This document shows, one piece after another, positions 1-62,931 of a DNA stretch of 62,931 nt. The translations under genes were made by a program, and so were the position numbers. Every line of letters begins with the position of its first letter. Position 1 is the stretch's first letter. Where the stretch lies: NCBI GenBank assembly GCA_965215885.1, contig CBDCEW010000012.1, forward strand, positions 1 through 62,931, written 5' to 3'. Below the pieces are notes generated by a model that worked only from the letters and a program-made list of their open reading frames with translations, was not told where the DNA came from and did no database searches. The DNA is from Candidatus Moanibacter sp. (GTDB taxonomy: Bacteria > Verrucomicrobiota > Verrucomicrobiia > Opitutales > UBA2987).

Positions 1-1
1 G

Positions 2-2350
2 CCGGCCAACGTCGCCTTTCTCGCCCAGGCGGCACCCGATACAGGAGTAGATGAGGGAGGAACTGTGCATGGGCATGTCGGGTTCCTCGCGGGCGGCGAG
101 ATTTTGACAGCCTTTCCCGGGGCTGATTTTTCCGTTTCCGGATATGAAATCGCTCGCATCACGATCGAGGAAGTACCTTCACGTCCCGTGAATGTCGAGG
201 TCGCCATCGAGAATCTAGCTCCCGATGAAGGCACCCACCTGACGCCATTATGGGTCGGATTCCATGATGGGAGTTTCGATCTCTTTAACGCCGGGGAGGC
301 CGTCTCGGCCGCTCTCGAGTCGCTGGCGGAAGACGGCAGTACCGCACTTGTAGGCGCGGATTTTGCAGAGAGTGAGGGAGGATCCCGGGATACCACTATA
401 ACGGGCCCGGGCTCTCCTCCCGTCTTTTTCCCGGGTAACTCGAATTCGACTGTCTTCACCCTGGACGCGGGTTCGCCGCTGAGCCGATACTTCAGCTTCG
501 CTTCCATGATAATTCCGAGCAACGATGCCTTTGTCGCCAATGATGATCCCCTCGTCTTTGAGATATTCGACGAGGAGGGAAACTTCATCGAAACGGAAAT
601 TCTCATAATGGGCAGTCAGGTTTGGGATGCCGGCAGCGAGGTCAATGACGAGGTGCCGGCAAACGTGGCATTTCTCGAACAGGCGGCGCCAAACACCGGT
701 GAGATTGAAGATGGAAACGTCCAGTTCCATGAGGGGTTCAGCGAGGGAGGGGCGATTCTAGGTGCTTTTCCGAATGCCGACTTTACGATGGAAGATTACG
801 AGATTGTCCGAATAACGATAACTGAAAAACCTGCCACTTCCGTCGAAGTTCTTGTGACAATTAGTAATCTGGCACCGGCGGAAGGGACTCATCTTACGCC
901 GTTCTGGGTGGGATTTCATGATGGCAGCTTCAATCTCTTCGATGAGGGTGCCGCAGCCTCTCCCGGTCTGGAATCAACAGCTGAGGACGGCGCCACCGCT
1001 TTGCTTTCGGCCGAATTTTCCAACGCTGCGTTGGGCTTTGAAGACGCCACCATCACTGGTCCGGGTCCGCCCCCTGTGTTCTTTCCGGGTAACACCAGTG
1101 CGTTCAAGTTCAGCCTGGACAGCAGTTCACCGCTTAATCGCTATTTCAGTTTCGCGTCCATGATTATTCCGAGTAACGATGCGTTCATAGGTAACGGGGA
1201 TCCCATGGCCTATGAGGTTTTTGACGAATCAGGGAATTTCGTCATGACGGAGATCATAATCCTTGGAACACAGGTTTGGGATGCCGGTACCGAAGTGAAC
1301 GACGAGGTACCGGCCAACGTGGCGTTTCTCGAACAGGCGGCGCCGAATACGGGCCCAGCCGAGAACGGAACGGTACAATTCCATAGTGGATTCGCGTCGG
1401 GTGGCGCGATATTAACGGCTTTTCCGAATGCCGACTTTACAGCCGGTGGATATCAGGTGGCCCGCATCTCTCTTTCGTCGAGTCTGCTTCTGGACGGTTC
1501 CGCCCTGTTTGTAAACGACGGCACTTCGTTTCAAGGTAATATTTATGACGGATTCGAATTAAACGGGTCGGAAGCGACATTCTCATCCTTTCCCGGCGAG
1601 ATTACTCGAGTCGCTTTCCTCGATCCGGACGGTGATCTCGTGTTCGTGGAATTCGGAAGTGACGATCCGAATACGACCCTAACGATCAGTCTAGAGGACT
1701 TCGCCGCCAGTGTGCCATCTCCTTATAACCAGCCCGGGAAGACCTATGTTCAGGGTCTGGCTACGATATCGATCGCAAATTCCACATTGGGAACGTATTT
1801 ATCGGTATTCACCTTAGGCAATGATCCCGATCGCGTCGACACGGCCATAATCAGCGGCAGCACTTTTTCGGGGAATGTTGATGGAATTGCCGACATTAAA
1901 TCGATCTCGGTCGAATCGCCCGATGGGCAGGTAACGATGATCGGTGGCATAAACGCGGCCAATGCAAATTTTGTGGGATTGGCGGGGGTGTTGCAATTTA
2001 TAGGGGTAGATGCACCCGACGTCATCGTTGCGAATTTCCTCCTCATTGGCGATCTCTCTCCTGTCGGGCGGGCCGCCCCGAGAATCATAATAGATCCATC
2101 ATCGACCATTCAGGAGATTTCCGTTGCCGGAGGAGATTTGCGTAAAGCGGTAGGGTCACTTCGGGTCGACACGGATGATGTCGTCTATCCTTTCAGTTTT
2201 ACCGCTTCATCCGGTCAGCGATCAATCAGCGACTCATCGCTTCGACCGGACCTCGGTGACGGTAGGCTCGATGCCGCCACGGACACATTCGCGAGTGATG
2301 TGGATAGCTATTTCCTCACCGGTGGTCAATCGAGCGGCATAGGGCAATAA
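2..2350 (+). CDS. Multi-repeat spondin-domain surface/secreted protein (5' end outside window)
   Basis: Frame is open from base 2 (PANVAFLAQAAPDTG...). Tandem ~215-aa units with NLAPxxGTHLTPxWVGFHDGSF...SMIIPSNDAF...WDAGxEVNDE (spondin_N-like). C-terminal DPDGDLVFVEF...YNQPG domain resembles Opitutae secreted-protein tails. Confidence 0.8.
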   Translation, partial: PANVAFLAQAAPDTGVDEGGTVHGHVGFLAGGEILTAFPGADFSVSGYEIARITIEEVPSRPVNVEVAIENLAPDEGTHLTPLWVGFHDGSFDLFNAGEAVSAALESLAEDGSTALVGADFAESEGGSRDTTITGPGSPPVFFPGNSNSTVFTLDAGSPLSRYFSFASMIIPSNDAFVANDDPLVFEIFDEEGNFIETEILIMGSQVWDAGSEVNDEVPANVAFLEQAAPNTGEIEDGNVQFHEGFSEGGAILGAFPNADFTMEDYEIVRITITEKPATSVEVLVTISNLAPAEGTHLTPFWVGFHDGSFNLFDEGAAASPGLESTAEDGATALLSAEFSNAALGFEDATITGPGPPPVFFPGNTSAFKFSLDSSSPLNRYFSFASMIIPSNDAFIGNGDPMAYEVFDESGNFVMTEIIILGTQVWDAGTEVNDEVPANVAFLEQAAPNTGPAENGTVQFHSGFASGGAILTAFPNADFTAGGYQVARISLSSSLLLDGSALFVNDGTSFQGNIYDGFELNGSEATFSSFPGEITRVAFLDPDGDLVFVEFGSDDPNTTLTISLEDFAASVPSPYNQPGKTYVQGLATISIANSTLGTYLSVFTLGNDPDRVDTAIISGSTFSGNVDGIADIKSISVESPDGQVTMIGGINAANANFVGLAGVLQFIGVDAPDVIVANFLLIGDLSPVGRAAPRIIIDPSSTIQEISVAGGDLRKAVGSLRVDTDDVVYPFSFTASSGQRSISDSSLRPDLGDGRLDAATDTFASDVDSYFLTGGQSSGIGQ

Positions 2351-2838
2351 AGAGCGGCCCACCAGCCGAAGTCGATGGAAGGATTGAAGTTTCAGGTGAG
2401 TGCGGCCCCGGGCGCGCAGCCGGATACTCTGCCGTACGGAGAGTGAAACTTCTCACTGTGGGTTCGGATTTTGACCACGGATTACCCCGATAGCGCGGAT
2501 AAGAGAAGAAAAGAAATGCCCACGGATGGCTCCGCAGTACCACGGATGCTAATTGGAATATAAGTGCTCGGGTAATGAAATATGCACTCCAAGCTCATAA
2601 TTTCCATTCGATCCATTGAGGAGGAAATTAGGGACAGGTAGTTTATCCATCCCCAAGGATGGGACTTGCCCGCCAGAAACGCGAAATAGCTCGAAAGGGG
2701 GACGTACGGCAACGGATAGAGGGAGAGCAACCGATGGGGAGGGAGAGAGTTTCAGGTTGTCACGGCCCCCTGCCCGATCTCGCTTGCCGGATCAAACCCT
2801 GCCGTACGGAAGAGTGAAACTTCGCGCATCCTGGAAGA

Positions 2839-2903
2839 CGAAAAGCTTCCGCTTTCCGCTACGATCCACATCGAAGGGTGTAGCGGAAAGCGGAAGCTTT
2901 TCG
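2839..2903. repeat. GTAG-type REP doublet (24-bp inverted arms), copy 1
   Basis: cgaaaagcttccgctttccgctac ... gtagcggaaagcggaagcttttcg; identical arms at 46185-46249. Confidence 0.85.
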
Positions 2904-3012
2904 ATCTTCGAGAACTATATCTGATCCACCAAACAGGGAATTTTCGCCCTTGAAAGGCCTGAAAATCACACCCGGAAACCCGGATGTAAATTGAAGTGTC
3001 AAATGAGGCCCT

Positions 3013-3357
3013 TCATAGGTCAGTATACTTGCGACTGGAACCCTTCGCTTTATCGACGGGATACTTCGCGGCGTTTTTCTGTAGCTTCGATTGCATCGCT
3101 CCAAACAGTTCGATGCCGAGATTGTCCGCCAACTCGAAGAGGTAAATAGCGATGTCGGCAATTTCGTCGGCAATGGCATCTCTCTTCGAATCGAGTTCTC
3201 TTTCCGTTTGCTCGTCTGTTTTCCAGAGGAACAGCTCGAGAAGCTCGGAGGATTCGATCGAGATGGCAGCCGCCAGATCCTTGGGATTATGGAATTGCAT
3301 CCAGTCGCGTTCGTCACGAAAACTCCGAATTTCCTGCAGAATTTCGGTTATATCCAT
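3013..3357 (-). CDS. MazG-like nucleotide pyrophosphohydrolase (dCTPase-like)
   Basis: FRDERDWMQFHNPKDLA..SIESSELLELF and DEIADIAIYL..KNAAKYP motifs. Confidence 0.9.
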   Translation of the reverse strand: MDITEILQEIRSFRDERDWMQFHNPKDLAAAISIESSELLELFLWKTDEQTERELDSKRDAIADEIADIAIYLFELADNLGIELFGAMQSKLQKNAAKYPVDKAKGSSRKYTDL

Positions 3358-3765
3358 TCCGAATAAGTGATGTATTTCAGAACGGTTGGCAAATGCGGAT
3401 CGAAGAAAGGAAATTGACGAAAATTCGAATTTGGAGATAATCGTTGGATTCTGTCAGACTTAGTGCTCGAACTCATAAATACGGTCACGTATGTGGGAGC
3501 GCCATTGGGGGTAGTGCAAGGCACGCCGGCGACGGACAGCCCTGAAGGGCTATTCTCGCCGGCGCAACGCTGCAATACCCTCGATGCCGCCCCATCGCTA
3601 TGGAACCGGGCGCTTTTGGCGCTGGGCAGCGTTGGTCGAGTCGCCCAAGGCCGACAGGCCTGGCACGACTCGACCGCCTCCCCCAGCATCCAAAATCGCC
3701 TCGGCATACGTAACCGAATTTATGAGTTCGAGCACTTAGGATCCGACTGAAATTTTGAAAGCACT

Positions 3766-4233
3766 ATGAGGATTCATCCGGGTTCCAGATTCGGTTTTAC
3801 TTTGGTGGAGATCATGATCGTGGTCGTGATCATTGGTTTGTTGGCCACGATGGCGCTTCCGGCCATCAACCGTGTTCGAAGGCAGTCACAAGCCACGACG
3901 ATTGCAAACGATATGCGAACTTTCCGAGACGCCATTGAGACTTACGTTTTGGAGAACGGCACATTCCCCGAGTTCACGGCAGCCGGATTTCCTCCCATAT
4001 ATACCGATTGGATCAGCGAGGAAAAATGGAATGAAGGTTCCGCTCTCAAGAGCGGTGTGTGGCAGTATTACTATACGGGAGCTCCGGCCATTCCTGAACT
4101 GGTCCTTGATACGCCCGGCGAGGACAACAGCGACATTTTTGAGATTGTTGACGACATTCTCGATGATGGAGACGCTGGAACGGGACGCGTCGTCCGTGGT
4201 GCAGTCTGGGTCGGTTGGGTATTCGAGCAGTAG
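3766..4233 (+). CDS. Prepilin-type N-terminal cleavage/methylation protein (pilin/pseudopilin)
   Basis: GFTLVEIMIVVVIIGLLA motif. Confidence 0.9.
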   Translation: MRIHPGSRFGFTLVEIMIVVVIIGLLATMALPAINRVRRQSQATTIANDMRTFRDAIETYVLENGTFPEFTAAGFPPIYTDWISEEKWNEGSALKSGVWQYYYTGAPAIPELVLDTPGEDNSDIFEIVDDILDDGDAGTGRVVRGAVWVGWVFEQ

Positions 4234-4243
4234 GGCGGTTTCG

Positions 4244-4801
4244 ATGAGGATTGGATTCTTGAGTTTCGTTGCCGCGGTTGCCTTGACGTCCGGATGTTGC
4301 GAATTGGGGGCGGAAGAGGATCCACCTTCGAAAGAGATCGGGCTTCGAGTGGGTGAGCAGGCACCCGATTTTACCCTGAAGGACCAAAGCGGGCGAACGA
4401 GGAAGTTTGCGGATTTTCGGGGAAAGGGGATCGTGGCACTACTTTTCTACCGTTCGGCGGATTGGTGAGGTTTTTGCAAGCGGCAGTTAGTTGAACTGCA
4501 GTCCAACCTTGAGACGCTTCAAATTGAAGGAATCGAAATTGTCGGGATCAGTTACGATTCCGTGGAAACTCTTCGGGAATTTGCGGTGACAAGGGAGATT
4601 GCATATCCGCTCTTGTCCGACCCCGGTAGTCAAACCATCAAAGCCTATGGTGTCCTCAAGGAAGGGGGAAACGGCATCCCTCATCCAGCCATCTTTATTA
4701 TTGATCAAGCCGGTGTGATACGCGGCAAACTGCGTTATGAGGGGTATCGAAAGAGGCACAACAGTGCGGATATCATGGCAGCAGTAAGTAAAATCCGTTA
4801 G
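4244..4801 (+). CDS. AhpC/TSA peroxiredoxin-like selenoprotein; TGA 4466-4468 read as Sec (UGFC motif)
   Basis: In-frame continuity: VGEQAPDFTLKDQSG..LLFYRSADW-(TGA)-GFCKRQLVELQ..VGISYDS..YPLLSD..PAIFIID. Signal-peptide-like N-terminus. Confidence 0.85.
4483..4499 (+). promoter_or_regulatory. Candidate bacterial SECIS hairpin
   Basis: gcagtt-agttg-aactgc; loop starts 20 nt after UGA and has G at its second position. Confidence 0.6.
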
Positions 4802-4950
4802 CCCGCTTTTCTCACCCGAATTCCGGAGTGCCGGCTCTGCTGCATCGCGCTCTCTCCTGCTGAGCCGCATCAGGGGGCAGGGAACGGGCTTGAGCGATAG
4901 GGCCGACTGCCTGCACCTACCGAAGTTAACGCCTGAGGACTCTTTCTTAA

Positions 4951-5090
4951 GATTTCTCCCACTGTGGGCTTCGCCCCATCCCACGGTGCTTGCCAGTGAC
5001 CTTTGCTCCCTTGATCGAATAGAGACTCAGTTGAGCTTTCGACCTTCATCGTTCGATCACCGCAAGGAACAGTGGTATGGCTACTGCATC
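4951..5090. repeat. ~140-bp dispersed repeat, copy 1 (copy 2 at 34022-34161)
   Basis: Colinear similarity from atttctcccac(t/c)gtgggcttcgccccatcccac to gatcaccgcaagga..cagtggtatggct.ctgcatc. Confidence 0.85.
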
Positions 5091-5263
5091 AGCGGGCTGG
5101 ATTCCGGGCACGTGCCTTGTTCCCGTCTCATTCCAATCCCATTCTCGGGCGCCACCGGGGAAGAGTTTGGCGTCCTTGAAAGGAGGATGACCCTCGACTT
5201 CAAGGCGACCCCATGAAGGGTCGATGATACGGGGGGAGGATGGAAGTGAAGGATGTTTTCCAT
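5087..5263 (-). pseudogene. Mth938/AAMDC-like protein, 3'-truncated
   Basis: SPRIIDPSWGRLEV..FKDAKLFPGGAREWDWNETGTRHVPGIQPAD; homology stops at the repeat boundary. Confidence 0.75.
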
Positions 5264-5310
5264 TCTTTGGCTGTTGATAGAAGAGTGGCGACACGCTGTT
5301 GCTCAGATTG

Positions 5311-8300
5311 TCAAAATAGCGTGAGTTGACGCGCGGGCGGAGGCGTTTTTCGGAAGGGTTTTTCGGTGTGACGCTCGATAAGGGCCTCTTTGATGGCTTT
5401 GAGAAATGGTGATGGCTTACGCTGCTGAGTGGATCCGCGCCATCGTCGTTTGCCAGCGTAGGATAGAAAAAGGCGGTTTCGCGCACGCGTCATACCGACA
5501 AAGAAGAGGCGTCGCTCCTCGGCAATTGACTCCGGCCCCGGATCCGGTTCCCAGTTCAGGGGAAGAAGGCCGTCTTCGCAACCGACGATAAATACTACAC
5601 TAAACTCAAGACCTTTGGATGCGTGCAACGTGAGGAGGGAGACGCGGTCGGCCCGAGGGTCCCAGAGGTCGATGTCGGCTCCGGTGGTAAGTTCATTGAG
5701 AAAGGACTCGGTGTCGTTTCCGAAATTCTCTGCTAATGGGCGGAGGGCACCGATAATCGCTTCGAGCGGCAGTGTGTTCAATTTGTCCTGAGACTCCTCT
5801 TGTCTCTCCTTTTCCCTCAGTGCGCGAGCGGCAATTTGCAGCCGTTCGATGAGGGGCCGCTGATTTGGTAACAAGCTTAACTCCAGGATGAATTTCTGGA
5901 CGTAGGGATGATCGATGAGACGGTCGTGGGAATGTTTCTGGAAGGGAATACCTGAATAGGCGAAGGCCTCACGGAGGAGATTGGATTGAGCGTCGGTACG
6001 GTAAAGAACCGCGAAATCGGAGAAGGCGAGAGGCCTACCGACATCTTCACGGACCCGACCGGTATCGAGGGCGTGGAAATCGACTCCGCCGATGAGACGC
6101 TCGATAGCGAGGACGACGTATTGGGCCTCGGTGCGTGCGGTAGAACACCGATGGATTTCAATTTTCATTGGGTCATCCATGAGGGCCTGGAGCTGTCGTT
6201 TCTCGACCAGGGTGGACGGCGCAATCATTTGAGTGGCGGCTTCGACAATGGTGCGGGTGGACCTGTAATTCCGAGTGAGTTGAACCGTGCGCGCTTCCGG
6301 GTAATCCTCCCTGAAGCGCTGAAAAAAGCGGACGTCGGCACCGCGGAACCGGTAGATCGCCTGATCCGGATCACCAATAACGCAAATGTTGCTTTGGGAA
6401 GGCGCGAGGAGCCTAATGAGATTGAATTGACCGGCATCGACGTCCTGGTACTCGTCGATCGAAATGTATGGGAAACGCTTGCGGTAAAGGGCGGAAAGAT
6501 CGGGTTGAGTCTTGAGGAGTTTGACGGAGAGTATGATGAGGTCGTCGAAGTCGACCCAACCTCTCTCGCGCATAGCGCGTTCGTAGGAATTGAATGCAGT
6601 CTGTGTATTTTCGTCGAGGGTTGTTATATTTTCTGCTCTCTTGAACTGCGAGAAGCTATTGAGTAGCCGCACCGCGTCCCGACGGTTGAGGGATAGCGTC
6701 TCCCTGACGATTTCGATCCGCTCATGCTCCGTCGCAATCCTGAGAGGAAGGGGGAGACCCAGACGATCCGGTTGTTCACGTAAGATGAGGAGTCCCAGGG
6801 AGTGGATTGTCATTACAGGGACTCGCTCACTTTGGATTGGGATGAGGCGATCGAGGCGGTTTCTCATCTCTTCGGCGGCGCGTTTTGTAAAGGTGAGGGC
6901 AAGGCAGCCTTCGGGCGGTACGTTTTGGTCAGTAATGAGGTAGGCGATGCGGTGGGTAAGGGTGCGGGTTTTTCCTGTTCCTGGTCCAGCGAGCACGAGG
7001 AGAGGGCCCTTTGTGATTTCCGCGGCGCCTTTTTGATCCGGATCAAGACCGTCAAGGATGCGATCCGATGTCGGGGCGAGGTCGACGGCGAATGGGAAAA
7101 GCAGTTCATTTTGCGGGGAGAGAATAGCCTCCTCCCGACTGGACTGGTAGGGACTCGGCGATTCCGCGACTTTTAATTCGGTGCCAGATTTCTCCTCATT
7201 GAGCGGTTCTGTCGACAATGTCCCACCCGGGACCGAATCCGCGGAATCCGGCAACTCAAAAAGGAGGCCGACAGTAGTGCCCCGATGAAGTTCGTCCTTT
7301 GTGAAGAGGCGAATCGTTCCATATTCTCCGTCGTAACCTGCTTCGGAGATAACCTGGCCCTCTCGCATTCTGGAAAGAGCCTCTGCCAGAAGAGGCGCAC
7401 CGTGTCGCTCTAACTCGTCGGTGGACGCCTGATTGAGAATGTGAAGCTCGGCACCAAATCTACCGAGAAGCGATTCGTACCTGGACTGGACGGTTTTGCT
7501 CTTTGGCCCAACGCCTTCAATTTCCGATATGATCTCAGATAGGGGGATGAGATTGTGGTAAGGCGAAGAATGTGGCGGAGGGGACTCCTTGTGATCTCGA
7601 TCGGCCAACTCCATGACGCGATGCATCACGCCGATGGTAAGCGGTTTGTGACAGACGGGACAGCGACCGTCGTGCCGTCGGGTTTCCTCGGGCGTGAGCC
7701 GCAGATGACAACCGCGATGACCGTCCATATGGTATTTACCTTCTTCGGGAAAGAATTCGACGGTGCCGCCGAATCCCTGGCGCGTTTCGAGGGCCTGCTT
7801 AATTGCGTGGTAACTCAGATCCGTTTCGAAGAGACACGCCTCGCGTCCGAGTTTTGAGGGTGAGTGGGCGTCGGAATTGGAAACGAGGGTAAAACCATCG
7901 AGGGCGGAGAGCATCCAGTTCATAGGGGGATCGGAGGAGAGTCCGGTCTCGAGGGCAAATATGTGTGGCGACAGATCACCATAACATTCCCGAATGGCGT
8001 CGAAACCCGATTTCGAACCAAAAACGGAAAACCAGGGCGTCCAGATGTGCGCCGGAATGAGGTAACAGCCTTTGCCGGCCTCAAGGGTGATCTCGAGAAG
8101 ATGGCGGGAGTCCAGGCCGAGAATGGGGCGCCCGTCCGAAGCGATATTTCCGATGCGAGCGAGACTCTCAGTAAGTCGATCCGCACTCTCGAGGTCGGGG
8201 GCGTAGATAAGGTGGTGAACTTTGCGGACTTTGTCATCCTTCTTATAGATAGTGGAGATCTCAACTTCCAGGAGGAAGCGGGCAGGTTCTTCTCCGGGAG

Positions 8301-8544
8301 CGCCCCAGCGGCTTTCCAACTCTCGCTCGAGATCCTCCCGCAGTCGAAAGAGGCCGGGCTCAGCAGGGACGAGCTTTTCTTTGATCTCGGCCATCCAGCC
8401 CGGATGTGTGAAGTCGCCGGTTCCAATGACGGTCAGCCCTTTTTTGCGGGCCCAGAAGGCGAGATGCTCGAGATCGAGGTCGCGGCTTGTAGCGCGTGAG
8501 AACCTGGAGTGTAAATGAAGATCGGCGTAGAATCGTTGGGCCAT
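5311..8544 (-). CDS. Endonuclease Q (PHP)-UvrD/PcrA helicase fusion
   Basis: N-term ADLHLHSRFS, GTGDFTHP, SNSDAHS, GKYH and CPVC Zn motif; C-term AGPGTGKT, DEYQD, GDPDQAIY, TLHASKGLEF, EERRLFFVGMTRA. Confidence 0.92.
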   Translation of the reverse strand: MAQRFYADLHLHSRFSRATSRDLDLEHLAFWARKKGLTVIGTGDFTHPGWMAEIKEKLVPAEPGLFRLREDLERELESRWGAPGEEPARFLLEVEISTIYKKDDKVRKVHHLIYAPDLESADRLTESLARIGNIASDGRPILGLDSRHLLEITLEAGKGCYLIPAHIWTPWFSVFGSKSGFDAIRECYGDLSPHIFALETGLSSDPPMNWMLSALDGFTLVSNSDAHSPSKLGREACLFETDLSYHAIKQALETRQGFGGTVEFFPEEGKYHMDGHRGCHLRLTPEETRRHDGRCPVCHKPLTIGVMHRVMELADRDHKESPPPHSSPYHNLIPLSEIISEIEGVGPKSKTVQSRYESLLGRFGAELHILNQASTDELERHGAPLLAEALSRMREGQVISEAGYDGEYGTIRLFTKDELHRGTTVGLLFELPDSADSVPGGTLSTEPLNEEKSGTELKVAESPSPYQSSREEAILSPQNELLFPFAVDLAPTSDRILDGLDPDQKGAAEITKGPLLVLAGPGTGKTRTLTHRIAYLITDQNVPPEGCLALTFTKRAAEEMRNRLDRLIPIQSERVPVMTIHSLGLLILREQPDRLGLPLPLRIATEHERIEIVRETLSLNRRDAVRLLNSFSQFKRAENITTLDENTQTAFNSYERAMRERGWVDFDDLIILSVKLLKTQPDLSALYRKRFPYISIDEYQDVDAGQFNLIRLLAPSQSNICVIGDPDQAIYRFRGADVRFFQRFREDYPEARTVQLTRNYRSTRTIVEAATQMIAPSTLVEKRQLQALMDDPMKIEIHRCSTARTEAQYVVLAIERLIGGVDFHALDTGRVREDVGRPLAFSDFAVLYRTDAQSNLLREAFAYSGIPFQKHSHDRLIDHPYVQKFILELSLLPNQRPLIERLQIAARALREKERQEESQDKLNTLPLEAIIGALRPLAENFGNDTESFLNELTTGADIDLWDPRADRVSLLTLHASKGLEFSVVFIVGCEDGLLPLNWEPDPGPESIAEERRLFFVGMTRARNRLFLSYAGKRRWRGSTQQRKPSPFLKAIKEALIERHTEKPFRKTPPPARQLTLF

Positions 8545-8698
8545 GTAGAAGGTAAGGCGGATACCTAATAGAGGTCATGTGGCTCCGTCTATCAGAAGTT
8601 ATTCAATATTGTTCACAGAAATTCGCGCTGGGACGCGAAAGCCCAAGCATTTCGCGATGCGAATTGAGGGAGAGGGGGAGAAGTAAGGATGAAGGCGG

Positions 8699-8800
8699 AA
8701 CATCGAACATCGAACGTCCAACATCGAAAGTTGAACTGAAGAGTTGGGGAGGAGAAGGATGAATGTCCCAACATCGAACGTCCAACGTCGAATGATGAAC
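8699..8800. repeat. 7-bp-period degenerate repeat tracts (AACATCG/AACGTCC)
   Basis: aacatcg aacatcg aacgtcc aacatcg aaagttg, repeated about 70 bp later. Confidence 0.8.
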
Positions 8801-8861
8801 TGAAGACCGATTCGGGGTTTGTGTCTCGACGGGACGAAGTGAAGGTGCAAGATGAGGTGTT

Positions 8862-9293
8862 ATGCTCAAGGGAATCTCGCCTTTAATCAGCCCGGAACTG
8901 CTTTACACACTCACGCGAATGGGACATGGGGATGAGATCGTCCTCGCTGACGCTCATTTTCCGGGAGAGTTTTGTAATACTCGGGTAATTCGCGCCGATG
9001 GCCTGCTCGTTCCCAGCTTATTGGAGGCTATCCTGCCCCTGTTTGAGCTGGACTCCTACGTGGATTACCCACTGATCATGATGGCCCCCGTGCCCGGAGA
9101 CTCCCTCGATCCGGAAGTGGAGAGCAGGTATCTGGGAGCTGTTCAGATCACCAACCCCGACATCGTGGCGGTCGAGAAGATCGAACGGTTCGCATTTTAC
9201 GAGCGCACGCGGGATGCATTTGCCGTGGTGATGACCGGCGATACCGCAAAGTACGGCAATATCATTCTTAAAAAGGGGGTCACCCCTGACTGA
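8862..9293 (+). CDS. fucU: L-fucose mutarotase (RbsD/FucU family)
   Basis: [46 protein letters not shown]. Confidence 0.92.
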
Positions 9294-9422
9294 TTACTTC
9301 AATTCGTAAATACGCTGATCAGGCATGAACTCCGGAAAGGAAATTGAAAAGGAGGCTCGACAATAAGAGGACTTTTCATACAATTTAGTAATATAATATG
9401 TATGATTAGAGGAGATCACGCT

Positions 9423-9644
9423 ATGACCAATCGGGCGACATTCACATTGCAAGAAGACACGTATGCTTTCCTTAAAAAGGCCGGAGGAAGAAACAGAAGC
9501 GCATACATAAATCAGCTTTTGAAAGCAGAAAAACGCCGCACCCTCAAACAAGCAATTCTCAAGGCCAATCAGGAAGAAGCTGAGGAATCATATCAGGAGG
9601 AACTCGTGGAATGGGATACCACGGTATCTGACGGGCTTGACTGA
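9423..9644 (+). CDS. Ribbon-helix-helix (MazE/CopG-like) antitoxin
   Basis: NRSAYINQLL, acidic C-terminus WDTTVSDGL; overlaps toxin start; upstream inverted repeat tcataca..tgtatga at 9376-9405. Confidence 0.8.
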   Translation: MTNRATFTLQEDTYAFLKKAGGRNRSAYINQLLKAEKRRTLKQAILKANQEEAEESYQEELVEWDTTVSDGLD

Positions 9645-9991
9645 TGGCAGCCCCGATTTATCGGCAGCTGGAAATCCGTTGGATGGATTTAGATCCCACA
9701 CGAGGATCGGAAACGAAGAAAAAAAGACCGTGTGTGATCTTGCAAGGTGACGTCGTGAACCAAGGTTCGCGTACGATCATTGTTGCCCCCTTGCTTCGTG
9801 GCCATAAGGCGTGGCCATTTGCCGTTAACATTTCACCCAGCAGTAACAACGGCCTTGACCAAGAACGCCATATCAACGTGAAGCAACTCCGCGCTGTCGA
9901 TGTGTCAAGGGTTACTAACCGGCAAGGGATATTGGAAGAACGCTACTTGGCCCCGATTAAGAATGCGCTCGCGATTCTATTTAGTCTTTGA
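9644..9991 (+). CDS. mazF: PemK/MazF family toxin
   Basis: DLDPTRGSETKKKRPCVIL, IIVAPL, QLRAVD. Confidence 0.9.
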   Translation: MAAPIYRQLEIRWMDLDPTRGSETKKKRPCVILQGDVVNQGSRTIIVAPLLRGHKAWPFAVNISPSSNNGLDQERHINVKQLRAVDVSRVTNRQGILEERYLAPIKNALAILFSL

Positions 9992-10100
9992 GCAGACCAC
10001 GCGGCGGCTCCATTGAGACCTGAAACTGCAGGATCACCACATCCGAGGGAACCCGAAATCTGTGGGATCGCCATACCCGCTGCCAATTGCCCTCCCAATA

Positions 10101-10451
10101 TCAATAATCCGCGGTCGCTTCCGGTCCCAGGTCGACGGCAAATGCGAGGGCGTCGTCATACCCAGAATCCGCGAGGAGTTCTGTAACGAGGGGCGCGGCC
10201 TCCGACCAACGTTCGTTGCCGTTCATGCAACCGTGAATGCTACTCGGATACATGCCGGTCAGGAAGCTGGCCCGACTCGGCGTGCAGATCGGGCTTTGAC
10301 AATAGGCTTGGGTAAAGGCAACCCCTTCAGCGACAAGGCGATCGAGATTGGGAGTCCTGATATTCGGATTTCCCAGAGATTGAATAGTATCGTAGCGCTG
10401 CTGATCGGTGCAGATCCAGAGGATGTTTGGGCGTTGTTTCACAATGCTCAT
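10101..10451 (-). pseudogene. Sulfatase N-terminal fragment
   Basis: [26 protein letters not shown]; stops after about 100 aa. Confidence 0.85.
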
Positions 10452-10465
10452 TATTCCCTGTCGAT

Positions 10466-10556
10466 TTTTACGAGCGCACGCGGGATGCATTTGCCGTGGT
10501 GATGACAGGCGATACCGCAAAGTACGGCAATATCCTTCTGAAGAAGGGATCACCCT
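10466..10556 (+). repeat. Diverged duplicate of fucU 3' end
   Basis: Near-identical to 9195-9287. Confidence 0.92.
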
Positions 10557-10563
10557 TGGTTAA

Positions 10564-10646
10564 TGCCCAGGGGGGGACTCGAACCCCCACGCCTCGCGGC
10601 ACATGAACCTGAATCATGCGTGTCTACCAAATTCCACCACCTGGGC
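10564..10646 (-). tRNA. tRNA-Leu (anticodon CAG)
   Basis: Reverse complement GCCCAGGTGGTGGAATTTGGTAGACACG-CATGA-TTCAGGT-TCATG, long variable arm, GGTTCGAGTCC, ends CTGGGCA; CCA not encoded. Confidence 0.95.
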
Positions 10647-10983
10647 GAGCGAGGGAGGAAGATTGTGGAGGAGAGGACGAGGTGCAAGGATAGAAAGTCA
10701 GAGGACAGAGATCAGAAGTCAGAAGTTGGAGTGGAAGGAATCAGTTTTCAGTGGACCCCGGCAAGCCGGGACTTCGTTCCGCAGTGCGGGATTCGGAGGA
10801 TGTATGAAAGGGGAGAAAGGCGCAACGAATGAATGGAGGGCAACGAATGGGGGGATTGGAACAGAAGGAGTGGAAGGTGAAAGTGTGAGTAGGCTTACGG
10901 CGAAGATTCTTTCTCCCGAAACCTGATGACCGACACCTGAAACCGATAGCCTCGTATCAACTTTTGATCCGGACAGGACAGGA

Positions 10984-11280
10984 TCAGGAGTCCTTCTGCG
11001 GGGTGAGATATTTTCGGATGTCGGGGATCGGTTTGCGGCGGGGGCCATCGGAGTAGGTGGCCAGATAGGGATCGGTGTGTGGTGTGCCGATTTCGTCCTC
11101 CTCGTCGGGCAGGTCTCCCTGGATGACGATATTTCCGAATGTATCTACCGGCGAGGATGCATTTTCGAGATCATCGAAGAAGAGAGAGAGTCGGCGTGTC
11201 TCGGGGTAAAGCACCTGTTCCGGTTTTGGCACTTTTCCCTTTTTGACGAATTCAAAGGGACAGGGGTAACGATGTTTTTT
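10984..11280 (-). pseudogene. C-terminal fragment of an unknown gene abutting the ISL3 end
   Basis: Open frame KKHRYPCPFEFVKKGKVPKPEQ...PQKDS starts right at the IS boundary without a clear start codon. Confidence 0.4.
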
Positions 11281-11281
11281 A

Positions 11282-12764
11282 GCCTCGTCAGCAGAATCTG
11301 TGGGTTATTTCGGGTTCAGGCAAGTCGCCCATGGTATGAAATAGGGCGATCTTAAGCACTTCGAAGCTCTTAAAGCCGTATGCTTTTCTGATAGTGAGAT
11401 TTATATTGCGGTTAAAGCCCTCCACAATGCCGCAGGAAAAGGCCTTTTTGGCCCGAAACCAGTTGAGGATGAGCGGCTCGTGTTTGCGCACCGAGCGCAC
11501 GAACCTTTTGATCGGTTTGAGGCGCGAACGCATGGCGCGCGTGCACCATTTTTTCAGATACCATTGGGCCCAGTAGGGACTTTTATAATGCCACAAGAGC
11601 TGAAAGCTCTCCTTTAGTAGATAGGCCCGCACGCTCTTCAGATCGTATTGGAGCACCTCCTTGAGGCGGATCTGTTGGGTGGGGGTGAGATTTTGCGGAT
11701 TTTTCAAGAAACAGTATTTGCTTTTGACCAGCACGTTGATGTAGCCGTCCCGTTGCAATCGCCTGGCTTCCGCAGCACGAATCTCATTGAGGGCCTTGTT
11801 CAGGTTGGCTACCAAGTGGAAGCGATCGAGGATGTGCAGCGCCTGGGGTGCCTTTTTCTTGATCACTTTGAGGTAAGGCTTCCACAGATCCGAGCAGACG
11901 TAGAGGATCTGGCTGCTCTTTTGCGCTCCCAATTCCCAGAAAAAACGCAAGAGCGATTTTACGTTGCGCTTATTGAATACGCCCAATAGCCGCCGCCGCC
12001 CCTCGTCAAGCTGGTAGACCACGGTGAGATAGTGATGGCCTCGATGATACTGCACCTCATCGACTCCGATCGCCTCAATCCCGCTCATATCGCGCCGTTT
12101 GAGCCCCCAACGCACCATCGCCTCGACCGACTCGAAGACGTTGCGCCAGTTCGTGCGAAAAACCCTTGCCGTCTCTTCCCAGCTCAAGCGCCTCGCCCAC
12201 TGGGCCAGAAACCATTGCATTGGCCAACTCAGATGACTCTTGCCCTTGGCCCAGGGCACCTCTTCGACCTTCACCCCGCACCGCCGGCAATTGACCCGCC
12301 GCATGCGGTAACGAAAATACACCTTCATCCCCCACAAGGGCACAAATTCAAAATGCCTCGCCTCGCTCATGTGGTCGTAGCCGCTGGCCGTCCGGCCACA
12401 CCCCGAACAGCACACCCGACTATTCTTGCGCGGCTCAATCTGCACCACAATCGCCTCCTCCGATTTCACCATTTCCATACTCGCCTTTGCGTAAACAAAG
12501 CTCTTGAGCCAATAGCACCGATTCAGTAGCGTTTTGATGAGCACTGGGTCCTCCGTGTTCAGGATGTATTTTCGGTACTACTTTCATCCTCGGAACGGCC
12601 CGGTGCTTCAACCTTTCAATCCCATATGCAAAGAAAACACCGACCAGCCCCTCCGGCTGTGGAGGAGCGGGATTCAGGGCAGCGCCCTGACTTCTCCTTG
12701 TGCTCACCGACTCTATTTCCTCTTGTAAGCGACGTTACCCACCCACAGATTCTGCTGTAGACCC
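11282..12764 (-). mobile_element. ISL3-family insertion sequence
   Basis: 24-bp TIRs gcctcgtcagcagaatctgtgggt / gggtctacagcagaatctgtgggt (20/24 match); no target duplication in the flanks. Confidence 0.9.
11288..12544 (-). CDS. ISL3 transposase
   Basis: CSGCG and CRRCG zinc finger, IGVDE, SDLWKPY, LDRFH, VEGFN..RKAYGF. Confidence 0.95.
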   Translation of the reverse strand: MLIKTLLNRCYWLKSFVYAKASMEMVKSEEAIVVQIEPRKNSRVCCSGCGRTASGYDHMSEARHFEFVPLWGMKVYFRYRMRRVNCRRCGVKVEEVPWAKGKSHLSWPMQWFLAQWARRLSWEETARVFRTNWRNVFESVEAMVRWGLKRRDMSGIEAIGVDEVQYHRGHHYLTVVYQLDEGRRRLLGVFNKRNVKSLLRFFWELGAQKSSQILYVCSDLWKPYLKVIKKKAPQALHILDRFHLVANLNKALNEIRAAEARRLQRDGYINVLVKSKYCFLKNPQNLTPTQQIRLKEVLQYDLKSVRAYLLKESFQLLWHYKSPYWAQWYLKKWCTRAMRSRLKPIKRFVRSVRKHEPLILNWFRAKKAFSCGIVEGFNRNINLTIRKAYGFKSFEVLKIALFHTMGDLPEPEITHRFC

Positions 12765-12845
12765 AAAATAACGCAGTTGATGCAATCATTCTGACGGTCA
12801 GAAAAATCACTTTGCAATTCACTGCATACGCGTTACTTACACGGT

Positions 12846-13637
12846 ATGCGAAAGAGTGTGATAAAGGCAAAGCTCGCTCAGGGCGAGGCATCCCTTGCGG
12901 TTCAACTGCATTTTACGGATCCTTCCGTCTTCGAACTGACGAGCCTGATGGGTTTCGACGGGATCTGGATGGATATGGAACACCATACTTACAGCCTCGA
13001 AACGGCGGCGAATCTCATGCGGGCGGCCCGGGTAGGGCGCTCAGACATAATTGCCAGACCCGCGAAGGGGGAGTTTATGCGCATGGGGCGAATGTTGGAA
13101 GCGGGCGCACAGGGCATCATGTACCCCCGCTGCGACAATGCTGAGGAGGCTGGCGAAGTCGTGAGGTGGGCGAAATTTGCGCCGTTGGGCCAGCGTGGAT
13201 TTGATAGCGGTAATCCCGACAATCCCTACTGTACGATGCCGTTTGAAGAGTACATCCGAGCTGCCAACGATGAGACATTTCTTATCATCCAGCTCGAGGA
13301 ACAGAGTGCGATTGATCGGGCCGAGGAAATCGCGGGCGTGGAAGGGGTCGATATGATTATGCTCGGTCCAGCGGACTTCTCCGTCTTGAGTGGCGTCGCG
13401 GGACAGTTTGACCATCCCGTTGTGCAGAAGGCGATCGAAAAGATAGCGTCGGCCGCGAGAAACACCGGGAAAAACTGGGCGATGCCAACGTTTTCACTTG
13501 AGCATGCGCAATCCGTTTTCGATCAGGGCGCACGCCTCCTTTTCTATAGCGCCGATATCGTGATGGTTAAGAATGCGCTGGAGAATATGCGGAGTGATTT
13601 CGGGAAGATGGGTTTTTGTTTTGGCGACGACTCCTGA
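12846..13637 (+). CDS. HpcH/HpaI aldolase family protein
   Basis: GFDGIWMDMEH, GAQGIMYP, QLE, GVDMIMLGPADFS. Confidence 0.9.
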   Translation: MRKSVIKAKLAQGEASLAVQLHFTDPSVFELTSLMGFDGIWMDMEHHTYSLETAANLMRAARVGRSDIIARPAKGEFMRMGRMLEAGAQGIMYPRCDNAEEAGEVVRWAKFAPLGQRGFDSGNPDNPYCTMPFEEYIRAANDETFLIIQLEEQSAIDRAEEIAGVEGVDMIMLGPADFSVLSGVAGQFDHPVVQKAIEKIASAARNTGKNWAMPTFSLEHAQSVFDQGARLLFYSADIVMVKNALENMRSDFGKMGFCFGDDS

Positions 13638-13883
13638 TTCGAACAGGAGGAAACCCCTTCGACGGTGCTCAGGGCAGGTGAGAGAATTGAACAGAAGAAA
13701 ACGAAGAGAAACGAAGAGGAATAGAAGAAAGAGTAACGCCACGGATCCAACTAAATTGGTTACCGCTCTGCTGCTCGGCAGAGCGATTAGGAAGCTGTCG
13801 GTGCTCGAATCGGCTGCAGTTTACCTTCGCTTCCAGATAGAGGATGATTACCGCGAATTCAGAAGGCTAATATCGACAGATTC

Positions 13884-15608
13884 CTAGGATGCCTTCAGTT
13901 CATCGAGCCCTCCGATGAAGTGCAGCTTCATCTCGTCGGTGTTGTCGAATTCTCCGTCGAGGATTGCACCGACGGCGGATACCGTGTCTTTGATGCTGAC
14001 GAACCGGCCCGGCTGGCCTGTGAAAGGTTCGGTGCAACGATAGGGGTGGGTGAGGAATCGCTGAAGCCTTCGGGCGCGCTGCACGAGAGTCTTCTCTTCC
14101 TCTGAAAGTTCACGCAATCGTCTTTTCAAAAACTCCCGGTATCGGTTTGCCGCCGCTCGATGCGCGCGATTGGCCAGCAACCGTAACCATTCCGGATCGA
14201 GCATGAGATCGCGTGCCTCCATGAGAACTCGGCGTGCGTCAAGTGCTGTTGCATAGTGCGTCTCGCCAACAATCTCAGGATGTAGAAGGGAAGACCGGCT
14301 TTCAGCGAAACATACTGCCGGCCAGAATCCCTGGTTCCCCTGCTCCACGGTGAAATGAATGACGGCGGGCCAGGTCTCCAGGTTCCTATCGGCAAAACCG
14401 GGCTCAAAGGCCTCCTGCGAGAGAAAGTATACCGCCTGAACTTTTCCCGGTCGTGGGAGGTAGTAGTGGTCGATTCTCTCCCTTGCGTCCCTTGCAATGG
14501 CGCTGCGATAATTGTGAAACAGATCGCGTTCGTAGAGCTGCTGAAACGCAAAGAGCGTGACTTCGGCGCCGGCTTCGGTTAAACGCCGGTGCAACTCCTC
14601 CATGTTAATTAGCTTCCCGGTTCCCATGGGAGCAACGAGTCCCACATTACCGGCCTTGGGAAGAGGGCAGAAGAGATCGATCGGCTTGATTCCAGTTTCG
14701 CAGAACTCGACCTTCTCCGGCTTTTTCACTCCGAGACGACGGACTGCATCCGTCTTCGCATCCTCAGGAATATTGTGCACTTCCACGTTTACTAGGACCA
14801 GTTTACCGTCTTCAATTTCTGCATCGAAAGAATCGACCCGAACGGCTCGAATCATACCTTCGGGTAAGCGTTGCAGGACAACGGCCAGTCCCCGGTCGCG
14901 TCCCTTGCCGTCTTCGATACGAAAGGCATCGAGGCAATCTGGATGGGCGTCATGAGAAAATCGGGCTTCGATGATCGCCCCATAGCTTCGTTCAATCACT
15001 CCTTCGAGATGCGTTTCCTGGACATCAGTGGAATTTGCGGTGTGCGGGTTATCTTTCATTTTTTCTATTCTTGCTTTCAGGTTCAGCCTCGCTTTGTGGA
15101 GGCGATTCTTGACTGTGCTGAGTGGTACCCCTATGAGGGAAGCGACCTGCCTCTGCGATTGATGCCGCAGGTGGAAGAGGTCGATTACTTCCCGCAATTC
15201 CTTGGGCAAAGATTCCAATGCCTTCTGAAGCAGAGCAGAACGTTCGTTTCGAACGTATATCTCGGCCGGCGAGTCAATCGCGTCGATTATCGACTCCTCA
15301 CCGTCCGTCCAGGCGAAGGCTACAAGACGCTTTCGACGGATGATGCGTAGACATCGCCTTCGAACGATCTCGCGCAGCCATCCCCGGAAGGACTTGGGAT
15401 CCTTGAGATCCTCGAGGCTTGTATAAGCGATCAGAAATGCTTCCTGGATCGCGTCTCTTCCCGCTTGCTCGTCACCCAGAATGGCGGTGGCGTAGGTGAG
15501 GACACTCTTCTCAATAGTCTGCACGAGAGAGGCAAAAGCCTCATCACTTCCCGATACTGCCTCATTTACCCTGAGGGCAAGTTCATCTCTGTCCAATTGC
15601 GAACTCAT
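13884..15608 (-). CDS. ECF sigma-70 factor fused to F1-ATPase beta-like domain
   Basis: aa 1-183 has sigma regions 2 and 4 (DAIQEAFL, FRGWL, LPKELRE, VPLSTVKNRLHKAR). The rest has ETGIKPIDL, APMGTGK, GFWPAV, PEIVGETHY, ELSEEEKTLVQRARRLQRFLTHP, FTGQPGRFVSIKDT, ILDGEFD. Confidence 0.88.
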   Translation of the reverse strand: MSSQLDRDELALRVNEAVSGSDEAFASLVQTIEKSVLTYATAILGDEQAGRDAIQEAFLIAYTSLEDLKDPKSFRGWLREIVRRRCLRIIRRKRLVAFAWTDGEESIIDAIDSPAEIYVRNERSALLQKALESLPKELREVIDLFHLRHQSQRQVASLIGVPLSTVKNRLHKARLNLKARIEKMKDNPHTANSTDVQETHLEGVIERSYGAIIEARFSHDAHPDCLDAFRIEDGKGRDRGLAVVLQRLPEGMIRAVRVDSFDAEIEDGKLVLVNVEVHNIPEDAKTDAVRRLGVKKPEKVEFCETGIKPIDLFCPLPKAGNVGLVAPMGTGKLINMEELHRRLTEAGAEVTLFAFQQLYERDLFHNYRSAIARDARERIDHYYLPRPGKVQAVYFLSQEAFEPGFADRNLETWPAVIHFTVEQGNQGFWPAVCFAESRSSLLHPEIVGETHYATALDARRVLMEARDLMLDPEWLRLLANRAHRAAANRYREFLKRRLRELSEEEKTLVQRARRLQRFLTHPYRCTEPFTGQPGRFVSIKDTVSAVGAILDGEFDNTDEMKLHFIGGLDELKAS

Positions 15609-15758
15609 TCAATTATTAGTGTCACCGAGACGAATGAAAGTTTACGGAAATCCATTCAAGCAGTATGCCCAAATATTCGGCGGGAAGAAAATTGATCTTC
15701 TCCGGCGATTGGATTGTCTACGATGTACAATCGATTCTTTGTATACTTCACTGGCCTC

Positions 15759-15850
15759 TAGTCCGCTTTTTTCACAGATTTTCGAGGACGTAAATTTGGT
15801 AAGATGCGTTTCCCACCGTGTCGCTGCACATTCACCTCGGTAGACGGGCA
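15759..15850. mobile_element. ~92-bp MITE-like element (inverted copy at 31732-31824)
   Basis: tagtccgcttttt..tcgaggacg..aagat.cgtttcc..cgtgtcgc; related ends also at 4799 and ~49266. Confidence 0.7.
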
Positions 15851-15852
15851 AT

Positions 15853-17022
15853 CTAACCCGATCCGGAAATCAACTCATTCTGCCACAGGCGCTCGAGAAA
15901 GACCTGCCATGGCAGGATATCCACTCCGTCTTCTGTCCGTCGAGGCCTGGGATCCATAGAGACGACAAGATAATGGCGCGCCGTGTATTCCTCCTTGAAC
16001 GCCCGGATTCCCTTCAAGTGCCGCTGGCTGACGTTGCTAGTGGACTTGGCCTCGACGACCACTTCGGCGTCACCTAACACGAAGTCGACTTCAAGTCCTG
16101 AGGCCGTCCTCCAATATGAGAGAGGATAGAAGCACCCCGAGTAACTGGAGTGCGCTAAAATCTCCATGTAGAGCAGGTGCTCAAACGCTTTGCCGAAAAG
16201 TTCCGAACCCGGCTCAATCTCCCCTCGTCGGGTGAGATGTGCGACAATGCCAATGTCAAAGAAATAGAACTTTGGCGCGCCGATCAACCGTCTCTTGATA
16301 CGCTTCCTAAAGGCACGCAGGAACCTACCGATCATGGTGTCCTCCAGGATGTGGAAATACTCCTTCACGGTAGGTGCGCTCACTCCACACTCCGAAGCAA
16401 TATTATTGTACTTAACGAGTTCGCCGTTGGTCAAAGCCGCCACTTCCAGAAATCGACTGAATGCTGGAATGTTGCGGCTTAGTGCTTCGGCGGCGATCTC
16501 CTCCTTGAGATAGTCTCCGACATACGAGTGGATGAGTCGGCGGGGCGAGGTGCTCTGGTAATGACGCGGCAAAAGACCCGCATTCAGGGCTTTCGCGATC
16601 GAAAAATCACCGATTTCCGGATACACCAGCGGATGCAATTCGTAGCGTACCGCCCGTCCGCCCAGAAGGTTACTCTTACCGCGCTTGAGCTTGCGGGCGC
16701 TCGAACCGCAAAGGACGAAACGCAAGCCCCAATTCTCGATAAGCCAATGCACTTCGTCGAGCAGGGGCGGAATCTTCTGAATTTCGTCGATTATAATCGG
16801 AGATGTCTGCGAATCACCGTCAAGCCCTTCCGCCCGGCACTCCTCTCTAATCAGACCAGGATTCCGCACCAGCTTGGCATACATGCTCGAAAGTAACAGA
16901 TCGTAACGCTTGCTCTGAGGAAAAAGCGCCTTCAGCAGCGTGCTCTTGCCTGTCTGCCGCGGTCCCCAGAGAAAGCACGTCTCAGTACAAATCATATCTA
17001 AATCTAATATTCGATTATACAT
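15853..17022 (-). CDS. AAA_14 ATPase with DUF4143 C-terminal domain
   Basis: GPRQTGKS, IIIDEIQK, GSSARKL, PKFYFFDIG, YWRT..EVDFV..EAK. Confidence 0.92.
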   Translation of the reverse strand: MYNRILDLDMICTETCFLWGPRQTGKSTLLKALFPQSKRYDLLLSSMYAKLVRNPGLIREECRAEGLDGDSQTSPIIIDEIQKIPPLLDEVHWLIENWGLRFVLCGSSARKLKRGKSNLLGGRAVRYELHPLVYPEIGDFSIAKALNAGLLPRHYQSTSPRRLIHSYVGDYLKEEIAAEALSRNIPAFSRFLEVAALTNGELVKYNNIASECGVSAPTVKEYFHILEDTMIGRFLRAFRKRIKRRLIGAPKFYFFDIGIVAHLTRRGEIEPGSELFGKAFEHLLYMEILAHSSYSGCFYPLSYWRTASGLEVDFVLGDAEVVVEAKSTSNVSQRHLKGIRAFKEEYTARHYLVVSMDPRPRRTEDGVDILPWQVFLERLWQNELISGSG

Positions 17023-17115
17023 GATAATCTAAGGGAATGCTTTATATTATCAGAATCATGTCAAGTATTGGTTTGCCGAATTGACTGCCTTTCTTCCTGC
17101 GAGGTATTGTAGGCT

Positions 17116-18243
17116 ATGGTAACGATATCTCAGAGAGTGCCCGGCGTCGTCACCCACCATTCAGACAAGCGGACGCGCAGGTACGTCGGTTGCCCCTCGG
17201 TGCAGATTCTCGCCGACGGGAACTATGTCGCGTCGCACTCCTATTTCGGGCCAGGTTCTTCGAACACGGACAGCTTTGTCTATCGTTCCGTTGATCGTGG
17301 CAATACCTGGGAGCGGATCGCACAAGTGCGCGGTTCCGTCTGGTCGAATCTGTTCATACACGATGGCGATCTCTATCTCATGGGCACGGATCACTGTGAC
17401 CGCTTCGGCGGCAAATTCCATGGCCGGGTGGTGATCCGCCGCTCGAGCGATGATGGTCGAAGCTGGAGCACAGCGAATGGTGCGAAATCCGGGCTGCTCA
17501 CTGATGAGGAGGGCTGGCACACGGCGCCATGCCCAACTGTCGAGCACAACGGTCGGCTGTGGCGGTCTATTGAATTCGCTCCCGAATATGAGCGGGCGAC
17601 GTGGAGCTGTGGTGTGCTCTCGGCGCCTGTGGACACCGATCTACTTGACCGGGCGAGTTGGAGGTTTTCCGAGCAGATGAAGCACCTCTGGTCGCAGTCG
17701 CAATGGATCGAGGGCAATATCGTAGTGGCGCCGGATGGCGAACTACTCAACCTCCTGCGCTGGAACGACAAGGGAGGCTCTTACTCTGAGCCAAACCTCG
17801 ATCGCGCGGTCATCGTCCACGTCTCGTCGGACGGCCGAAGGCTGACGATGGACCGGGAACAAGACATCATCGAATTCCCCGGCGGTGGCACCAAGTTCAC
17901 GATCCGCGGTGATGAACAGAGCGGACGCTACTGGTCACTGGTCAACGTCCAGGACCTTCCCGAGGACCCGCCGCCCTATCGCAACCACCTCTGCGTAAGC
18001 TCCTCGAAAGACCTGCGTTCGTGGACGGTGCACGAGCAGCTTCTCTATCATCCAGATCCGGAGTTCCACGCCTTTCAGTACGTCGACTGGGCCTTTGACG
18101 GTGACGACATCATCTATGTTTCCCGAACCGCTTACGACGACGACACGGGAGGTGCGAAGCGGGCGCACGCCGCCAACTTTCTCACCTTTCATCGGCTGGA
18201 ATCGTTTCGTGACTTGACCGGTTCAGTTTGGCATTACGGCTGA
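17116..18243 (+). CDS. Sialidase-like BNR/Asp-box beta-propeller protein
   Basis: Asp boxes SVDRGNTW, SSDDGRSW, SKDLRSW. Confidence 0.85.
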   Translation: MVTISQRVPGVVTHHSDKRTRRYVGCPSVQILADGNYVASHSYFGPGSSNTDSFVYRSVDRGNTWERIAQVRGSVWSNLFIHDGDLYLMGTDHCDRFGGKFHGRVVIRRSSDDGRSWSTANGAKSGLLTDEEGWHTAPCPTVEHNGRLWRSIEFAPEYERATWSCGVLSAPVDTDLLDRASWRFSEQMKHLWSQSQWIEGNIVVAPDGELLNLLRWNDKGGSYSEPNLDRAVIVHVSSDGRRLTMDREQDIIEFPGGGTKFTIRGDEQSGRYWSLVNVQDLPEDPPPYRNHLCVSSSKDLRSWTVHEQLLYHPDPEFHAFQYVDWAFDGDDIIYVSRTAYDDDTGGAKRAHAANFLTFHRLESFRDLTGSVWHYG

Positions 18244-18627
18244 ACCAGGTTTCTCCTATCGCGCATTTTAATAAGCCGCTCCGTTCCCTTCAGGTTGATC
18301 GAGAGCGGTTTCTCGATGGGGTCGTGTTTCTCTCTAGCCCGAATATTTCACAAATCTCCTGCTGCGGTCGCGGATATCACTGCATCTCAAACCCTTCCCT
18401 TGCCCGGCGACCGCAGAGGGTCTCAACACGCTGTCGCCCGCCGTGCTGCGGAAAGGCTCTGATATGCAGCAATCTACGCGGTCTCGCTACGAAGTGTGTG
18501 AAATGTTCGGGCTAGAGGTTTCCATGGCGGAACGAAACCCTTCCGGATTCCGCTACACTCAACATAGAGTCTTCTATTGAGTATTACGATAGGATAGTCC
18601 TATTTTACGATTGAGTGTTGAATACAG

Positions 18628-19422
18628 ATGACAAAGGAACGGACCGTATCACAGCTCTTTGACCTTTCGGGAAAGGTCGCGTTGATTACGGGCGCGTCGG
18701 GCCATCTCGGTTCGTCCATGTCGCGAGGCCTGGCGGAGGCGGGCGCTTCCGTCGTAGTGGCAAGCCGTGACCGCGATCGAGCTGAAGCGGCGGCTAAGGA
18801 ACTCGGTGGTAACGGGACACATGCCGGTGTTGCAATCGATCACATGGATGAAGCCTCAATGCAAGAGGGCTTTCAAAACGCGATCGGCCTTGCGGGAAAA
18901 GTCGACATCCTGGTCAACAATGGACACGAGCCCCTCGGTGAAGACTGGACAACGGTGAATACCGAGCAATTCAGTGGGCAACTCGCCAACGCTTCCGGAT
19001 ACTTTACCCTTGCCCGCCTCGTTCGGAACCACGCTGTTGATCGAGACGCCCCGGCAAGCATCATAATGCTCGGTTCCATGTACGGCCAGGTCGGCTCCTA
19101 TCCGGATACCTATGAGGGGGTTTGCATCGCCAGTCCTGTGGCCTACCACACCCTTAAGGGCGGGATCATCCATCTGACCCGTCATCTGGCGGTCTATTGG
19201 GCAAAGGACAAGGTACGTGTCAATTGCCTCAGCCCGGGACCATTCCCTAACGATGCCAAAGCTCCCGCGGAGATGGTTGAACGGCTTTGTCGAAAAAGTC
19301 CGATGGGGCGCATGGGAGAGCCCTGCGAACTCAAGGGCGCGGTTGTCTTCCTGGCCAGCGATGCCAGCAGTTATATGACGGGGCAAAACCTCACGATCGA
19401 TGGTGGATGGACGGCGTGGTAA
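18628..19422 (+). CDS. SDR family oxidoreductase
   Basis: TGASGHLG, YHTLK, VRVNCLSPG, GQNLTIDGGW. Confidence 0.92.
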   Translation: MTKERTVSQLFDLSGKVALITGASGHLGSSMSRGLAEAGASVVVASRDRDRAEAAAKELGGNGTHAGVAIDHMDEASMQEGFQNAIGLAGKVDILVNNGHEPLGEDWTTVNTEQFSGQLANASGYFTLARLVRNHAVDRDAPASIIMLGSMYGQVGSYPDTYEGVCIASPVAYHTLKGGIIHLTRHLAVYWAKDKVRVNCLSPGPFPNDAKAPAEMVERLCRKSPMGRMGEPCELKGAVVFLASDASSYMTGQNLTIDGGWTAW

Positions 19423-19896
19423 ATGAACGTCTTCCTCGAATTCCACAAAATCGCCCAGCGCCTGGAAGAAGGCAAAGTCCGCTATGCACTGATCGGTGGA
19501 ATCGCGATGAGCTTCTACGGTCCGCTGCGGGCCACAAAGGACATCGATTTTTTGGTATGCGAGGAGGATATTAAGGCGGTTCGCGGCGCTATCGAAGCGG
19601 AGGGTTTCGCAGATAACGAATCCCCCATCACCTTTAGCAGCGGGCTCTCTTTACATCGGTTCCTCAAGTTTGCGGCCGGCGAAGAAATGCCGCTCATGGT
19701 CGATGTTTTGGTGGCGAATACAGAAGATCACAAGTCGGTGGTGCAACGCGCTGTGCCGGTGCGTTTGGAGGGGACGGGAGACATCCTGCTCGCTGAAGCA
19801 AAAGATATGATTTGGCTGAAATCGGCGCGAAACAGCGGACAGGATCAGGACGACATCCAGATACTGAAGGAGGTGATTTCAGAAAATGAGAACTAA
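19423..19896 (+). CDS. Pol-beta-fold nucleotidyltransferase (AbiEii-like)
   Basis: YALIGGIA..RATKDIDFL..MIWLK..R..QDQDD. Confidence 0.8.
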   Translation: MNVFLEFHKIAQRLEEGKVRYALIGGIAMSFYGPLRATKDIDFLVCEEDIKAVRGAIEAEGFADNESPITFSSGLSLHRFLKFAAGEEMPLMVDVLVANTEDHKSVVQRAVPVRLEGTGDILLAEAKDMIWLKSARNSGQDQDDIQILKEVISENEN

Positions 19897-20074
19897 GGAT
19901 GTCGCAACCGTGTTTCGCGAATTGGGCGAGATGTATGCGTTTCTTCGAAAGCTGCAGAAAGCGCGCATTGCCGGTGAAACCGACGAGGCCTACGAAAAAC
20001 GGCAACGCCGTATTGTCGAGGAGGCCATTTACCATTCCTACCCCAAAGGCCAACGCCCTTTCGAAGTCTCCTAA
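19886..20074 (+). CDS. Small protein overlapping the nucleotidyltransferase (possible partner)
   Basis: aggaggtg RBS about 8 nt upstream; overlaps the preceding stop. Confidence 0.5.
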   Translation: MRTKDVATVFRELGEMYAFLRKLQKARIAGETDEAYEKRQRRIVEEAIYHSYPKGQRPFEVS

Positions 20075-21042
20075 CCGCAACAGTAAAGGCTTTTAGCGGG
20101 AATGCTTTCGGAGATAGTCTGGAAATTCTTTGAAATATCCGGACTATACAAACCCGCGTGCTCGAGGGCCTGCTGGATGGCGGTCTTTTGTGCTGCGTTC
20201 GATTCCTGCATGGGAGGTCTCGGTTTTCCGGCCGGGCGCCCCTGCAATTCCATCGCCGTCTTGACGTTGGCGGGAAGATTGGTGTCGTCGATTGCGTTCC
20301 AAAGGGGGAGAAGTTTTTCGTGTAGCGCCCGCCCGTTGGTGTGGTCGCCCTCTTGAACGGCGTTCCACAACTCTACATAGAGCGTGGGAGCGGCCGTAAG
20401 GCAGGCCGCGATCGATGCATCAGCCCCTAGGGAGAAGGCCGAGTAGAGGAGGGCGTCCGTGGCCGCCGCGACGATCCCTTTGCCCCGCAACATGAGGAAG
20501 AGGTCGGCCATCAGCTTGAGATCGCCGGCGCTTTGCTTGACCCCGATTACTCCGTCAACTTCGGTGATGATTTTGGTCAGTTGCGCGGGAGAGAGATAGG
20601 TCCATGGGACCACGTTGTAGATGATCACGGGAAGGCCTGTCTTGTCCGCAATTGTAGCAAAGTGGCGCTGCATGGCGGCATCATCGGGGCGAAACAGGTA
20701 GTGCACCGGAGTGACCTGGAGTGCCGCGACACCGAGATCGCGGACGGCTAAGCCGCGGTCCACAACGGCTTTTGTGCTGTTGGCAATAATTCCGGTGATC
20801 ACCGGCACGCGTCCTTTTGCTTCCTCCACCGCCCAAGCCGTTACGTTTCGAGTCTCTTCGGTACTCACCGAATGGCCTTCTCCCGTGCTGCCGGTGACGG
20901 CGAGACCATGGACGCCGGCATCGTCGATCAGGTAGCGGACATCAGCGCGAAATGCCTCCTCTATAATATTGTCCTCATCGTCAAAGGGCGTCGTCATGGG
21001 AGGGATGATCCCTCGGATCTGATTGGCGGTTTCTTCTTTCAT
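20071..21042 (-). CDS. Dihydrodipicolinate synthase (DapA)-family aldolase
   Basis: TPF, GSTGEG, IIYNV, IGVKQS. Confidence 0.9.
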   Translation of the reverse strand: MKEETANQIRGIIPPMTTPFDDEDNIIEEAFRADVRYLIDDAGVHGLAVTGSTGEGHSVSTEETRNVTAWAVEEAKGRVPVITGIIANSTKAVVDRGLAVRDLGVAALQVTPVHYLFRPDDAAMQRHFATIADKTGLPVIIYNVVPWTYLSPAQLTKIITEVDGVIGVKQSAGDLKLMADLFLMLRGKGIVAAATDALLYSAFSLGADASIAACLTAAPTLYVELWNAVQEGDHTNGRALHEKLLPLWNAIDDTNLPANVKTAMELQGRPAGKPRPPMQESNAAQKTAIQQALEHAGLYSPDISKNFQTISESIPAKSLYCCG

Positions 21043-21138
21043 GGAACTCAAATTTGATCCTGGACTTTTATCTTCGTTTACGGGGTTACAGTCAATTCGA
21101 TCCGTACTTCGATACAAACGAAATGTAATAGTTTAAGA

Positions 21139-21471
21139 TACTGCCCGCAGGCAGGTTTCGATGTCGCGCAGACTCTCCCGGTAGGTCAACTCGGCAAAAC
21201 CCATGCAGAGAAATTGTTCGAAGCAACTGAACTTTTGAACTTTGTAGTCGCCTCCGTAGCGTTGGACGCAACGATGGAACTGATGGCGCGGAAGATAATC
21301 TATGATTTGAGAAAAAACGAATCGACCTGTATACATGATTTGGACCCTCGAAATTTTTGAGAGTCCACAAGGCTTTTTGCAATTTGAGTCGAAAACAGCA
21401 GAAATCATATGTAAAATGTTGGTTATCAATCGATTAACCTGCGTTCCTAGAAAAACAACCGGACAGTAGTG
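21139..21471 (-). mobile_element. IS4 left-end fragment (333 bp)
   Basis: Near-identical to 51079-51412, including the TIR aaccggacagtagtg. Confidence 0.92.
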
Positions 21472-22528
21472 ATATCCGGACTATATCAAACCCGCGTGCT
21501 CGAGGGCCTGCTGGATGGCGGTCTTTTGTGCTGCGTTCGATTCCTGCATGGGAGGTCTCGGTTTTCCGGCCGGGCGCCCCTGCAATTCCATCGCCGTCTT
21601 GACGTTGGCGGGAAGATTGGTGTCGTCGATTGCGTTCCAAAGGGGGAGAAGTTTTTCGTGTAGCGCCCGCCCGTTGGTGTGGTCGCCCTCTTGAACGGCG
21701 TTCCACAACTCTACATAGAGCGTGGGAGCGGCCGTAAGGCAGGCCGCGATCGATGCATCAGCCCCTAGGGAGAAGGCCGAGTAGAGGAGGGCGTCCGTGG
21801 CCGCCGCGACGATCCCTTTGCCCCGCAGACATGAGGAAGAGGTGGCCATCGCTTGAGATCGCCGGCGCTTTGCATTGACCCCGATTACTCCGTCAACTTC
21901 GGTGATGATTTTGGTCAGTTTGCGCGGGAGAGAGATAGGTCCATGGGACCACGTTGTAGATGATCACGGGAAGGCCTGTCTTGTCCGCAATTCCCAGCTC
22001 AAGTGGCGCTCGCATGGCGGCATCATCGGGGCGAAACAGGTAGTGCACCGGAGTGCACCTGGAGTGCCGCGACACCGAGATCGCGGACGGCTAAGCCGCG
22101 GTCCACAACGGCACTTTTGTGCTGTTCGCAATAATTCCGGTGATACCGGCACGCGTCCTTTTGCTTCCTCCACAGCCCAAGCCGTTACGTTTCGAGTCTC
22201 TTCGGTACTCACCGAATGGCCTTCTCCCGTGCATTGACGCCTTTGCGTAGACCATGGAAGCCGGCCAATAGCGTCGATCAGGTAGCGGAAGCGCTGAAAT
22301 GCCTCCGTGATGTATTTTCGGTACTACTTTCATCCTCGGAAAGGCCCGGTGCGTCATGGGAGGGATCAATCCCATATGCAAAGAAAATCCGATTGGCGGT
22401 TTCTTCTTTCATGGAACTCAAATTTGAGGGCAGGCCCTGACTTCTCCTTGTGCTCACGGGGTTACAGTCTAATTCGATCTTGTAAGCTTCGATACCCACC
22501 CACGAATCTAATGAAGATCCTTAAGATA
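21472..22528 (-). pseudogene. Garbled second copy of the dapA-like gene interleaved with ISL3-end sequence (probable consensus artefact)
   Basis: Copy of 20135-21140 with increasing indels; 22230-22520 contains blocks of 12480-12764. Confidence 0.8.
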
Positions 22529-22787
22529 AATACGTTGGAGAAGAAATTGGAAGAGGAAGACCAGAGAAATTTCCATCGTTTGGAGGCGGCGGGCGTTCCC
22601 CGCAACCCGAAATTCAAGGAGGTGCGCTACCCGACGAAGGAGAGCGTGACCGAAGGCCTCCGGCGACGCCACGAGGACGGCCTTGGCATCCTCTTGGCGG
22701 ACATCAACACCACCCGCGCGAAGCTCCGCACCTGAGCGCCGTAACCCCACCTCGTGGGGTGACCTCTGGTGGGCACGCGAAACGAGA

Positions 22788-23573
22788 TCACACAGTCGCG
22801 CTACTTCCTCCATCAATATTGATCGATGCCCCGGTAATAAACGAAGCTCGTTCCGACACCAGAAACGCCACCAGGTCGGCCACCTCGCTCGCCTCTCCCA
22901 TCCGGCCCAAGGGGACGCCTTTTCCCTGCTCGACACACCAGTCCTCGTAGCTCAGCGAACTGCCGGAGCCCTCCCAGGCGCGAACCCCTTGGGCGGACTT
23001 GATATTGGTCAGGCACACAGTATTCACGCGAATGGAATGCTGGGCCATATCCTTCGACAGTGTCTTGGTAAACGCAATCCCGGCCGCTCGGCTCACCGAA
23101 GTTGGCATCGAACCCGCCCCCGGCGCTTTGCCCCCCGGATGCGTGATATTCACAATCGCTCCCTGTCCCTTTTCCCTCATGTGTGGAACCACCAGCCGCG
23201 AACATCTGACCGCCGCCCAGAACTTGAGGGCAAAATCCCCCTGCCAGATCTCCTCCGTCGCTTCCTCAAAAGGGTGTCCTTCTGATTTCCCGGCATTGTT
23301 CACCAGAATATCCCCGTTGCCAAAAGTCCCGTCCACAGCCTCCACAAACCGTTCCATATCTCCCGGCTCCGTCACATCGGCCCTTACCGCCAGAATCTCC
23401 CCTCCAGTCGCCTCCCGGATCTCTCCGGCTGCTGCCTCCAGCACATCTTCCCGGCGTGCACAAATCCCCACCATGCACCCTTCCGCGGCCAGCTTATGCG
23501 CAATCGCCTTCCCGATCCCCTCGCTCCCCCCCGTCACAACCGCAATTCGCCCCGTAAGATTTAACTCCAACAT
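22788..23573 (-). CDS. SDR family oxidoreductase
   Basis: TGGSEGIG, DILVNNAG, ITGASINIDGG; catalytic YxxxK replaced by TSVSR. Confidence 0.9.
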   Translation of the reverse strand: MLELNLTGRIAVVTGGSEGIGKAIAHKLAAEGCMVGICARREDVLEAAAGEIREATGGEILAVRADVTEPGDMERFVEAVDGTFGNGDILVNNAGKSEGHPFEEATEEIWQGDFALKFWAAVRCSRLVVPHMREKGQGAIVNITHPGGKAPGAGSMPTSVSRAAGIAFTKTLSKDMAQHSIRVNTVCLTNIKSAQGVRAWEGSGSSLSYEDWCVEQGKGVPLGRMGEASEVADLVAFLVSERASFITGASINIDGGSSATV

Positions 23574-23768
23574 CGTTCCCTGCCTTTTCGAAGATTCTAT
23601 CTCATCCCATCTGCATTCGTCAATCTTGCTCCACCGATATTGCCAGATTTGTCAGCTTCCCTCATTGAAACGCACCAATTCCAAAGTGTTCCGCGAGGGA
23701 GCGGATTTCGGTGTCGGTGTCCCAGAGTTTGAGCGTATTGTCTCCACTCGCCGACGCCCGGGTATGAA

Positions 23769-23786
23769 CCGGACACATAGGTAACA
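23769..23786. mobile_element. Possible isolated IS481-like terminus
   Basis: ccggacacataggtaaca (reverse complement TGTTACCTATGTGTCCGG); no transposase nearby. Confidence 0.3.
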
Positions 23787-23875
23787 AAAGTTCCGTAAGT
23801 CGTTGATATTTGTAGCCGCCGTGTTCGGCGTCATTCCACAGGGCGAAACGACGCGGGCGGACTGCGTTCGGCGTT

Positions 23876-23954
23876 AAAACAAAGTTATTTGTCGCATCAA
23901 AACATAGTTGATATTTTCAAGAAAACATAGTTATTTAGGTCCACAAAACAAGTT
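23876..23954 (+). promoter_or_regulatory. Four direct repeats AAAACA(T/A)AGTT at exact 23-bp spacing upstream of fic
   Basis: Units start at 23876, 23899, 23922 and 23945; ATG at 23957. Confidence 0.75.
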
Positions 23955-23956
23955 CG

Positions 23957-25486
23957 ATGCCAACGCCACAACAAGCTCTAGCCTCTGCTCTGCACCGGGT
24001 TCACAACCAGGCGAACGGAGAAATCGTCCGCGGCCCGGACATATCGCGGCGGGATCGCCAAGTTCTGACAAAGCGGGGCTTTCTCGTCGAGATTATCAAG
24101 GGCTGGTACGCGCTGACTACCCCTGAAACCGAGACTGGCGACTCTACATTCTGGCACACTCATTTCTGGGAGTTCGCCAGCGCCTACCTCCGTCACCGCT
24201 TCGGTGCCGATTACAGTCTGTCGGCCGAGCACTCGTTAGATCTTTGGACAGGGAATTCCCAGACCCCTTCCCAGCTGATCGTGATTGCTGGACAAGGTGG
24301 CACGTCGACCTTGCAACTCCCCAATGGCGCCTCGTTTCTGGTCTATGCCGATCCTAAAAACCTGCCTGACTCCACAGAGGCTTTACAGGGCGTGCAGGTT
24401 ATGCCCCTGGCAGTTGCCTTGGCGCGTACGAGTCCGTCATTCTTCCGACATTCCGCCACCAACGCCGAGATAGCAGTCCGCCTCGTCCGCCCGGATGAAC
24501 TCCTCCGCGCTCTCCTGAGCGAAGCGAGCTCCCTTGCGGTGACCGGTCGGCTAGTCGGAGCCTTCCGACGGTGTGGACTGAAAGGACAGGCCGACCGTCT
24601 CACAGCAGACCTGACCGCAGCCGGTCTCTATTTCGAAGAAACCGATCCGTTCGCTGTTCCGCCACAACTACCCCCCGGAACGCTCTTCACCACCCCTCAT
24701 GTGGGACGCCTGAAAGCCCTCTGGCTACGCATGTGCCCGGTAGCTCGTAAACTCTTTCCAGTCGCCCCTGGAGCCCCTCGAATTGAGGCCTACCTTAGAA
24801 ACGCGCAGCAAATTCACCAGCGAGACGCCTATCACTCGCTGTCAATAGAAGGCTATCAAGTGACCCCTGAACTGATCGCCCGAATCGAAGCCGGTGAATG
24901 GAACCCCGGGATAGATGATTCCGACCAATCGCAAGCGAATGCTATGGCGGCAAAAGGCTACCATGAGGCTTTCAAGGCTGTCCTGGCGAGCGAGCGGGAA
25001 ATCCTTGGGGGCCATTCCGTATCTTCAATCATCCGTCGAGACCTCCCCACTTGGTACCGAGAGCTTTTCAGCCCGTCGGTGAAGTCTGGCTTGCTTCCGC
25101 CTCATTCCCTTGCCGGCTATCGCAACAGGCCGGTCTTTATACGTGGGTCTCAATATGTGCCTCCTCCCCATGAAACCGTGCCGGAATTGATTGACACCCT
25201 CTTCGAGCTCTTGACAGCCGAACCATCTCCCGGCGCCCAGGCCGTTCTGGGGCACTTCTTCTTCGTCTATATTCATCCGTACTCGGACGGCAATGGCCGC
25301 ATTGGCCGATTCCTCCTCAACGCCCTGTTGGCTGCCGGTGGCTATCCTTGGACCATCATCCGCGTGGAGCGCCGAGATGGCTACATGACCGCGTTGGAGA
25401 CCGCATCGGTGAAACACGACATCGGCGACTTCACCCGTTTCATCGCTACTGAAATGGTGGCTTCGGTCGAGTTCAAAGGCTCGTAG
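23957..25486 (+). CDS. Large Fic-domain protein
   Basis: HPYSDGNGRIGR signature, SLSIEG motif, long N-terminal extension. Confidence 0.92.
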   Translation: MPTPQQALASALHRVHNQANGEIVRGPDISRRDRQVLTKRGFLVEIIKGWYALTTPETETGDSTFWHTHFWEFASAYLRHRFGADYSLSAEHSLDLWTGNSQTPSQLIVIAGQGGTSTLQLPNGASFLVYADPKNLPDSTEALQGVQVMPLAVALARTSPSFFRHSATNAEIAVRLVRPDELLRALLSEASSLAVTGRLVGAFRRCGLKGQADRLTADLTAAGLYFEETDPFAVPPQLPPGTLFTTPHVGRLKALWLRMCPVARKLFPVAPGAPRIEAYLRNAQQIHQRDAYHSLSIEGYQVTPELIARIEAGEWNPGIDDSDQSQANAMAAKGYHEAFKAVLASEREILGGHSVSSIIRRDLPTWYRELFSPSVKSGLLPPHSLAGYRNRPVFIRGSQYVPPPHETVPELIDTLFELLTAEPSPGAQAVLGHFFFVYIHPYSDGNGRIGRFLLNALLAAGGYPWTIIRVERRDGYMTALETASVKHDIGDFTRFIATEMVASVEFKGS

Positions 25487-25897
25487 ACGAGTGCTTCGCC
25501 ATTGAGGACTATAAGGAGGGGCGGAAGGGCACTGATCACTTTTGTTCAAACCTTGCGTGCCTCGGCAAATCCCGCTGAGCGGGAGACGACGGGTCGTATT
25601 GCGCCGCCAATTCGTAGAAACGCTCCTGCGTTCCTCTACAGAGGGTACGCTCATCTTAGCCCGTTTCGCCAGGAATTGGACTATGTAGCCGGCTTCGCAA
25701 GAAGGCGGGGACGAGCCTCGAAACGCCTAACCTGGTAATTGCTGCTGATTTAGGGGTCGACGGCAAGACCGAACGCTTGTGTTCTCAGGCCCGTTCTGGC
25801 ACCTTCTATACCGTGAAGGCGCTCTTTCAGGACGGTCTTGCCGGGCGTGTGCCCGTAGCGCCCGAAAAGCGATTTCTTATCAGTGGAGTAGAAAGTC

Positions 25898-26710
25898 ATG
25901 AAATACCGTTTTGCCGAGATGATATGGTACGAGATCAAAGAGGCCGCCGAGCAGGAGCGCGTGGCCGTGCTGCCCGTGGCTACCTACGAAGACCACGGAC
26001 CGCATCTACCGGTCGATGTGGATGTCGTGCTGTGCACCGGGATCTGTGAGAGGGCCGTGGCGAAGATCCCGTCGGAGGCCGTGCTGGCGCCCGCGGTACC
26101 CCATGGGTACAGCCCGCACCACATGGATTTTCACGGAACGCTGACGATTACGTGGGACGTATTCATCAAATACGTGAGGGACGTCTGCTGCTCGTTGGCC
26201 CACCACGGCTTCAAGCGCATTCTCGTCGTCAACGGCCACGGCAGCAACACGTCACCGTTAGACATGGCGACGCGGTTGTCGAACATCGAATACGAAGGCA
26301 GGATCCTATGTGCCACCGTGAACCACTGGGACGTGCACAAGATTAAAGTCGAGGGCGCCAGGATCAGAGACTCTGACCACGGAGGCGCTGTCCATGCCGG
26401 CGAGTACGAAACGTCGCTCTACCTGGCCATGAAGCCCGACCTGGTCGAGATGGACAAGGCAGTCGACGAGCGCTCGGCGCTGTCGAAGAGCTTCCGGTCC
26501 GATCTGATTCTCGGAAGTCATCCGGAGGGATCGAATGCCAAGCTGATTCCCTACTGGAGCTCGCACACCGCCAGTGGGGTGGTGGGTGACGCGAAGAAAG
26601 CGACGGTGGAGAAGGGGGAGAAGTTTCTCGAGGCTGCCGTCGACGGCGTCGTCGAGCTGATTCGCGAACTCAAACAACAGGAGATCCTGCCGCGGCGGGA
26701 TCGGCATTGA
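25898..26710 (+). CDS. Creatininase-family amidohydrolase
   Basis: EDHGPHLPVDVD, NGHGSN, HAGEYETS. Confidence 0.92.
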   Translation: MKYRFAEMIWYEIKEAAEQERVAVLPVATYEDHGPHLPVDVDVVLCTGICERAVAKIPSEAVLAPAVPHGYSPHHMDFHGTLTITWDVFIKYVRDVCCSLAHHGFKRILVVNGHGSNTSPLDMATRLSNIEYEGRILCATVNHWDVHKIKVEGARIRDSDHGGAVHAGEYETSLYLAMKPDLVEMDKAVDERSALSKSFRSDLILGSHPEGSNAKLIPYWSSHTASGVVGDAKKATVEKGEKFLEAAVDGVVELIRELKQQEILPRRDRH

Positions 26711-26737
26711 GCTGCTCGATGCACCAGGCGTTGTCGG
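26702..26737. repeat. 36-bp copy of an internal segment of abiEii (35962-35997)
   Basis: cggc(a/g)ttgagctgctcgatgcaccaggcgttgtcgg, one mismatch. Confidence 0.85.
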
Positions 26738-26814
26738 CTTCTCTTTTCTGCTACTTGCTTTTCAGGCTGCTGAGGAGAGCCGCGGAGAATTCGACAAAGT
26801 TAAGGACAAAGCTT

Positions 26815-26937
26815 ACGACGAAGTTTTGGAAGGCGACCGCCCGTCTTATACCGTCCAGTCAAAAACAGCGCCCAGGGTTTCATCCATGTTCTCGATCCGG
26901 TCTTTATAGGCCTGGGCCGCCTCTTCCGGCCTGTAAA
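26815..26937 (-). repeat. Diverged duplicate of the alcohol dehydrogenase 3' end and downstream DNA (37598-37720)
   Basis: Encodes PEEAAQAYKDRIENMDETLGAVFDWTV-stop, matching the intact gene. Confidence 0.92.
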
Positions 26938-27188
26938 GGGGCTGACGACGAAGGTTGGGAAGCAGTTTCGCAATGTGTTCAATCGGCTCGGCTTTGACGG
27001 CGAAAACAGAATGGGGATGGCCGAGGAGCTGGCGAAAAATGTCCCGCAGCATCTACTGGATTTTCAGTCAATGCATGTCCGTAACTCTGTAATAGGCAAT
27101 TGTCGTTCACGCGGTCCCGGACGGCGCGGACGGAATGCCACGGGGAGGCGTGCTTGACGGCGCCGGCATTTCCACCTAGCGTTGTACC

Positions 27189-28319
27189 ATGGCAGATTCT
27201 CAAGAGGCGCTTGGTCGGGCTGAAACCGCGGTTGTCGACGACGGAACGGAGACCCGCGACGCGCAGGGGCAGTGGACGCTGCGCGTCCTGCAGAAGGGCC
27301 AGCCCTTTGTCTGGCCGATGCAACCGAAGAAACTGCTCCGGTTTCTCCTCGGCTTTCCTGGATTTTTGTGGCCTTTCGGGCTTGTCGCTTATTTCGGGCT
27401 TGGCGCATTGACGTGGTACTTTCTCCAGCCCGGGTCGGACAATCTGAGCAATTTCAGCACCCTTCACGTTTCCTGGATCCTGCCCATGTACGTGCGCAAT
27501 CTGGCGCTGCTTATGCTCGTTGCCGGGTCTCTCCACTTTATCTTTTACTGGCGGCGCGCGCAGGGCACACGCTTCAAGTATAGTTCGCAGTGGCCGGGCA
27601 GCAACAGCAAGGCGTTTCTCTTCAACAACCAGGTCAAGGACAACATTTTCTGGAGTCTCGCCAGCGGCGTTACGATATGGACGCTCTACGAAGTAATCAT
27701 GTTGTGGGCCTATGGCAATAATCTGTTACCTTTTGCGCACCTGCGAAACAATCCGTTCTGGTTTGTGGGTCTGGCGGTGGTTCTACCTTTCTGGCAGGAC
27801 TTGCATTTCTACATTACGCACCGAATCTCGCACTGGAAACCGTACTACAGGGCCGCGCACCATGTGCACCACCGCAACACCAACGTGGGGCCGCGGTCAG
27901 GCCTTTCCATGCACCCGCTCGAGCACATCCTTTACTTCACCCGGTGGATCATCCTTTTTTTCGTACCTTCGCACCCCATCCATATGTTCTTCCTGATGCA
28001 GCGCCCGGCACTCAATCCGGCGTTGGCCCTTTTTTTCGTACCTTCGCACCCCATCCATATGTTCTTCCTGATGCAGCGCCCGGCACTCAATCCGGCGTTG
28101 GGGCATTCCGGGTTCGATCAGATCGTCCTGGATAAGGACACCGATCGCACGATGTCAATCGACACCTACTTCCACTATCTGCACCACCGCTACTTTGAGT
28201 GCAATTACGGCACCGCGACGATACCGCTGGACCGCTGGTTCGGAACTTTTAATGACGGCACGCCGGAGGCTTTTGAGAGGATGCGCCGAAATCGGCGATT
28301 GCCGCCGGAGGCGGCGTAG
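27189..28319 (+). CDS. Sterol desaturase/fatty acid hydroxylase family protein with an in-frame 75-bp duplication
   Basis: His boxes HFYITHRISH, HHVHH, HYLHH; several TM segments. Confidence 0.88.
   Translation: MADSQEALGRAETAVVDDGTETRDAQGQWTLRVLQKGQPFVWPMQPKKLLRFLLGFPGFLWPFGLVAYFGLGALTWYFLQPGSDNLSNFSTLHVSWILPMYVRNLALLMLVAGSLHFIFYWRRAQGTRFKYSSQWPGSNSKAFLFNNQVKDNIFWSLASGVTIWTLYEVIMLWAYGNNLLPFAHLRNNPFWFVGLAVVLPFWQDLHFYITHRISHWKPYYRAAHHVHHRNTNVGPRSGLSMHPLEHILYFTRWIILFFVPSHPIHMFFLMQRPALNPALALFFVPSHPIHMFFLMQRPALNPALGHSGFDQIVLDKDTDRTMSIDTYFHYLHHRYFECNYGTATIPLDRWFGTFNDGTPEAFERMRRNRRLPPEAA
27953..28101 (+). repeat. 75-bp-period tandem duplication inside the desaturase
   Basis: LFFVPSHPIHMFFLMQRPALNPAL occurs twice, identical at DNA level. 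Confidence 0.95.
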
Positions 28320-28440
28320 GTAGCGAATGGACTGACGGCCGGCGAATTCCTGCCTTAATCTGCGATGCAAAGGGGGTAATTGCGTGGCAGGCGTCGCGGC
28401 TGGTGTGGTGTCCCCAAGATTGAGGCTGTTCCAAAAGGCT

Positions 28441-28755
28441 CTAACGGGTGGCGCGAAGCGGGGTTCGTGCCGGGCGTGCGTCTATCGCGAAGGGGAAAGT
28501 GCCCGCGTAACCTCTCTCCAGCACGGGCCGGATGCTCTCGTGGCCGACGAGAGGGCCGAAGATCTCAGGCTCTCGATCCAGCAGCGTGTCGAACCACATG
28601 TTGCCGACTGCGTTAAGACCCTCTTCCCATCCCTTCTCACGCGCCTGATTGATATGGACGCGGACTTCCTCTACATCACCGGCGCCAAGCGCGCCGGGGA
28701 TTATTACAAATCCTTCTTTTTCGTGTTCGTCGAGTATTGCTTCAATATTGTCCAT
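28441..28755 (-). pseudogene. PhyH dioxygenase N-terminal fragment
   Basis: HEKEGFVIIPGAL...LVGHESIRPVLE; HxD core missing. Confidence 0.6.
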
Positions 28756-28917
28756 ACCACTGTTTCAGAGGGAGCATGGCAGAATTCTCAAGAACCGGCA
28801 AGGCTTCCTTTACGGCATTAGCGTTTTCTTGTAATTTCATCGCAAGCTTCTTCGACGGACATTTCAGGAGAGCATTCTTCATCAGAAATTCGGCACGGAA
28901 TTAGTCAGTAGAATAAA

Positions 28918-30185
28918 ATGAGCGAACGAAACTGGTCCTGGCATCACACCTTCAACACGACGCGCGTGCATTACCCCGAGACCGTCGGGCAACTCCAGGA
29001 GGTGGTTCGCCAGAGCAAAAACGTAAAGGCGCTCGGTTCGCGCCACTCATTCAATCACATCGCGGACGCGAGTGAGGATCTGATTTCTCTCGAGAAGCTC
29101 GATCAGACGGTAACGGTCGACCGGGAGAAACAGACGGCGATAGTCCCCGCGGGCATCACCTATGGTGAACTTGGCCGGCAACTGCACGGAGCGGGGTTTG
29201 GGATACGCAACATGGCATCCCTGCCGCAGATCACCGTGGCCGGTGCGTGCGCCACTGGGACCCACGGTTCGGGCGATGAAAACGGCTGCCTCGCTACCCA
29301 GGTTGCGGCAGTGGAACTGGTCAGGGCCGACGGCAGTATCGCCAGTCTGTCCCGCGATGAGCATGGAGAACTCTTTTCCGGCTGCATGGTTGCGTTGGGC
29401 GGACTCGGAGTTGTAACGAAATTCACACTCGAACTCGTTCCCACCTTTAACCTCTGCCAGTTCGCCTACGAGAATTTGCCCGTGGAGCAAATCTACGAAC
29501 ACTTCGATGAGATCACATCAGGCGCGTATAGTATCAGTTTTTTCACCCTCTGGCAGAATGAGCGCGTCGACCAGGTCTGGTTGAAGATTCCGGCCGCAGA
29601 CAGTACAACGGCCGCACCCCAACCGACGTTCTTTGAAGGAAAACCTGCTTCCAGTCACCTGCATCCCATCGCCGGCCTTCCGGCGGAAGGCTGCACACCC
29701 CGCAAATGGGCATACCCGGACCCTGGCATGAGCGGTTACCGCACTTCAGGGAAGACCACATTCAGAATGAGGGGCAAGAGTTGCAGTCAGAATACTTCGT
29801 GCCGCGAGAGCACGCTGTCGGCGCCCTGCGTGCGATGGCTCAAATACAAGCACACCTCGCTGCGATCCTTGTGGTTTCGGAGGTGCGCACTGTCGCGCCG
29901 GACGAACTCTGGATGAGTCCCTTCTTCGGGGGGCCGAGGGTCGCCATCCATTTCACCTGGAAGCACGACTGGCCGTCCGTTCGCGGTGCACTGGCGATTA
30001 TCGAGGAAGCGTTGGCGCCGTTTCATGCGCGCCCACACTGGGGTAAGCTCTTCACTATTCCTGCCCCTCAGCTGCAATCCCTCTACGAGAATCTACCGGA
30101 GTTTCGGGAACTGCTGCGGACCTACGATCCGAACGGCAAATTTCGGAACGAGTTTCTGAACACCTACGTTTTTGGAGGAATCTGA
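28918..30185 (+). pseudogene. FAD-linked alditol/xylitol oxidase, single frameshift near 29700
   Basis: GSRHSFN, NMASLP, ATGTHGSG in ORF1; GPWHERLPHF, ELQSEYFV, ARPHWGK in ORF2. Extra C in acaccccgcaa may be a sequencing error. Confidence 0.85.
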
Positions 30186-30268
30186 ACGGGAAGAATCGAG
30201 GCTGGGCATTCGAAGCATACCTGCATGGTCAGCCATTCCGTCGTTTGGGAAAATCCTGGTATAATACG
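30183..30268 (+). repeat. Diverged copy of the 3' end of the AAA-DUF4143 gene (54005-54090)
   Basis: tgaacgggaagaatcgagg...gtataatacg; a further snippet at 30354-30374 matches 55321-55341. Confidence 0.9.
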
Positions 30269-30431
30269 CTGAAAGTCATTGCGGTTGCTCCCCTTTTGAT
30301 AATCCATGAAGCTGGCTACGAAGTTTAGGAAGGAGTTTCGTAGTGTCGACGGATTGCCGAAATAGATCGATGGTTGACAACAGCAAGTAAGTAGTTAATC
30401 TTAAGTTAAACTTACCTTAAGGATTCTAAAA

Positions 30432-30677
30432 ATGGCAGAAACGATCAGCGCCAAGGAATTGCGGGCACAGCTCCGCACGGTGGTTGAAAAGGCGCGTCGT
30501 GGGGCGCGGTTCACGGTCTTGTATCGGAGCAAACCGGCTTTTGATATCGTACCGGTCGGCAATCCTGACTGCACTTCCGTGCCGCTGGATTCAGATTCTC
30601 TCTTCGAAGCGCCACCGGTGGGTGCTTCAGGGGCCGGTGACGCAGCTCGTACTCACGATGACACGCTTTACGGATGA
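30432..30677 (+). CDS. Phd/YefM antitoxin
   Basis: ISAKELRAQL..FTVLYRSKP; TTGACA at 30374 upstream. Confidence 0.85.
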   Translation: MAETISAKELRAQLRTVVEKARRGARFTVLYRSKPAFDIVPVGNPDCTSVPLDSDSLFEAPPVGASGAGDAARTHDDTLYG

Positions 30678-31132
30678 AACCGGCAGGAGTGAGCCCCTCG
30701 ACCGATTCGGGACAGGCTTTGTCGAATCCGCTCTTTGTGGACACGGCAGGTTGGGTGGGAGCCGCCGACGCGGACGATTCTAAGAACTGTGACATTTGCA
30801 AGGCGCGAGACCGATGGCTGAGAGAGGGCGGATTCCTAGCCACGACCGATTACATCATTGACGAAACCCTTACGACCATAAGGTTTCGCCTTGGTCTTGA
30901 CGCGGCAGAGGCGTGGTGGAACCAGATTGTCGGTTCCACCCGGCTAAGAATCGAAATCATCGATGATTCGAGAGCGGAGAAGTCGCGTTTCCTGTTTTTT
31001 CGTTATCGTGATAAGAACTTCTCGTTTACCGATTGTACCAGTTTCGTCGTCATGAAAGAATTGCACACGTGGAAAGCTCTGACGGTGGACCACCATTTCC
31101 GACAGATGGGTTTCGATGTTCTACCGGGCTAA
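30674..31132 (+). CDS. vapC: PIN-domain (VapC) toxin with an in-frame repeat insertion at the N-terminus
   Basis: FVDT, DET, SFTDCTSF, TVDHHF; ATGA overlap with the antitoxin. Confidence 0.9.
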   Translation: MKPAGVSPSTDSGQALSNPLFVDTAGWVGAADADDSKNCDICKARDRWLREGGFLATTDYIIDETLTTIRFRLGLDAAEAWWNQIVGSTRLRIEIIDDSRAEKSRFLFFRYRDKNFSFTDCTSFVVMKELHTWKALTVDHHFRQMGFDVLPG

Positions 31133-31319
31133 GAATATGTATCCCCTGTCCGATTAGCGATTATTACAGACCGGCTCGATACTCGAAATCCGTCTTTCGT
31201 TTTACGGAGGGAATCGACTTCCACACGATTAGCGGCTGCAGTCGAAATGAGGAAAGTGGTTTTTATCTTGTGAATCTTCCGCGGAGTGCTTGTAGAGCTA
31301 TGATCGATTGCCGACAGGA

Positions 31320-31628
31320 ATGAATCACACCTGCGACGGGCTCCAAAGACTCCATGCGAACGAGAGCGTCTTACTCATTGACGGGGCGTTGATCGAGGAA
31401 GAGGACGGTATCGTGCGGGAGGTTCAACCGGGGATAAAGATTCCTTTCCTCATGGAACCCGACAAGGACAAGCCCTGGGAGTATTGCGGTCCCGGGATGA
31501 GCAGCGATCGGCTGCGGTGGCAGGTCAAATGGAACTCCGTCGATTTTTCAAAGATCAAGGGCGCCGTGAAATTGCGGGTTTTCCTCAATAGTGCCAGGAT
31601 TTACAGTTTTTCCTTCGGCACGGAGTGA
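31320..31628 (+). pseudogene. Internally deleted remnant of a glycosidase-like propeller protein
   Basis: N-terminal LLIDGALIE..DKPWE joined directly to C-terminal VKLRVFLNSARIYSF. Confidence 0.5.
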
Positions 31629-31731
31629 TCTGAAGCTTCTCTGCCGTACGGCAGAGTTTGTCCCGCTGAGCGAGATCAGTGTAGTAAGGATTTCCGGCCA
31701 GATCCTAACCCAACTTTCGCAGAAAGTTGGA

Positions 31732-31824
31732 TAGCCCGCTTTTCGTGGCGGTTATGCTGCGACACGATTGGAAACGGATCTTGCCGCAGATCCGTCCTCG
31801 AAAACCTGTGAGAAAAGCGGGCTC
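31732..31824. mobile_element. MITE-like element with TIRs agcccgctttt/aaaagcgggct
   Basis: 11-bp perfect TIRs; homologous to 15759-15850 in inverted orientation. Confidence 0.75.
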
Positions 31825-31827
31825 GGG

Positions 31828-32610
31828 TCAGACGCGTCCCTCGTAGGATCTACCCCGCACCTGTTTGAATGGCGGCATCTTCGGGGCGTCGGTGACAGTT
31901 TCATCCTTGAACGAAGTGGCCCGCATGTAATGGGTGGCGTAGCCGCGGCGCCGATGGCCGGACTGGTTCGCGTTGCTCTGGTGAAGCACGAGACTGTGGT
32001 GGAAGCTGATGCTGCCGCGCGAGATCGGAGCCGGTTGGACCGGCCATCGCCGTGCATCGAGGTCATTTGTGAATGGCGGCAGCCGGGGGCCCCTGAGCAT
32101 TCCCCATCGGTGGGTGCCGAGGGCGAAGTTGAGGCATCCGTTATCCAGAGTGGCGTCGTCGATCGCTGTCCAGGCAGTGACAAGATCCATGGGAAAAATG
32201 TCGCGCCAGGAAGCCGAGTCCTGGTGCCACGCCTGAGCGCTGCCGGTTTTCGGCGATTTCATGAACAACTGATCTCCATAGAGCTTAATGTCCTCCGTTC
32301 CCAGGAGTTCGGCGATGATGTCGACGACTTTCGGATTTGTCACGTGAGCCCACATCGTATCGTCGTAGACGGCGAGGTTGTAGAGTTTGCGGACGGAAAG
32401 CACCTGATCTTCTACCGGCTGCTTCCCCTCCCGGAAAACCGGCTCGAGCTGGATACTCGTATCAGGAATATGGTCCGCGCGACCGGATGCGATGAAGTCG
32501 CTATGTTCAGCGAGGGTGTCGACCTCCGATGGTGAAAGAACGTCTTCCACGACGAGGAAGCCGTTCAGCCCAAACTGATCAATCTGATCCTGAGTGAGTG
32601 ACTTTCGCAT
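31828..32610 (-). CDS. Phytanoyl-CoA dioxygenase (PhyH) family protein
   Basis: WHQD, DATLDNGCL, HQS..N.S..RR. Confidence 0.92.
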   Translation of the reverse strand: MRKSLTQDQIDQFGLNGFLVVEDVLSPSEVDTLAEHSDFIASGRADHIPDTSIQLEPVFREGKQPVEDQVLSVRKLYNLAVYDDTMWAHVTNPKVVDIIAELLGTEDIKLYGDQLFMKSPKTGSAQAWHQDSASWRDIFPMDLVTAWTAIDDATLDNGCLNFALGTHRWGMLRGPRLPPFTNDLDARRWPVQPAPISRGSISFHHSLVLHQSNANQSGHRRRGYATHYMRATSFKDETVTDAPKMPPFKQVRGRSYEGRV

Positions 32611-32845
32611 GGGGAGATGCTTTCAGGATTTGGCGCCAGGAAACGTAAGAGTGCAAGGCTGAAAATGAGCCCTTTCGAGCAGCCTCTATCTACCCGGTCA
32701 CGTGTTGACGAGCGGGCCGATAACCTTCGGAACTTCGTCGTCGGCTTTGTCGAAGCATCGTTAGCCATCGAGCCGCCACTGTAGCCGTGCCCGCAAGGGC
32801 GCGGGGGCAAGCCAATAGAGAACCACAGCTTCTTCGAATAGCCAT

Positions 32846-33811
32846 TTATTGATTCCGATTTAGACAGTTCCGGAGGGGTTCACCTTTGACAGCGCGAACT
32901 GCTTCTTCGGCTGCCATGCGCTGGAGGCGAACCATGCTCGTTTCACTGTACCAGGCGTTGTGTGAAGTCAGAATCGTGTTGGGAGCTCTGAATATCGGGT
33001 GATCGGTTGGGGGTGGTTCGTCCTCAAAGACATCGATCCCGGCAGCTGCGATCTCGCCCGATCCTAATGCTTCGGCCAGGGCTACGGTATCGACCAATCT
33101 TCCGCGAGCGGTGTTGACGATGATGGAGGTTGAGTGCATCTGGCGGAGCCGATGTTCGTCGACAAAATGTCTCGTCTCTTCCGTCAATGGCAGATGCAGG
33201 GAAAGGATGTCGGCCCGATCAAACAACTCATCAAGCCCAACGCTCTCGACACCTAACTGCTGGAATACCTCGGGGCCGAGAAAAGGATCGTAGGCTATCG
33301 GATGGAAGCCGAGTCCTGTGATCTTCTTATGAAGAGACTGTGCGATCCGCCCGAACCCGGCGGTCGCGAAAGTCATATCCTCGAAAGCTCGAACTGGCTC
33401 GGGTGTCTGGTAGCTCCATTCACCGTTCCGGAACCGTTTTTCGGTCTGCGGCAGTTGCCGGGCCAATGCAAGCGCCATGGCGAGCGCGTGTTCCGCGACT
33501 TCCCCGACGCCATAATCAGGGACGTTGCAGACCGCGATTCCGGCTTTCGTGGCGGCTTCCATATCAACGTTGTCCACTCCGATGCCATAGCGGACAATAG
33601 CCGTACATCGATCGAGATTCTGAATGACTTCTCGAGTCAGGTAGACATGTTGGTTAATGAGTGCATCGGCATGACGTGCGTGAGCAATGACTTCTTCGGG
33701 GGTTTTGCATTGAAATATCTGCAACTCAACACCTGCGTTGGCGGCGACTCTCTCTTCCTCACATGCGGAAGGAAAGCCGCAGTCGGTAATGGCGATGACT
33801 TTGTCCATCAT
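32846..33811 (-). CDS. D-2-hydroxyacid dehydrogenase (CtBP-like)
   Basis: RYGIGVDNVD, GFGRIA, NTARG, DVFEDEP, SHNAWYS; start taken at MMDKV. Confidence 0.92.
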   Translation of the reverse strand: MMDKVIAITDCGFPSACEEERVAANAGVELQIFQCKTPEEVIAHARHADALINQHVYLTREVIQNLDRCTAIVRYGIGVDNVDMEAATKAGIAVCNVPDYGVGEVAEHALAMALALARQLPQTEKRFRNGEWSYQTPEPVRAFEDMTFATAGFGRIAQSLHKKITGLGFHPIAYDPFLGPEVFQQLGVESVGLDELFDRADILSLHLPLTEETRHFVDEHRLRQMHSTSIIVNTARGRLVDTVALAEALGSGEIAAAGIDVFEDEPPPTDHPIFRAPNTILTSHNAWYSETSMVRLQRMAAEEAVRAVKGEPLRNCLNRNQ

Positions 33812-33814
33812 GGC

Positions 33815-33856
33815 AGACCGCTTAATCCGCGCGCCGGCGCGCGGATTAAGCGGTCT
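33815..33856. repeat. Perfect 42-bp spacerless palindrome
   Basis: agaccgcttaatccgcgcgcc|ggcgcgcggattaagcggtct. Confidence 0.95.
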
Positions 33857-34021
33857 AGAAAGCGAAACCAGAATACAGCGTGCAGTTTTGGGGATAGAGC
33901 AGCATAGCGGCAACCAAATTGGTGAGTTCTCACGCAGAGAAGAGAAATGAATCTCGGCGTGCCGCATACGTGTTGACTTAACTTTCCCAATTTAGCTATA
34001 ATCAAACAGTTGATCTTCCTG

Positions 34022-34161
34022 AATTTCTCCCACCGTGGGCTTCGCCCCATCCCACTGTGCTAGTCAGTAACCTTCGCTACCCTGATTGAATAGAATCTAA
34101 GTTGAACTTTCCACCCTGAGCGCTCGATCACCGCAAGGATCAGTGGTATGGCTGCTGCATC
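34022..34161. repeat. ~140-bp dispersed repeat, copy 2
   Basis: Homologous to 4951-5090, same orientation. Confidence 0.85.
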
Positions 34162-34266
34162 CGTGGGTTAACTCTTTGGGAATCTTCTTCTTCGCACGGA
34201 CTTTGTCTGACAGGCTGTTAGGCCGGGTCGTTGACACGGCGGAGCGAATTCCTATTCCTCTGAGAG

Positions 34267-35082
34267 ATGGAGTTTCGCGTAGCCAAGGACAGTGTTGCCG
34301 TGGTCACGGGCGGGGGTGGCGCCATTGGCGGCGCCATCGCTGAGGCCCTGGCCGGCGAGGGCGTGCGAATTGCGATCTGGGATCTTTCCAGGGAAGCGGC
34401 GGAGCGGCGGTCCGCCGGGATCCAATCTGCAGGGGGTGAGGCGCTGAGCGTGTTCTGTGACGTTACCCGCCGTGAGGAGGTGGAGGAGGCGGTCAGAGAA
34501 ACCGGGAGCACCTTCGGGCCGGTCGACATCCTGATCAACTGCGCTGGAGGAAGCAGCAAAGAAACCACTACCACCTCGGACCTGTCCTTTTTCGATATTC
34601 CGCAGGAGGCGATGGCGGGCACTATGGCGCTCAATTATAGTGGCACGGTTCTTCCCTGCCAGGCGGTGGGCCGCGGTTTCGCGGAACGAGGCAGGGGAGT
34701 TGTGCTCAATATCTCCTCCATCGGTGGGCTGCGGCCGTTAACCCGGGCTGTTGGATATTCCAATGCCAAAGCAGCAATTGTGAATTTTACGGAATGGCTC
34801 GCCGTGCACATGGCGCAGGAGTACAGTCCGCGTATTCGTGTCAATGCGCTTGCCCCCGGCTTTGTGCTGACGGATCAGAACCGATTTCTGCTTGAGGACC
34901 CTGAAACCGGGGAGCCGACCGAGCGTGGCCGTACTATTCTCGACCAGGTGCCCATGCGCCGCTACGGTCTGCCCGAAGAGATGGTCGGCGCGGCCCTGTG
35001 GCTGGTCTCGGATGCGAGTTCCTTCGTGACAGGTATTACCGTGCCGGTAGATGGTGGACTGACAGCATTTTTAGGGGTGTGA
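34267..35082 (+). CDS. SDR oxidoreductase, D-mannonate oxidoreductase-like
   Basis: TGGGGAIG, PLTRAVGYSNAK, QNRFLL..TERG. Confidence 0.85.
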   Translation: MEFRVAKDSVAVVTGGGGAIGGAIAEALAGEGVRIAIWDLSREAAERRSAGIQSAGGEALSVFCDVTRREEVEEAVRETGSTFGPVDILINCAGGSSKETTTTSDLSFFDIPQEAMAGTMALNYSGTVLPCQAVGRGFAERGRGVVLNISSIGGLRPLTRAVGYSNAKAAIVNFTEWLAVHMAQEYSPRIRVNALAPGFVLTDQNRFLLEDPETGEPTERGRTILDQVPMRRYGLPEEMVGAALWLVSDASSFVTGITVPVDGGLTAFLGV

Positions 35083-35177
35083 ACGATCCGACGGAAACCC
35101 TGCCGTACGGCAGGGTGTTCGAGACTTTTGTGAAGGCGGCATTTTCACCGGAATCTTTTGAATGCAAGAATGAGGCA

Positions 35178-35455
35178 TGGATATGATGAAACTCGGTTAC
35201 GGCACCTATGGCATGAAGGAAGTCGATCCTTTCGAAGCGGTAGTGGGATTGAAAGAAATTGGATTTGATGCGATTGAGATAGCGGCGACAAAAGGGTGGC
35301 CCACGGCGCCGGCGGTTTTCGGTCAGGGGGAACGCAAGCGATTGGTGCTTCAATCGGTAAGCAACAGAACAGGAATAGCCACATCCCGATACGAGAAAGA
35401 ACGCATCCGTCTTCGCGATGCTTCGCCGAGACAAGGAGAACTTAGCGCAGCGTAG
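35178..35455 (+). pseudogene. Sugar-phosphate isomerase/epimerase N-terminal fragment
   Basis: MKLGYGTYGM..IGFDAIEI, paralogous to the start of 43088-43936. Confidence 0.7.
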
Positions 35456-35685
35456 CCGCAACCAATGTAGATAATGAGAACGTTCGAATCGTGACCACAA
35501 ATCGGCCGAGTGACTTGGAGTGGTTGCCGAACTTGAAGACGCGGAGGAAATCACCATGACGTTGTCCAGATAAAAACAAGCGCGGCATCACGCTTCGCGA
35601 AGCAAATGGGCCAATAGCAGCTTCCAACCGGGGAACATCGGTGATCACCGTAACGATCCCTTAAGTTAGTGCTATTCGGGTCAGG

Positions 35686-35760
35686 ACCGCTTTCTTGCGA
35701 ACGCGGCTACAAATGTGAACGACTTACGGCGCAAAGTAGCCGCGTTCGCAAAAACGTGGG
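35686..35760. repeat. GTAG REP pair (related copies near 25685, 38884-38953, 47979-48050, 49311-49400)
   Basis: ttcttgcgaacgcggctac ... gtagccgcgttcgcaa. Confidence 0.75.
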
Positions 35761-35818
35761 GTTTTTTCAGCGTAATCAAGAGATCGACATCATCCCTTAA
35801 TCGCGTGCTTGCCCACTG

Positions 35819-36682
35819 TCATTGCGGCCGGGGCGTTCCCAGTTTCAGACACTGATTCAGGAAGTAATCGCGGGTCCAGAGTTCAAGAGAGGACAACTCG
35901 TGCGGCTTTACGAAGCGTCGTACGTCGTCCCGTGCCCGCCTCCAGTCAAGCGCCTCGATCACGGCGTTGAGCTGCTCGATGCACCAGGCGTTGTCGGTTT
36001 CGGGTTGTTTGCCCTTCCAGGGACCCTGCTGGTCGAGTGCCGAAGAGAGCAGGCGGTGGTTAATGGGTGTTCTTCGCGCCGTGTACCACACGAAGTCGTA
36101 CCAATCACGGCCTTTGAGGTAGTTGCGACAAAGCAGGGCGTGGATTTTGCCGGCAAACAGACTGGGTAAATCAAAAATCCGCACCGCGGATGGAAACGGA
36201 TAGTCGAGCACTGGCATTTCATACGAAGCCCCCGCCGGCGGGTTCGTGTCCACCTCCAACTTGATGCGCAGCTTCCGCATGGGTCCGGTTCGGGAGCGAT
36301 AGTTCAAGTGTAGCAGTTTGCCGATCGAGTCATCTTTCACGAATGCCTGTCGCACCGTGTGGTTCCTCTTTGATCGATCGTCGATCTCAAGTTCATACCC
36401 AAAAGCGGTCAGCTCCAGTCGGACTTGCTTGAGATAGGACGTGAGTGCAAACGTCTCATCCGCCTGACATAGTGCAAAATCCATGTCCTCGGAGAAACGA
36501 TTCAAGCTGTGAAAGATACGGAGACAAGTGCCGCCTTGAAAACCGGCATGGCCAAAAAAGTCTGTCCGGCCGAGGCCCGCGAGAACGATCTCCTGGGTGA
36601 TCTCACGCAGCGCCTGCTCTTCCTCGATAGTGGATCTGCAGTGGTAGGTCGCAAGCCGCTCCTGGATGATCTGGACGCTCAT
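35819..36682 (-). CDS. abiEii: AbiEii type IV toxin nucleotidyltransferase
   Basis: FQGGTCLRIFHSLNRFSEDMDF, KLEVD, KGRDWYD; ATGA overlap with abiEi. Confidence 0.92.
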   Translation of the reverse strand: MSVQIIQERLATYHCRSTIEEEQALREITQEIVLAGLGRTDFFGHAGFQGGTCLRIFHSLNRFSEDMDFALCQADETFALTSYLKQVRLELTAFGYELEIDDRSKRNHTVRQAFVKDDSIGKLLHLNYRSRTGPMRKLRIKLEVDTNPPAGASYEMPVLDYPFPSAVRIFDLPSLFAGKIHALLCRNYLKGRDWYDFVWYTARRTPINHRLLSSALDQQGPWKGKQPETDNAWCIEQLNAVIEALDWRRARDDVRRFVKPHELSSLELWTRDYFLNQCLKLGTPRPQ

Positions 36683-37326
36683 TGTTTCAGGTCTTTTCGG
36701 AGTCCGGAGAGAAAGCGACGGACATGCCCGGCCAAGTACAAAGGCATGAGCTGGTCGAACGATTCCTCTTTCAATTCGACCAGTAAATCTTGGTCCACGC
36801 GAAGACTCTCCACGAGAGGCGTGGCGGAGTCCCAGTCGCATTGATGCGTGTAGACGTAGTCCGCCAGTGCCTTCAACGGCGTCCCCAGGAAAAAACTGCC
36901 GCCTTGCTCTTCAGAGACTCTGTTGACCGCCGTGTAGAACCGTAGTTGAGGGACACGCGTGTAGCTGAAGAGGCCGAGCGGCGTGGTGAACGTGCGTGAC
37001 CGTTCCAGCGAGGTACTCGTAATGGCGTGAACGGCTTCAGGGATCCATCCGTGGTAGGAAAGGGCGGATTCGAGGCTGATATAGCTTGGACCGTGAATGC
37101 GCTGCGCAAGCTCGAAAGGGCTGACGGAGTGTTGTGAGTATCGATTGGATAGACAGTAGAGGCCGCGATGGATACGCCAGACTTCGTTGCTGGCCACAGC
37201 CCGTTTGAGCAGGGCATCGAGCCGTGCACCGGTGCTGTCGACCCAACATGCGGCCTCCCTCCGAGTGAAGACCCCTCTCTTCGCTCTCTGGAGTGCCATT
37301 TCCGTAATCGTCTGCATTTGCGACAT
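36679..37326 (-). CDS. abiEi: AbiEi type IV antitoxin
   Basis: IHRGLY, PSYISLESALSYHGWIPE, KALAD; inverted repeat actgtca-taaag-tgacagt upstream. Confidence 0.88.
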   Translation of the reverse strand: MSQMQTITEMALQRAKRGVFTRREAACWVDSTGARLDALLKRAVASNEVWRIHRGLYCLSNRYSQHSVSPFELAQRIHGPSYISLESALSYHGWIPEAVHAITSTSLERSRTFTTPLGLFSYTRVPQLRFYTAVNRVSEEQGGSFFLGTPLKALADYVYTHQCDWDSATPLVESLRVDQDLLVELKEESFDQLMPLYLAGHVRRFLSGLRKDLKQ

Positions 37327-37628
37327 ACTGTCATAAAGTGACAGTTGATTGCAATACTAAAGCTAAGGAATCTTTGCCGCATACTTTGTCCTAAGCTTTC
37401 TCGAAAGATCGTCAGCCGGAGAACCGCGGCCGCGGGATCACAGCCGAAGCCAGTGATCCGAATCGGGGCTTAAGGTATGTAGGAGCGGGTTTATCCCGCG
37501 ATTATTCGGATTTGTTCGCATCGAGCCAGTTGAAGCGACGAAGATTACAACGAAGCCCTTCGGCAAGCTCAGGGCCCCGAGCAAAGTCGAGGGGCTGACG
37601 ACAAAGTTTGGGAAGGGCCCCGCCCGCG

Positions 37629-38636
37629 TTATACCGTCCAATCAAAGACAGCGCCCAGAGTTTCATCCATGTTCTCGATCAGATCTTTATAGGCCTGGGC
37701 CGCCTCTTCCGGTTTGTAAACCTTGGATAGGAGTTCTCTGGTCTTCAGTTTTCCGGATTGTATCAGGCGCGTGATGGTTTGCACATTCCGCTGCATATTG
37801 ATCTTGCTGTGCCCGTCTGGATACATGGGCAATTTCCATTCGTGAGCGCCTTTCAGGGTGAGGTCCCCATGAGGCCGGTGGAGATGAAACCGCTGAATAA
37901 AAGGAACAAGGTCGGTGGGGTACTCGCCGCGGGGAGAGCCCACCATCACGATGGTGCCCCCCGTACGCATGTAATCGGGACTACCTTCCACCGCTTTGGG
38001 GTTTCCGGTGCACTCGAGCAGATAGTCCGCTCCCACGCCGCCGGTGGTATCCATGACGAGCTGGACAGGGTCGTCCTTCGTAAAATTGACCGCATGGCTG
38101 ATGCCGCACGCCTTTGCCTTCTCAAGACGGCCCTTGACCTGGTCGACGATTACGGTCGTAACCCCTGACAGCTCCAGTAATTGCGCCGCAAAGATCCCCA
38201 CCAGGCCCGCGCCGGTCACCACCGCAAAATCGCCGATCCGCGTGTTGACTTGCCGCACTCCGGTGATGGCCACTGTGATCATGCCGATAAGGGCGGCGTC
38301 GGGACGGTCGAGTTCGTCCGGAAGTTTTGCCACGAGGCGCGCACCTTTAGCGTGACTGACATGGTAGATATGGGAGAAGACGAGATCCCCGACGGCGAAG
38401 TCTTCACATTCCGGGCCCGTCTCCACGACACGGCCGATGGCGCGGTTGCCTAATCCGCTGGGGTAGGGAAAAGGCTGGAGCCCGGTGAGCTTGGCGATTT
38501 CCGTCCCCGCGCTGATGCAGGAGTAATGCGTCTCGAATACCACCCCATCGGGGTCCGGCCGGATTTCCTCCTCCTCGGCTACACAGTCCACCTCGTTCAA
38601 TGCCTGAAAAATAATGCTCCGTACGTTTGCTTGCAT
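37629..38636 (-). CDS. MDR (zinc-type) alcohol dehydrogenase family protein
   Basis: SCISAGTE, GAGLVG, ECTG. Confidence 0.9.
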   Translation of the reverse strand: MQANVRSIIFQALNEVDCVAEEEEIRPDPDGVVFETHYSCISAGTEIAKLTGLQPFPYPSGLGNRAIGRVVETGPECEDFAVGDLVFSHIYHVSHAKGARLVAKLPDELDRPDAALIGMITVAITGVRQVNTRIGDFAVVTGAGLVGIFAAQLLELSGVTTVIVDQVKGRLEKAKACGISHAVNFTKDDPVQLVMDTTGGVGADYLLECTGNPKAVEGSPDYMRTGGTIVMVGSPRGEYPTDLVPFIQRFHLHRPHGDLTLKGAHEWKLPMYPDGHSKINMQRNVQTITRLIQSGKLKTRELLSKVYKPEEAAQAYKDLIENMDETLGAVFDWTV

Positions 38637-39005
38637 GTGTTGTTCCTTGCGCTACCTGTTCCTCACTGAGTTGCTCCGGACAGTCCGGAAATCTTGGCCA
38701 TTTCCTTCCCATTTCTTCCCGTCAAAATGCGATATGATCGATCAATGGTGGGTGATTAAAATTTGAAGTTGGTGGAAAGGGTGTCAATGATGGAAAAGTG
38801 CAACATGCTGGTATTCAAAGTCGATTGGTTGCGGCTAACGCTGTAATAAGTGCTTCTGTGCTTCCTTCGCAAACCAAAGCCGGCACGTGCGAAGGCAGCT
38901 ACGCGAGGGTGGCGTCAGTGTGCTGGCGGGTTGCCGCGCTCGCTAGAGCGTGGACGGCCTCAGTACGATAGATACTAATGCCATCGACGAGGAGGTCGGT
39001 TGAGG

Positions 39006-39340
39006 TCACAGGATGACCTGGAATCCCGCTACGGCAAAATCGTGGTCATGGGTCAGACTTGCTTGCAATTGCAGTTTCTCCATCAACACGAAACTGGAGC
39101 AATCAACGGCTTTCTCGTGCCTTTGATCATCTTTGGAGAGCAGCGAGAAGACTCCACTCGTATCAATGAAGATACGCTCAGCCTTCATATACGATGCGAT
39201 TTATCTCTTCGTTGGTCAGGCTCCCCATCGCTTCTGCTTTTTCGTGCAGCTCGTAAAGGGGGTCTTCGTCGGGTATCTCTTCCAGCCGTTCAAAGGGTAC
39301 GATTCTAGCGAACGGTCGGTTCCGGTAGTGAGGGTCATCT
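39006..39340 (-). pseudogene. Decayed Phd-VapC pair (internally deleted PIN gene, 5'-truncated antitoxin)
   Basis: IFIDTSG..HEKA joined to VDCSSF..THDHDF; YRNRPFARIVP..DPLY..IVYEG. Confidence 0.75.
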
Positions 39341-39469
39341 CGATGCCGCCGAGACAAGGAGAATACAAAGCTTCCATTTCCCCTTTCGCGCTCTTTGCGT
39401 TCTTTTGCGGCCAATCAAAAGCTTTTCGAACAGCCTCAAGATGGCAACGGATTAAAGGACCGCAACAGA

Positions 39470-39640
39470 TGGGGAAAATTGCCGAGGGCGAAGGTTGGGT
39501 CTGTTACACCCGTGAGGTCAAGTACGCCCAACCCTACGTGGAGTGCTACGGCTTTCGTTTCGAGACCGTCGAGGGCGTCGTCGCCTTCAGTGGGGATACG
39601 GTGCCCACCGAATCCGTAGTCGAGTTAGCCAGAGACGCGG
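39470..39640 (+). pseudogene. Metallo-beta-lactamase/RNase Z-like internal fragment
   Basis: CYGFRFE..VAFSGDT..VVELARDA. Confidence 0.6.
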
Positions 39641-40170
39641 TTCTGTCGACTCAATTCTTCGCGGAGGCGATGCCCAACGATCTCCTCTTCACCCTCTTGT
39701 AGCGTCATCGGATCCACTACAATTCCATTGGATGACGGGCGGATCACAATTGCCGGGTCACCGGAGCGCAGCGCGCGAATGATCGCACCGGCTTCCGCCG
39801 GTTCGAGATCGACATAGGCACGAGGAGTAAAATCCGGTGCCGCTTGTTGGCCTTCGGTGAGGACATACGCCTTCCTACCCGGGACTCCGTCGAGAGCTTC
39901 GATGATATGCTGCGCGCGCCGGTTCCAGGTGTCCCGATCGACCTCATCGGTACGAGCGAGGAACTGGTCCACCGCGTTCAGCAGCGCGATGATCTCCTCT
40001 TTCCCTACCTTCATACCTCTGGCAATTGCACTGTTGGGACTGGCATTGAGCCGTACCGCTTCAATGAGCTCTTTCTTGCCCAGAACCAGCCCGCTATTCT
40101 GAGGGCCGCAAAGGCATTTACCCCCGCTGAAAACGCACAGGCTCGCAGCTGCCCCGAGGACCTTCGATCC
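39625..40170 (-). pseudogene. SelA/DgaE-like PLP enzyme, C-terminal fragment
   Basis: FSGGKCLCGPQNSGL..RGMKVGKEEI; N-terminal half missing. Confidence 0.75.
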
Positions 40171-40701
40171 CGTGTCAGTTCCAGGATTTCTGCTGCTGCC
40201 CGATGAGTGCCTTCTGCAAAGACTTGAACCGCCCCCGCGAGGCACACCCATACTACAAATATGATTCCTGCACAGCGCATTGCTGCCGAGCCGCTACTCT
40301 TCAGAAAAAATGTGCGATCTGATCGATCGTCTGGGTAGTAAGGCTTGATCTGCTGTGGCACTTTGTCAAGGTGCTCGCGGCGAGTCCAACGGCCACACCC
40401 TGCCTCCTCTTGTGGATCTAAGGATGTTTCAATCTCAGGGCTTTGTTTCGGTTCCGTTGCGACGTCTCTATGAACCCGATTTGCCGACCGGATGTAGGGC
40501 GTGGCCGCTGGACGCGCCGCGTGTCACTCGTATGCACAGTTCGCCACACAGAGAAGATTTGTCGAATCATTGACCTGCTTTCCTGGTCGCCGCGGCCGCC
40601 GAGGTTGCTGAAATCGAAACTTGCAGCGAGTAGAAGTGTCAGGCTACATTCTAATCGAGGATAGGAAGTAGAATCGGTCCAGGACGGGAAGAGGTAGCGG
40701 T

Positions 40702-41001
40702 ATGACAGCCTCAAGACTCGCGGAGATAGAGAGGGTAGTGAAAGCGAGGCGCTCGGAACTCGGGCGCGATTACGGCGTTGACGAAATCGGTGTCTTCGGT
40801 TCGCACGTCAGGGCGGAGGCGAGGGACGACAGCGATATCGACATTCTCGTCGAGTTCAGTCGACCGATCGGGTTCTTTCGCTTCCTCGAACTGGAGGAGA
40901 AACTCGGAGAGTGGCTTGGGGCGAAGGTCGACCTGGTCACGAAGGCGGCATTGAAACCGCATATCGGACGGCGGATACTCGATGAGGTCATCATGCTGTG
41001 A
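40702..41001 (+). CDS. MntA-type minimal nucleotidyltransferase antitoxin
   Basis: VFGSHVRAEARDDSDIDILVEF. Confidence 0.92.
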   Translation: MTASRLAEIERVVKARRSELGRDYGVDEIGVFGSHVRAEARDDSDIDILVEFSRPIGFFRFLELEEKLGEWLGAKVDLVTKAALKPHIGRRILDEVIML

Positions 41002-41345
41002 AACGCGATTATCGCGACTACTTCGAGGATATTCTAAAGGCCATTGACGAGGTGGCCGACTTTACCGCAGGCATGACTTTACAAGATTTCATCGATGACC
41101 GAAAGACCACCAATGCCGTCCTGCGGAGCCTGGAGGTACTCGGAGAGGCGGCAAAGCACATTCCCGAAGAACTGCGTGACAAGGTGCCGAAGGTACCGTG
41201 GAAACGAATGGCAGGGATGCGGGATAAGCTGATACACGAGTACTTCGGTGTTGATCTGAATATTGTATGGACGGTCTGCAAGGAGGAACTTCCGCCCCTG
41301 AAGACCGATATCGAGAGTCTTCTCGAGGACCTATGCGGAATGTAG
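40998..41345 (+). CDS. HepT/DUF86 HEPN ribonuclease toxin
   Basis: EVLGEAAK, RDKLIHEY (RX4HXY). Confidence 0.92.
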   Translation: MKRDYRDYFEDILKAIDEVADFTAGMTLQDFIDDRKTTNAVLRSLEVLGEAAKHIPEELRDKVPKVPWKRMAGMRDKLIHEYFGVDLNIVWTVCKEELPPLKTDIESLLEDLCGM

Positions 41346-41465
41346 ATTGGTTGGCAAGGAAGCACCCATACTGCTGAGCAGGTAGTTGCTTTGCCGACTG
41401 GGCAAAGGCGGCTGCCAGAGACACGGTATTGTCGCTTCCGTGGTCAGTCCGAAAATGAGTAGGTT

Positions 41466-42926
41466 TTACAACCTCGAGTAATAAGAGCCGTAAGACCATC
41501 TGCCTGTCCGCACGGAAAACGACGGGCGCAGTTCCTCTTTCCAGAAATTTCCGGCCAATCGGGTGAACTCTTTGACCTGTTCCTGGTAATCGTTGTCGGC
41601 GGCGAGATTCCTCTTTTCACCAGGATCGGATTCGAGGTCAAAGAGCTGGTCGGGCCAGTTCTCCATCTCATAGGTGGCGAATTTCCATTTGCCTTTCCGG
41701 ATCGTGAGCTGCGTGCCGGCAGACCAGCTGTGGGACTTTTTTTCATCGAGTTTCGAGTAATCGTAAAGTTCGCTGTAGGTAACCGCTTCGGGATCTTCCC
41801 CGGACTGATCATGAATAAGAGGTGCCAGACTTGAGCCGTCCAGTTCCTGCGGCTGGGGCAGGCTGACGAGGTCGCAGAGCGTCGGATAGAGATCGAGATG
41901 GTTGACATTCTGATGAATCATTTTCCTTTTCCAGTCCCGTCCGGGCGCGCTGATCAGCAAAGGGGCGCGGGCCGCGCCATCGAAAAAGACGAATTTCTCC
42001 CAGCAACCGAGTTCTCCCAGCATATCGCCGTGGTCGGAATGAAAGACGATGATGAAATCTTCGTAGACGCCGAGGTGCTCAAGTTTATCGATGACGCGCC
42101 GGAACAGCTCATCTGCTTCGGAAATCATTCCGCAGTAGGCCGCGGTGGCGCGCTGGACCTGTCGTTCTGTTACCTCCTTGCCTATTTCCAGCCGGCGTTG
42201 CTGCTGGCAGGGGTGGATTTCGTCCGGCGTCTCGGCGTAGGGATCGACCCGGTTCATGTAATAATTGAACCATTCTTCCCTGCAGATATATGGATAGTGG
42301 GGCAGGAGGAGGCTGACCTGCAGAAGGAGCGGCCGCTGGCCGGTGCGGTCGTAGTCGGGATCGGCAAAGAACTGGTCGAGAAACATGAAGGCACCGTCGA
42401 CCGCGTAACGGTCGTGCCGCGCCCAGTATCCTTCGCCATACCGTGCGCTGCGAACCTCGTCATCCCAGATCGATTTTCCGGTGCCGTCGATCGGGTCCAG
42501 AAGCTGGCGGGCGGCCACGCCGTCAAAACCCTCGTAGGCGGAGGCGGGAGTCGTCTGGTCGAATCCCATGCGGCGCTGCCAGCCGTGCATCTGATCCTGC
42601 CCCATAAAGTGCATCTTGCCCACGGCGGCAGTGCAATAACCGTGGTTGCCGAACCATTGGGGGTAGGTGACGACATCGGGTGCGATATCCTCTCCAAAAC
42701 GACGGCATCCGCAGTGACGTGGATACTGGCCGGACAGGATCGATTGGCGCCCCGGAACGCAGACGGGTGAGGGGACGTAGGCGTTGCGGAAGTAGGTGCC
42801 GTGTTCCGCTAACTCCTCGATGGTCGGGCTCTGCAGGTAGGGATGGCCCTCCATCGGCGTATGATCGGCCCGTTGCTGATCGGTCATGAGGATGAGGATG
42901 TGTGGCTTTTTTGGCTTCTTCATCAT
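41466..42926 (-). CDS. Sulfatase (choline-sulfatase-like)
   Basis: TDQQRAD, CVPGR, GKMHF, SDHGDMLG. Confidence 0.92.
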   Translation of the reverse strand: MMKKPKKPHILILMTDQQRADHTPMEGHPYLQSPTIEELAEHGTYFRNAYVPSPVCVPGRQSILSGQYPRHCGCRRFGEDIAPDVVTYPQWFGNHGYCTAAVGKMHFMGQDQMHGWQRRMGFDQTTPASAYEGFDGVAARQLLDPIDGTGKSIWDDEVRSARYGEGYWARHDRYAVDGAFMFLDQFFADPDYDRTGQRPLLLQVSLLLPHYPYICREEWFNYYMNRVDPYAETPDEIHPCQQQRRLEIGKEVTERQVQRATAAYCGMISEADELFRRVIDKLEHLGVYEDFIIVFHSDHGDMLGELGCWEKFVFFDGAARAPLLISAPGRDWKRKMIHQNVNHLDLYPTLCDLVSLPQPQELDGSSLAPLIHDQSGEDPEAVTYSELYDYSKLDEKKSHSWSAGTQLTIRKGKWKFATYEMENWPDQLFDLESDPGEKRNLAADNDYQEQVKEFTRLAGNFWKEELRPSFSVRTGRWSYGSYYSRL

Positions 42927-43087
42927 TATCGATTTTACCTGTAGAGCAAAGGTGGTCCGTGGCCTCCGGACGCGGAATAGGATCGAATGTGCAACCAGAG
43001 CTTATGCCGCGCCCGGAGGTCCCGGCCCACCCGTATTCGGCTGTTTCGATGGGTATCGATATTCAAGAGAGTTCGCTTAATCCGGGA

Positions 43088-43936
43088 CTATCCTTTTGAG
43101 ACTCCGGCCTCCTGAAATGCTTTGTCCAAAGCCGCGTACGACCGCCGCGCGGTTTGCTCGCTGTCGTATCCGTCGCGCGACCAGACGCGGGCGCTTACTT
43201 CCAGGGTGATGAAGTCCTCCCAACCGGCACGCTCCATGGCGCGCATATAAGCAGTGGAATCGAGCTCTCCGTCGCCTAGGATGTGAAAATCAAAGGTTCC
43301 ATCGCCGTGGCGGCGGGTATCCGTAATATGGGTGTGCGCGGTGACCGGCACCAGGCGCGGCACGCATTCTTCGATCGATTCGCCGGCAAGGTAGAAGTGG
43401 ACGATATCAAAATGCAGCCGCAGGTTAGGGCTGTCCACCGCCTCGATTACCTCGAGTGCCCGATCCGACCGGTCGACCGCCGCTCCGCAGTGGGCTTCAG
43501 CGGCGATTACGAAATCCTCTTCTTCAGCCAGTGCTGCATATTCTTTGAGACGTTCGATAATGCCGGGCTTGTCTTGTTCCCAGTTGGCGGTTTTGCCTCC
43601 AATTCCGGCAGATACAACGACGGGTTGGCGCAAGGCGAAATCACCCGCTAATCTTGCCGTGTCCATGATGAGATCGATGTTCATCGCGTGCTGTCCATCG
43701 TCCGGTTCCCACAGATGGGCGCCGATAACCATCATGGCGGGAACCCCAAGCTGATGAGCGGTCAGTAACTCCCGCACTCGTTGACGCCTTTCGGAATCAT
43801 AGTCCCTTGGCAGCGCATCGGTATGCCTGGGGCTGACGCAGATTTCGACTCCGTCGTAACCGATTGATTGCAGGAAGGGGATGGCCTCTTCCAGGCGCAT
43901 TTTGGGCATGGCATAGGTGCCGTAAGCGATCTTCAT
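43088..43936 (-). CDS. Sugar-phosphate isomerase/epimerase (xylose isomerase-like TIM barrel)
   Basis: GYDGVEI, EAH, FDIVH, HTHITD, TLE. Confidence 0.88.
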   Translation of the reverse strand: MKIAYGTYAMPKMRLEEAIPFLQSIGYDGVEICVSPRHTDALPRDYDSERRQRVRELLTAHQLGVPAMMVIGAHLWEPDDGQHAMNIDLIMDTARLAGDFALRQPVVVSAGIGGKTANWEQDKPGIIERLKEYAALAEEEDFVIAAEAHCGAAVDRSDRALEVIEAVDSPNLRLHFDIVHFYLAGESIEECVPRLVPVTAHTHITDTRRHGDGTFDFHILGDGELDSTAYMRAMERAGWEDFITLEVSARVWSRDGYDSEQTARRSYAALDKAFQEAGVSKG

Positions 43937-44339
43937 GACCTATTAATTTCCTAAAGCAGCCTTCGGCCGCAACCAAATTAAAAAGCCGATAAGAGAAGAG
44001 GGGTCACAGAGCACCACGGAGGACCACAGAGATACACGGAGTTGAACAAGGAAAGCCCTTCGTCGCGCTGAGCGGGATCAGAGCCCTGAGGGTTCCCCGC
44101 AGTGAGCCCCTCGTCCAGCTGAGCGGGATCGGGCAGGCTTGTCGAACCGTCGAACGAGCAACCAAAGAGTTCGGAATTCTGGGGACCATAGGACAGAAGA
44201 CACGCCACAGAGAAACACTGAGCCCCCGACGCCAATGCTGGCTTTGGCGTGCCAAGGAAGCACAGAGGCACCTAGCTCAGCAAAGCCGCAACCGAAACGC
44301 TTGACCCAATTTACCACTACGTGGTAATATGACCTAAAG

Positions 44340-44639
44340 ATGGCGATCAGAAGCTTCAAGAACCGCGCAACCGAGGATATTAACTATGGGAGAAACTCTA
44401 AGGCGGCGAGAAAGCTTCTTCCGAAAGAGCTTCACCAAAGAGCTCAGATAAAGATGGCTCGGTTAGGCGCCGCTACGTCACTAGAAGATCTAAGGGAACT
44501 CAGGGGCAATCGACTTGAAGCACTTAAAGGAGATAGGCGAGGAAAGTACAGTATTCGTGTTAATGACCAATATAGAATTTGCTTCGAATGGCAAGGTGAA
44601 CATGCGTTCGAAGTCGAGTTAGTAGACTATCATTCGTAA
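44340..44639 (+). CDS. higB: HigB (RelE/ParE-like) toxin
   Basis: GNRLEALKGDRRGKYSIRVNDQYRICF..DYH; palindrome ttaccac-tac-gtggtaa upstream. Confidence 0.93.
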   Translation: MAIRSFKNRATEDINYGRNSKAARKLLPKELHQRAQIKMARLGAATSLEDLRELRGNRLEALKGDRRGKYSIRVNDQYRICFEWQGEHAFEVELVDYHS

Positions 44640-44655
44640 CTAAAGGAGACGAGAT

Positions 44656-44940
44656 ATGAGCAAACATCACATTACTCCCGTACATGCTGGAGCCGTTCTA
44701 CAGGATGAAATTGATGAACTTGGAATCACTCAAGTTGCTTTAGCCGAGCATATCAACGTATTGCCGAAAACGATTAACGAAATCTGTCGGGGTAAGCGGG
44801 GGATTAGTGCTGAAATGGCTATGAAGCTGTCACAGGCGCTCGGCGCCAGCCCGCAGTTTTGGCTCAACCTCCAAATTGGCTGGGAGCTAAGCCAAGTTGA
44901 TGAATCGGTAGTTGAGAACATCAGTACGCTCGTTGCTTGA
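44656..44940 (+). CDS. higA: HigA antitoxin (HTH)
   Basis: INEICRGKRGISAEMA..FWLNLQ. Confidence 0.93.
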   Translation: MSKHHITPVHAGAVLQDEIDELGITQVALAEHINVLPKTINEICRGKRGISAEMAMKLSQALGASPQFWLNLQIGWELSQVDESVVENISTLVA

Positions 44941-45227
44941 AGTCCGAGGCGCGTGGAGCGGTGGTCCTTCCGCTGTCCCCTTAAAGCACCATCGTGGCTC
45001 TCAATCCGTGCCATCCGTGGTGTCGCTAATCCGGATCGATCTCCCTTCGAAGGATGTCTCGCTGACAATCCGAACTTGATTATTCTCTAAAAAACACCTC
45101 GTAGGACGACAGCCGATCCCGAAGCGCAAAAACCCGTCGATTCCCCGTATTTGAGCCTGTCGTTCAATTCTCCACTCCGTTTCTCTCTGTTTCCTTCTGT
45201 TCAATTCTCTTCTCCGCGTAAGGACCT

Positions 45228-46004
45228 TTAGGTTGCTTCTGAAATCACGTTGTTGCTCAACGAACCGATTCCTTCGATTTCGATTTCGACAATGTCGCCC
45301 GGTGCCAGCGGCCCAACTCCCGAAGGTGTTCCCGTCATGATGACGTCACTCGGCAATAGCGTAATCGCTTCGCTCAGGTAGGCCACTAACTGCGGTACAG
45401 AGAATATCAGATCAGAGGTATTCGCGTCCTGCATGGTCTCCCCGTTAACCCGCGTCGTCAGTCTCAGGCCCGAGGGATCGACGTCGGTCTCGATCCAGGG
45501 ACCGAGAGGTTTGAAGGTGTCGAAGCCCTTGCCAACCAGCAGACAACCGAGATCCATTTCCGCCGCTTGAATAACCCGTTCACTGACATCATTGCCGCAG
45601 GTATAGCCTAAGACATGATTGAGCGCGTCTCCTTCAGAAACCCGACGGGTTCGTCTGCCGATGACAACGGCCAGTTCGCCTTCGAAATGAACACTTTTCC
45701 CCTGCAATGGATAGACAATCGCGTCGCCGGGACCGATCACGGCAGTCGACGGCAGCATGAATACCATGGGTTGCGGAGGGTGTTCCTTTCCGCTCTCGGC
45801 TGCGTGTGCCGCGTAATTGAGTCCGACGCCGATGAGACGCGGCGATTCGACCGGGGCCAGCAGCCGGACCGTATTCAGGGGCAGTGATTCATCGGTTGTA
45901 TCCAGACTCTCATAGGGAGATCCGGAGAGCGGGCGAATGCGGTCCTGCTCCTCGAGTAAGCCATGATGCGTTTTATCTTCGTGTTGGTAGCGTACTATTT
46001 TCAT
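45228..46004 (-). CDS. Fumarylacetoacetate hydrolase family protein
   Basis: GLNYAAH, FEGEL, NDVSER, KGFDTF, TGTPSGVG. Confidence 0.93.
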   Translation of the reverse strand: MKIVRYQHEDKTHHGLLEEQDRIRPLSGSPYESLDTTDESLPLNTVRLLAPVESPRLIGVGLNYAAHAAESGKEHPPQPMVFMLPSTAVIGPGDAIVYPLQGKSVHFEGELAVVIGRRTRRVSEGDALNHVLGYTCGNDVSERVIQAAEMDLGCLLVGKGFDTFKPLGPWIETDVDPSGLRLTTRVNGETMQDANTSDLIFSVPQLVAYLSEAITLLPSDVIMTGTPSGVGPLAPGDIVEIEIEGIGSLSNNVISEAT

Positions 46005-46184
46005 ATGCTATGTGTTGGTTGGATTATGAGTCAGTTCAAGCGCCGGCTACCACTTCGCAGCGGATTCGACCCGTCGTCGCTGCTCCCGCCGAGCGGGACG
46101 AGGCAAGCAGGTTCACCGATTGCCACTCGACGAGCTCATGGGAGCCCGGATCAAACAGGGGTGAAACTAGCCGCAGCTGCGGGA

Positions 46185-46249
46185 CGAAAAGCTTCCGCTT
46201 TCCGCTACGTTCTGAATCGAAGTTTGTAGCGGAAAGCGGAAGCTTTTCG
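46185..46249. repeat. GTAG-type REP doublet, copy 2
   Basis: Same 24-bp arms as 2839-2903 with a diverged spacer. Confidence 0.85.
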
Positions 46250-46284
46250 ATGTTCCTACATTGAAGGTTCAGGTCAGCCACTTC

Positions 46285-47210
46285 TTAAAAATTGCCACAG
46301 CTCTCAGTCAGGTAATCATCGTCGACGCGGCCGTCGTGAACGATGACTCGAACACTGAAATCGAGAGATGCGTCTTCATCAAGGATGATTGCTTCCTCGT
46401 GGAATGGGTTCACGGTAATGAGTCCCCACTCTCTGACAGACCAGGAGAGAGGCTCATTGGATAATTTGGGAATGACGGTCACTCCGGCTTCCCGATCGGA
46501 GTTGATTTCACCCGTACAGTCAACCCAGGATGCGAGTGCCTGGTTGATGGTTTCGGGATCGGTGTGATGGTTTCGGGATCGGTGTGGCCTTCCGCGTCCC
46601 GTATTTTCGCACCCGCCGAGGGACGTAACGAATCGATCAGCCGCACCCCGAAATAAGCATGCCGCGTCGGCCCGATGCGCAGCTTCCATTCCCCCGGGGT
46701 CAGTGTGGAGTGCAGGTCGATAATCGTCGCCGTCTCGTCCGTCTGGATGCGATACGCTCTTTCTTCGGTGGCGAGGTTGCGCCCCTGTGGAGCTCCCCAT
46801 TCGTTTGGACCGCGCCAGACCAACGATTGTGTGATTGCATAATCGTTACCATTAGCGTGCGTTTCCTTGATTGAATCACTGATAATGCTTCCCGGCGCAC
46901 GCCCTTGAAAGGTTTCGTTGACATAGAAATTATAGTCGGATTCTTCATGTCGATTGCCGGAAAAGGGCAGATAAGCGCATATGTGATCACTGGCGATCCA
47001 CAGGGAGTTGTGGTGAGGGTGATCCAGGGGCGATTCCGTTGTCACCGCCAAACCAGACGGCGTGTAGACGGGATAGAGATAATGACGGTATTCGCCCTGG
47101 CTGAAGGCGAAGACCGGTTCCCCGCTATGCATGACCCATAGCCTCTTTGCCTTGGTGTAGGCACCTGCAGGCAGCGATACGAGGTCCTCAATTAACTCAA
47201 ATGAATTCAT
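46285..47210 (-). pseudogene. DUF6807/PmoA-like protein frameshifted by a 20-bp tandem duplication
   Basis: YLYPVYTPSG..DHPHHNSLW; tgatggtttcgggatcggtg x2 at 46545-46584; C-terminus continues in another frame to VIVHDG. Confidence 0.75.
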
Positions 47211-47348
47211 GCTCAGTTGGCATTATCAATTAATAGAACCGATTCAACATTACCGCTCGCGGCGATCATCTTGCCGAGGGTTATAGAAGCAAGTAGTTTC
47301 AGTTGCCAAATATACCCTGATCGGTCATCTCCAACGTAAGCAGGTTTC

Positions 47349-47831
47349 ATGAACAAAGAGAACGGAGCGAAAAAGCGGGAGGTGACGATTGCCTGTCTTC
47401 GCTTTCAGATGGCGCTGGGGCGAATCGGTATCCTTATTTGCATGGACCGCTATTATCCGGAGGCGGCACTTACCCTGGCGGCGAAGGGCGCGGAGATCAT
47501 CCTCATGCCCTCGACGAGCAACCCCACGCGCGAGGAAGTGATGAAGGAGATCGCCGGAGGTCCCAGGGCCCCGGCTTATCCCATGCTGGATATCGAGACC
47601 TGCCATAAAGAGCATCTGTTGCGGACGCGTGCCATGGATTGTGCCTGCGTTTGGGCGGAGGCGCATTCGCTTAAGGGCTTTATCATCGATCAGCGGGGAC
47701 GGATCCTCGCTCGCGGCAACCATCGCGATCCCAATGATGAGGTCATTATCGCGACCACGACTCTCGAGGATCAGGAACGGTTGCGCGCCGTCTATTTACG
47801 TAGCCGCCGGCCGGATTTGTACGATTTCTAA
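47349..47831 (+). pseudogene. Carbon-nitrogen hydrolase, internally deleted fragment
   Basis: GRIGILICMDRYYPE..GAEIILMP..RRPDLY; catalytic E/K region absent. Confidence 0.75.
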
Positions 47832-48092
47832 ATATGCGGATGACTTTCCCACGGATTCAAGCCGTCTTCGCCCTTCGTGCTTCGCCGAGATAAATTGGGC
47901 TTCGCCGAGCCAGGGAAAACCGCGGATTACGCGGATTGCGCCGATGAGAGAAACGAGCAGCGGGTTCGCGAAAGCATCCGTCTTCTTGCGAAGACGGCTA
48001 CGAACATATGTCCCGGCTTGCCGGGGTAGGAAGCTCGCTTGCGAGCGATAATCCCGTTATCTTAGCGCCAATTTAGTCAAAGGAGCAAATAT

Positions 48093-49200
48093 ATGAAAAA
48101 CGAAAAACCGGATATCGTCGTCTTCATGACGGACCAGTGGAACGCACGGTGCCTGGGGCACCTGGGAACACCATCGGTGCGCACGCCGCACATAGACAAA
48201 TTGGCGGAAGAAGGGACGGCCTTTTCCGCCGCTTACACCGCCAGTCCGGTTTGCCAGCCGGCGCGAGCATCCTTTTCCAGCGGCCTCTACCCGCATAACC
48301 ATCATTTCTGGTCGAATTACACCGGCCGCAGGTTCCCGGCAGAAGAAATGACGATGTTTCGAGACCTTGGATGCGCCGGGAAAGTACGGCACCCTATTCG
48401 ATCCCGCCGACATGGTTCTCGACGAGAGCGTGCCCACAGAGATCGCAAAGCAGACCCGGGAACTGCAGGCGAACTACTACGGCAAATTGGCGCATCTGGA
48501 CGACCGCATCGGCGATCTGATCGAGGCCTTAAAAGAAAGGGGTAACTGGGATAATACGGTGGCGGTGTTCACGTCCGACCACGGTGAGTATCTCGGGCGC
48601 CACGATAAGTGGGGCAAGGGAAGTTTTCATGAGGAATCGGCACGGATTCCGATGGTGATTCGCTGGCCGGGAGAGTTTCAGAAGGGCGTGAAGACCGAGG
48701 CGCTTGCGGAGTGGCTTGATATCTATCCCACCCTGGTGGAGGTCGCAGGTGGGGAGATGTCGCCCAACCGGTTCGGCACGTCGCTGGTTCCTTTTCTCTC
48801 CGGCGAGGCGGAGAGCCCTCACGCCGCGGTTTTTTCCGAAATACAAGGCAAGGACGGCAAGGGCGATTTCATGGTGCGCACGCCGGAATACAAGTGGTTT
48901 GTGCGCTCGGGTGTGGAGCATCTTTTCGACATGCGGAATGATCCCTACGAACTGAATGATCTGGCTGATGATCCGCATCACCAGGGCAAAGTCGTGGAAT
49001 TGAAACTGCGCCTGCTCGAGTTCTTGCGCGCGACGCAGGTCAACTATTCAGCCGGCTATCGAAACCTGTTCAACCGTCTCGTATTCGATTCGGCGGATAG
49101 AGAGGGCATGGCGGAACGGCTGGAAGCGCTGTTCACCGAGTTACATTTTGGCGATCGCGAAAAAGTAGCGGATCAGCTTCGCGAAATGGGAATGTCATGA
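48093..49200 (+). pseudogene. Sulfatase with internal deletion/frameshift near 48368
   Basis: TDQW..CQPAR N-terminus fused out of frame to the SDHGEYLG C-terminal half. Confidence 0.8.
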
Positions 49201-49500
49201 GAGGGCCTCTTGCTACCGGTGTGGTCTGACGGGGGTTTCCCGTAGAATTCTCCCGGTTGCCAAATTAGTCCGCTTATTTCACAGAATAAGCTGACTAGAA
49301 TGTGAAACCCACCTTCTTGCGAAGGCGGCTACAAGGTCAAGGCAGCCAGGCGAGAGGGGCGTCGGTGTGCAGGGAGGTAGCCGCGCTCGCAAGAGCGTGG
49401 ACGGGTGATCGACCGAGAAAGTTCGCGACGAAGATTACGACGAAGATCTTCGAACAGAACCCATATTGACACAGGTTATAGATTGTGTATTGTGTTATAT

Positions 49501-49731
49501 ATGAAGACAATTGCGGTGTCCGAATCGGCTTATCGGCGTCTTTCTAACTGGAAATCAGGGAAGAAGGATTCTTTTTCCAAGGTGATTGAACGGATGGTTC
49601 CGCCAAAAGGGACGTTCAAAGCCGCCCTCAAGGCAGCGGAATGCCTTCCGAATTTCGATGAGGAGGAATTCGAGAAACTGGAGGAATCTATCAGGGCCAC
49701 TCGTGAGCCGATTTCTGATCCATGGAAGTAG
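49501..49731 (+). CDS. VapB-like antitoxin
   Basis: MKTIAVSESAYRRL..SFSKVIER; TTGACA-16-TATTGT just upstream (possibly leaderless). Confidence 0.82.
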   Translation: MKTIAVSESAYRRLSNWKSGKKDSFSKVIERMVPPKGTFKAALKAAECLPNFDEEEFEKLEESIRATREPISDPWK

Positions 49732-50093
49732 TTGCCGATACGACGGTGCTGGTTGATATCTGGCGGCACCGGCGGAATCCGAAACGGCTGAAGGATTTGA
49801 GGGACAAGCTGGGGCAGGCAGAGATCCTGGTACCTTGGATCACTCAAGCGGAGTTTTCGCGGGGAGCCATTTACAAAGGGGTAAAGCCGGAGATCCTGAC
49901 CCGGTTCTACGACGGCTTCACGCTGCTGCCGCTTCAGCAGGGCAGCATCGACATCTATACGGATCTTTGGGGAACGTTGGCCCGGAAGGGAAAAATGGTT
50001 GATTATCCGGACCTTTGGATTGCCTCCGCGGCCTTGGAACGAAACGTGCCCGTCGCCACGCGTAATCCCCGTCACTTTCAAGTGATACCGAAT

Positions 50094-51412
50094 CAGTACT
50101 GTCCGGTTATAAGTCAAACAACTCCAACTGTTTAGGAATGCGGTGTTCATTGAAAGTGTAATCGGTTTCTGTAAGTAGTTCAGTCATAGGAGTTTTCTCA
50201 AATAGGGTGAAGCTGAGAATCTGTAGGATTTTGTGCAAACTGATCTCCAGGCGAAGGCGTTTGCGGATGATGGCGATGAGCACATAGACGCTGACGGCAA
50301 TCCAGATTTGAGTCTTCACAGCATTCTCGGAGGTGCCGAAAAAGCTCTTGATGCGCAAGTGCTGTTTGATCCATTTGAAGAACAATTCGATCTGCCAGCG
50401 TAAACGGTAAATCTGGGTGATGATTATGGCTGGGAGGGCAAACTGGTTGGTGAGAAACACGAAGCGCTCGGAACTGTCGGGGTCGAGGTAAGTGATACGC
50501 CGGAGTCTTTCGGGGTAGGCCTTGGCAGGATAGAAGCTGACCAGGGCAACGGTCTGGTCCGAACGCAGACCGGTTGATTTGTCGACCTTTTGAGAGTAGA
50601 GGCGGCGAAACTGAAAGCCGCGGCGGGCGCGTGTGACGAAGAAAGAACCGCATTGTGCGATCCGATAGAGGCGCTCGTAATGCAGATAGGCTCGGTCCAT
50701 TACATAGTAAGCACCGGCCTCGGGGATGATGAGATCCAGAATGTTTACGTCGTGAACTTTTCCATCGGTAATCTCGATAAAATAAGGGATAGAGCCTCTG
50801 AGATCGAGAAGCGTATGGACCTTCACCGCCCCCTTGTGCTTGCGGAAACGTGCCCACGGGAAGAGTGATAGACATAGATCGATCGTGGTGGAGTCCAGAG
50901 CGTAGAGCGTATTGTCCAGGTCGATGCCCAGATCCTCGTTTGAATACAAAGGACGAGCCATTGCGATGAGGACCTGTGCAAAGTCGGCGTAGATGCGCCA
51001 GTCTCGTTTCTCGTTGGCATCGGCGAGCGTGCTTTTGGATACTCCGCTTCGAATCCCTGCGTGGTATAGTTTTGGTTGTACTGCCCGCAGGCAGGTTTCG
51101 ATGTCGCGCAGACTCTCCCGGTAGGTCAACTCGGCAAAACCCATGCAGAGAAATTGTTCGAAGCAACTGAACTTTTGAACTTTGTAGTCGCCTCCGTAGC
51201 GTTGGACGCAACGATGGAACTGATGGCGCGGAAGATAATCTATGATTTGAGAAAAAACGAATCGACCTGTATACATGATTTGGACCCTCGAAATTTTTGA
51301 GAGTCCACAAGGCTTTTTGCAATTTCAAGTCGAAAACAGCAGAAATCATATGTAAAATGTTGGTTATCAATCGATTAACCTGCGTTCCTAGAAAAACAAC
51401 CGGACAGTAGTG
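50094..51412 (-). mobile_element. IS4-family element, complete (1319 bp)
   Basis: TIRs cagtactgtccggtt / cactactgtccggtt; 9-bp target duplication ataccgaat (50085-50093, 51413-51421). Confidence 0.95.
50107..51276 (-). CDS. IS4 transposase (DUF4372 plus DDE)
   Basis: DSTTIDL, MDRAY, YRLRWQIELFFKWIKQHL. Confidence 0.95.
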   Translation of the reverse strand: MYTGRFVFSQIIDYLPRHQFHRCVQRYGGDYKVQKFSCFEQFLCMGFAELTYRESLRDIETCLRAVQPKLYHAGIRSGVSKSTLADANEKRDWRIYADFAQVLIAMARPLYSNEDLGIDLDNTLYALDSTTIDLCLSLFPWARFRKHKGAVKVHTLLDLRGSIPYFIEITDGKVHDVNILDLIIPEAGAYYVMDRAYLHYERLYRIAQCGSFFVTRARRGFQFRRLYSQKVDKSTGLRSDQTVALVSFYPAKAYPERLRRITYLDPDSSERFVFLTNQFALPAIIITQIYRLRWQIELFFKWIKQHLRIKSFFGTSENAVKTQIWIAVSVYVLIAIIRKRLRLEISLHKILQILSFTLFEKTPMTELLTETDYTFNEHRIPKQLELFDL

Positions 51413-51539
51413 ATACCGAATCTAGAAGTGATCCGTTATGAAATTCTGTAACGGGGTTGGGCACTACAGTGTGCTGCACGGGGGCGGGTATCCTTCACGT
51501 CCGGCGATGCCCCCTTGTCGGAGGAGACGGTCATCGGCA

Positions 51540-51755
51540 ACGCGAATCCCTACAATCGACCGGATGGTCCGGCGGATCGCCGAAAAGTTCCATCCGGATC
51601 GAGTGATTCTATTTGGGTCGCACGCCCGCGGTAGCGCGGATTCGGACAGTGATGTGGATCTGCTCGTGGTAATGCCGGTATCTGACTCCAAACGCTCGAG
51701 CCAGGTCGATATCCGCGGAGCCCTTCGAGAGATTCGGGTTCCGGTCGATATTATA
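51540..51755 (+). pseudogene. Minimal nucleotidyltransferase fragment
   Basis: VILFGSHARGSADSDSDVDLLVV..PVDII, then unrelated sequence. Confidence 0.75.
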
Positions 51756-51991
51756 GACCTAACTCTGCCACATGGGAAACCAGCCGTATCCGGGCTGAAG
51801 AATCTGTTCATCGACGCGGCCGGAGACCTCATCCACCGATGCCTCAAGCATCTCACGGCGGAACGGTTCAAGCATAAATTCGCCGGGTCGGCCAAGCGCC
51901 CCCAGCCGGTCACACTCCGTGGGGAAGGGTTCTGAAACATCGGTCACCTCGTCCACGTCGGCAACGATCATCTCTTCGCGAACCACCTTTG

Positions 51992-52405
51992 CTACTCTGG
52001 GAGGATGAGGTTTAACGGTTCGTTACGCAGGCCTCGGCAGGATTCGAAGTCGCGGCGGTCCGTAGTGATGAGGGTTGCCTTGGAAGAGACCTCCGCGAGC
52101 GCTACGAGGGAGGCGTCGACGGAGTCCATTCCAGGGTATTTGAGCATGATCTCCTGCGAGGCGGCGAGGTGCTCCGGCCAGGGCCGCGCGAGGACGATGG
52201 CACCTTTCCGCACGAGGTTAAGCAGGGCATGAACGGGGCGGGCGTTGCCGCCCAGGTGCCAGCAGGCCTCACCGAGAACAATCTCCGTTGTGTGAAGAGG
52301 GCCTCGACGCTCCGAAAGCACCGCAACGCTCCAGTTGTGCCACTGGTCCGAGGCGTTGAGCCAGCCGACGAGCGGGCCGGCGTCAACGATCGTAGCGATC
52401 TCCAT
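51992..52405 (-). CDS. vapC: PIN-domain toxin
   Basis: IVDAGPLV, EA, MDSVDASLV, TTDRRDF. Confidence 0.85.
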   Translation of the reverse strand: MEIATIVDAGPLVGWLNASDQWHNWSVAVLSERRGPLHTTEIVLGEACWHLGGNARPVHALLNLVRKGAIVLARPWPEHLAASQEIMLKYPGMDSVDASLVALAEVSSKATLITTDRRDFESCRGLRNEPLNLILPE

Positions 52406-52610
52406 AGCCTTCGCGGACTGAGAGGTCCGGGGCGCCTTCGAACATGGCGCGGTAAGGCTCGGCAAACCGCGCGAAATCAACTTCTCCCTCCTCGATCTCG
52501 CGCGTCAGGGCACGACGGGCGAGCTCGGGAAAAGTCTCCTTTCGCCTCGCCATGGTTTTCCGGATTCTAGCTTCGAGCGCATCGGGAATTTTGAGCGTCA
52601 TGGTTCTCAT
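52383..52610 (-). CDS. RHH antitoxin
   Basis: MRTMTLKIPD..ELARRAL..GAPDLS; overlaps the PIN gene. Confidence 0.78.
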   Translation of the reverse strand: MRTMTLKIPDALEARIRKTMARRKETFPELARRALTREIEEGEVDFARFAEPYRAMFEGAPDLSVREGYGDRYDR

Positions 52611-52857
52611 GGTAATACCCACAGTAATACGCGCAGCGATGGGGTCAAGGAGATCTTGGGGGAAAGGCGAGTAAAAGGGAGACGATCAGGTGCTCTTCGA
52701 ATTCGACGTCAACTACATCGCGCCGAACCCGAACCGGCTCGTTCACTTTGCCAATGCTTCCCTGGGAAGGACCACTTCGAGGGAGTTGCGCACTTTGCCT
52801 AGTTTGATTGGCGCATTCTGCGCTTGATTATTCCGAATTACAGTGTAAAACGGAAAT

Positions 52858-54086
52858 ATGTATCACAGAATACTACAAAAGCCTCTAGATATTGGCAAGC
52901 TTCTGGAGCGGGCGCAGATTTTTTTCATGATCGGGGTTTCACGAAAAGGTCCCCGCGGTACCGGAAAAACGACTTGGCTGAAGGAACGGTTGTCTGGTTC
53001 CAACTACATCGATCTTGCTGCGCAGCGATCTTTATCGCTCCGCACTGACTTGCTGGCCCGATCCGGAGAGGCTCGCCGACATGAATCGTGGAGAAAAAAG
53101 CACCACGGGATGAGTATGCCCTACGACCGGTGGGTTGTTATCGACGAGGTGCAGAGGGTACCGGAAAAACGACTTGGCCAGCAATTCTGAACGAAGTGCA
53201 TCGGCTTATCGAAGAGCGGGGAATAAGATTCCTGCTGACGGGATCGAGCGCTCGGTCACTGCGGCGTGGCGGAGTCAACCTCCTGGGAGGCAGGGCCTTG
53301 ACATTCCAAATGTACCCACTCATCGCGGAAGAGTTGGCGAAAGATTTCAATCTTGAGAGATCCCTTCTCTTTGGTCATCTGCCGTCGGTCTTCGGGGACA
53401 ACCATGAGCGTGAATATCTTTCCTCCTACGTCTCTTCCTATCTGAGAGAGGAGGTGTTGCAGGAGGGTTTGACGAGAAATATTGGAGTATTCTCTCGATT
53501 TCTGGAAACCGCAAGTTTCTCGCAAGGCTCGGTGTTGAACATGGCCGAGATCGCCCGGGAAACAGGTACAGAGAGAAAGACGGTGAGCAATTATTTCACG
53601 ATTCTGGAAGATCTCCTGCTTGCGTTCCGGTTGCCTGTATTCCGGAAACGCGCGAAACGCCGCCTCACAGTCCATCGGAGATTTTACTTTTTTGACGCGG
53701 GGGTATATCGTTCAATCCGTCCAGCCGGGCCCTTGGATGCGCCTGAGGAGATTGCGGGTGTGGCACTGGAGACGCTATGCCACCAGGAACTGCGGGCGGT
53801 GAATGATTACCACCAACTTGGTTACGACCTTTATTTTTGGCGCACCTCCTCGGGGCTTGAGGTCGATTTTGTCCTCTACGGTCCGCGGGGCATTCTTGCT
53901 ATCGAGGTTAAGCACGCACGACGGATATCGGCAAGAGATCTATCCGCCCTGAAAGCGTTTGGAAGAGATTACCCGGAAGCCCGGATGTTCCTGATATACA
54001 TGGGTGAACGGGAAGAATCGAGGCAGGGAATTCGGATCATACCTGCATGGTCGGCCATTCCGTCGTTTGGGAAAATCTTGGTATAA
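52858..54086 (+). pseudogene. AAA_14-DUF4143 ATPase frameshifted by a templated insertion at ~53163
   Basis: GPRGTGKT..VIDEVQR in ORF1; LNEVHR..GSSAR..FYFFDAG..EVDF..IEVK in ORF2. Confidence 0.85.
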
Positions 54087-54159
54087 TACGATGAAATTCC
54101 TAGCCACCGCGAAATATGCTTGTAATTTAGAATCTAAACTTCTAAATAACGAGGTATTT

Positions 54160-55332
54160 ATGTTGCGACGGATTGCTGAAAACAGACTGATGCCTCTTTG
54201 GAGTGCATTTCCGGCAGTATTGGTGCTGGGAGCGAGACAGGTGGGCAAGACGACATTGGCTCGTGCGGTCCTACCTGAAGCCTTATATTGTGACTTGGAA
54301 GAACCCGGCACACGGGAGCTTTTTTCGGAGGATCCAACCTATCAGATCGAAAGTAGAGAAGAACGGGGAGGGGAACGGGCGCTGATTCTGGATGAGGCGC
54401 AGGCGGTCCCTGAAGTTTTCTCGGCGTTGCGTGGAATCATCGATCGCGAACGAAGTCGAAACGGTCGATTTCTTCTGATGGGATCGGCTCAGCCATCGCT
54501 GGTTCGTGGAATTTCGGAGACCCTCACGGGACGAGTGGGGGTAATAACTCTGGATCCGTTGACTGCGATTGAAGTTTCCTCCGGAAATAAGGAAATGGAC
54601 TACCGGATCCTCTGGCTCAGAGGCGGTTTCCCGGATGCTCTTCGAGGAGACTTTCGAACTTGGTGGGAATCGTATTTGAGCACGTTTCTTGAAAGGGACT
54701 TACCGTATCTGGGAGTTTCGGCGGATCCGCTTCTCGCACGGCGGCTGTTGACTTATCTGGCCCATGCCCAGGGAGGACTCTTCAACGCCTCCGAGGTGGG
54801 ACGTAATCTTGGGGTCTCCTATCATACGATTCACCGCTATATCAGCATCTTCGAGCGGACTTTTCTTGTTCGTCGGTTGCCTCCATACTTCCGGAACATA
54901 GGGAAGCGTCTTGTGCGTTCACCCAAGATTTACCTTCGCGACACTGGTTTACTCCATCACCTGTTGAATGTCTCGAGTATCGAGGAACTGGAGAGCCACC
55001 CTAAACGGGGTGCCAGCTGGGAGACCTTCGTTCTCGAGGATTTGCTTCGGCGAGAAAGTGTCGCCTATCCACACAGCCAACCCTACTTCTGGCGGACTGC
55101 TGCTGGTGCCGAGATCGACCTACTTTTGGAGCGAGGTCAGGAGCTCTTTGGAGTAGAGCTCAAAGTTGGTCGCGGTAGTAAGGCGGGTGTGGGGAAGAGG
55201 GTAGGCGAAGTCGTTGGCGATGTGGGTGCCAATGCAGGTTGGATCCTGGACCAGTCAAAAGAGGAAGTCCCCCTTGCTTCCGGTGTGGTCTGTCGAGGTT
55301 ATCCCATAGATTTCTCCTGGTTGCCGAAATAG
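54160..55332 (+). CDS. AAA_14-DUF4143 ATPase
   Basis: GARQVGKTT, LDEAQ, PKIYLRDTGL, EIDL..VELK; gagg RBS. Confidence 0.92.
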   Translation: MLRRIAENRLMPLWSAFPAVLVLGARQVGKTTLARAVLPEALYCDLEEPGTRELFSEDPTYQIESREERGGERALILDEAQAVPEVFSALRGIIDRERSRNGRFLLMGSAQPSLVRGISETLTGRVGVITLDPLTAIEVSSGNKEMDYRILWLRGGFPDALRGDFRTWWESYLSTFLERDLPYLGVSADPLLARRLLTYLAHAQGGLFNASEVGRNLGVSYHTIHRYISIFERTFLVRRLPPYFRNIGKRLVRSPKIYLRDTGLLHHLLNVSSIEELESHPKRGASWETFVLEDLLRRESVAYPHSQPYFWRTAAGAEIDLLLERGQELFGVELKVGRGSKAGVGKRVGEVVGDVGANAGWILDQSKEEVPLASGVVCRGYPIDFSWLPK

Positions 55333-55349
55333 ATCGACGGTATCCCTCT

Positions 55350-55658
55350 TTCGAATTTAGATCACGATTATGATCACGACGGAAGATTGAATCGGTTCCC
55401 TCTCTCCCATCGTGGCTCTCAATCGTGCTCTGTAGTCGATCTTCTGTTCTTTCGAATTTAGATTACGATTATGATTCACGACGGGAAGATCGAACTGATA
55501 TCCCACTCCCATCGTGGCTCTCAATCGTGATCTCCTGTCGATCTTTCTTCTTTTCGAATTTAGATCACGATTATGATCACGACGGGAAGATCGAACAGGT
55601 TCCCACTCTCCGCGTCTCTCCAATTCCCCTCTCCCATCGTGCCTCACAATCGTGATCT
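55350..55658. repeat. ~102-bp degenerate tandem repeat x3, with further copies at 56317-56485
   Basis: Units begin ttcgaatttagatcacgattatgatcacgacgg at 55350, 55451 and 55553. Confidence 0.9.
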
Positions 55659-56505
55659 AATTTCGATATTCGCCTCTCTGTCGTCAACTTTGTCCAATCG
55701 GAAGCAGCGAAGCATCCTCGCAGTTCGTCGTCGTAATCGTAGTCGATGGTCGATTGCGATTAATCCTAGGAAGTTTACGACTACGGACGCTTTGTCATTG
55801 CGAGGAAGAATGACGAAGCAATCCAGACATCTGCCCTGAATCCGCCGAGCAGAATGAGGTTTTCGTCAAGGATTTCCGAGACGATCCGACGAAATTCTCC
55901 CGAATTCCGCTACGAGGAAAAGTGCCGTGCCATGATCTCCCTCAACCGAAGAAGCTATTCGCTATTATTTGAGATTTCCCCACGGTTGGCTTTCCCCCGT
56001 CGTCTAAGTGCTTCCGCCTTCTCTGGACATTCGGCGCGACAAGATGGGGAACAGGCCGCCACGTACCACTGCGTCTGCCGGTGACCGCAAGTCCCAAGGT
56101 CGAATAAAGACTCAGATGGGATTTCTTCCTTCATCCATCGACCATCTTGAGGAACAGTGGGATGGCTAATGCATCCGTGGGCGGAATGGGCATCCTCCCT
56201 ATCGACAGAGTTTGGGAAGGAGGTTCGACGGTGGGTGCAGTGACCTTCAGATCTTTGTCGCCAACTTCGTCGCAAACCTTGTCCCGAACCTTGTCGAATC
56301 GATTTTGACGGAGAACACGATTATGAACCACGACAGGAAGATCAAACCGGTCCCGCTCACTCATCGTGCATCTCAATCCATTCGACGGGACGGGCTCATG
56401 GCAGGCCGTGATCTCCAGTCGATCTTCTCCTTCTTTTGAATTTAGATCACGATTATGATCACGACGGGAAGATTGAACCTATTTCCCGCTCTTTTCACGG
56501 TTGCT

Positions 56506-56620
56506 TTAGTCCGGAAATCTCACTACCGATCCCGCATCTGCGGGAGACATCTTGCAATTTCCGGACTAACTCGAAGATAAGAAGATGTCGCTGCGTTCGG
56601 TAGTGAAATCTTCGAGTTAG
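56506..56620. repeat. Two abutting mini inverted-repeat elements
   Basis: ttagtccggaaat..atttccggactaa and ctaactcgaagat..atcttcgagttag; their interiors are inverse-related. Confidence 0.7.
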
Positions 56621-56997
56621 CCGGAGTGCTTTCGTAGATAGTCTGCAAAAGCCTCCTCACTCATTTCTCCGGCTGCCAGGGCGAGGACGACTTCCACAGC
56701 TTCCATTTCTGTCATGGTAATCTGAATACCGTTTAATCCAAGAAACACATACGCACAGATGAATGCCAAACGCTTGTTGCCATCGTTAAACGGGTGGTTC
56801 TTCGCAATCCCGTAGGCATAGGCAGCAGCCAAGGCCGCCATGTCGGGCTTTTCGTACGCAAAAAGGTTGAGCGGACGCCCTAAAGCGCTTTCTAGAGCGT
56901 TCACGTCCCGAATGCCGGCCAAGCCTCCATGCTCGCGAAGTTGCTCCTCATGAAAGGCCAGTACCTGATCGCGCGTGAGCCAGACAGGAGCGCTCAT
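56617..56997 (-). CDS. doc: Doc (death-on-curing) toxin
   Basis: GIRD..LESAL.RP, HPFNDGNKR. Confidence 0.93.
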   Translation of the reverse strand: MSAPVWLTRDQVLAFHEEQLREHGGLAGIRDVNALESALGRPLNLFAYEKPDMAALAAAYAYGIAKNHPFNDGNKRLAFICAYVFLGLNGIQITMTEMEAVEVVLALAAGEMSEEAFADYLRKHSG

Positions 56998-57221
56998 TCA
57001 GAGAGCTTCTTGAGCGCATTCCTGTAACGGTTGGCCCCTTCGCGATAAAGCTTCATCGCTCTTTCAAAGTTGGGATCGTGCGCGACAACACGGTAGCCTT
57101 CCGGCCCTTGTGTCAGGTAAAGAGTGTCTCCTTCCCGGATGTTGAGCTGGCTGACAACCTCCTTGGGCAGGATGACCCCAAGAGAATTGCCAACTGAACG
57201 GAGCTTAAGAGTATGACTCAT
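56994..57221 (-). CDS. AbrB/MazE-fold antitoxin
   Basis: VGNSLGVILPKE..EGDTL..YRNALKKL. Confidence 0.9.
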   Translation of the reverse strand: MSHTLKLRSVGNSLGVILPKEVVSQLNIREGDTLYLTQGPEGYRVVAHDPNFERAMKLYREGANRYRNALKKLSE

Positions 57222-57235
57222 AATATTCTGAACAT

Positions 57236-58556
57236 CACTACTGTCCGGTTGTTTTTCTAGGAACGCAGGTTAATCGATTGATAACCAACATTTTACATAT
57301 GATTTCTGCTGTTTTCGACTTGAAATTGCAAAAAGCCTTGTGGACTCTGAAAAATTTCGAGGGTCCAAATCATGTATACAGGTCGATTCGTTTTTTCTCA
57401 AATCATAGATTATCTTCCGCGCCATCAGTTCCATCGTTGCGTCCAACGCTACGGAGGCGCCTACAAAGTTCAAAAGTTCAGTTGCTTCGAACAATTTCTC
57501 TGCATGGGTTTTGCCGAGTTGACCTACCGGGAGAGTCTGCGCGACACCGAAACCTGCCTGCGGGCAGTACAACCAAAACTATACCACGCAGGGCTTCGAA
57601 GCGGAGTATCCAAAAGCACGCTCGCCGATGCCAACGAGAAACGAGACTGGCGCATCTACGCCGACTTTGCACAGGTCCTCATCGCAATGGCTCGTCCTTT
57701 GTATTCAAACGAGGATCTGGGCATCGACCTGGACAATACGCTCTACGCTCTGGACTCCACCACGATCGATCTATGTCTATCACTCTTCCCGTGGGCACGT
57801 TTCCGCAAGCACAAGGGGGCGGTGAAGGTCCATACGCTTCTCGATCTCAGAGGCTCTATCCCTTATTTTATCGAGATTACCGATGGAAAAGTTCACGACG
57901 TAAACATTCTGGATCTCATCATCCCCGAGGCCGGTGCTTACTATGTAATGGACCGAGCCTATCTGCATTACGAGCGCCTCTATCGGATCGCACAATGCGG
58001 TTCTTTCTTCGTCACACGCGCCCGCCGCGGCTTTCAGTTTCGCCGCCTCTACTCTCAAAAGGTCGACAAATCAACCGGTCTGCGTTCGGACCAGACCGTT
58101 GCCCTGGTCAGCTTCTATCCTGCCAAGGCCTACCCCGAAAGACTCCGGCGTATCACTTACCTCGACCCCGACAGTTCCGAGCGCTTCGTGTTTCTCACCA
58201 ACCAGTTTGCCCTCCCAGCCATAATCATCACCCAGATTTACCGTTTACGCTGGCAGATCGAATTGTTCTTCAAATGGATCAAACAGCACTTGCGCAGGGC
58301 AAGAGCTTTTTCGGCACCTCCGAGAATGCTGTGAAGACTCAAATCTGGATTGCCGTCAGCGTCTATGTGCTCATCGCCATCATCCGCAAACGCCTTCGCC
58401 TGGAGATCAGTTTGCACAAAATCCTACAGATTCTCAGCTTCACCCTATTTGAGAAAACTCCTATGACTGAACTACTTACAGAAACCGATTACACTTTCAA
58501 TGAACACCGCATTCCTAAACAGTTGGAGTTGTTTGACTTATAACCGGACAGTACTA
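57236..58556 (+). mobile_element. IS4-family element; transposase (57372-58543) frameshifted at ~58296
   Basis: Near-identical to 50094-51412 in inverted orientation; +2 change cgcagggcaag vs cgcatcaag; imperfect target duplication ttctgaacat / ttctaacat. Confidence 0.92.
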
Positions 58557-59031
58557 TTCTAACATAAATTATAACTCCCTGCCTGATGTCAAGTTGGAAA
58601 TTCGAAGACATGGGAAACGATTGCCCGCTAAACACGCGAAAGAACGCGAAACTTAGGCAGGTGAACGTCTTCAGTGAGCTCAACTTTCACGAAGCAAATG
58701 GGCCAATGGCAGCTTCCAAGCGGGGAAAAGAAGTGAGATGAGGGTATCGTTCGGAGATAACACGGCCGGTTCTTCGTCCCTGGAGAACCGGTCGGCCCAA
58801 TGTCTTGGTAGCGACAATTGCTTCGTCTCTGGATCGAAGGGCCTCACCGAGGACTGACTCGCTGCGCGTCTCCTGATATTGATCGGAGGTGTCGAAGAGA
58901 TTAACGCCCAGATCGAGCGCTCGGTGAACGAGGCCGACCCAGTGGGACCAGGAATGGATCTTTTCTCCAAGGCGATTGCAACCGAGGCTGATGTCGGAAA
59001 CCCTGTATCCCGTACTTCCAAGGTCGCGATA

Positions 59032-60925
59032 CAGGGTAAAAGGATTCCAGGAAGCAACTAGCTGATAAGCAAGAAGATAAAAAAAGAGCTAAACAAACCC
59101 GAGGGAATCAGTCATGTTAAGATGGGATGAAAGACAAAAAATCTTACCAACTGAATCCTTCGATAGATCGTTTAACTCTGCGTCTGGTCCTGCCCGAAGA
59201 GCAGGAGCGATTCAATGATCTATTGAAACAACATCATTATTTACACAGTGCGGGCAGCGCAGGAGAGACCCTGCGCTATGTGGCGCAGATCGACGGGCAA
59301 TGGATGGGCCTGCTCTTGTGGGGGGCCGCATCCTACCGGCTGAAGGATCGAGACGAATGGATCGGGTGGGACGGGGCGCAACGGCATGCACGATTGAAAC
59401 TGGTAGTACAGAACCGGCGTTTTCTGATTTTGCCCTGGGTGGATCTTGCAAATTTGGCCTCCAAGACGTTGGGTATGTGCCTGAGAGTCTTAGCCGATCA
59501 CTGGCAGGAGGCTTTTGGCTATCGTCCCTTAGTAGCGGAAACGTTCGTGGACCCACAGATTCACCGGGGCACTTGCTACGAAGCGAGCGGGTGGACGCCC
59601 TTGGGCTTGAGCGCGGGATATGGCCGCCAACGCGAAGATTTCTATCAACGCCATGAGCGTCCCAAGCAGATCTGGGTCAAACCCCTCAAGGCTAATGCCC
59701 TTGAGCTTTTGCGCGCTTCAGGGCCATTGCCCGCGGCACAGAGCCAGGCGCTCAATGAAACCGATAACTCCCATGCGGTCTGCCTCAAAGTGGAACAGAT
59801 GAGCAGCCTGTGGGAACGCTTCAATCAGATAGAAGACTTCCGTCGTAAAGCGGGCCTTAGATATCGGCTCGCCACGGTCCTGAGCATGATTGTGCTCGGC
59901 ACGATGTGCGGCAAACAGACCCTCAAGGGCATCGTGCGCCTGGCCCATCATCTCAATCAAGCCCAATTGCGCGCCTTACGCTCCTGGAAAAACCCCAAAA
60001 CAGGCCGCTATAAGGCCCCTTGCTATGATGTCTTCTATCGGGTCTTGCAAAACGTAAAGGCCGAGCTCTTCGATAAAACCCTCACCGAATTCATCTGCTT
60101 ACAAGACGGCTGTTTGCCCCGCGATATTGCCGTCGACGGCAAGACCCTCAAAGGCACAAACACCGAAGAATCAAAGGCTCTGCACCTGGTGGCCGCAGTC
60201 GATCACCAAAGCGCTCAAACCTTAGCCCAAGTCGCTACCGCCGATAAATCCAACGAGATCACCGCCGCCCAGACTCTCTTGCGAAAGATGCCCATTTTGG
60301 ACGGCTCCACCTTCACCTTCGACGCCATGCATAATCAAAAAGAAACTGCCCACATCGTCGTCGAAGAACTCAGTGCTGACTATGTTATTCAAATTAAAGA
60401 CAATCAGCCCAACATGCATCAATACGCTCAGAATCTCTTCAGCTCCACCCCCTTTTTCTCCACCAAACCGTGGACAATGACCATGGGCGACTCGAAATAC
60501 GTCAAATAGCAACCCATTCTCTAAGCGCTCCCTCTGCCGGCCTGCCCCATGCCCGCCAGTTCGCCTGTGTGCAACGCACCTTCCATTATCCAAACAAAGC
60601 TGAACCTTCCTCTGAACGCTCTTACTACGTAAGCAGTCTCGATCCCGCCGATTTGAGCCCTCAACAGTTCCTCTCGAAAATTCGCAACCATTGCTCGATC
60701 GAAAATAAAAATCATTACCCCAGGGATCGCTTCTTCGATGAAGATCGATGTATGATCCGTAATCATAACGCAGCCAGAATTCTTGCTGCATGCAGGCAAC
60801 TGGTTCTCAGCCTCAAGTCTTCCATGGGCGCTGAATCCACTCCCGCACTCTGTGATGATTTCGTCTTTAACTTACATAAGGCCATCAATATCATCACCTA
60901 ATGCTCCGAGAATCAAAATACCGTG
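59032..60925 (+). mobile_element. ISAs1-family element carrying DUF4338
   Basis: 10-bp target duplication ggtcgcgata (59022-59031, 60926-60935); imperfect TIRs cagggta..gattc / cacggta..gattc. Confidence 0.9.
59127..60901 (+). CDS. DUF4338-ISAs1 transposase in two overlapping frames (59127-60509, 60470-60901; -1 shift)
   Basis: HHYL..RDEWIGW..NRRFLILP..ETFVD; AVDGKTL, KSNEI, DAMH; then HGRLE..IEN.NH..D..FDED. Confidence 0.85.
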
Positions 60926-61169
60926 GGTCGCGATAGTGCATTTATCTTTTGATAGTGCCTCGATCCAGACCTCTGACTAAGACACGCATGGCGAAGGTGA
61001 AGATGATAGTGAGGAAAATGGAGGCGATGCTGCTCAATCGGCCAACGTATTTATCCAATTGAGTCCGGAAAAACGAGCGAAATCCGTCTCACTCGAACAG
61101 GTTCCATTCGCTTCGTGGATCGACGTCCTCGACCTCTACCAAATCAACTTGGCGGCTGGGCAGATTTAG

Positions 61170-61700
61170 ACTCTGCTGGAGATACACAAGCTGGCCTGGT
61201 TCCTGGACCGGGAGATCCGTCGACATAACCTGCCCGATGTGCTCGACCTTCAATTCCGAGCGAACCGTTATGGTCCGTATTCCCAGCGACTGAATCACTT
61301 ATTGAATGCCCTCGATGGAAGTTACTTGCGATGCGACAAGCGGATCAGTGATTGCGGCCCGAAGGACACGATTGCCTTCGCGGACTCGAAGGCAGATGTC
61401 GTGGCCACCTTCATGGGCACGGGCGAAGCCAGAGCATACCGCGTAGTTCTCGACCAGACCGACGCTTTGATTGATGGATTTCAGTCGCCCCTGGGTATGG
61501 AGTTGCTGGCCACCGTGGATTGGCTACTCCGCCGGAAAGGTTGCGCCGCCGAGGTGTCCGCCTTGCATTGTGCGTTGGCGCGATGGCCAGGCGGTAAAGA
61601 TGCAGGAGCAAGGAAAACCAGAATCTTCAACGAACGTCTGTTGCGATTAGCATTGGATCGTTTAAAAAGCTCCGAACAGCGCGAGTGTGCGGTGTCCTGA
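61170..61700 (+). pseudogene. DarG-like (macro-domain antitoxin) C-terminal fragment
   Basis: LLEIHKLAWFL..YGPYS..L.HLL..LDG..IDGFQSPLGMELLATVDW; macro domain missing. Confidence 0.7.
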
Positions 61701-61711
61701 ACGAATCCGGC

Positions 61712-62434
61712 TCATTTTTCATCTTCATCCTCCGTGTCGTCCTCAAACCCTCCATCTTCCCAGATTTCGTCGAGACCCTCCGGATCGTCGGTTCCGAAGA
61801 CAGTATGATAACCGTCCTCTCCGCATGCATCCTTCAGCTTCGCCATGATTCGCCGGATCTTTCCTGGAGAATCATAGGGCCCGGCGACGAAGAGCGGCTT
61901 GCCGTCCCTGCCGAAGACGAATGATTCTCTGCACTCATCGGTGTCGATATCACCGAAGATGGCCTCGGCGTCGCGGAAATCCCGGTGCGGGTTGAATCCG
62001 AGATCCCTGGCGTAAGCGATTGCGTCTTCCACGAGTTTACGGGCACGGGCCGGATCGTCGCGGGGCAGTCCATGTAGGCCGGCGGCCCGGTCGATGTAAT
62101 CGTTGAAGTCCTCCCTCGACACAATATTGAAGTCGGCATCCTTCACTCCCAGACAAAAGGCGTCGACGAGGAACATTCCAAATGCGATCCGCCCGTTGGG
62201 CAGTTTACGCGCGATCACGACCGATCCCAGACCCTCCTGAAAGATCGTCGGGGAGACGAATGCTCCATATATCTCGGCGGGGCCTACCGCACTTCTGGAT
62301 ACCCCCTGGAAAATGTCCCGGCGGGCGCCATTATGCTGCAGCGCTTTGCGGCTTTTCCGCGCTGCCCGGTGGGCATCTTTCTTGACACGGGTATTCGCCA
62401 GCCTTTTTTTCTTCTGCTTTTTCCGTTTTGGCAT
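61712..62434 (-). CDS. Hypothetical protein
   Basis: Basic N-terminus, FLVDAFCLGVKDA, FGRDGKPLFVAGPYD, acidic tail. Confidence 0.75.
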   Translation of the reverse strand: MPKRKKQKKKRLANTRVKKDAHRAARKSRKALQHNGARRDIFQGVSRSAVGPAEIYGAFVSPTIFQEGLGSVVIARKLPNGRIAFGMFLVDAFCLGVKDADFNIVSREDFNDYIDRAAGLHGLPRDDPARARKLVEDAIAYARDLGFNPHRDFRDAEAIFGDIDTDECRESFVFGRDGKPLFVAGPYDSPGKIRRIMAKLKDACGEDGYHTVFGTDDPEGLDEIWEDGGFEDDTEDEDEK

Positions 62435-62931
62435 GACCCGAGTCGCTGGGATCGATTCTTTCGCCCGTGTTGGGCGAGGTCAATTTTGAAGTGTGGATAT
62501 GATTGATTTTACGGCGCGCGGGGCATTCATAATCGGCGAATTTTCATGACAGCTCCGAGGGCAAGCCCGGTTCGATCTGAGCTGGATGTACGAGAACTCG
62601 AAGATTTTTGCCCGCTAAACACGCGAAAAAACGCGAAATTTAGGCAGGTAGGTATACTGGTGAGTTTTGGGGTCGAGACCTCCCGACCATTGTCGTAAAC
62701 TTCGTCGTAAGCTTTGTCGAAGTCCTCTTAAAGAGAGATGCATTTGGGAAGATCCGATATGGACTAAACGAGTTCAAGACCGGCGATTGCAAATATGCAC
62801 TCCACCAATTCGATTCGCTGCTCGCGGGGAAGAGCCATCCGGAAAAGTAACGTTGATTGAAAAAAATAGGTACTTGATCCCAATGACGAAGGGTATAGAT
62901 TTTATACCTTTATGCAATTCGAATTCGATCC

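Follow-up and report, generated by a model that had tools for sequence, protein, structure and literature searches.

The locus at positions 13884..15608 (minus strand) of the 62,931-nucleotide stretch of Candidatus Moanibacter sp. DNA analysed here (the window) raises the question of what a piece of the ATP synthase is doing on a transcription factor. The initial annotation had read the product of this gene as an ECF sigma factor fused to a stripped-down F1-ATPase beta subunit, and had suggested that the beta-like part may bind ATP or ADP without hydrolysis, or dock on F1 subunits, and in this way gate transcription by energy state.

The gene comprises 574 codons plus a stop, contains no internal stops, and has full-length homologues; all features described below lie on the same, minus, strand. 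The N-terminal part of the protein carries sigma region 2 (aa 28–94, 15327..15527; Pfam PF04542, 43.2 bits against a cut-off of 24, E 3.4e-11; AF2 pLDDT about 93–96) and sigma region 4.2 with its HTH (aa 126–177, 15078..15233; Pfam PF08281, 42.4 bits against a cut-off of 25.7, E 5.4e-11), connected in the AF2 model by a short disordered linker at aa 96–112. The NCBIfam model sigma70-ECF (TIGR02937) scored 97.5 bits against a cut-off of 42.9, while no Pfam match to Sigma70_r3 or Sigma70_r1 was found in the protein at E<=1. The protein has a canonical ECF (group 4) sigma core consisting of sigma2 and sigma4. No hydrophobic segment was detected, the highest 19-residue Kyte–Doolittle mean being 0.98. 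Sigma4 is followed by a flexible linker (aa 187–199, 15012..15050), which constitutes the fusion junction; it has pLDDT values below 50 and only 0–8% identity within its clade.

The remainder of the protein is predicted to adopt the three-domain fold of the F1 beta subunit. The N-terminal beta-barrel, or "crown", occupies aa 200–295 (14724..15011), with strands predicted by AF2 at aa 202–272. It is followed by a remnant nucleotide-binding domain (aa 296–440, 14289..14723) containing ETGIKPIDL (aa 304–312), the degenerate P-loop APMGTGKL (aa 326–333, 14610..14633), in which the Lys is present and Leu stands in place of the Walker A Thr, and GFWPAV (aa 427–432). The C-terminal helical domain (aa 441–574, 13887..14288), modelled with pLDDT of 95–98, includes PEIVGETHY (aa 444–452), the DELSEED-like ELSEEE (aa 500–505), the RARRLQRFLTHPY..EPFTG motif, and the stretch ARRLQRFLTHP..FTGQPG..ILDGEFD (aa 512–555). 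Alignments also revealed a helical insertion of about 20–26 aa upstream of ELSEEE (aa 472–497, 14118..14195), which is absent from true beta subunits.

A phmmer search against PDB matched the E. coli beta subunit with an E-value of 2.3e-36 in three blocks, aligning query residues 203–263, 300–354 and 376–570 with beta residues 3–61, 123–177 and 279–451, respectively. Since these blocks skip beta residues 178–278, about 100 residues carrying the GERTRE and Walker B segments have been exchanged for about 21. The segment across this deletion (aa 354–389, 14442..14549) includes residues 370–379 with pLDDT below 50. BLASTP alignment with the AtpD of the same genome (31% identity) consists of two blocks with the identical gap, and the GERTRE and Walker B segment is likewise missing in alignments with metagenomic AtpDs. 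The NCBIfam AtpD model TIGR01039 gave 136.7 bits, compared with a cut-off of 462.85, in four separate stretches; in both phmmer and NCBIfam, the best stretch was aa 498–572, corresponding to atpD 382–456. The AF2 model has a mean pLDDT of 86.9, and its top Foldseek matches were all F1 beta subunits (E about 1e-20, probability 1.00); the VIA comparison of model residues 201–574 with residues 2–465 of chain 4xd7_D aligned 285 residues with a Z of 23.5. Altogether, the initial annotation proved correct as to the fusion, the sigma regions, every AtpD motif, the loss of GERTRE and Walker B, and the AtpD-like fold. The beta-like domain is predicted to be catalytically dead, no longer able to hydrolyse ATP.

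Could the fusion be an assembly chimera, or the gene a decaying pseudogene? An IS element and gene fragments are located near 13884–15608, and the only close copy found among 40 relatives, in G006, lacks the sigma part. However, a contig from run X1 covers the whole gene with no differences, the junction is spanned by contigs from runs X1, X3, X5 and X10, which come from three studies, and the same fusion was found in 130 of the best 150 family representatives. The reading frame is intact, and a dN/dS of 0.10 was calculated over 321 codons relative to the G006 copy. These observations refute the chimera or pseudogene reading, to which we attach a negligible probability, and the beta-like part is under purifying selection. 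The X10 contig, from an RNA library, is 159 nt long and is no proof of transcription. The gene matches its surroundings in GC content, which gives no indication of recent transfer. Among the five clade members, conservation peaks in the remnant nucleotide domain (81–91% identity, compared with 40–81% for the sigma cores); between aa 337 and 394, 51 of 58 positions are invariant, and the Walker A Lys is present in all five.

To describe the wider family, 155 cluster representatives were collected at E<=1e-30, and the best 150 of them were classified. A sigma factor together with the beta-like module was found in 130 of these 150, including 93 proteins of the barrel type and 37 in which the beta-barrel is replaced by ankyrin repeats, as verified by Pfam; the helical insertion occurs in only some of the barrel-type members. 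Another 14 of the best 150 have the beta-like part without a sigma factor, which implies that the module may have a role of its own, and the remaining 6 are sigma-side fragments. The family is large and old, and has two architectures. The members form a loss series, leading from true beta through the ankyrin type, with degenerate GERTRE and Walker B, to the barrel type, in which about 100 residues are lacking. The segment aa 337–394, hyper-conserved in the clade, varies in the wider family, so the functional surface may differ between clades.

On the phylogenetic tree, true AtpDs form a single clade (SH-aLRT 99), with all fused forms outside it. The fused proteins fall with beta rather than with alpha, which is a long outgroup branch; when the tree is rooted with alpha, the fused forms are unresolved at the base, and a long-branch warning applies. 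A single origin of the fused forms is only not contradicted by these data. Genome-contig scans with the single protein or with the five-sequence alignment yielded no confirmed relative, and a phylum-wide scan detected none in 400 other genomes at E<=1e-60, although it may miss members because only three candidates per genome were scored. The metagenome-contig scan recovered mostly true AtpD, and 4 of the 80 loci kept (L019–L022) contained family members. In a relative, the long open frame L003 turned out to be an ordinary AtpD.

Residues involved in phosphate binding, Mg coordination and catalysis are degenerate across the family. The Walker A Thr is present in 5 of the 93 barrel-type proteins and lost in the other 88. 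At the Walker A Lys site, barrel-type members have K in 45 cases, R in 30, and another residue or a gap in 18, the corresponding numbers for the 37 ankyrin-type members being 11, 6 and 20; because this position varies, a shared mode of triphosphate binding is doubtful. Retained features include the glycine-rich loop G-x-x-G-x-G, with G331 in 90 of the 93 barrel-type proteins, and, in the same set, an aromatic residue equivalent to Tyr345 (84/93), the equivalent of Pro346 (86/93), F at the Phe418 position (72/93) and T at the Thr425 position (72/93). In yeast beta, Tyr345, Pro346, Phe418, Phe424 and Thr425 make up the adenine pocket, according to PMC5608556. Equivalents of all five are conserved in all three family forms. 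Since they are situated at a hydrophobic junction of two domains, these "adenine pocket" residues could persist merely for folding. The C-terminal domain is also retained family-wide, and its acidic turn is moderately conserved, with E at position 503 in 14 of 42 sequences.

As the initial annotation had noted, no atp operon is adjacent: no atp genes were found within about 8 kb on either side of the gene, and a genuine atpD together with atpA resides on another contig (C85), the genome thus having a normal F1. Pfam analysis of the 16 neighbouring ORFs revealed no recognisable anti-sigma domain, although small or unrecognised ones could escape. Three of the four metagenome loci provided usable context. 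Neither an atp gene nor a recognisable anti-sigma gene was present in any of the five neighbourhoods, and no conserved neighbours were found, the metagenome contexts having nothing in common among themselves or with the window. The gene context offers no clue to the signal or the regulon.

According to PMC7826278, anti-sigma factors are typically absent from ECF groups that have C-terminal extensions, and the regulatory extensions include a SnoaL-like type in ECF41 and ECF56, a TPR type in ECF42 and a Cys-rich type in ECF238. The protein resembles the extension-bearing ECFs of that account in having a minimal sigma2–sigma4 core, a cytoplasmic domain of more than 50 aa after sigma4, no adjacent anti-sigma gene, and an extension that is the presumed regulator. 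It differs from them in that the extension (aa 187–574) is about 375 aa long and originates from F1-ATPase beta. No F1-beta extension appears in the main text and the searched portion of the supplement of PMC7826278, which later ECF groups may lie outside. The ECF literature searched likewise contained no description of the sigma/pseudo-beta family, in line with the statement of the initial annotation that it knew of no characterised example; uncharacterised homologues, as it had anticipated, are many. The gutted F1-ATPase beta represents a new type of ECF extension. ECFs with fused extensions are the "one-component systems" among sigma factors, and few types, namely SnoaL-like, TPR and Cys-rich, have been studied.

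With AtpD (TIGR01039), the module shares the succession of barrel, nucleotide-binding and C-terminal helical domains and the motifs ETGIK.IDL, [WY]PA.DP, RAR+.Q.FL.QPF..AE.FTG and G.YD. Unlike AtpD, it scores far below the model cut-off, has lost the Thr of Walker A GGAGVGKT and the GERTRE/Walker B segment, carries the helical insertion of 20–26 aa, is fused to a sigma factor, and is located outside an atp operon. The F1 alpha subunit has the same fold and has also given up catalysis while keeping its nucleotide pocket, which is putative in the fusion; however, alpha retains a canonical GxxxxGKT (GDRSTGKT in the AtpA of this genome) and a full nucleotide domain, and works inside F1. Another relative is the beta subunit of the Mycoplasma gliding-motor G1-ATPase (MMOB1670 family, 9io5_A), matched by the query with E-values of 9.3e-18 (9io5_A, phmmer against PDB) and 7.3e-25 (NF045858, NCBIfam). 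It is also an F1-beta homologue with a job other than ATP synthesis and an extra N-terminal region, but this region is not a sigma factor, and the G1-ATPase beta hydrolyses ATP as part of an F1-like ring. The fusion described here clearly illustrates how a core bioenergetic subunit can become a pseudo-enzyme and a probable signalling domain, and the graded loss series indicates the portions of beta that the new role requires.

How the module might act on the sigma factor can be proposed from its sequence and its predicted structure. We favour the view that pseudo-beta is a non-catalytic built-in regulator of the sigma factor, and consider the case for it to be about evenly balanced. The protein would be a soluble cytoplasmic one-component ECF sigma factor, in which sigma2–sigma4 is joined via the flexible linker to the F1-beta-derived module, and the module would govern the sigma factor, like C-terminal extensions in other ECF groups, by holding or freeing the arrangement of sigma2 and sigma4 required for RNA polymerase binding. 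The retained cleft that separates the remnant nucleotide domain from the C-terminal helical domain would serve as the switch; it holds the adenine-pocket aromatics and coincides with the open/closed hinge of beta, and its occupant could be an adenine-containing ligand or a protein partner. Gating of sigma activity by an adenine ligand is possible; that the ligand of the module is indeed an adenine nucleotide is a tentative suggestion, and probably not the right one. A predicted complex of the sigma core (aa 1–190) with the beta-like part (aa 200–574), run without controls, gave scores of 0.23 and 0.08, below the mark of 0.32, a result that weighs neither in favour of binding nor against it.

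One could hypothesise that pseudo-beta is an energy or nucleotide sensor, binding ATP or ADP without hydrolysis, with an F1-like hinge gating the sigma factor by adenylate status. Isolated beta monomers bind nucleotide and then close, and this behaviour would suit such a sensor, as would the conserved adenine-pocket equivalents in all three family forms, the G-x-x-G-x-G loop and the Lys kept throughout the clade. We would sooner doubt this proposal than accept it, since the Mg ligand (the Walker A Thr) is gone in 88 of 93 barrel-type members, the catalytic Glu and Arg are deleted along with the Walker B segment, the Lys position, counting gaps, has something other than K or R in 18 of 93 barrel-type and 20 of 37 ankyrin-type proteins, and the arginine finger of an alpha partner is lacking. 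The binding without hydrolysis suggested by the initial annotation is consistent with the adenine-pocket positions, but less so with the phosphate side, where K or R occupies the Lys site in only 75/93 and 17/37 members of the two types and the Thr persists in 5/93. Docking on F1, in which pseudo-beta would bind free alpha, gamma or epsilon or enter F1, so that transcription reports the assembly or state of the ATP synthase, is disfavoured and seems quite improbable: 37 of the 130 fused proteins have ankyrin repeats instead of the crown barrel, which holds the alpha3beta3 ring together, the missing nucleotide-domain residues, about 100 in number, made up much of the domain surface, an atp gene occurs in none of the five neighbourhoods, and the acidic turn is only moderately conserved (E503 in 14/42), even though the genome has a normal F1 and the C-terminal domain with its DELSEED-like turn (498–572, aligned with atpD 382–456) resembles true beta more closely than any other part.

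Alternatively, the module could be autoinhibitory, simply blocking or tethering the sigma factor until proteolysis removes it, or it could be inert or act as a scaffold that recruits the holoenzyme to another partner, without ligand sensing. The disordered, unconserved linker at aa 187–199 would be a plausible cleavage site, and sigma-less beta-like proteins exist, so the module can stand alone; nevertheless, one would not expect an inert domain to show the strongest conservation in the protein or to retain specific beta motifs for so long, and no linked protease gene was found in the neighbourhood of the gene, which makes this explanation unlikely. Within the reading of pseudo-beta as a built-in regulator, the most far-reaching version, that the sigma factor reads the adenylate pool directly via the adenine pocket and the hinge and switches transcription initiation with the energy state, appears rather doubtful. 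If true, it would connect bioenergetics with promoter choice through a single protein in well over 100 bacterial lineages, and if the retained cleft binds adenine nucleotides, it would offer a testable route from energy state to transcription.

A candidate ECF-type promoter, GGAAAC-N17-CGTC, is located at 15787..15813 (minus strand), about 180 nt upstream of the ATG. Since it was spotted by eye, it carries little statistical weight; the pattern has 3 matches in the window versus 0.84 expected from shuffles, and 57 in the genome versus 36 for a reversed-pattern control. No sigma-70-type promoter was found, the two terminator-like sites are no more than in shuffles, and the sequences upstream of the gene cannot be aligned between the window and G006, and therefore give no promoter footprint. 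A second F1-like match in the genome proved to be an ordinary FliI. The metagenome contexts of the family members contain a beta-lactamase-family gene, a HAMP-HD gene, and other ECF genes.

The gene at 13884–15608 on the minus strand is a single open reading frame of 574 codons without internal stops, and its GC content equals that of the flanks. Residues 1–186 of its product constitute a canonical ECF sigma core, in which the Pfam domains Sigma70_r2 (aa 28–94) and Sigma70_r4_2 (aa 126–177) exceed their gathering scores and the NCBIfam sigma70-ECF profile reaches 97.5 bits (cut-off, 42.9); sigma region 3 was not detected by Pfam. A 13-residue linker (aa 187–199) joins this true sigma core to a module (aa 200–574) homologous to the beta subunit of F1-ATPase. 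The leading phmmer matches among PDB sequences were all beta subunits, with an E-value of 2.3e-36 for that of E. coli, and the NCBIfam atpD profile matched at 9.5e-40 (136.7 bits, well short of the 462.85 cut-off), the match being split over four stretches. Since the phmmer alignments pair residues 300–354 with beta 123–177 and residues 376–570 with beta 279–451, about 100 residues of beta are replaced by about 21 in the query, and the lost stretch includes the GERTRE catalytic segment and the Walker B strand. The same gap separates the two blocks aligned by BLASTP with the AtpD of the same genome (31% identity). The P-loop reads APMGTGKL, in which the Thr is lost and the Lys retained, and a helical insertion of 20–26 residues precedes the DELSEED-like turn ELSEEE; every motif listed in the initial annotation was found in its assigned place. 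No hydrophobic segment is present (top 19-residue hydropathy mean, 0.98). The beta-fold module is soluble and cannot be an ATPase.

An AlphaFold2 model of the protein, built from a 42-sequence family alignment, had a mean pLDDT of 86.9 and a pTM of 0.66, with low confidence for aa 96–112 (the sigma2–sigma4 linker), 187–199 (the fusion linker), and 370–379. The top Foldseek matches of the model were exclusively F1 beta chains (E ~1e-20, probability 1.00), and VIA-align matched model residues 201–574 to residues 2–465 of 4xd7_D with a Z-score of 23.5, 285 aligned residues, and 29% identity; the rmsd was as high as ~11 Å because the domain angles differ. At the level of the predicted structure, both comparisons uphold the AtpD fold that had been suggested for the C-terminal part.

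To assess the region 13700–15900, contigs from public sequencing runs were compared with it. One contig of run X1, possibly the source sample, spans all of it with no differences, while a 1172-nt contig from a second study (X3) covers 14447–15618 with two differences and a contig from a third (X5) covers 14994–15183 with none. Each of these three contigs spans the junction between sigma and beta at 15012–15060. A 159-nt contig over 15028–15186 was also present in the metatranscriptome library X10, although contigs from RNA libraries are no proof of transcription. Between the query and its copy in a relative's genome, G006, the dN/dS ratio was 0.10 over 321 codons (dN 0.12; dS 1.18, near saturation). 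The intact reading frame, the junction bridged in three studies, and this ratio confirm the fusion reported in the initial annotation. In addition, the genome has a normal atpD (802 bits) and an atpA, both located on a different contig from the fusion gene; its other F1-like match is FliI.

A word-indexed search revealed full-length relatives with 80% (P0002) and 55–58% (P0003–P0005) identity to the query, as well as distant fused forms (P0008–P0010) with about 30%. An exhaustive HMMER search over 1.84 billion representatives yielded 155 proteins at E ≤ 1e-30, the best 150 of which were classified by local phmmer with three parts of the query: 130 combine the sigma core with the nucleotide/C-terminal module, 14 consist of the beta-like part alone, and six are sigma-side fragments. 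In 93 of the 130 fused forms, as in the query, about 100–135 residues separate sigma from the ETGIK motif (barrel-type, with the F1-beta beta-barrel), and in the other 37 this distance is at least 185 residues. A Pfam scan of 24 family members included 14 of these 37, and in all 14 ankyrin repeats supplant the barrel (ankyrin-type). Seven sigma-less proteins of 366–394 aa start just ahead of the barrel. Since two of these, named 'F0F1-type ATP synthase beta subunit' in the source, are encoded on contigs of 343 and 60 kb, and two of the seven are sister taxa in the tree, at least some are probably genuine stand-alone genes rather than gene-calling fragments. Family members appear in source databases under the name 'ECF sigma factor' or under that of 'ATP synthase beta subunit'. 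In the ESM Atlas, sigma Pfam domains occur in a cluster of 139 members, auto-named 'ATP synthase beta chain family protein', where Thermomicrobiota is the commonest phylum; two ankyrin-type clusters, one with 67 and one with 56 members, are commonest in Chloroflexota.

The fusion is rare in the phylum of the window: it was found in none of 400 other sampled genomes at E ≤ 1e-60, with only three candidates scored per genome. Among 40 relatives, only G006 has a close copy (L018:7316–8462), a sigma-less reading frame of 334 aa located beside the same HpcH-aldolase neighbour, with a Mu-type transposase adjoining. This copy lacks aa ~77–251 of the query and is still 79% identical to it; its length is shared by three further cluster members. 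G006 also encodes two proteins consisting of an ECF sigma core and ankyrin repeats alone (L016:1481–3673, minus strand, 730 aa; L017:4426–6660, plus strand, 744 aa) and an ECF sigma fused to a 3-keto-disaccharide-hydrolase domain (L017:1754–2953, minus strand, 399 aa). The sigma cores of these three are the best sigma-only matches of the query among the relatives (34–37% identity).

In a joint alignment, the proteins form a graded series from true beta, which is complete, through ankyrin-type to barrel-type forms. The ankyrin-type retains strands 4–6, a degenerate GERTRE (e.g., QERTYR or EDGAYT), and a Walker-B-like VLLxVD, and lacks about 30–40 residues after the latter; the barrel-type lacks the entire stretch of about 100 residues. 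The Walker A Thr is present in only 5 of 93 barrel-type proteins, the position being mostly occupied by L, M, I, V, or A, and the Walker A Lys is variable (K 45, R 30, other or gap 18 in the 93 barrel-type; K 11, R 6, other or gap 20 in the 37 ankyrin-type). Other positions are almost invariant in the barrel-type. Of the ETGIK.IDL..P motif, G306, K308, D311, and P315 occur in 90, 92, 91, and 91 of the 93 barrel-type sequences, respectively. The equivalent of yeast beta Tyr345 is aromatic in 84, Pro346 is present in 86, Phe418 and Thr425 are each kept in 72, and the Arg of RARK in 76; figures for the positions from ETGIK to RARK are similar in the other two family classes. According to PMC5608556, Tyr345 and Phe424 of beta sandwich the adenine and P346 and F418 line its pocket, while Glu189, Arg190, Asp256, Arg260, and Thr164 belong to the phosphate, Mg, and catalytic side. 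Judging by these roles and the residue counts, the family has retained the adenine side of the site while dropping the catalytic one. The kept pocket positions also lie at the junction of two domains, and the reason for their retention may be purely structural.

Within the query clade (five sequences; identities relative to the query), the remnant nucleotide domain (aa 296–440) is the best-conserved part (81–91%), compared with 40–81% for the sigma core, 47–68% for the barrel, 57–71% for the C-terminal domain, and 0–8% for the linker. In aa 337–394, which include the segment bridging the deletion, 51 of 58 positions are invariant. The beta-like module is under strong constraint, and such conservation marks a functional surface rather than a relic.

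A literature search on ECF sigma factors with ATP synthase beta or ankyrin extensions returned nothing relevant, and the terms 'ATP synthase', 'ATPase', and 'ankyrin' are all absent from the main text of the ECF 2.0 classification (PMC7826278). The part of its supplement covered describes SnoaL, TPR, zinc-finger/transmembrane, Cys-rich, DUF1835, and unknown short extensions, and none like the F1-beta module. Within the known class of ECF sigma factors that carry a fused C-terminal regulator, this module represents a new kind of regulatory extension, and the fusion protein clearly exemplifies the conversion of an F1 subunit into a pseudo-enzyme. As for its mechanism, we infer that the module would regulate its own sigma core, by analogy with ECF groups in which, according to PMC7826278, fused extensions correlate with missing anti-sigma factors and are presumed to make contact with the core.

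Both architectures share the remnant nucleotide domain and the C-terminal helical domain. In real beta, the cleft between these two lobes closes on nucleotide in a hinge-like manner. Since precisely these lobes are common to both forms, we favour a ligand or partner that would alter the cleft, the change being relayed to sigma4 via the barrel or the ankyrin repeats. The initial annotation proposed nucleotide or energy sensing, or docking on F1 subunits. The obvious candidate for the cleft, albeit a doubtful one, is a ligand that contains adenine; that the Lys varies and the Mg site is gone speaks against a standard Mg-ATP mode. The proposal is thus partly supported: the ECF sigma/non-catalytic beta fusion underlying it is real, but docking of the extension on F1 is unlikely, as 37 of the 130 fused members do without the crown barrel and much of the subunit interface is missing.

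In the window, an AAA_14/DUF4143 ATPase gene (15853–17022) lies upstream of the fusion gene on the same strand and a convergent HpcH-family aldolase gene (12846–13637) downstream, followed farther out by an ISL3 transposase, a sulfatase fragment, and a MazF-type toxin; neither an atp gene nor a recognisable anti-sigma factor was found among these neighbours. Three metagenomic contexts of family members are wholly different from one another, with a HAMP-HD protein upstream in one and another ECF gene nearby in two. At metagenomic locus L019 (7998–11023), the family member is directly followed by a beta-lactamase-family (PF00144) gene whose start overlaps its stop codon, which suggests co-transcription; this pairing was absent from the other family contexts examined.

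A candidate ECF-type promoter, GGAAAC-N17-CGTC, was found by eye at 15787–15813 on the strand of the gene. The genome contains 57 matches of this type versus 36 for the reversed control. Twelve sites with a nearly identical spacer, GGAAAC-TTYGTCGCGAGCTTYGT-CGTC, occur on contigs C20, C48, C66, C67, C72, C75, and C86 and probably either serve as the target motif for the regulon of a different ECF sigma or belong to a gene cassette present in several copies. Just downstream of the fusion gene, about 50 nt at 13763–13814 contain the inverted repeat CGCTCTG...CAGAGCG and match many other, unrelated X1 and X3 contigs with 2–5 differences; this looks like a dispersed short repeat or terminator-like element. 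At 10101–12544, the sulfatase fragment (150 aa, profile positions 1–95 of 301) adjoins the ISL3-family transposase gene, and the sulfatase gene was probably broken by this insertion. The UvrD-type helicase encoded at 5311–8544 (minus strand, 1077 aa) has helicase domains beginning only at residue 500, and its 500-residue N-terminal part has no Pfam match. At 20071–21849 (minus strand), a complete gene of the DHDPS family (348 aa) precedes a 122-aa piece of another such gene (profile positions 186–288), which is a partial duplicate or remnant.
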